Below are positions 1 to 20,000 of a DNA stretch of 20,000 bases, piece after piece. This DNA comes from an uncultured virus (IMG/VR IMGVR_UViG_3300031841_004526) (lineage: Duplodnaviria; Heunggongvirae; Uroviricota; Caudoviricetes). Position 1 is the stretch's first letter. The number at the start of each line of letters is the position of its first letter. The translations under genes and the position numbers were made by a program. The stretch lies in IMG/VR virus record IMGVR_UViG_3300031841_004526, one strand, 5' to 3'. A model generated the notes under the pieces. It worked only from the letters and a program-made list of their open reading frames with translations. It made no database searches and was not told the origin of the DNA.

Positions 1-1
1 C

Positions 2-178
2 AGCTATTTTTTCTAATAATGCTGGTTGTTCAGATGGTAGAGTATAATCTAGTAGATCTTGTATATACATACTTTCTACAGAATTATTTTCTATTTCATC
101 TATTCTATCTATATGTATATTGTTGGTATCTGGTATGTCCAGTATATCATTAGTCTTATGTAGGTAAATATTATTCAT
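2..178 (-). CDS. Hypothetical protein, 5' part only (runs off the left edge); possibly a degenerate class I SAM-methyltransferase-like protein
   Basis: Not in the ORF track. Read by hand from ATG at 178: MNNIYLHKTNDILDIPDTNNIHIDRIDEIENNSVESMYIQDLLDYTLPSEQPALLEKIA..., open to the edge and overlapping the upstream stop at 171-173. 'NSVESMYIQDLLDY...LLEKI' loosely recalls the 'SVD.I.....LEH...L.EI.RVL' part of small methyltransferases, but there is no GxG motif. Confidence 0.6.
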   Translation of the reverse strand, partial: MNNIYLHKTNDILDIPDTNNIHIDRIDEIENNSVESMYIQDLLDYTLPSEQPALLEKIA

Positions 179-617
179 AGATGTATCTTCTTTTTTTCTG
201 CTCGTTAAAAATCTGCTCCCATTCTTTAGCATTAGATCCATAACCTAGAACAATATCATGAATATTACCCCAGGATTGTTTAACCTGATCATCAATAGCT
301 ATCTGCCAAACATTAGGTAGCATATCTATTTTTTTCTGCACCTTACTAACATCTAGTGTGTCTGATCTAACCTCATGGTCTACAACAACTAAATTACATT
401 GATGATATTGACAAACACTTATAATTTTCTCTAAGCTTTGAGTTCGATTATTCAGTAGAACTATATCTGGTACACAGTTTCCAACATAAAGGTGGTCAAG
501 TGAAAAAATCTTAACATCCAAGCTTTTCAGAAATTTCTCGAAATAAATGTTATTGCTCGGTATATTTAATATGTTTGTGCTATTACTAAGTTCTCTGGAT
601 AATAGGCTACTAATCAT
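171..617 (-). CDS. Hypothetical protein (148 aa), possibly a stand-alone glycosyltransferase N-terminal-like Rossmann domain
   Basis: Start overlaps the upstream stop. Segments 'PDIVLLNN' and 'NLVVVDHE' resemble GT-B N-terminal strands, and it sits in a GT cluster. The function is uncertain. Confidence 0.65.
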   Translation of the reverse strand: MISSLLSRELSNSTNILNIPSNNIYFEKFLKSLDVKIFSLDHLYVGNCVPDIVLLNNRTQSLEKIISVCQYHQCNLVVVDHEVRSDTLDVSKVQKKIDMLPNVWQIAIDDQVKQSWGNIHDIVLGYGSNAKEWEQIFNEQKKRRYIYE

Positions 618-1684
618 AAGTATGTATGAAATTTTGAGTTGTCGAATATATTGCGATCTACACTAGACATCTTGCGTTGTTTTTCTTGTTCTGTTAATTG
701 AAAAGCCGACCTCATTTTAGCTCTAATATCAGATACGATTGGCTTATACCATACTTCGTGTTGAGTAAATACATTATTTAGACCAAAAATATTATTACTA
801 ATAACGTTTTCTTCGATGCTCTTTATATTAAATCCATTATTCTGTGTAATATAGCAAGCTGGGGCTGTTTTATCTACACATATCACACTATTACCATACA
901 ATAAAGCTTCTACGCAAGCGGCTCCACCATGAGAACATTTTGATGTATCTATGTAGCAATGGCAATTATTATGAAGGTCGACCTTTTTGGTATGATCTAT
1001 GTGTCCCAAAATAATGATTGGCTCAATAGTATCTTTAGGGGTTTTACGGCTAATTTCATAGGCATTATTAACTATATTTTTTACAACACTTTCTTCTGCT
1101 GAATCTATTTTGATAATAAGCCTAGCAGATTCTTTATTTGAAAATTCTGATAGGTATGCTATTAGTAATTCCAATAATCCGTCTTTGTGATTCAATGACG
1201 AGAAACTATAGAAATTAAATTCATTTTCATCACTATGGTTGGTTTCCTCGTCTATTCTTTTTAAATTAAAGGGTTCTGGTATAACCTTTATTTTTTTAAA
1301 TACCCCAGACTCTCTCAGTATTTTTTCCCCATAGAAAGAGTTGACCCACACTTCATCCATCATGTTGATTTTTTCAATCCATCCAGTATGAGATAGATTT
1401 CTCGTTGCTATTTTTGGCACACAAATATTTTTACCAAAACGATTATTGTATTCATAAAATTCTGGTAATGTATCTTGTATGACGCAATCGTAGTTGTACT
1501 GTTTGTTGTTTTCTAGAGATAGCAAATCTTTATCTAAATTAGTTACATAGTTATCTATGGTAAGATAGATAGGTCTAATAGATAAATTAACATTAGCAAT
1601 ATTATTCAGTGCTTCTATATAGCGTAAAGAAGCATAGCCAAAACTGTTTTTCTCTCTATAATGTCCTAGATATAGAATATTCAT
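614..1684 (-). CDS. Glycosyltransferase, GT-B fold (GT4-like), with a degenerate catalytic motif
   Basis: Start reassigned to MNILYLGHY (ATG at 1684, ATGA overlap with the upstream stop). Contains 'MDEVWVNS', 'IKVIPEPFN', 'HKDGLLELLIAYLSEF' and 'CHCYIDTSKCSHGGAACVEALLYGNSVI', the region equivalent to the EX7E motif. Confidence 0.8.
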   Translation of the reverse strand: MNILYLGHYREKNSFGYASLRYIEALNNIANVNLSIRPIYLTIDNYVTNLDKDLLSLENNKQYNYDCVIQDTLPEFYEYNNRFGKNICVPKIATRNLSHTGWIEKINMMDEVWVNSFYGEKILRESGVFKKIKVIPEPFNLKRIDEETNHSDENEFNFYSFSSLNHKDGLLELLIAYLSEFSNKESARLIIKIDSAEESVVKNIVNNAYEISRKTPKDTIEPIIILGHIDHTKKVDLHNNCHCYIDTSKCSHGGAACVEALLYGNSVICVDKTAPACYITQNNGFNIKSIEENVISNNIFGLNNVFTQHEVWYKPIVSDIRAKMRSAFQLTEQEKQRKMSSVDRNIFDNSKFHTYL

Positions 1685-3312
1685 GCGTATTGAACTACAT
1701 GGTTCATCATTTCTGGAGGATCTATTTCTCCCACCCTGACCTTTTCCCATATGGTTTTGCTATTCATAAAACCTTCCAGAGATTTTATGGCGTTATCCAT
1801 TGTAAATGGTTGCACCTTACCATTACTTGCTACATATCCAACATCAGCTGAGTGAACGATATTTTGAAAAATAGCGGTATGCTTAATGTGAGGAGCATTA
1901 ATAACATGATCAGCAATAAAGTTTAAGACTTTTCTATTACTAGGTAATGGTGGAACTTTTACTTCTGGTTGTGGTAAAGCTGGTTTTGCGTCCCACTTGC
2001 CTTGTAATCCAGTTAATTCGATATTGTCAAATATACGTTCGAAAGCCTCTGCGGTTTTATTCCAATCGTAACTACTAGTTAATTTATTTCTCAAATTCTC
2101 TGTCTGGCTCATGCGTTTGATAAAAGATAGATCTTTTAGCTCATTATATTTCTTAACTAGAATATCTATACATTTATCATCATCTGGATAAACACGATCA
2201 GCATTAGTTTCTAGCTCTCTAAAGTAAGATGCTACTGGAACAATATCTGCCCCTATATTATCTCCTACTTCTCTCATGGCTCCATGATCTACTGTGACTA
2301 CAGGTATGCCACAGGCAGCAGCTTCTACTGGTGGGATACCGAATCCTTCACAAATAGCATATTGAACATAAACATCAAAGCTATTTATAACCTTGGCCAA
2401 ATCTTTATCTTCTAAACCATTTGAAACAGTACACATTCCACAGGCTTTTTGATTGCAATGCTTACAACCTGTAGGATGTTCATGAAATGTACTAGCATAA
2501 TACTTCTTGCATGCTTGACACTTGTATGTAAAATATACCAGGGACATAGCATCATAATACATTAATAGATCTGGTAAATTCCATGCGTTTAAATCTGGAT
2601 AGCTAGTGTGCAGATACAACTTAGCATTAGGTGCTGATCGAGAAACTTCTTTGATAATTTTGATAAGGTTTGGAATTAATTTGCGTTTTTGATTTCTCAT
2701 TACAGATCCAATAATAAAGTCTGATGGTGATAAACCAAGTTGTTGTTTCAGCATTTCTTTAGGTTCTTTACTTGGTGCAAAGACATCTATATTTACTGCG
2801 TCATTGACTGGTTCTACTAAATTCATAGGCACACCAGTAGATTTTAAATAATCAACGCCCCATTGTGTGTGTGCAGATACAGTGTCAGCACTACTAAATG
2901 TTTGCAGCCAATCTGTTTTTTGTGGTGCAGAATCGATGGTTGGGCCTATCATCCAATGAAAGTATGGTCGTAATGGTGACATCTCTACAAAACTAGACAT
3001 CCAATAATCACGAATGTCAAATACTATATCTGGCTTAAAGTCTATGCAAGATCTTTCAAAGCCCCACGCCCCAAAGGCATTGCTGGGATTGCTCCCATAT
3101 TGTTTCAATGCCTCTGGATCTGTTGGCGCGTTGGCATAAATCTTCCAAGGTTCTTTCTTAGGGACATTGATGGTTCTATATGCAGACAGTTCAGCAATTT
3201 CATACTTATTTGTAGCATGTAGTTTTGAAAGGATACTTTTTGTGTAATTACCAAATCCAGAATCTACATGACTAGACTCGGCACACATTAATATTCTTTT
3301 TTTGCCCATCAT
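1681..3312 (-). CDS. Glycosyltransferase family 4 (GT-B) with a Cys-rich insertion
   Basis: N-terminal 'KRILM...SGFG', 'KPDIVF', 'RNQKRK', intact EX7E 'EGFGIPPVEAAACGIPVV' and 'YDWNKTA'. The start could be 3312 or 3309. Confidence 0.9.
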   Translation of the reverse strand: MMGKKRILMCAESSHVDSGFGNYTKSILSKLHATNKYEIAELSAYRTINVPKKEPWKIYANAPTDPEALKQYGSNPSNAFGAWGFERSCIDFKPDIVFDIRDYWMSSFVEMSPLRPYFHWMIGPTIDSAPQKTDWLQTFSSADTVSAHTQWGVDYLKSTGVPMNLVEPVNDAVNIDVFAPSKEPKEMLKQQLGLSPSDFIIGSVMRNQKRKLIPNLIKIIKEVSRSAPNAKLYLHTSYPDLNAWNLPDLLMYYDAMSLVYFTYKCQACKKYYASTFHEHPTGCKHCNQKACGMCTVSNGLEDKDLAKVINSFDVYVQYAICEGFGIPPVEAAACGIPVVTVDHGAMREVGDNIGADIVPVASYFRELETNADRVYPDDDKCIDILVKKYNELKDLSFIKRMSQTENLRNKLTSSYDWNKTAEAFERIFDNIELTGLQGKWDAKPALPQPEVKVPPLPSNRKVLNFIADHVINAPHIKHTAIFQNIVHSADVGYVASNGKVQPFTMDNAIKSLEGFMNSKTIWEKVRVGEIDPPEMMNHVVQYA

Positions 3313-3332
3313 AATCCCTTCGGTTAGAATTC

Positions 3333-3701
3333 TTAGAAAGCTACAGCTTCTTCCATATCCTTCTTGCGAGAAGGTCTAGTAAGCTTAGCAAAGTTACTTA
3401 CTCTGAGCTTCATGCTAGAGTGTTTAACACCATCTTTTTCCCAGGTGTCGTTTCGTAAAGATCCTTCTAGCATTACTAAGTCGCCCTTAGCAAAGGATTC
3501 AGCAATGGTTCTTGCTCCAGTATCCCATGCTTCACAAGGCACAAATGTAGTAATCTTGTCCTTGTTTCCATCGGACTTGGTATACTCTCTAGAAACAGCA
3601 ATAGTAAAATTAACTACTGATGTATCCTTACCATTAGAAGTATTGATTGTTCTAAGGTTAGGATCTCTGGCCAGATTACCCTTCAACACAACTAGATTCA
3701 T
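3333..3701 (-). CDS. ssb: Single-stranded DNA-binding protein (bacterial-type OB fold)
   Basis: 'MNLVVLKGNLARDP', 'FTIAVSR', 'CEAWD', 'KGDLVMLEGSLRNDTWEKDG' and an acidic-aromatic C-terminus EEAVAF. SD AAGGAG lies at 3708-3713. Confidence 0.96.
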   Translation of the reverse strand: MNLVVLKGNLARDPNLRTINTSNGKDTSVVNFTIAVSREYTKSDGNKDKITTFVPCEAWDTGARTIAESFAKGDLVMLEGSLRNDTWEKDGVKHSSMKLRVSNFAKLTRPSRKKDMEEAVAF

Positions 3702-3743
3702 AATAATCTCCTTAAATCAAAAAATAAAGTAACACAACTAACT

Positions 3744-3771
3744 ATTGTAACCCATCGAGTGCCGAAGTCAA
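3744..3771 (-). promoter_or_regulatory. Putative sigma70-type promoter upstream of ssb
   Basis: Minus strand TTGACT-N16-TACAAT, in the 76-bp gap between the dnaE C-half and ssb. Confidence 0.7.
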
Positions 3772-3777
3772 GGCAAA

Positions 3778-5361
3778 CTATGCTTGCCAAACCTTCTTGA
3801 TGATCATACTATCATCCTTCTTCTTCGATGGCTCTAATTTTATTACTGTAGTATTGTCTACAGATAATAAATGTCTGTATATTTTGTATTCTTCAGGAAA
3901 GATTACTGTGTCTATTGATCCAGTATTATCTGCTATTTTAACAAATGCCATTTCCTGTCCAGGATTTGCACCTCTTTTAGTTTTAATCACACTAACATCT
4001 TTAATCTCAATACCTACCATTATATTTCTTGGGAAAGTCCTAGCATTACATAAAGCCCTACAATCTGTATTGACGTAATGTAAGTCGCACTCATCTATTT
4101 TGGAGCAGGACACGCTAATACCTAATAATTGATTCTCTGTGTCTGCTATCCATGCGATAGAGTCTTCTAATGAATATGCTGGATTTTTGAGCGACTCCAG
4201 TAAAGATTCTATAGACTTTTTTCTTCTAACATTAACCTTTGTTAATACGAACGAAATACACTGTAAGATATTTTTAAATTCACCGATATTATTTACAATG
4301 TGTTCTTTCTCTTTGACTGTTAGATTATCTATGATGTCATAATCAAATAGCATCTGTTTTCTGCTTAATCCAAGATAATCAAAACAACCAACAGATATCA
4401 TGCCTTTAGCACCAGTCTTATTGATCTTATCCAAGACCTTGAACATAATCTCTAGATAGTTTGCATTTTGCCTATCTATTTCCAGTGTTTGCATCTTGTC
4501 ATAAACAGAATCCCCGACTCCTTTAATATCTGTTAATCCAAAGTAAATCTTATCGTTTTGTAGTATGCAGTCTTTGTTATTGATTCTAAAGTCAGGATTG
4601 CACACATCAATATCCATCTGCCTACAATTACTTACGAGATCACATATTTCTTGAAAAGGATCAATCTTTTCTCTGGCTAATTGTAGATAAGAAACGAAAA
4701 ATTGTTTAGGAAAATGGGTTTTGACATAAGCCGATAGATATGCATTCATAGCATAGGAAATAGCGTGGCTTTTATTAAAAGAATATCTCTGGCTTTTTTC
4801 AATCCAGTTGAAGATTTCTGTGGACTGCTCAACATTCACCACATTGATCTTCTTGCAGCCTGCCAGGAACTTCTTTTTAATTTTGGCCATCTCTTCTGGT
4901 TTCTTTTTACCAATGGCCTTACGAAGCATGTCAGCGTCTTGTAGGTCAAATCCGGCGATGCCTTGGGCAATTTGCATAGCCTGTTCTTGATAGATCATCT
5001 CACCATATGTAGTGGAAAGAATATCTTTTAGACTCTCATGATAATAATCAATTGATTCTAATCCATTTTTCTTATCTATATAATGATTACTAACAGACTT
5101 GCCATCACGATATGCCTCTAAGCAACCGGGACGTAAAATAGAGATCAAAGCCGATAGTTGCTCTATATTTTCTGGCTTGAGTTTTTTAGCCATTGTTTGG
5201 CCTAGTCGAGACTCTAACTGGAAACACCCCTTAGTATTGCCAGAGCCAATTAATTTCCAAGTTTGTTTACAATCGAGATTGAGATTGATCAAATTAAGAT
5301 CAAGATCTATTTTGTCTTCGGTAAAGCCAAATGAGCAACCGCACTTATATTTTTTACGCAT
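3778..5361 (-). CDS. dnaE: DNA polymerase III alpha subunit, C-terminal half (fingers, HhH, OB fold) of a split DnaE
   Basis: 'FQLES', 'LRPG', 'TYGEMIYQEQAMQIA..IAGF...DADMLRKAIGKKK', 'YSFNKSHAISYA', 'FGLTDIKGVG' (HhH) and 'MAFVKIADNTGSIDTVIFP' (OB). Start taken as ATG at 5361 (MRKKYKCGC), overlapping the exonuclease stop. Confidence 0.93.
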   Translation of the reverse strand: MRKKYKCGCSFGFTEDKIDLDLNLINLNLDCKQTWKLIGSGNTKGCFQLESRLGQTMAKKLKPENIEQLSALISILRPGCLEAYRDGKSVSNHYIDKKNGLESIDYYHESLKDILSTTYGEMIYQEQAMQIAQGIAGFDLQDADMLRKAIGKKKPEEMAKIKKKFLAGCKKINVVNVEQSTEIFNWIEKSQRYSFNKSHAISYAMNAYLSAYVKTHFPKQFFVSYLQLAREKIDPFQEICDLVSNCRQMDIDVCNPDFRINNKDCILQNDKIYFGLTDIKGVGDSVYDKMQTLEIDRQNANYLEIMFKVLDKINKTGAKGMISVGCFDYLGLSRKQMLFDYDIIDNLTVKEKEHIVNNIGEFKNILQCISFVLTKVNVRRKKSIESLLESLKNPAYSLEDSIAWIADTENQLLGISVSCSKIDECDLHYVNTDCRALCNARTFPRNIMVGIEIKDVSVIKTKRGANPGQEMAFVKIADNTGSIDTVIFPEEYKIYRHLLSVDNTTVIKLEPSKKKDDSMIIKKVWQA

Positions 5362-6073
5362 GAGCAAAAGAGTTTTTGAACTGTATCCTGTTAGCAAAAT
5401 TCTTGTGTAACTTGAGAAACCTTATCAATATGTTAGCACAGTCAGTGACATCCTTCAAGGCGTCGTGTGCATTATCAGAGTCTATTCCCATATACGATCT
5501 AATCGAATCTAACGATATGGACTTAATTTCTGGTATGTACATAAACCATAAGTTTACAACGTACATTAGATCTATTCTATCTCTAGGATGAAATATAGAT
5601 GTGGACTTTTCTTTAGCGTCAAACTGATCGTATTTTTCGCTAAGTCTATCTACAATCTTCATATCAAATCTATTGATATTATAGCCACATGCAATAGGTG
5701 CTGTGAACTTACTTTTGGTTTTCTTGCCAGATCCACCTAAATGGTAATTATCTAGGTAGCTAATAAATTGTTGCCAAGAATGTTTTTGTTCTGGATATTT
5801 CAACCAATCTTCCAGAATCGTACTTTTATCGACACCTCTCACTTTGCCGTGCCAATCTAAAATATCGGAATCGGTATATGGATGATTATCAATAGTTACG
5901 CCTTCGGCTTTTTCTAGCCGTTCTGGTTTAAGATTGATATTAAATTCCGAGTTTTCTACAATCTTTAATTTAACCGGGTCCACTATGACTGCTGCGAGTT
6001 GCACGGGGCTGCAATTGTGTGGATCAGCCCCGTCCGTCTCAAAGTCAAAGACACAAATCTTATTCTTGTTCAT
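5354..6073 (-). CDS. DEDDh 3'-5' exonuclease (DnaQ/Pol III epsilon-like)
   Basis: ExoI 'FDFETDG', ExoII 'GYNINRFD' and ExoIII 'AHDALKD'. Confidence 0.92.
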   Translation of the reverse strand: MNKNKICVFDFETDGADPHNCSPVQLAAVIVDPVKLKIVENSEFNINLKPERLEKAEGVTIDNHPYTDSDILDWHGKVRGVDKSTILEDWLKYPEQKHSWQQFISYLDNYHLGGSGKKTKSKFTAPIACGYNINRFDMKIVDRLSEKYDQFDAKEKSTSIFHPRDRIDLMYVVNLWFMYIPEIKSISLDSIRSYMGIDSDNAHDALKDVTDCANILIRFLKLHKNFANRIQFKNSFAHA

Positions 6074-6243
6074 GCAACCTTTTGTACTTCCTGTTGTGGT
6101 TTGAAAACTGCATTTGCTCCATTAGCTACCTGTTTAGCATTACATTTAAGCTGGCAACAAGTAAGCTTTTCTGGTTTGACTTTTTTATACTTGACATTAT
6201 TAACTGTGAAAATATCACCAAGTTTTAAATCTTGAAATTTCAT
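6070..6243 (-). CDS. Small hypothetical protein (57 aa), basic, with a CC-x3-C motif
   Basis: Not in the ORF track. Read by hand: MKFQDLKLGDIFTVNNVKYKKVKPEKLTCCQLKCNAKQVANGANAVFKPQQEVQKVA*. It has an AAGGAG SD in the end of dnaE-N, an ATGA overlap with the exonuclease start, and fills the gap exactly. Confidence 0.85.
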   Translation of the reverse strand: MKFQDLKLGDIFTVNNVKYKKVKPEKLTCCQLKCNAKQVANGANAVFKPQQEVQKVA

Positions 6244-6248
6244 AGTAT

Positions 6249-8111
6249 TTACTCCTTTTTTAGTAACGATTGGACATTCATCATTTTATCCAGCAGGGCA
6301 ATACCTAGGATATCGAATTTTACTACACCTATAGATTCTAAATCATTCATTTCTAAACCGGCTATGTTTTGTTTGGTTTTAGTATCATAAATCATAGGGC
6401 AGATACCAGCTAGGCTTTCCTGGGATATTGCGATACCTGCTGCATGTTTAGATTGGTTGTACTTGGTGCCTTCTAATCTAATAGCTTGCTCAAAGCGTTT
6501 GGCAAGTGGTCCCTTGAGTTCGCCGTCTTGCTTATGACACCAATCTTGCAATTGTTTGCTATTGTTTTCTAATGCCCAGTTGATAATCGAGGCTTCTCCG
6601 CTTTCGTCTTTCATTTCTTGCAGTTCATCTGCAATTTTTGCCTCATCTGGTATATGTTTGGTAATACGGTTCATTTCTTCAAAAGATATATTGCCATATA
6701 CTCTTAGTACCTCTTTCAATGCTCCTCTGCCTTTAAGCGTATTATAGGTAATCATTTGAGAAACTTTATCTTGACCATATGTATTTTTGATATACTGAAT
6801 AATTTCTTCTCGTTTATTAATCGGCACATCAACGTCAATATCTGGCATGGATATTCTATCTTTACTGTTACGGCCAGCGTTGTAAAATCTTTCAAAAATC
6901 AGATTGTATTTGATGGGATCAATAGCTGTAATACCCACCAAATATGACACTAGGCATCCAGCGGCACTGCCTCTACCGGGTCCAGGTAGCCAATGATTTT
7001 TCTGCACATGATTGACTATATCTTGCACAATCAAAAAATAACTACTAAGATTGGCACCTTCCAGCACATCTAGTTCATATTTAATGCGATCAACATATTT
7101 GTTATGCAATTCTTTCGGCACAACATTTTGAATTCTGTCTCGCCAGCCATGACGGCAAAGCTCTCTTAAGTATTGCTCAGAGTTCATTCCGTCAGGACAA
7201 TTAAAGTCTGGAAGATGAGGCTTGTTAAGAATATCATAATCTTCACACATAGAATCCACCAAGTTGGTATTATCTATTTCATCCCCAAGATTAATCTCGT
7301 TGATATCTTCATGAGATAGTATATGATAGCTATCAGAGTGGAAAAATGAATCCATTCCGAATGATTCACCCCTAGATATTTTTTCTGCAACTTTTGGCAG
7401 AGACAGCTTCATATTACTGCATAGCAAGATTCTTTGATCTACGCAATCATCAGCTTCACAGTAATGAGCATCTATGCTGGCTATTTTAGGAATTTTATTG
7501 AGAGTGCATATATCTCTCAGTTTTTGTCCTATGGTTTGCTGGTATTGATTTTCTCGATCCATTAGTTGTACTTCAACGAAAAAATTGTCTTTTCCAAAGA
7601 TATCTGACAGACCACCTATTTCCTTGAGTATTTCGTTATCGCTAACAAAACTTTCTTCAGGATATATTTTGTTTGCTAAATATGAACCAGGATGTCCACA
7701 CAAACACACAATATCATTCTTGGATACCATCGATCCTAACTTGGCCATATCCAAACGAGGTTTGTGGTAAAAGTTTTCTGCTTTGTTAGACTCTGAAACA
7801 ATTTGCACAAGATTTTTCCAACCGTTCAGATTTTTCGACAATAAAACTATATGTGATAATTTTCTATTGTCTTTATTGTGAATATGACTGTCTTGTTCAG
7901 AAATATATAGCTCAACACCAAGAATAGGTTTGATATTTTGCTTACGCATAGTCTGATAAAATTTGATACAGCCAGAAATTGTGCCGTGATCAGTGATAGC
8001 ACAACTTTTCATTTCTAGCTTAGAGCATCGTTGGGCGATGTCTTCTGGCTTGCTAAGTCCGTCCAATAAACTGTAATGCGAATGCAAATGCAAAGGGGTA
8101 TAGGGTTTCAT
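6249..8111 (-). CDS. dnaE: DNA polymerase III alpha subunit, N-terminal half (PHP, palm, thumb) of a split DnaE
   Basis: PHP motifs 'LHLHSHYSLLDG', 'ITDHG', 'PILGVE' and 'DAHY'. Palm motifs 'GPGRGSAAGCLVSY', 'LIFERF', 'MPDIDVD', 'SKHAAG' and 'VKFDILG'. Ends in TAA shortly after the KFD motif. Confidence 0.95.
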   Translation of the reverse strand: MKPYTPLHLHSHYSLLDGLSKPEDIAQRCSKLEMKSCAITDHGTISGCIKFYQTMRKQNIKPILGVELYISEQDSHIHNKDNRKLSHIVLLSKNLNGWKNLVQIVSESNKAENFYHKPRLDMAKLGSMVSKNDIVCLCGHPGSYLANKIYPEESFVSDNEILKEIGGLSDIFGKDNFFVEVQLMDRENQYQQTIGQKLRDICTLNKIPKIASIDAHYCEADDCVDQRILLCSNMKLSLPKVAEKISRGESFGMDSFFHSDSYHILSHEDINEINLGDEIDNTNLVDSMCEDYDILNKPHLPDFNCPDGMNSEQYLRELCRHGWRDRIQNVVPKELHNKYVDRIKYELDVLEGANLSSYFLIVQDIVNHVQKNHWLPGPGRGSAAGCLVSYLVGITAIDPIKYNLIFERFYNAGRNSKDRISMPDIDVDVPINKREEIIQYIKNTYGQDKVSQMITYNTLKGRGALKEVLRVYGNISFEEMNRITKHIPDEAKIADELQEMKDESGEASIINWALENNSKQLQDWCHKQDGELKGPLAKRFEQAIRLEGTKYNQSKHAAGIAISQESLAGICPMIYDTKTKQNIAGLEMNDLESIGVVKFDILGIALLDKMMNVQSLLKKE

Positions 8112-9139
8112 TCTGTACTTCCAGGGGCTTTGTAATATCCTACATTGTAACCGGGCACAGTGTATTCGTCAACCACATTTTTTATTCCTTTCAACTCAAT
8201 ATCATGTTTGACTTGTTCGCACATCGTCATAAAGTCGCCTTGGTGACATAATTGACCCTGACGATATTCTATCAACGGTGTTACGTTAGTATTATCAAAG
8301 GAATTTTTCCCATAATGACAAAGCTTAGTGCATTTCCAGCTTTTGCTCAATTTGGGCTTTTTGCATTTTTTAATTTCGTCAAATTTTGTCCTCAATAAAT
8401 CTTCAGTCTTAAATATGTCAGATCTATCAAATGTCATACTAAATGGACCGCCATCATTGATAAAATATATAGTCACAATGCAGTGTTTCAATTCTGGATA
8501 TAGTTTTTGAGCAGCATAGAAGTAGATCATAAGTTGTGGATCTTTTTCTAGCTTTTCCTGTGTTTTTTCCTCACCAGTTGCCCAATTCAATCTTCTTCCG
8601 GTTTTCCAGTCGATAATTTCTAAGGTGTCATCATTCACCTTGGTAATTAAGTCAATGGTTCCTTTAATTGCTAGTGTGCCTTGTAAATCCCCGTAGTTAT
8701 ATTTTGCCCACGGTTTATCTATAACAATATCAAACTGTTGTTCTGGATACAATATATCACGATTACGTGGATCAAACATACCGTCTGCATATTCAATAGC
8801 CTTATAGGACCATGCCCTACAGTCTTTGCGGTCTTTGTCGCTCCAAGTATGATGCTTGAACTGAGAAGTATAAAAGTCGTAAACGTCATTAATGATATTA
8901 TCCAGATTATAATTATGGATATCTACATTGCCTATGATGTCATCCTCAAAGGAGTGCTCTTCTTTTTGTTCGGTAAATTTGATAAATGCTAATATCTCTA
9001 ATACTTTATGTACTATGGTGCCTTTGTCTGCTTTTTTATTTGAAGGCGATCTATATCCTAATACATAATCAAAGAAGTATTGTTGCTCACACATATTGTG
9101 CGTATTATATGATGAGCTACGGAAATATGTTATTATAAT
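8108..9139 (-). CDS. PD-(D/E)XK exonuclease, Cas4/AddB/RecB-like, with probable Fe-S cluster ligands
   Basis: 'KGTIVHKVLE', 'PEQQF', 'KGTIDL', 'IIDWKTG' and 'QLMIY', with one N-terminal Cys plus C-terminal 'CTKLC...C'. The first ATG is at 9094, but the frame is open further upstream and a strong SD points to ATT at 9139 (see findings). Confidence 0.85.
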   Translation of the reverse strand: MIITYFRSSSYNTHNMCEQQYFFDYVLGYRSPSNKKADKGTIVHKVLEILAFIKFTEQKEEHSFEDDIIGNVDIHNYNLDNIINDVYDFYTSQFKHHTWSDKDRKDCRAWSYKAIEYADGMFDPRNRDILYPEQQFDIVIDKPWAKYNYGDLQGTLAIKGTIDLITKVNDDTLEIIDWKTGRRLNWATGEEKTQEKLEKDPQLMIYFYAAQKLYPELKHCIVTIYFINDGGPFSMTFDRSDIFKTEDLLRTKFDEIKKCKKPKLSKSWKCTKLCHYGKNSFDNTNVTPLIEYRQGQLCHQGDFMTMCEQVKHDIELKGIKNVVDEYTVPGYNVGYYKAPGSTE

Positions 9140-9714
9140 GGTAATACTCCTTTGTTTTGAAGAAATTTTTGAATGATCTCATTTTTTTCGTCTAGACACA
9201 TCTGATTGTTATCTATCGAATAATCAAAGTTCTTGGGGTTGTATTCTGAATCATCCAATGCTGTCTCGCTTGCGTGTGATGAGTGATACAGGTTTCTATT
9301 AAGTTTGATTACCAGACCACCCGCTTTTTTAACAGCCTCAACCTCGTTGGGAAAACGACAATCTGCTATGAGTGCGAGTGGTAGATTTTCGTAATGAATT
9401 TTCCTAATCGTTGCATCTGCCCAAACATTCTGTTGCATTTTACGAAACATATCAGTGCCTACAATTTGCATAACTTCTCTTGCAGACAACTGTTTTCCTT
9501 TCCAGTAACAATCCACCAATTCATTTTTGTGCTTATCGGTACCATAGCACTGATTATAGGTTAATCCTAATATGGTTTGACACATGTGCTTTAGTGGATC
9601 AGCAAAGTTATATATGCAAGAATTTTCTTGCTTTTTGCTAGCCCACAGTTTTTGTACAAATTCGCAAGCACTAGTTTTACCAGATTGTTTTCTTCCTGCA
9701 AATGCTATAATCAT
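9133..9714 (-). CDS. Deoxynucleoside monophosphate kinase (phage dNMP kinase)
   Basis: P-loop 'GRKQSGKT', 'FADPLK', 'REVMQIVGTD', 'DCRFPNE' and 'HASE'. Confidence 0.92.
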   Translation of the reverse strand: MIIAFAGRKQSGKTSACEFVQKLWASKKQENSCIYNFADPLKHMCQTILGLTYNQCYGTDKHKNELVDCYWKGKQLSAREVMQIVGTDMFRKMQQNVWADATIRKIHYENLPLALIADCRFPNEVEAVKKAGGLVIKLNRNLYHSSHASETALDDSEYNPKNFDYSIDNNQMCLDEKNEIIQKFLQNKGVLPL

Positions 9715-10868
9715 AATTGGGCCTCTATTACTTGTTTAATTTCCTTGTCAATTTCTTCAGAAGTCATTTCTGCAATATCATTGCGACTAACATTTATACT
9801 GCATACATTATAGGTTTTGTTGCATTTATCATAGATATTTTGCGCTGCTTTTTGCCCAGCTTCGTCATTGTCCATAATTAAAAACAATGTCATTGCTCCA
9901 GATGCGTCCAATATAAGTTTTTGCTTTGGGCTTAGATTGGTTCCAAAAATCGCTAAGCTGTTATGTATGCCATTTTCCTCTAGTTTCCATACATTACCTG
10001 GGCTTTCAACTAGGATAGCATATCCTTGCTTAGATATATAGTCTTTCGCAAACCAGTGGTTGTAAAGGCAATCTTGCGTCTTAAAGCCACTATTATGTTT
10101 CCATTTAGAGTATTTCCATAAATTGTCACTGTCGGGACACTCACCATCATGATATCCTTTGCATTGATCACATCTGTCAAAAATACTTCTTCCGGTACAT
10201 CCAACCATATACCGATAAGACGAATCATATATTGGCACAACTATACGATTAGACATTGGCTTGTCAGGCTTGCTACATAATCCTACATCATACTTATCTA
10301 ATACTTCCTTGGTATATCCTCTGTCGATATAATATTGACAAGGTATATCTATTGTGCTTCTAATAAAGTCTCTAGTAATGGTAGGCTTTTCTGCCGGTTG
10401 ATTGGGAGCAATCGCACCTATTGCAGCAGTAAATCTTTTCTTATTTCTCTGTGCAGTATTTACTTTAATATCTTCTAGCTTTGTTTCAGTAAACTGTTCA
10501 CAAAATCTAACGGTTTCTTGGAAGGTACATACCTCGTCACCTTTTTTGTGCCACCCATACTTTTTGGTAGACAGCAAACCTCTAACAAAACCAATAATCG
10601 AGTCTTTAAAAGTATCTTCACAATTATGTGTTCTGCATTTCCAGTTACCACGATATGTATCACCTTCTGGATAAATATTGATGGCAGAGGGGTTGTCTCC
10701 ATGATGTATAGGACAACACATCGTATACATCTTACCATTATCCTTATAGTCAATATCAAAATAATCAAAGAGATCTTCTATTTTGTCACAAATTTGATCC
10801 CCAAGTATTTTGAGCTTTTCCTGATTACCATTATTCGAACGGTATCTCTTCACCGCTGCTTTCATCAA
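9711..10868 (-). CDS. DNA primase (zinc-binding domain plus TOPRIM)
   Basis: 'CCPIHHGDNPS...WKCRTHNC' zinc-binding domain, 'NRIVVPI', 'GCTGR', TOPRIM 'ILVESPGN' and 'MDNDEAG'. Adjacent to the helicase. The exact start is uncertain (38-nt overlap with dnaB). Confidence 0.9.
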   Translation of the reverse strand: MMKAAVKRYRSNNGNQEKLKILGDQICDKIEDLFDYFDIDYKDNGKMYTMCCPIHHGDNPSAINIYPEGDTYRGNWKCRTHNCEDTFKDSIIGFVRGLLSTKKYGWHKKGDEVCTFQETVRFCEQFTETKLEDIKVNTAQRNKKRFTAAIGAIAPNQPAEKPTITRDFIRSTIDIPCQYYIDRGYTKEVLDKYDVGLCSKPDKPMSNRIVVPIYDSSYRYMVGCTGRSIFDRCDQCKGYHDGECPDSDNLWKYSKWKHNSGFKTQDCLYNHWFAKDYISKQGYAILVESPGNVWKLEENGIHNSLAIFGTNLSPKQKLILDASGAMTLFLIMDNDEAGQKAAQNIYDKCNKTYNVCSINVSRNDIAEMTSEEIDKEIKQVIEAQL

Positions 10869-12279
10869 ACACCTCTTGATTATCTGAGCTTTGCATCAAT
10901 TCCAATCTGGTCTTACCTTCCGTAATTTTAGCACACCAACCTTTCATATTGCAGTTGATGTAGTCGTTGTCATCTAAACCTCCACCGTGCCGACTAACCA
11001 ACGGCAGTAGCTTACGATTACCATTTTCTGGCCCATCTTCTGCTATTTCTTCATCTGTTTTTCTTTTGAAGATGCTGAAGTTGCTACACAGCCAGATAAT
11101 TCTATCTGAACCGCTTGCTGTGTCTGTAGTTTCTTTAGTGATGCCATCACGATTAAGCTGTACAAATGCTACAATAGGTACTTTGTATCTTGTGGCAAAA
11201 TTATGTAAAGAGGTCATCATAAAACCAAGCACTTGATATTCTTTCATGTCTTGACTAATACCAGCACTATCCATCAGTTTCAAATAGTCGTAAAATATCA
11301 CACAGTCTTTTGCTGTGCCATCATCATTTAATCCAACCTCTTTAATCAGCCATCTTCTCATTAATGATATCTGATCTTCGAATGGTTGTCCAGCAATAGA
11401 TTTGTGAAAAATTTTCATATCTTTCAAATCTTTAGCTGCTTTTTCTATTTTACTTTTCTTGCTTGGTGATTGTGCAAATGCTCCGGTTTCTATACTATTG
11501 ATGTCTACCTCTGTCATCATGGCCAAGATACGATGAATATGATCTTCCTTGGTCATTTCGGTGTCAAGATTCAAGATTGGCACCTTTTGCTTAGATGCGA
11601 TATTAAAACCTATATTATCTGACAAAAGAGTTTTACCTGTCTTTGGTCTAGCAGCAATGACGTTGACTGTGCTTCGTCGCAAGCCTCCACCAATAGATTG
11701 ATCGTATATTGGAAATCCAGTAGGAATACCAATTTGGTCTATAGGGTTTTCGGCCAGAGACTTGATATAATCCTCAACCTCATCACCAATAATCGTAGGA
11801 TGATTATCTGTATCATTTAGTAAAGAAGAAAAGTTGAATATTATGTCTTCTGCTATACCTACAATATTCCCTACTGGCTCAGTGCCTTTGACTTCACCAA
11901 CCTTGCTCTTGGCCTGATCTAGCTGCTTTTCTAGCAATCTAGCTATTTCTAGCTTTCTGATCTTGGCAGCAAATTTACGAACATTATCTAATTCTACAGG
12001 GAAATTTATAATAGCCTGTAAATGCTGAACTTCTTCTTTTTTGTCAAAAACCGCAGATAGCTTCAGTTCTTCAGCAGCAGAGAAGACTGTGGCTATATCT
12101 AGCTTTGCATTTGGGTTGTGCTCAAAGATGTGTTTGAGACATTTGAATATTACCACATTACTATCAATAGTGAATGTGTTTTCCTGAATAATATCGGCAA
12201 TATCATAATAGGCGTCCTCACCATGATTATAGACACCCGATAATACCGCACGTTCAGCTGATACGTCTGCTAATTTCAT
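10831..12279 (-). CDS. dnaB: Replicative DNA helicase, DnaB family
   Basis: N-terminal 'AERAVL', 'GIPTGF..YD...GGL', Walker A 'ARPKTGKT', 'LDTEM', 'YDYLKL' and 'VQLNR'. Confidence 0.96.
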   Translation of the reverse strand: MKLADVSAERAVLSGVYNHGEDAYYDIADIIQENTFTIDSNVVIFKCLKHIFEHNPNAKLDIATVFSAAEELKLSAVFDKKEEVQHLQAIINFPVELDNVRKFAAKIRKLEIARLLEKQLDQAKSKVGEVKGTEPVGNIVGIAEDIIFNFSSLLNDTDNHPTIIGDEVEDYIKSLAENPIDQIGIPTGFPIYDQSIGGGLRRSTVNVIAARPKTGKTLLSDNIGFNIASKQKVPILNLDTEMTKEDHIHRILAMMTEVDINSIETGAFAQSPSKKSKIEKAAKDLKDMKIFHKSIAGQPFEDQISLMRRWLIKEVGLNDDGTAKDCVIFYDYLKLMDSAGISQDMKEYQVLGFMMTSLHNFATRYKVPIVAFVQLNRDGITKETTDTASGSDRIIWLCSNFSIFKRKTDEEIAEDGPENGNRKLLPLVSRHGGGLDDNDYINCNMKGWCAKITEGKTRLELMQSSDNQEVFDESSGEEIPFE

Positions 12280-12280
12280 T

Positions 12281-12634
12281 TTATCCAGCCATAGAAGAAC
12301 ATTTGTTACATTTATATCGCTCTACAGAGTCTGATATTAAGCCAGGATTAACCTGATCCTTTTTTCCACAAACTCTACAAGTTACATCAACTGGCACATA
12401 CGATCTATTTCTTGGCACCAGAGGTTGCACAGATAGCTTTTTATCTATCTCGCTATCTGCTTTGTGCATATTCTTTTCGGCCATACTATCAAACTTATTT
12501 ACTCGCTTCTTTTTTGTATTTATAGACTTACTTTTAATAACACTATTTTCATGTTCTTCAGCATCATCTTGCGGCAGCATATTGCTTAGCATCTGGATCA
12601 TTTGTTTAATTTGATCTGGAGTTAAGTTATCCAT
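12281..12634 (-). CDS. Hypothetical protein with a C-terminal zinc ribbon
   Basis: 'CRVCGK...YKCNKC'. It is tightly packed between its neighbours, ending 1 nt before the dnaB ATG. Confidence 0.8.
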   Translation of the reverse strand: MDNLTPDQIKQMIQMLSNMLPQDDAEEHENSVIKSKSINTKKKRVNKFDSMAEKNMHKADSEIDKKLSVQPLVPRNRSYVPVDVTCRVCGKKDQVNPGLISDSVERYKCNKCSSMAG

Positions 12635-13115
12635 TATTAGTAACCTTTATTCTAGAGACCGACATTAATATGTCTGATAAATTCTTTATGCTGTTAGATA
12701 GATATGATAATCTATCCATTCTTTGTTTTGCGTACTTCCTAATCTTACTTAATTTACTAGCTCTTTCATTATGTTTAATGGCTTGATATGCTTTTTCTAC
12801 ATACCCATACCCTTTGTAGTTATTGATTTCATCACCAATCACCTCTTTGATCGTCTCATCTGCCCAATTATACCTTGCTGTTTCACGATTGCAAGTCCTT
12901 TGAATATGAAAGCTGAATTGAGCTAACCTGAATGATATCTCAGCACATTGTTGAGGTGTATGTTTCTCAATCACATCTCTATTCATTGTTAAGTATGATT
13001 GCAGTTCACTTTCTGGTAATACATCTTCTGTATACGAGCATAAACCCAGAGTTTTCTCGTAGTCATCAAGAATATTATCCCAGTTTTCTAATTCTTCTTT
13101 AACCGTTTTGTTCAT
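12627..13115 (-). CDS. Hypothetical helical protein, possibly a UvsY-like recombination mediator
   Basis: 162 aa with coiled-coil-like periodicity in the C-terminal half ('LSKIRKYAKQRMDRLSYLSNSIKNLSDIL'), two genes downstream of the recombinase. The ORF is solid; the function is inferred. Confidence 0.6.
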   Translation of the reverse strand: MNKTVKEELENWDNILDDYEKTLGLCSYTEDVLPESELQSYLTMNRDVIEKHTPQQCAEISFRLAQFSFHIQRTCNRETARYNWADETIKEVIGDEINNYKGYGYVEKAYQAIKHNERASKLSKIRKYAKQRMDRLSYLSNSIKNLSDILMSVSRIKVTNNG

Positions 13116-13512
13116 TGATTATCTCCAACCATTTATCTGTTTCATTATAGGGTAGTTCAATAACTGCAATATCATTTAATCTGCACCACTCTTTTTTTTC
13201 ACGATCTCTCTTTTTGTGTTTCATAAAGTTGAGCTTACTGCCATGGAAAAATGGCGTGTATTTGTAGTGCTGTTCACCATGAACCTCTATACAAATTCTA
13301 GCAAGCGGAACGAAAAAGTCAAGGTACAGCGTTTCCGCTTTGCGTAATGGAATACCCACTTCTTCCAGAATCTGCATTGTAGGAAATACTTGGTGAATTA
13401 ATTCTCTAGCTTTCAGATGTAATGCAGACTTGTTTTTTAGTGTGCCTTTAGCAATATGGCCCTTTAGGGACCATCTTTGCATTTGACCATCTAAATCGAC
13501 CACATCAATCAT
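13099..13512 (-). CDS. Vsr/DUF559-like PD-(D/E)XK endonuclease
   Basis: 'LYLDFF...ICIEVHGEQHY...RDREKKEWC..NDIAVIELPY'. Confidence 0.8.
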   Translation of the reverse strand: MIDVVDLDGQMQRWSLKGHIAKGTLKNKSALHLKARELIHQVFPTMQILEEVGIPLRKAETLYLDFFVPLARICIEVHGEQHYKYTPFFHGSKLNFMKHKKRDREKKEWCRLNDIAVIELPYNETDKWLEIINEQNG

Positions 13513-14525
13513 TTTATACCCATAGTATCCTTAATTTCACCCCACAATGTATTGTATACATCTGGGTTTTCTGCAATGTAATTTCTGGTTTTTTCTTCTC
13601 CTTGAAATTTAGGCTTATCTTTAATGGCTGTAATTGTATACCAAGATCCGGCCAAGTCAATGAGTCCTATGTCTTTAGCTAGACTGCATATCTCCATAGC
13701 CTTATCAATACCTTCGCCATATCTTAGATAGCTTTTAATATTGCCTCCAGGAGGACCTAATGCTGAACATAAAACTTGCCAGTCAATAGTCTGTCCAATT
13801 TGAGTATTGTCTTTACCGACTGTCCAAGGCGAGAAAAATTTAGCCCTTAACTTAACGTCTGTTTGGTACGCAATAGCTTGACCAGACTTTTCTTTAAATT
13901 CTACATTACCATACCCTGGATTACCCATAAGATGAGTAATGCCAATTACGATATTTTTATTGACAGGAATAACATTAGCAACCTTTCTGCAAAATTTAGC
14001 AAGTAGTTTTGCTCCATCTGCACGTTGCATTTTTTCCATATCTGATGTAATTTCTGCTTCTGTACACAATGCAGAATAAGAGTCAATAATTAGTACAGAT
14101 CCAGGTTCGTTATTAATGATCTGCTCAGCTATTTGCAAGTATTCTTCTGCGTGAAGAATTTTACCCTGCTGTGATCCAATGATATTGAATTTGTCGAGAT
14201 TAAGATGAGGAATACCTTCTAGGTCTCTCTTTTTTAAGCGACCTTCTATATTTAGATAATATACATTGCGACCATCTTTAAAGTCATCGTAACCATACTC
14301 TGGTTTTTGAGCAGTAGCGGCGAAGTCTAGGGACGTTGTGGTTTTACCGCATTTGGGCTGTCCGGTGAAGATAATAAAACTACCCTCTGGGATACCACCA
14401 TTTAAAACCATGTCCAAAGAGGGGCTTACTGGAATGGTGATTAGGTTTTGATCCACAACAGCATTAGCAGACATCAAGATGCCATCACCGAATTTTTTCT
14501 TAACACTGTCTTTAACTTTACTCAT
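13509..14525 (-). CDS. RecA/UvsX-like recombinase
   Basis: 'SPSLDMVLNGGIPEG', Walker A 'GQPKCGKTT', Walker B 'LIIDSYSAL', 'SGQAIAY', 'YGEGID' and 'AGSWY...KFQG'. It is divergent from cellular RecA. Start at ATG 14525 or 14531. Confidence 0.92.
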   Translation of the reverse strand: MSKVKDSVKKKFGDGILMSANAVVDQNLITIPVSPSLDMVLNGGIPEGSFIIFTGQPKCGKTTTSLDFAATAQKPEYGYDDFKDGRNVYYLNIEGRLKKRDLEGIPHLNLDKFNIIGSQQGKILHAEEYLQIAEQIINNEPGSVLIIDSYSALCTEAEITSDMEKMQRADGAKLLAKFCRKVANVIPVNKNIVIGITHLMGNPGYGNVEFKEKSGQAIAYQTDVKLRAKFFSPWTVGKDNTQIGQTIDWQVLCSALGPPGGNIKSYLRYGEGIDKAMEICSLAKDIGLIDLAGSWYTITAIKDKPKFQGEEKTRNYIAENPDVYNTLWGEIKDTMGIK

Positions 14526-14931
14526 TATCAATGTCCTTTAATTTAGATATAATACCTTTTTTGCTTTTTGGTTTTTGATAGGTTTGTTTATTGCGATCAA
14601 GCTCCAATGTTAATTCTGTATTCTGTACAGATATAATCTTCTCGTGTTCTATAATAATTGGCTCTAGGAATTTTGACCTTAACGAATATGTTTTGTAAGA
14701 TCTTTTATCCTTGATGGCTGCAATAATAGCTTTATCGCTATATTTTTTAAGCAGCTTATGGGCTGTGAAGATTTGACCTTTATAGAATTTTTCCCACTCC
14801 TTACTTACCCAAAATCTGTAATGCAAATCCTTCTTATCCATCCTGGCTTTGGTTTCACAAATTAGCTCAGTAATATATTGAGCAGCAGAAACCTTTTTGC
14901 CGTTCGAATATTTGGAGATATATTTAGTCAC
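14518..14931 (-). CDS. Hypothetical protein, basic
   Basis: Start reassigned to GTG at 14931 (VTKYISKYS), which overlaps the upstream stop. No motif recognised. Confidence 0.7.
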   Translation of the reverse strand: MTKYISKYSNGKKVSAAQYITELICETKARMDKKDLHYRFWVSKEWEKFYKGQIFTAHKLLKKYSDKAIIAAIKDKRSYKTYSLRSKFLEPIIIEHEKIISVQNTELTLELDRNKQTYQKPKSKKGIISKLKDIDNE

Positions 14932-15256
14932 GAGATCTACGTATACACGAATCAAATTTGGTATTGGTTGTATTTCTAGCCGCTTTTGCTGCTTCATCAG
15001 CTAGTTGAGCGGCACCTTCTGTCATTATAGTAACATTCTTGGTGCCTTTGCTGCAAGTTTGTTTGATAAAGCTGCTGTCCTTAGTAGAACTTGATGCGGT
15101 TTTGATATTAGCTCGCCCTTCTGGATCAATATGCAACGCTTGCTTGATTGACTCTGCTGTTACATCAATCTCCTTAGCAATATTCGTTACTTCCATACCG
15201 ATGACTTCGTGTAAGTATCGGGCTGCATATTCCTTAACTTTTGATATCTTTGCCAT
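14924..15256 (-). CDS. Hypothetical protein, possible N-terminal helix-turn-helix
   Basis: ATG at 15256 (TAATG overlap). 'GMEVTNIAKEIDVTAESIKQAL' fits an HTH pattern. Confidence 0.7.
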   Translation of the reverse strand: MAKISKVKEYAARYLHEVIGMEVTNIAKEIDVTAESIKQALHIDPEGRANIKTASSSTKDSSFIKQTCSKGTKNVTIMTEGAAQLADEAAKAARNTTNTKFDSCIRRSRD

Positions 15257-15627
15257 TATTCCATCTCTCTTTCTGCATTTCGAAGCCATGCTATATTTTT
15301 AGTTTTGAGAAAATTAGTATACAACGAGAAAACCTTTGGTGAAACAGCTTTAAATTCCCAAGCCTTCTTACCAATTTTGGTCATAAACTTATTGGACATA
15401 CCTTCTGAGTATAAGCCAATAGGATTGTAAATTTTGCCATGAGCGCCTAGCTTAATAAAATACCGCTCACCATCATTAGAAGATATTTTTTTAGCTAAAA
15501 CATCTCCAGTACCATCTTCCAGTCTAGGATAATTATCATTATCTAAATAGTCATGTTGACCAAATAGTGTGTAATAATCATAAGTCTTATCTTCTTCGAT
15601 TTTCTGCTTAATGTTGTATGTTTCCAT
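15256..15627 (-). CDS. Hypothetical protein
   Basis: Start reassigned to ATG at 15627 (METYNIK), 1 nt after the upstream stop. No motif recognised. Confidence 0.75.
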   Translation of the reverse strand: METYNIKQKIEEDKTYDYYTLFGQHDYLDNDNYPRLEDGTGDVLAKKISSNDGERYFIKLGAHGKIYNPIGLYSEGMSNKFMTKIGKKAWEFKAVSPKVFSLYTNFLKTKNIAWLRNAEREME

Positions 15628-15628
15628 A

Positions 15629-15973
15629 TTATTTAGGCCAGATGGTTTTTGGCCCCTTCTCCATTCTTGACATTCCTGTTGGTAATTCGCCGCCGTTTTT
15701 TTCTTCCTTATATGCGTTGTGTTTAGCGTACAATGCTTGTTTTTGGTCAGCACTCATTTTTTCGCTATTTCTATGTGCCAAATGTCCTAGTGTTTTTATT
15801 TCGCTATCTGATAATCTAACAAACCCAGTAGCATTACTAAGGTCATCCGCATACGATCTGTCAGCTTTGGCCTTACACTTTTCGCATTTTTGATCGTCCG
15901 TATAATTATCGAACGTCATAAACAACTCAAATTTATGTTGACACTTACAACACACAAAAGTATATGTAGGCAT
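15629..15973 (-). CDS. FmdB-family zinc-ribbon protein
   Basis: ATG at 15973 (TAATG overlap). 'MPTYTFVCCKCQHKFE...CEKC' matches the FmdB pattern MPxYxYxCxxC...FE...CxxC. Confidence 0.85.
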   Translation of the reverse strand: MPTYTFVCCKCQHKFELFMTFDNYTDDQKCEKCKAKADRSYADDLSNATGFVRLSDSEIKTLGHLAHRNSEKMSADQKQALYAKHNAYKEEKNGGELPTGMSRMEKGPKTIWPK

Positions 15974-16551
15974 TATTTCTTCACTATATGAGACACGTAA
16001 GGAGACCATTCGTCTGGTATCTTATCTATTGTAATCAGATACTGGAAGATTGGCAAGTATTTTTCGCTTTTCGATGGTGCATATGGTGATTTTAATAATG
16101 GCATTTTGGCTTGTTGTGGTGTTTTGTCTCCTTTCTGGAGATTGCATTTCACACAAGCTGTTGTAATATTTAACCAGTTAGTTGGCTTACGACCACTATT
16201 CGCAGGCCATTTAGATTTTGGTATAACATGATCATATGTTAATTGTCTTAAGTCTTTACGAGAACCGCAATATTGACATGTATAATTATCTCTGATGAAT
16301 AGATTTCTTCTAGAGAATTTAATTGGGCGATTAAATATATTGTAGAACTTTAAGAGTCTTACGACAGAAGGCACAGCCACCGTCTTAGACGATGACTGTA
16401 TACCATCTTTGTCGTAGTAAGATAATACTTCTATATTTTGAGAATACCCATTCTGACTTCTGTACCATAAGATCATAGCTTTTTGCCATGAAATTGTACA
16501 TAAAGGCATATAATTGCCGTTTAGTACTAGGCAGTCTTTATGGGCTTTCAT
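15973..16551 (-). CDS. HNH endonuclease (McrA-like, zinc-binding)
   Basis: ATG at 16551 (MKAHKDCLVLN). 'LVLNGNYMPL', 'PSVVRL', 'RDNYTCQYCG', 'TYDHVIPKS' and 'WLNITTACVKCNLQKG'. Confidence 0.92.
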   Translation of the reverse strand: MKAHKDCLVLNGNYMPLCTISWQKAMILWYRSQNGYSQNIEVLSYYDKDGIQSSSKTVAVPSVVRLLKFYNIFNRPIKFSRRNLFIRDNYTCQYCGSRKDLRQLTYDHVIPKSKWPANSGRKPTNWLNITTACVKCNLQKGDKTPQQAKMPLLKSPYAPSKSEKYLPIFQYLITIDKIPDEWSPYVSHIVKK

Positions 16552-16552
16552 T

Positions 16553-17245
16553 TTACAACCTATCCACCATATCTGCAATAATGGGATTTCGAACAATATC
16601 AGATACTTCTAGGTGGGAAAAACCAATGTTATGGACTCCCTGCAATCGCTGTATAATATCATAAAAACCATTACGGCGATTTTCCTGTAAATCTGACTGC
16701 TCTAAGTCTCCTGTCAATACCATTTTACTGTCTATGCCTATGCGTGTCAAGAGCATTTTTAATTGTTCATAAGACGCATTTTGACATTCGTCTGCAACAA
16801 TAAATGCTTCGTGAAAGCTACGCCCACGCATAAGGCCGAGAGGAACAATTTCTATTTGTCGAGAAGATTTCAGCTTATTAAAATGTTGAGGTTTTAAAAA
16901 GTAATCAATTTCATCAAATAGTGGTAATAAATATGGGTGTAGTTTTTCTTCAGCAGTACCTGGGAGGAAGCCTAACTTTTCTCCAGCTTCAACTACTGGT
17001 CTAGTAATAACAATTTTCTTTACTTTAAAATCTAGTAGGTATTCTAAAGCCATACCAACGGCAATATGTGTTTTACCACTACCAGGAACACCTTGACAGA
17101 AACTAACGGTGTTTTCTGCAACAGTGCGAATGTAGTCTTTTTGATTAATAGATCTTGGTTTTAATCTATTTTTAAATCCAATGACAACTTCTTCTGGAGG
17201 GGTAAGTGGATTTCGACCACGATTGGTTTTGTTTCTTTTTCTCAA
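16553..17245 (-). CDS. phoH: PhoH-family ATPase
   Basis: 'GVPGSGKT', 'TRPVVEAGEKLGFLPG', 'MRGRSF', 'DECQN', 'LLTRIG' and 'GDLEQSD'. TTG start with AAAGG upstream. Confidence 0.96.
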   Translation of the reverse strand: MRKRNKTNRGRNPLTPPEEVVIGFKNRLKPRSINQKDYIRTVAENTVSFCQGVPGSGKTHIAVGMALEYLLDFKVKKIVITRPVVEAGEKLGFLPGTAEEKLHPYLLPLFDEIDYFLKPQHFNKLKSSRQIEIVPLGLMRGRSFHEAFIVADECQNASYEQLKMLLTRIGIDSKMVLTGDLEQSDLQENRRNGFYDIIQRLQGVHNIGFSHLEVSDIVRNPIIADMVDRL

Positions 17246-17267
17246 TGTTGTACCTTTCGGAATAGGT

Positions 17268-19463
17268 TTAAATTAGACAGGCACCACCGGCGCAACTAAT
17301 TTCTTCTATTCCTGTAGTATTATCTTCAGTTTCCAGTAGTTGCGTATAATCAACCTTATTAAAACTGCTATATAAATCTGTATAGATTTTCCAGTTATAG
17401 ACATCTTTCATACAGTATGTTAACCTTTTTAAATCACCGTCGAAATATCTTTTGGCAAATCTGTTCATTTTGATTTCAAAGAGCTGCTTATCATCAGGAT
17501 CGTCTTCAGATGCTTGTGAGAGCGTCATATAGTCGCAAGCAGCCCACAAATTATTATTAAAGGCATTCAACCCTAGCTCAATTAAACCAGAGCACCACAG
17601 GGCCGCTTCGCCATATTCTTTTACGATTTCTCGGCTGGTTAAAACCGTAGTAAACGGAGCCTGTGGGTAATCTTTATCACCGCTCTGAGGAATAAGGCTA
17701 ATTCCAGCAAAATACTTTCTGTTCTGATAAATATACTTCGTAACATCTTGCCATTCATCTGGCTTGACCGTCACAGTATTACTCACATTATGGCTAAGAA
17801 AATCTTGAGTACACAATGATCTGTTTTTACCAGAATGTACCCAGTTTTTCTGAGTGTCTTTTACAACACTAAGCATCTCTACCGCTGGAAGTTGGTTTTT
17901 CAGCTTAGATCCATCTGGCACTTCTACTGGAAATTTAATAACTTCGTCAGTATTGTTTGCTGACCAAGATGACTTTTCGCAAGCATGGGGATTATAGTTC
18001 TTGAAATGTTGATATGGTGCTTCTAATATATTTGCCTGCACATGCCTAATATATCGCTTAGCATGATGTGGATGAATACCAGAGCTTGTACCAAGCATAC
18101 TGCTACTGGTGCCTTCTGGCTTTAAGCAGGTTACTCTTGCTGCTTGATTGATATTGATTTTCTTTGAAAGCTCTTTGTTGGTTTCTACTGCTATTTTAGC
18201 ACCAGCTTTTAATACCTTTTCAGTTAGTACTAGTTCGTGCTTTTCCATGATACCAGTTAATGAAACACCGAGTAATGCTTCACGCTCAAAGATATTATTG
18301 CTAATTTCACCTAAATAATCTAGCTTTGTAAATCCAGCTTGCAGAGTACCAATAATGGCTGCTGCTTTACATCTTTCATAAAAATCTTCTTCGTCTGATA
18401 CCGACGAGCAGTTTATAGTTGATAGATTACAGCCTTGCCAACCAGACTTGCCTGTTTTCTCATCAACAGGCCACATTCCAACCTCAACGCAAGGATTGAA
18501 CGTCATTTCTGTTGAATCGCTCCAGATAAACCCTGGTTCACCAAACTCTTTGACAGATTCCATTAGTTTGGTAAATTGTTCTAATGTCGTATCATCTTTT
18601 AGTAATAATGCGGAATTATTGCTTCTGGCTCTTTGTGGATTATCAACATACCAATTACCAGTTTTAGCTTTTGCCATTTCCTGATCGTTGGCACTAAATA
18701 ATGCTAACGATGCGCTACGCCTAACCCCACCAGATAATACAGCATCGCTGCTGTGCATAACAATATCATAAGCATCAATCGGTCTGAGTTTTTTTCGCCC
18801 ATTTTCAACACACTGATCTAAAAGTTCTCGGATTTTTTCAAGACCATTTTGCAGAGGTTCGAATCCTGGGGCTTTACCAACACCAGATGATAATTGCGAA
18901 CCCTTTTCTCTAATATTAGAGTAATCAAAGACAATGTATTGATCTTGATATTTTGCAAATTGTTCTTCACTAGGTTTTACAAAGTATGAACTTAATAATA
19001 CACCAAGAGCATCTGCCCATCCTTCAATGCTATCTTCAATTACATATTTCATAGCTATTTCAGGTTTGGGATTTTGCGACAGCTGAGGCAGTTTAGCAAC
19101 GTGATGTTTTTGCACACTGAAACCTGTACCACTACCACAAAGCAATAGCCAAAAGCACTCTTGGAAAAATCTTAAACGATCACAATAAGAACTGGTGCAG
19201 TTATATATCTTAGCGTGTCTTTTAAGGATGGGTTCGCCGCCAAACTGTAAAGCTCTTTGACTACCTAACACTTTTTTCTTGTGCATCATATCATATGCCC
19301 AATCAATATCTTCACCGATATCTTGATCAGCATATTGAGTATGCATCATATCTCTAACTCTGTCTACTGCTTCTTTCCATGTTTCTCTGCGATTTTTATC
19401 TTCTATCCAACGAGCATACTTACTAACAAAGGTATAATTTTGAAGTTCTTGAATCGCAGACAT
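17268..19463 (-). CDS. nrdJ: Class II adenosylcobalamin-dependent ribonucleotide reductase (monomeric RTPR-like)
   Basis: 'IYNC', 'GSGTGFS', 'GGVRRSA', 'NPCVE', 'CNLSTIN', 'KPEGT' and a C-terminal redox pair 'CAGGAC'. No ATP-cone and no adjacent beta-subunit gene. SD AAGGAG. Confidence 0.92.
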   Translation of the reverse strand: MSAIQELQNYTFVSKYARWIEDKNRRETWKEAVDRVRDMMHTQYADQDIGEDIDWAYDMMHKKKVLGSQRALQFGGEPILKRHAKIYNCTSSYCDRLRFFQECFWLLLCGSGTGFSVQKHHVAKLPQLSQNPKPEIAMKYVIEDSIEGWADALGVLLSSYFVKPSEEQFAKYQDQYIVFDYSNIREKGSQLSSGVGKAPGFEPLQNGLEKIRELLDQCVENGRKKLRPIDAYDIVMHSSDAVLSGGVRRSASLALFSANDQEMAKAKTGNWYVDNPQRARSNNSALLLKDDTTLEQFTKLMESVKEFGEPGFIWSDSTEMTFNPCVEVGMWPVDEKTGKSGWQGCNLSTINCSSVSDEEDFYERCKAAAIIGTLQAGFTKLDYLGEISNNIFEREALLGVSLTGIMEKHELVLTEKVLKAGAKIAVETNKELSKKININQAARVTCLKPEGTSSSMLGTSSGIHPHHAKRYIRHVQANILEAPYQHFKNYNPHACEKSSWSANNTDEVIKFPVEVPDGSKLKNQLPAVEMLSVVKDTQKNWVHSGKNRSLCTQDFLSHNVSNTVTVKPDEWQDVTKYIYQNRKYFAGISLIPQSGDKDYPQAPFTTVLTSREIVKEYGEAALWCSGLIELGLNAFNNNLWAACDYMTLSQASEDDPDDKQLFEIKMNRFAKRYFDGDLKRLTYCMKDVYNWKIYTDLYSSFNKVDYTQLLETEDNTTGIEEISCAGGACLI

Positions 19464-19582
19464 ATTTGCTCCTTAACTATTGTCAGATTATAGCAATGAT
19501 TGGGGAAAGAGGTTAAAAAAGTTCATTGCTGCCATATTAGAAATATCACTACATTCGTTTCGTTTATCGCTGTTGTATCACT

Positions 19583-19610
19583 ATTATAGTACACCGCCAG
19601 CGACATGCAA
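19583..19610 (-). promoter_or_regulatory. Putative sigma70-type promoter upstream of nrdJ, overlapping the end of the deaminase gene
   Basis: Minus strand TTGCAT-N16-TATAAT, directly before the largest intergenic gap in the window (19464-19583). Confidence 0.6.
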
Positions 19611-20000
19611 CCATGAAAGATTTAGTGGCGTCTTAATTATTTCTATACCTGTTTGCTCTACAAAAAGGTTGAATCTTTTTTGCGCATTTTCATCAAATAG
19701 TGTAGTGCCGTGAGCATCGCCCATTACAACTTTCGTAACACCTTCTTGCCATAATGACATAATGCAATCATTACAACACTGTCCTGTTACATAGGCTATT
19801 CCATTATCTGGGCGTATCACACAATTTGCTAAAGCGTTACGTTCGGCATGAATCATCCAGTGATATTTTTCTGGCCGAGAGGTAGGAAGCTTAGAATCAT
19901 CCATACCTTTAGGAAAGCCATTATAGCCTACGCCTAGAATTCTATTTTGTTGATCTGTAATAATGCAGCCATGTTGAGTATGAATATCATGACTGCGTAA
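19584..20000 (-). CDS. dCMP deaminase (5' end outside the window)
   Basis: The frame stays open to the edge: LRSHDIHTQHGCIITDQQNRILGVGYNGFPKGMDD..., followed by the zinc-deaminase motifs 'HAERNA' and 'CCNDC'. Confidence 0.92.
   Translation of the reverse strand, partial: LRSHDIHTQHGCIITDQQNRILGVGYNGFPKGMDDSKLPTSRPEKYHWMIHAERNALANCVIRPDNGIAYVTGQCCNDCIMSLWQEGVTKVVMGDAHGTTLFDENAQKRFNLFVEQTGIEIIKTPLNLSWLHVAGGVL

What the first reader, a model, noticed from the sequence alone, without database searches (positions are those of the whole stretch)
3778..8111. Intein-free split DNA polymerase III alpha (DnaE), broken at the palm/fingers boundary, with two genes inserted between the halves
Seen: the N-half (6249-8111) carries the PHP domain and all three catalytic Asp (PDIDVD and KFD), then stops at TAA after '...VKFDILGIALLDKMMNVQSLLKKE'. 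The C-half (3778-5361) resumes with '...LNLDCKQTWKLIGSGNTKGCFQLES'. In single-chain DnaE these segments follow each other directly (KFDFLG, a short linker, then D..../FQLES), so almost nothing is missing or duplicated. The roughly 890 nt between them are fully coding, and the two halves are in different frames. No intein-sized extra sequence or His-Asn/Cys junction is present. Known: split DnaE in cyanobacteria is rejoined by a trans-splicing intein. Inference: this is a heterodimeric C-family replicase assembled non-covalently. The gene order dnaE-N / 57 aa / exonuclease / dnaE-C, with overlapping stops and starts, suggests a four-part polymerase core made in matched amounts. I cannot tell from the sequence whether this has been described before.
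Basis: partly seen in the sequence, partly recalled or inferred. Interest (0 to 1): 0.9.

Follow-up and report, generated by a model that had tools for sequence, protein, structure and literature searches.

The report
Two-piece phage DNA polymerase III alpha
A large group of uncultured marine phages encodes its only DNA polymerase, a bacterial-type Pol III alpha, as two separate proteins with no intein to rejoin them, and the gene for the proofreading exonuclease sits between the two halves.

Summary
On the minus strand, 6249-8111 encodes PHP, palm and thumb of a DnaE-type Pol III alpha (620 aa). 3778-5361 encodes fingers, HhH and OB (527 aa). A conserved 57-aa protein and a DEDDh exonuclease lie between them. 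Profiles, solved structures and single-chain phage relatives all put the break at one point, with about two residues unaccounted for. The C-half carries an extra leader of about 19 residues.

No intein or intron was detected, although the same models detect inteins in relatives. The arrangement recurs in 71 of 71 informative IMG/VR loci of a first set and in 79 of 80 of a second, overlapping set. It also holds in 141 of the 150 nearest protein-cluster representatives. dN/dS is 0.01-0.07. Contigs from three further studies bridge both junctions. Three complete relatives have no other detectable polymerase.

The best reading is an obligate two-chain replicase with a composite active site, made from a translationally coupled operon. 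Physical assembly was not tested because the complex predictor was unavailable. The "four-part core" idea is weaker: some relatives lack the 57-aa gene and others carry extra genes between the halves.

Split B-family polymerases, split-intein DnaE and a predicted minimal split Pol III alpha are in print. I rate this a new variant of a known kind.

The parts
8108..9094 (-). PD-(D/E)XK nuclease gene directly upstream; its TGA overlaps the ATG of the N-half (ATGA)
   Evidence: PF12705, E 1.1e-16. The overlap is visible. It sits in the same position in the relatives.
6249..8111 (-). DnaE N-half (620 aa): PHP domain, palm with the three catalytic Asp (D424, D426, D600), and thumb
   Evidence: PF02811 and PF07733, the latter covering profile 1-260 of 260. 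Aligns to Taq and E. coli alpha. The PHP ligands and the catalytic Asp are invariant or nearly so in 27 sequences.
6252..6257 (-). AAGGAG Shine-Dalgarno for s57, inside the last codons of the N-half, 8 nt before the s57 ATG
   Evidence: Read from the sequence.
6070..6243 (-). s57: a conserved 57-aa protein, predicted to be a small SH3-like beta-barrel, with an invariant Cys-Cys pair; function unknown
   Evidence: F12, C29, C30 and N35 are invariant in 32 sequences. dN/dS is 0.07. The AF2 model has pLDDT 96.1. Only weak, generic fold matches. No Pfam or PHROG family.
5354..6073 (-). DnaQ-like DEDDh 3'-5' exonuclease (239 aa), the likely proofreader; its ATG overlaps the s57 stop (ATGA)
   Evidence: PF00929, and phrog_192 'DNA polymerase exonuclease subunit'. 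D10, E12, D137, H203 and D208 are invariant in 29 sequences.
3778..5361 (-). DnaE C-half (527 aa from ATG 5361): fingers, HhH region and OB fold; its ATG overlaps the exo stop (ATGCGTAA)
   Evidence: PF17657 and PF14579; PF01336 is below its cut-off. Aligns to E. coli alpha 584-899. The LRKAIGKK motif is invariant apart from the Ala, which is at least 90% conserved.
5305..5361 (-). Split-specific N-terminal leader of the C-half (about 19 residues, with a C-x-C motif), absent from single-chain relatives
   Evidence: C7, C9 and F11 are conserved in at least 90% of 27 sequences. Leader comparison. Absent from the fused forms P0014, P0024, P0057 and L085. Predicted as three short strands, pLDDT 75-80.
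3333..3701 (-). SSB gene directly downstream, part of the conserved replication block
   Evidence: PF00436, E 3.3e-23. Same position in the relatives.

Best explanation
The window holds the replicase operon of an uncultured marine tailed phage. In it, the DnaE-type Pol III alpha is made as two polypeptides that dock without being ligated.

- **Chain N (620 aa)** carries the PHP domain, the palm with the three catalytic aspartates, and the thumb.
- **Chain C (527 aa)** carries the fingers, the HhH/clamp-binding region and the OB fold. The fingers include the conserved LRKAIGKK motif. From memory, this motif contacts the incoming nucleotide in solved Pol III alpha complexes.

The active site is therefore composite, and neither chain should polymerise alone.

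The genes run PD-(D/E)XK nuclease, N, s57, exonuclease, C, SSB on one strand. Three of the four junctions from the nuclease gene to the C-half have overlapping stop and start codons; at the fourth, N/s57, a strong Shine-Dalgarno precedes s57. The proteins are probably made together.

The DEDDh exonuclease is the likely epsilon-like proofreader. s57 is a conserved accessory protein of unknown role.

**Shown:** the anatomy, the precise break, the absence of a detectable intein or intron, conservation, purifying selection, independent assemblies, and that this is the sole polymerase detected in complete relatives.

**Inferred:** that the chains bind, that the complex is the replicase, and the roles of the exonuclease and s57.
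For: **Break point**
- The domain content and the break point agree across Pfam, PHROGs, solved structures and four single-chain phage genes.

**No splicing element**
- No Hint or intein match in either half at E <= 0.01. The same library finds inteins in L079, P0015 and P0073.
- No Rfam match at E <= 1 in 3000-9500.

**Recurrence in IMG/VR**
- First scan: 76 loci. Five are cut by contig ends. In all 71 others the order is N, exo, C on one strand.
- In 69 of those 71, the N frame stops 0-10 residues after the last aligned residue. The other two are L079, where the alignment ends early, and L005, where the script stopped at a 5' in-frame TGA. Both also end at this site.
- Second scan: 79 of 80 loci show the same split. 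This set was not de-duplicated against the first, and at least five contigs are in both.

**Recurrence in protein databases**
- Of the 150 best 50%-identity cluster representatives, 124 are N-only and 17 are N-only with inserts, all ending at this junction. Six run through it and three are other forms.
- The best 120 hits of a second database are all 579-645 aa and carry PHP + PF07733 only.

**Selection**
- For the pair L006/L010, dN/dS is N 0.032, s57 0.067, exo 0.014 and C 0.031, with dS 0.19-0.74.
- For window/L005 it is s57 0.071, exo 0.037 and C 0.022.

**Conserved catalytic residues**
- On N: D424, D426 and D600 are invariant, and the PHP ligands H8, H10, D17, H42, E67, H87, H140, D214 and H216 are invariant or at least 90% conserved.
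- On C: L146, R147, K148, I150, G151, K152 and K153 are invariant.
- On exo: the DEDDh residues are invariant.

**Sole polymerase**
- Three relatives rated 100% complete (159.7, 159.3 and 232.7 kb) each have one PF07733 match. None has an A-family or B-family polymerase match.

**Independent assemblies**
- Contigs from three other studies bridge the junctions: X1 record 4 (4241-8587), X8 record 28 (4351-9100) and X4 record 17 (3300-6498). No indels were listed.

**Variable cargo**
- The content between the halves varies and reaches about 3.5 kb of ordinary ORFs in L161. That fits independent cistrons and does not fit a splicing element.
Against: - No direct evidence of binding or activity. The complex predictor was unavailable.
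- No RNA run is listed for this stretch, so expression is unseen.
- Relatives that run contiguously through this junction exist at 44-52% identity. P0013, P0014, P0024 and P0057 are full-length; P0006 and P0035 cross it and are split further on. L085 is also contiguous here. So the split is not required for function in this lineage.
- The closest relative, L005 (97% identical), has an in-frame TGA near codon 12 of the N-half, next to an inserted 240-aa ORF. I cannot explain this.
- The C-half ATG has no obvious Shine-Dalgarno, so its translation rests on inferred coupling.
- The roles assigned to the fingers motif, and the E. coli domain limits, come from memory and not from a call.
Confidence: 0.85

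Rival explanations
1. The halves are joined after transcription or translation, by an unrecognised intron, a trans-splicing element, translational bypass, or a non-canonical intein. The enzyme would then be single-chain after all.
For: Split-intein DnaE is known in cyanobacteria and in 'fractured' metagenomic genes (passages of PMC2677866). Inteins and homing-endonuclease genes are frequent in this very family: L079, P0015 and P0073 and L085.
Against: - The N-half ends within about 4 residues of where homology to the palm region ends, so there is no room for an N-intein of 88-105 residues.
- No Hint match at E <= 0.01, while the positive controls are detected.
- No Rfam match.
- The stretch between the halves is made of conserved protein genes under purifying selection.
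- Its content and length vary, from about 0.7 to 3.5 kb.
- The C-half leader has no His-Asn motif.
Confidence: 0.03
2. The split gene is a decaying or non-functional remnant, or an assembly artefact.
For: L005 carries an in-frame stop near the 5' end of the N-half. The record that holds the window is only about 16% complete.
Against: - Both frames are intact in 71 of 71 informative loci down to 38% identity.
- dN/dS is 0.01-0.07.
- The catalytic residues are invariant.
- Independent contigs from three studies bridge the junctions.
- No other polymerase was found in three complete relatives.
Confidence: 0.02
3. The two chains work apart. For example, the N-half acts as a PHP nuclease or phosphatase, or as a primer-extension enzyme with a host partner. 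The C-half acts as a DNA-binding or clamp-binding factor. They would not form one polymerase.
For: - P0131 is an N-half fused to an unrelated cpYpsA SLOG domain, so the N-half can be combined with other modules.
- All PHP metal ligands are kept.
- The genes can be separated by up to about 3.5 kb.
Against: - The two genes co-occur, in the same order, in every informative locus.
- Both keep the residues of one polymerase active site.
- No other polymerase is present.
- Contiguous relatives show that the two parts form one enzyme.
Confidence: 0.05
4. Assembly needs s57 as a dedicated bridging or clasp subunit. The s57 Cys-Cys pair and the C-x-C leader of the C-half might share a metal site. This is a sub-hypothesis of the best explanation, not an alternative to it.
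For: - s57 sits between the halves and is translationally coupled.
- It is conserved, with invariant C29 and C30, and is under purifying selection.
- The C-x-C leader and C31 are features of the split forms. Most fused forms lack them.
Against: - The two features do not track each other. L007/L008 and L024/25/27/28 have s57 but no C-x-C leader. L035 and L079 have the leader but no s57.
- Phage phiT1 is split at the same site and has an unrelated 49-aa ORF and no such leader.
- The s57 fold is only a generic small barrel.
Confidence: 0.2

Closest known systems
Single-chain DnaE-type Pol III alpha of bacteria and many phages (E. coli, Taq, M. tuberculosis structures; Bacillus phage 056SW001B, Streptomyces phage Wakanda)
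   Same: The same domains in the same order: PHP, palm, thumb, fingers, HhH, OB. The catalytic Asp and the fingers motif are kept.
   Different: Here the chain is cut between the PF07733 and PF17657 regions and encoded by two cistrons 887 nt apart. The C chain has a leader of about 19 residues with no counterpart.
Split-intein dnaE of cyanobacteria, and 'fractured' dnaE genes with split inteins plus a free-standing homing endonuclease (Dassa et al. 2009, PMC2677866; passages read)
   Same: dnaE is encoded in two pieces. In the fractured genes the pieces are neighbours with a gene between them. Relative L079 has exactly such a split intein with a LAGLIDADG gene, at another site in its C-half.
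   Different: There are no intein halves at this junction, so the chains stay separate. The genes between are a proofreading exonuclease and a small conserved protein, not a homing endonuclease.
Intein-free split B-family polymerases of phages: 43A/43B of Aeromonas phages 25 and 44RR, and the split nrdA of Aeh1 (review PMC2988022, passages); the PhiKZ DNAP-N/DNAP-C 1:1 complex (bioRxiv 10.64898/2026.09.30.755723, abstract)
   Same: A replicative enzyme encoded as two polypeptides that reassemble without ligation. These papers report that the pieces co-purify and are active.
   Different: A different polymerase family and fold. Assembly has not been shown here. The proofreader gene is nested between the halves.
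Minimal split Pol III alpha of group 2.2 jumbo phages (Iyer et al. 2021, PMC7824862; passages)
   Same: A predicted Pol III alpha catalytic module split into an N-terminal and a C-terminal protein.
   Different: As described, that version is minimal (core nucleotidyltransferase and template-binding parts only). Its pieces are encoded by distantly located genes, and it accompanies a family B polymerase. Here all domains are present, the genes lie in one operon, and no other polymerase is found.
Rossellomorea phage phiT1 (PV767480), gp20 / gp19 / gp18
   Same: Two CDS annotated 'DNA polymerase III subunit alpha', cut at the same linker, with a small ORF (49 aa) between them.
   Different: Only about 31% identical, and it groups with single-chain phage DnaE in the tree. 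There is no exonuclease between the halves. gp19 is unrelated to s57, and there is no C-x-C leader. I found no paper on it.
E. coli Pol III core, alpha-epsilon-theta
   Same: A C-family polymerase with a separate DEDDh proofreader and a small third protein. The abstract of PMC3664792, seen in a search listing, says epsilon's C-terminal segment binds the PHP domain of alpha.
   Different: Alpha is in two chains here. s57 is predicted to be all-beta, whereas theta, from memory, is helical. Nothing here shows that s57 binds the exonuclease.

Membership tests
C-family DNA polymerase, DnaE type | N-terminal PHP domain | tested here: met
   PF02811, E 4.7e-37, residues 7-182 of the N-half. The nine metal ligands are conserved.
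C-family DNA polymerase, DnaE type | Pol-beta-like palm with three catalytic Asp | tested here: met
   PF07733 covering 1-260 of 260, E 1.1e-73. PDIDVD and KFD align to Taq alpha. D424, D426 and D600 are invariant.
C-family DNA polymerase, DnaE type | Fingers, HhH and OB domains | tested here: met
   PF17657, E 2.9e-46, and PF14579, E 1.1e-10, on the C-half. PF01336 OB scores only 20.6 bits against a cut-off of 27. The AF2 model shows a C-terminal beta-domain at residues 447-526.
C-family DNA polymerase, DnaE type | One polypeptide carrying all domains | tested here: not met
   Two cistrons in different frames, 887 nt apart. The same holds in 71 of 71 and 79 of 80 relatives' loci.
Split-intein (trans-splicing) DnaE | An N-intein of about 88-105 residues at the end of the N piece, and a C-intein of 33-54 residues ending in Asn before Cys/Ser/Thr | tested here: not met
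   No Hint or intein family at E <= 0.01, while controls with inteins are detected. The N-half ends about 4 residues after its last residue aligned to Taq alpha. The leader of about 19 residues has no His-Asn. The length ranges come from PMC2677866.
Group I / group II intron-interrupted gene | A structured intron RNA between the exons | tested here: not met
   No Rfam match at E <= 1 in 3000-9500, both strands. The interval is filled by conserved protein genes. An intron type absent from Rfam cannot be excluded.
Homing-endonuclease 'genes-in-pieces' (Aeh1 nrdA/mobE type) | A free-standing homing endonuclease gene between the two pieces | tested here: not met
   Neither s57 nor the exonuclease matches an endonuclease family. 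Relative L085 has a LAGLIDADG-like ORF splitting dnaE at another site (motif read by eye). L122 has an unannotated 231-aa ORF between the N-half and s57.
Homing-endonuclease 'genes-in-pieces' (Aeh1 nrdA/mobE type) | The pieces reassemble non-covalently into an active enzyme | not testable with these tools
A biochemical test is needed.
Pol III core with epsilon-type proofreader | A DnaQ-family DEDDh exonuclease with intact motifs | tested here: met
   PF00929 and phrog_192. D10, E12, D137, H203 and D208 are invariant in 29 sequences. Binding to the polymerase was not tested.
Pol III core with epsilon-type proofreader | A theta-like third subunit | tested here: inconclusive
   s57 matches no family. 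It is predicted to be an all-beta barrel, with only generic fold matches at Z <= 5.

The most novel reading that the evidence does not exclude
In this reading, a C-family replicase has permanently replaced the covalent link between palm and fingers with dedicated assembly elements. One is the split-specific beta-hairpin leader with C-x-C on the fingers chain. The other is the co-translated SH3-like protein with an invariant Cys-Cys pair. They might share a metal site. The fingers/clamp-binding/OB module would then be a separable, possibly exchangeable or regulated, subunit of the phage replisome. The evidence does not exclude this. The imperfect co-occurrence of the two Cys features argues against the shared-metal version.
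Probability: 0.15. Interest if true: 0.8.

Novelty: new variant of a known kind. Interest (0 to 1): 0.62.

Why it matters
Pol III alpha is the textbook single-chain bacterial replicase. The only well-known natural split, in cyanobacteria, is repaired by a trans-splicing intein.

Here the chain is cut between the catalytic palm and the nucleotide-binding fingers and apparently never rejoined. This form dominates a large, diverse clade of marine phages: it accounts for 141 of the 150 nearest protein clusters.

If the chains do assemble, three things follow:
- A C-family active site can be built across a subunit interface.
- There is a natural permissive split site. It has been used at least twice independently, here and in phage phiT1.
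- There is a compact operon (polymerase N, small protein, proofreader, polymerase C) suited to reconstitution, structural work and split-polymerase engineering.

It also bears on annotation. Thousands of database entries named "DNA polymerase III subunit alpha" of about 620 aa are half-enzymes.

Tried and rejected

- Complex prediction (N 305-620, C 1-330, exo, with s57 as partner): not available, nothing folded.
- The listing of cluster members, tried for the NCBI-held relatives: switched off. I could not see how NCBI names them.

**Searches that found nothing useful**
- Genomic context of the fused relatives. A scan of viral contigs with P0014 found no relative. A metagenome scan found only one locus, at 31% identity. 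A scan with P0024 returned almost only split loci. So I could not ask whether phages with fused genes lack s57. The one exception is L085, which has no s57-like ORF and has the exonuclease downstream of the glycosyltransferase gene.
- RNA evidence: no RNA holder is listed among the 20 runs.
- Close cultured relatives: none. The best GenBank phage matches are about 30-35% identical for the N-half, the C-half and the helicase.
- s57 homology. The word-based search found only near-identical proteins. The Atlas gave only viral hypothetical clusters. Fold searches gave generic small barrels (EF-P domain I, E 0.03; FeoA, CarD and KOW at Z <= 5).
- DnaN: PF00712 has no match in three complete relatives. 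A fourth handle was not held.

**Ideas tested and set aside**
- A zinc clasp between the s57 Cys-Cys pair and the C-x-C leader: their occurrence does not match across lineages.
- Order of events. Trees place two fused groups among the split forms. The AU test of "all split rows form one clade" gives p = 0.053, and I named that group after seeing the tree. So one split followed by re-fusions cannot be told apart from several independent splits.

**Invalid result**
- The N-half dN/dS for window versus L005 is invalid. MAFFT dropped the stop sign and the codons slipped.

**Literature**
- Eight searches found no description of an intein-free, full-size split DnaE.
- The library lacks most subscription journals.
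- I opened no supplements. Those of PMC7824862 and PMC12926913 may list such genes.

Full report
**What is there**

The window lies in a 23-kb IMG/VR virus record rated about 16% complete. On the minus strand, one gene block reads as follows:

| Gene | Coordinates |
|---|---|
| dNMP kinase | 9133-9714 |
| PD-(D/E)XK nuclease | 8108-9094 |
| DnaE N-half | 6249-8111 |
| 57-aa ORF (s57) | 6070-6243 |
| DnaQ-like exonuclease (exo) | 5354-6073 |
| DnaE C-half | 3778-5361 |
| SSB | 3333-3701 |
| glycosyltransferase | 1681-3312 |

- The N-half (620 aa) matches PHP (PF02811) and the whole PF07733 palm/thumb profile, positions 1-260 of 260.
- The C-half matches the fingers domain (PF17657, from profile position 17) and HhH (PF14579). 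It matches an OB fold only weakly.
- Further upstream lie the primase, a DnaB-like helicase, a UvsX-like recombinase, PhoH, ribonucleotide reductase and a dCMP deaminase. There are also two free-standing HNH genes.

**The break is precise**

- On the single PHROG profile for phage DnaE (phrog_405, 1190 positions), the N-half covers positions 43-617 and the C-half 619-1059.
- Against Taq Pol III alpha, N-half residue 616 aligns to residue 634, and the C-half starts aligning at 641. Against E. coli alpha, N 607 aligns to 562 and C 34 (TTG numbering) to 584.
- I checked four single-chain phage genes: Bacillus phage 056SW001B, Streptomyces phage Wakanda and two gut-phage contigs. In each, the match to the N-half ends and the match to the C-half begins 0-16 nt apart, in one frame.

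So nothing is missing or duplicated. The one addition is an N-terminal leader of about 19 residues on the C-half. It contains a C-x-C motif that contiguous relatives lack. AlphaFold2 predicts it as three short strands at pLDDT 75-80.

**Junctions**

- The N-half ends AAG GAG TAA. This supplies an AAGGAG Shine-Dalgarno 8 nt before the s57 ATG.
- The s57 stop overlaps the exo start (ATGA).
- The exo stop overlaps the C-half start (ATGCGTAA).
- The upstream nuclease stop overlaps the N-half start (ATGA).

**Not an intein, an intron or an artefact**

- No Hint or intein family matches either half at E <= 0.01.
- The same library detects inteins in relatives. These are a mini-intein and an N-split-intein in the L079 C piece, and inteins in P0015 and P0073. 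A miss for lack of sensitivity in this family is therefore unlikely.
- L079 gives a useful internal contrast. Its C-half is broken at the FNK|SH site by a split intein with a LAGLIDADG gene between the pieces. That is the "fractured gene" arrangement of Dassa et al. 2009 (PMC2677866, passages). Yet its N|C junction is plain, as it is here.
- Rfam finds nothing in 3000-9500 at E <= 1.
- Logan contigs from three other studies run across both junctions, and no indels are listed.

**Conservation**

- A scan of IMG/VR with the N-half gave 76 loci at 38-97% identity.
  - Five are cut off by contig ends.
  - In all 71 others the order is N, exo, C on one strand.
  - In 69 of them the N frame stops 0-10 residues past the last aligned residue. 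The other two (L005, L079) also end at this site on inspection.
- A second scan, started from a fused relative, gave 80 loci. Of these, 79 are split the same way. The two sets overlap by at least five contigs.
- Of the 150 nearest 50%-identity cluster representatives among 1.84 billion proteins:
  - 124 are N-halves only.
  - 17 are N-halves with inserts.
  - 6 run through the junction.
  - 3 are other forms.
- In a second database, the best 120 hits are all 579-645 aa with PHP + PF07733 only.
- dN/dS is 0.014-0.071 for all four genes in pairs that are not saturated.
- The catalytic Asp and PHP ligands on N, the LRKAIGKK motif on C, and the DEDDh residues of exo are invariant or nearly so.
- Three relatives rated complete (159-233 kb) each have one PF07733 match. 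None has an A-family or B-family polymerase match, or a DnaN N-domain match.
- The stretch occurs in 20 DNA runs of 6 studies labelled seawater, estuary or marine metagenome.
- No cultured phage is close; the best are about 30-35% identical.

**The genes between the halves**

- *exo* is a complete DEDDh exonuclease. It matches phrog_192, "DNA polymerase exonuclease subunit".
- *s57* is a real, conserved protein.
  - Of 37 distinct small ORFs at this position, 36 align with it.
  - F12, C29, C30 and N35 are invariant in 32 sequences.
  - Its model has pLDDT 96 and is an SH3-like small barrel.
  - Only generic structural neighbours were found. No family matches it.
- s57 is not universal.
  - L035 has no room for it.
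  - L079 has a C5-methyltransferase gene in its place.
- The interval can also hold further ORFs: L105, L122 and L161, the last about 3.5 kb.
- The s57 Cys-Cys pair and the C-x-C leader do not co-occur strictly.

**How it most likely works**

The catalytic carboxylates lie on one chain. The fingers lie on the other; from memory, these hold the incoming nucleotide in solved Pol III alpha complexes. Polymerisation should therefore need both chains docked along the large palm-fingers interface of the intact enzyme. This is how the split B-family polymerases of phages 25/44RR and PhiKZ are reported to work (PMC2988022, passages; bioRxiv 10.64898/2026.09.30.755723, abstract).

The coupled operon would deliver the chains and the proofreader together. 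Binding itself was not tested, because the complex predictor was unavailable.

**Evolution**

- The ingroup forms a well-supported clade apart from the cultured and gut-phage DnaE.
- Phage phiT1 (PV767480) sits among those single-chain forms, yet is cut at the same linker. It has an unrelated 49-aa ORF and no exonuclease between the pieces. It is therefore an independent split at the same site.
- Within the ingroup, two groups of contiguous genes nest among the split forms. The AU test of a single split clade gives p = 0.053, so the order of events stays open.
- L085 has the family's synteny but is contiguous at this junction. It is split instead in a palm loop by a LAGLIDADG-like gene, and its exonuclease lies downstream of the glycosyltransferase gene.
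- The gene is thus a frequent target of mobile elements. The exonuclease has either moved into the linker or moved out of it.

**Known or new**

In print:
- Split-intein dnaE.
- A predicted minimal split Pol III alpha, with distantly located genes, in jumbo phages that also carry a B-family polymerase (PMC7824862, passages).
- Intein-free split B-family polymerases.

GenBank annotates phiT1's two pieces without comment. Eight literature searches found no account of an intein-free, full-size, operon-encoded two-chain DnaE. The library is limited and I opened no supplements.

I rate this a new variant of a known kind. It is of clear interest to people working on replication and phage genomics, though the principle has precedents.

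Noticed in passing
L005:5271-6060 (closest relative; N-half 97% identical): A 240-aa ORF with no Pfam match is inserted between the nuclease gene and the N-half. The first ~12 codons of the N-half are recoded and contain an in-frame TGA between the H-x-H motif and HYSLLDG. The long ORF therefore restarts at a GTG and lacks the first two PHP ligands. It could be a homing-type insertion with a further tiny split, a readthrough, or an assembly error.
   Followed up: partly
L079:6001-13641: This 38% relative has its DnaE in three pieces. The N-half carries a ~100-residue palm insert. The first C piece holds a mini-intein and ends in an N-split-intein. A LAGLIDADG gene follows, and then a second C piece that starts with a C-intein. 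A C5 cytosine methyltransferase gene lies where s57 lies in the window, and two unknown ORFs follow exo.
   Followed up: partly
L085:2983-12348: This relative is contiguous at the palm/fingers junction. It is split before the PDIDVD motif by a 236-aa LAGLIDADG-like ORF. Its PD-(D/E)XK nuclease gene is 674 aa and seems to hold an intein-like LAGLIDADG insert (read by eye, not scanned). Its exonuclease gene lies after SSB and a glycosyltransferase gene.
   Followed up: partly
P0131 (762 aa, protein representative): An N-half that ends at the same junction and is fused there to a circularly permuted YpsA SLOG domain (PF12694, E 1.6e-35).
   Followed up: no
L161:5175-8676; L105:7623-8649; L122:6881-7576: Extra ORFs lie between the two DnaE halves. 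L161 has four, of 140, 357, 220 and 61 aa; the 357-aa ORF has a prepilin-like N-terminus by eye. L105 has two, of 146 and 191 aa. L122 has a 231-aa ORF between the N-half and s57. None was annotated.
   Followed up: no
window 13099-13512 and 15973-16596 (-): Two free-standing HNH / homing-endonuclease-like genes lie beside the UvsX-like recombinase gene and the PhoH gene. This fits the heavy load of mobile elements in this phage group.
   Followed up: no
G001, G002, G003 (complete relatives, 159-233 kb): No match to the DnaN N-terminal domain (PF00712), and no A-family or B-family polymerase. The phage may use the host clamp, an unrecognised one, or none.
   Followed up: partly
L083 (Bacillus phage vB_BauM_KLEB27-3) and L082 (Bacillus phage vB_BceM_WH1): Cultured Bacillus jumbo phages also have dnaE in pieces at other sites. 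KLEB27-3 has two CDS with an HNH gene and 150-200 nt spacers between them, which looks intron-like. WH1 has three CDS. Several PHROG families are fragments of DnaE (phrog_13169, 11165, 12219, 21652).
   Followed up: no
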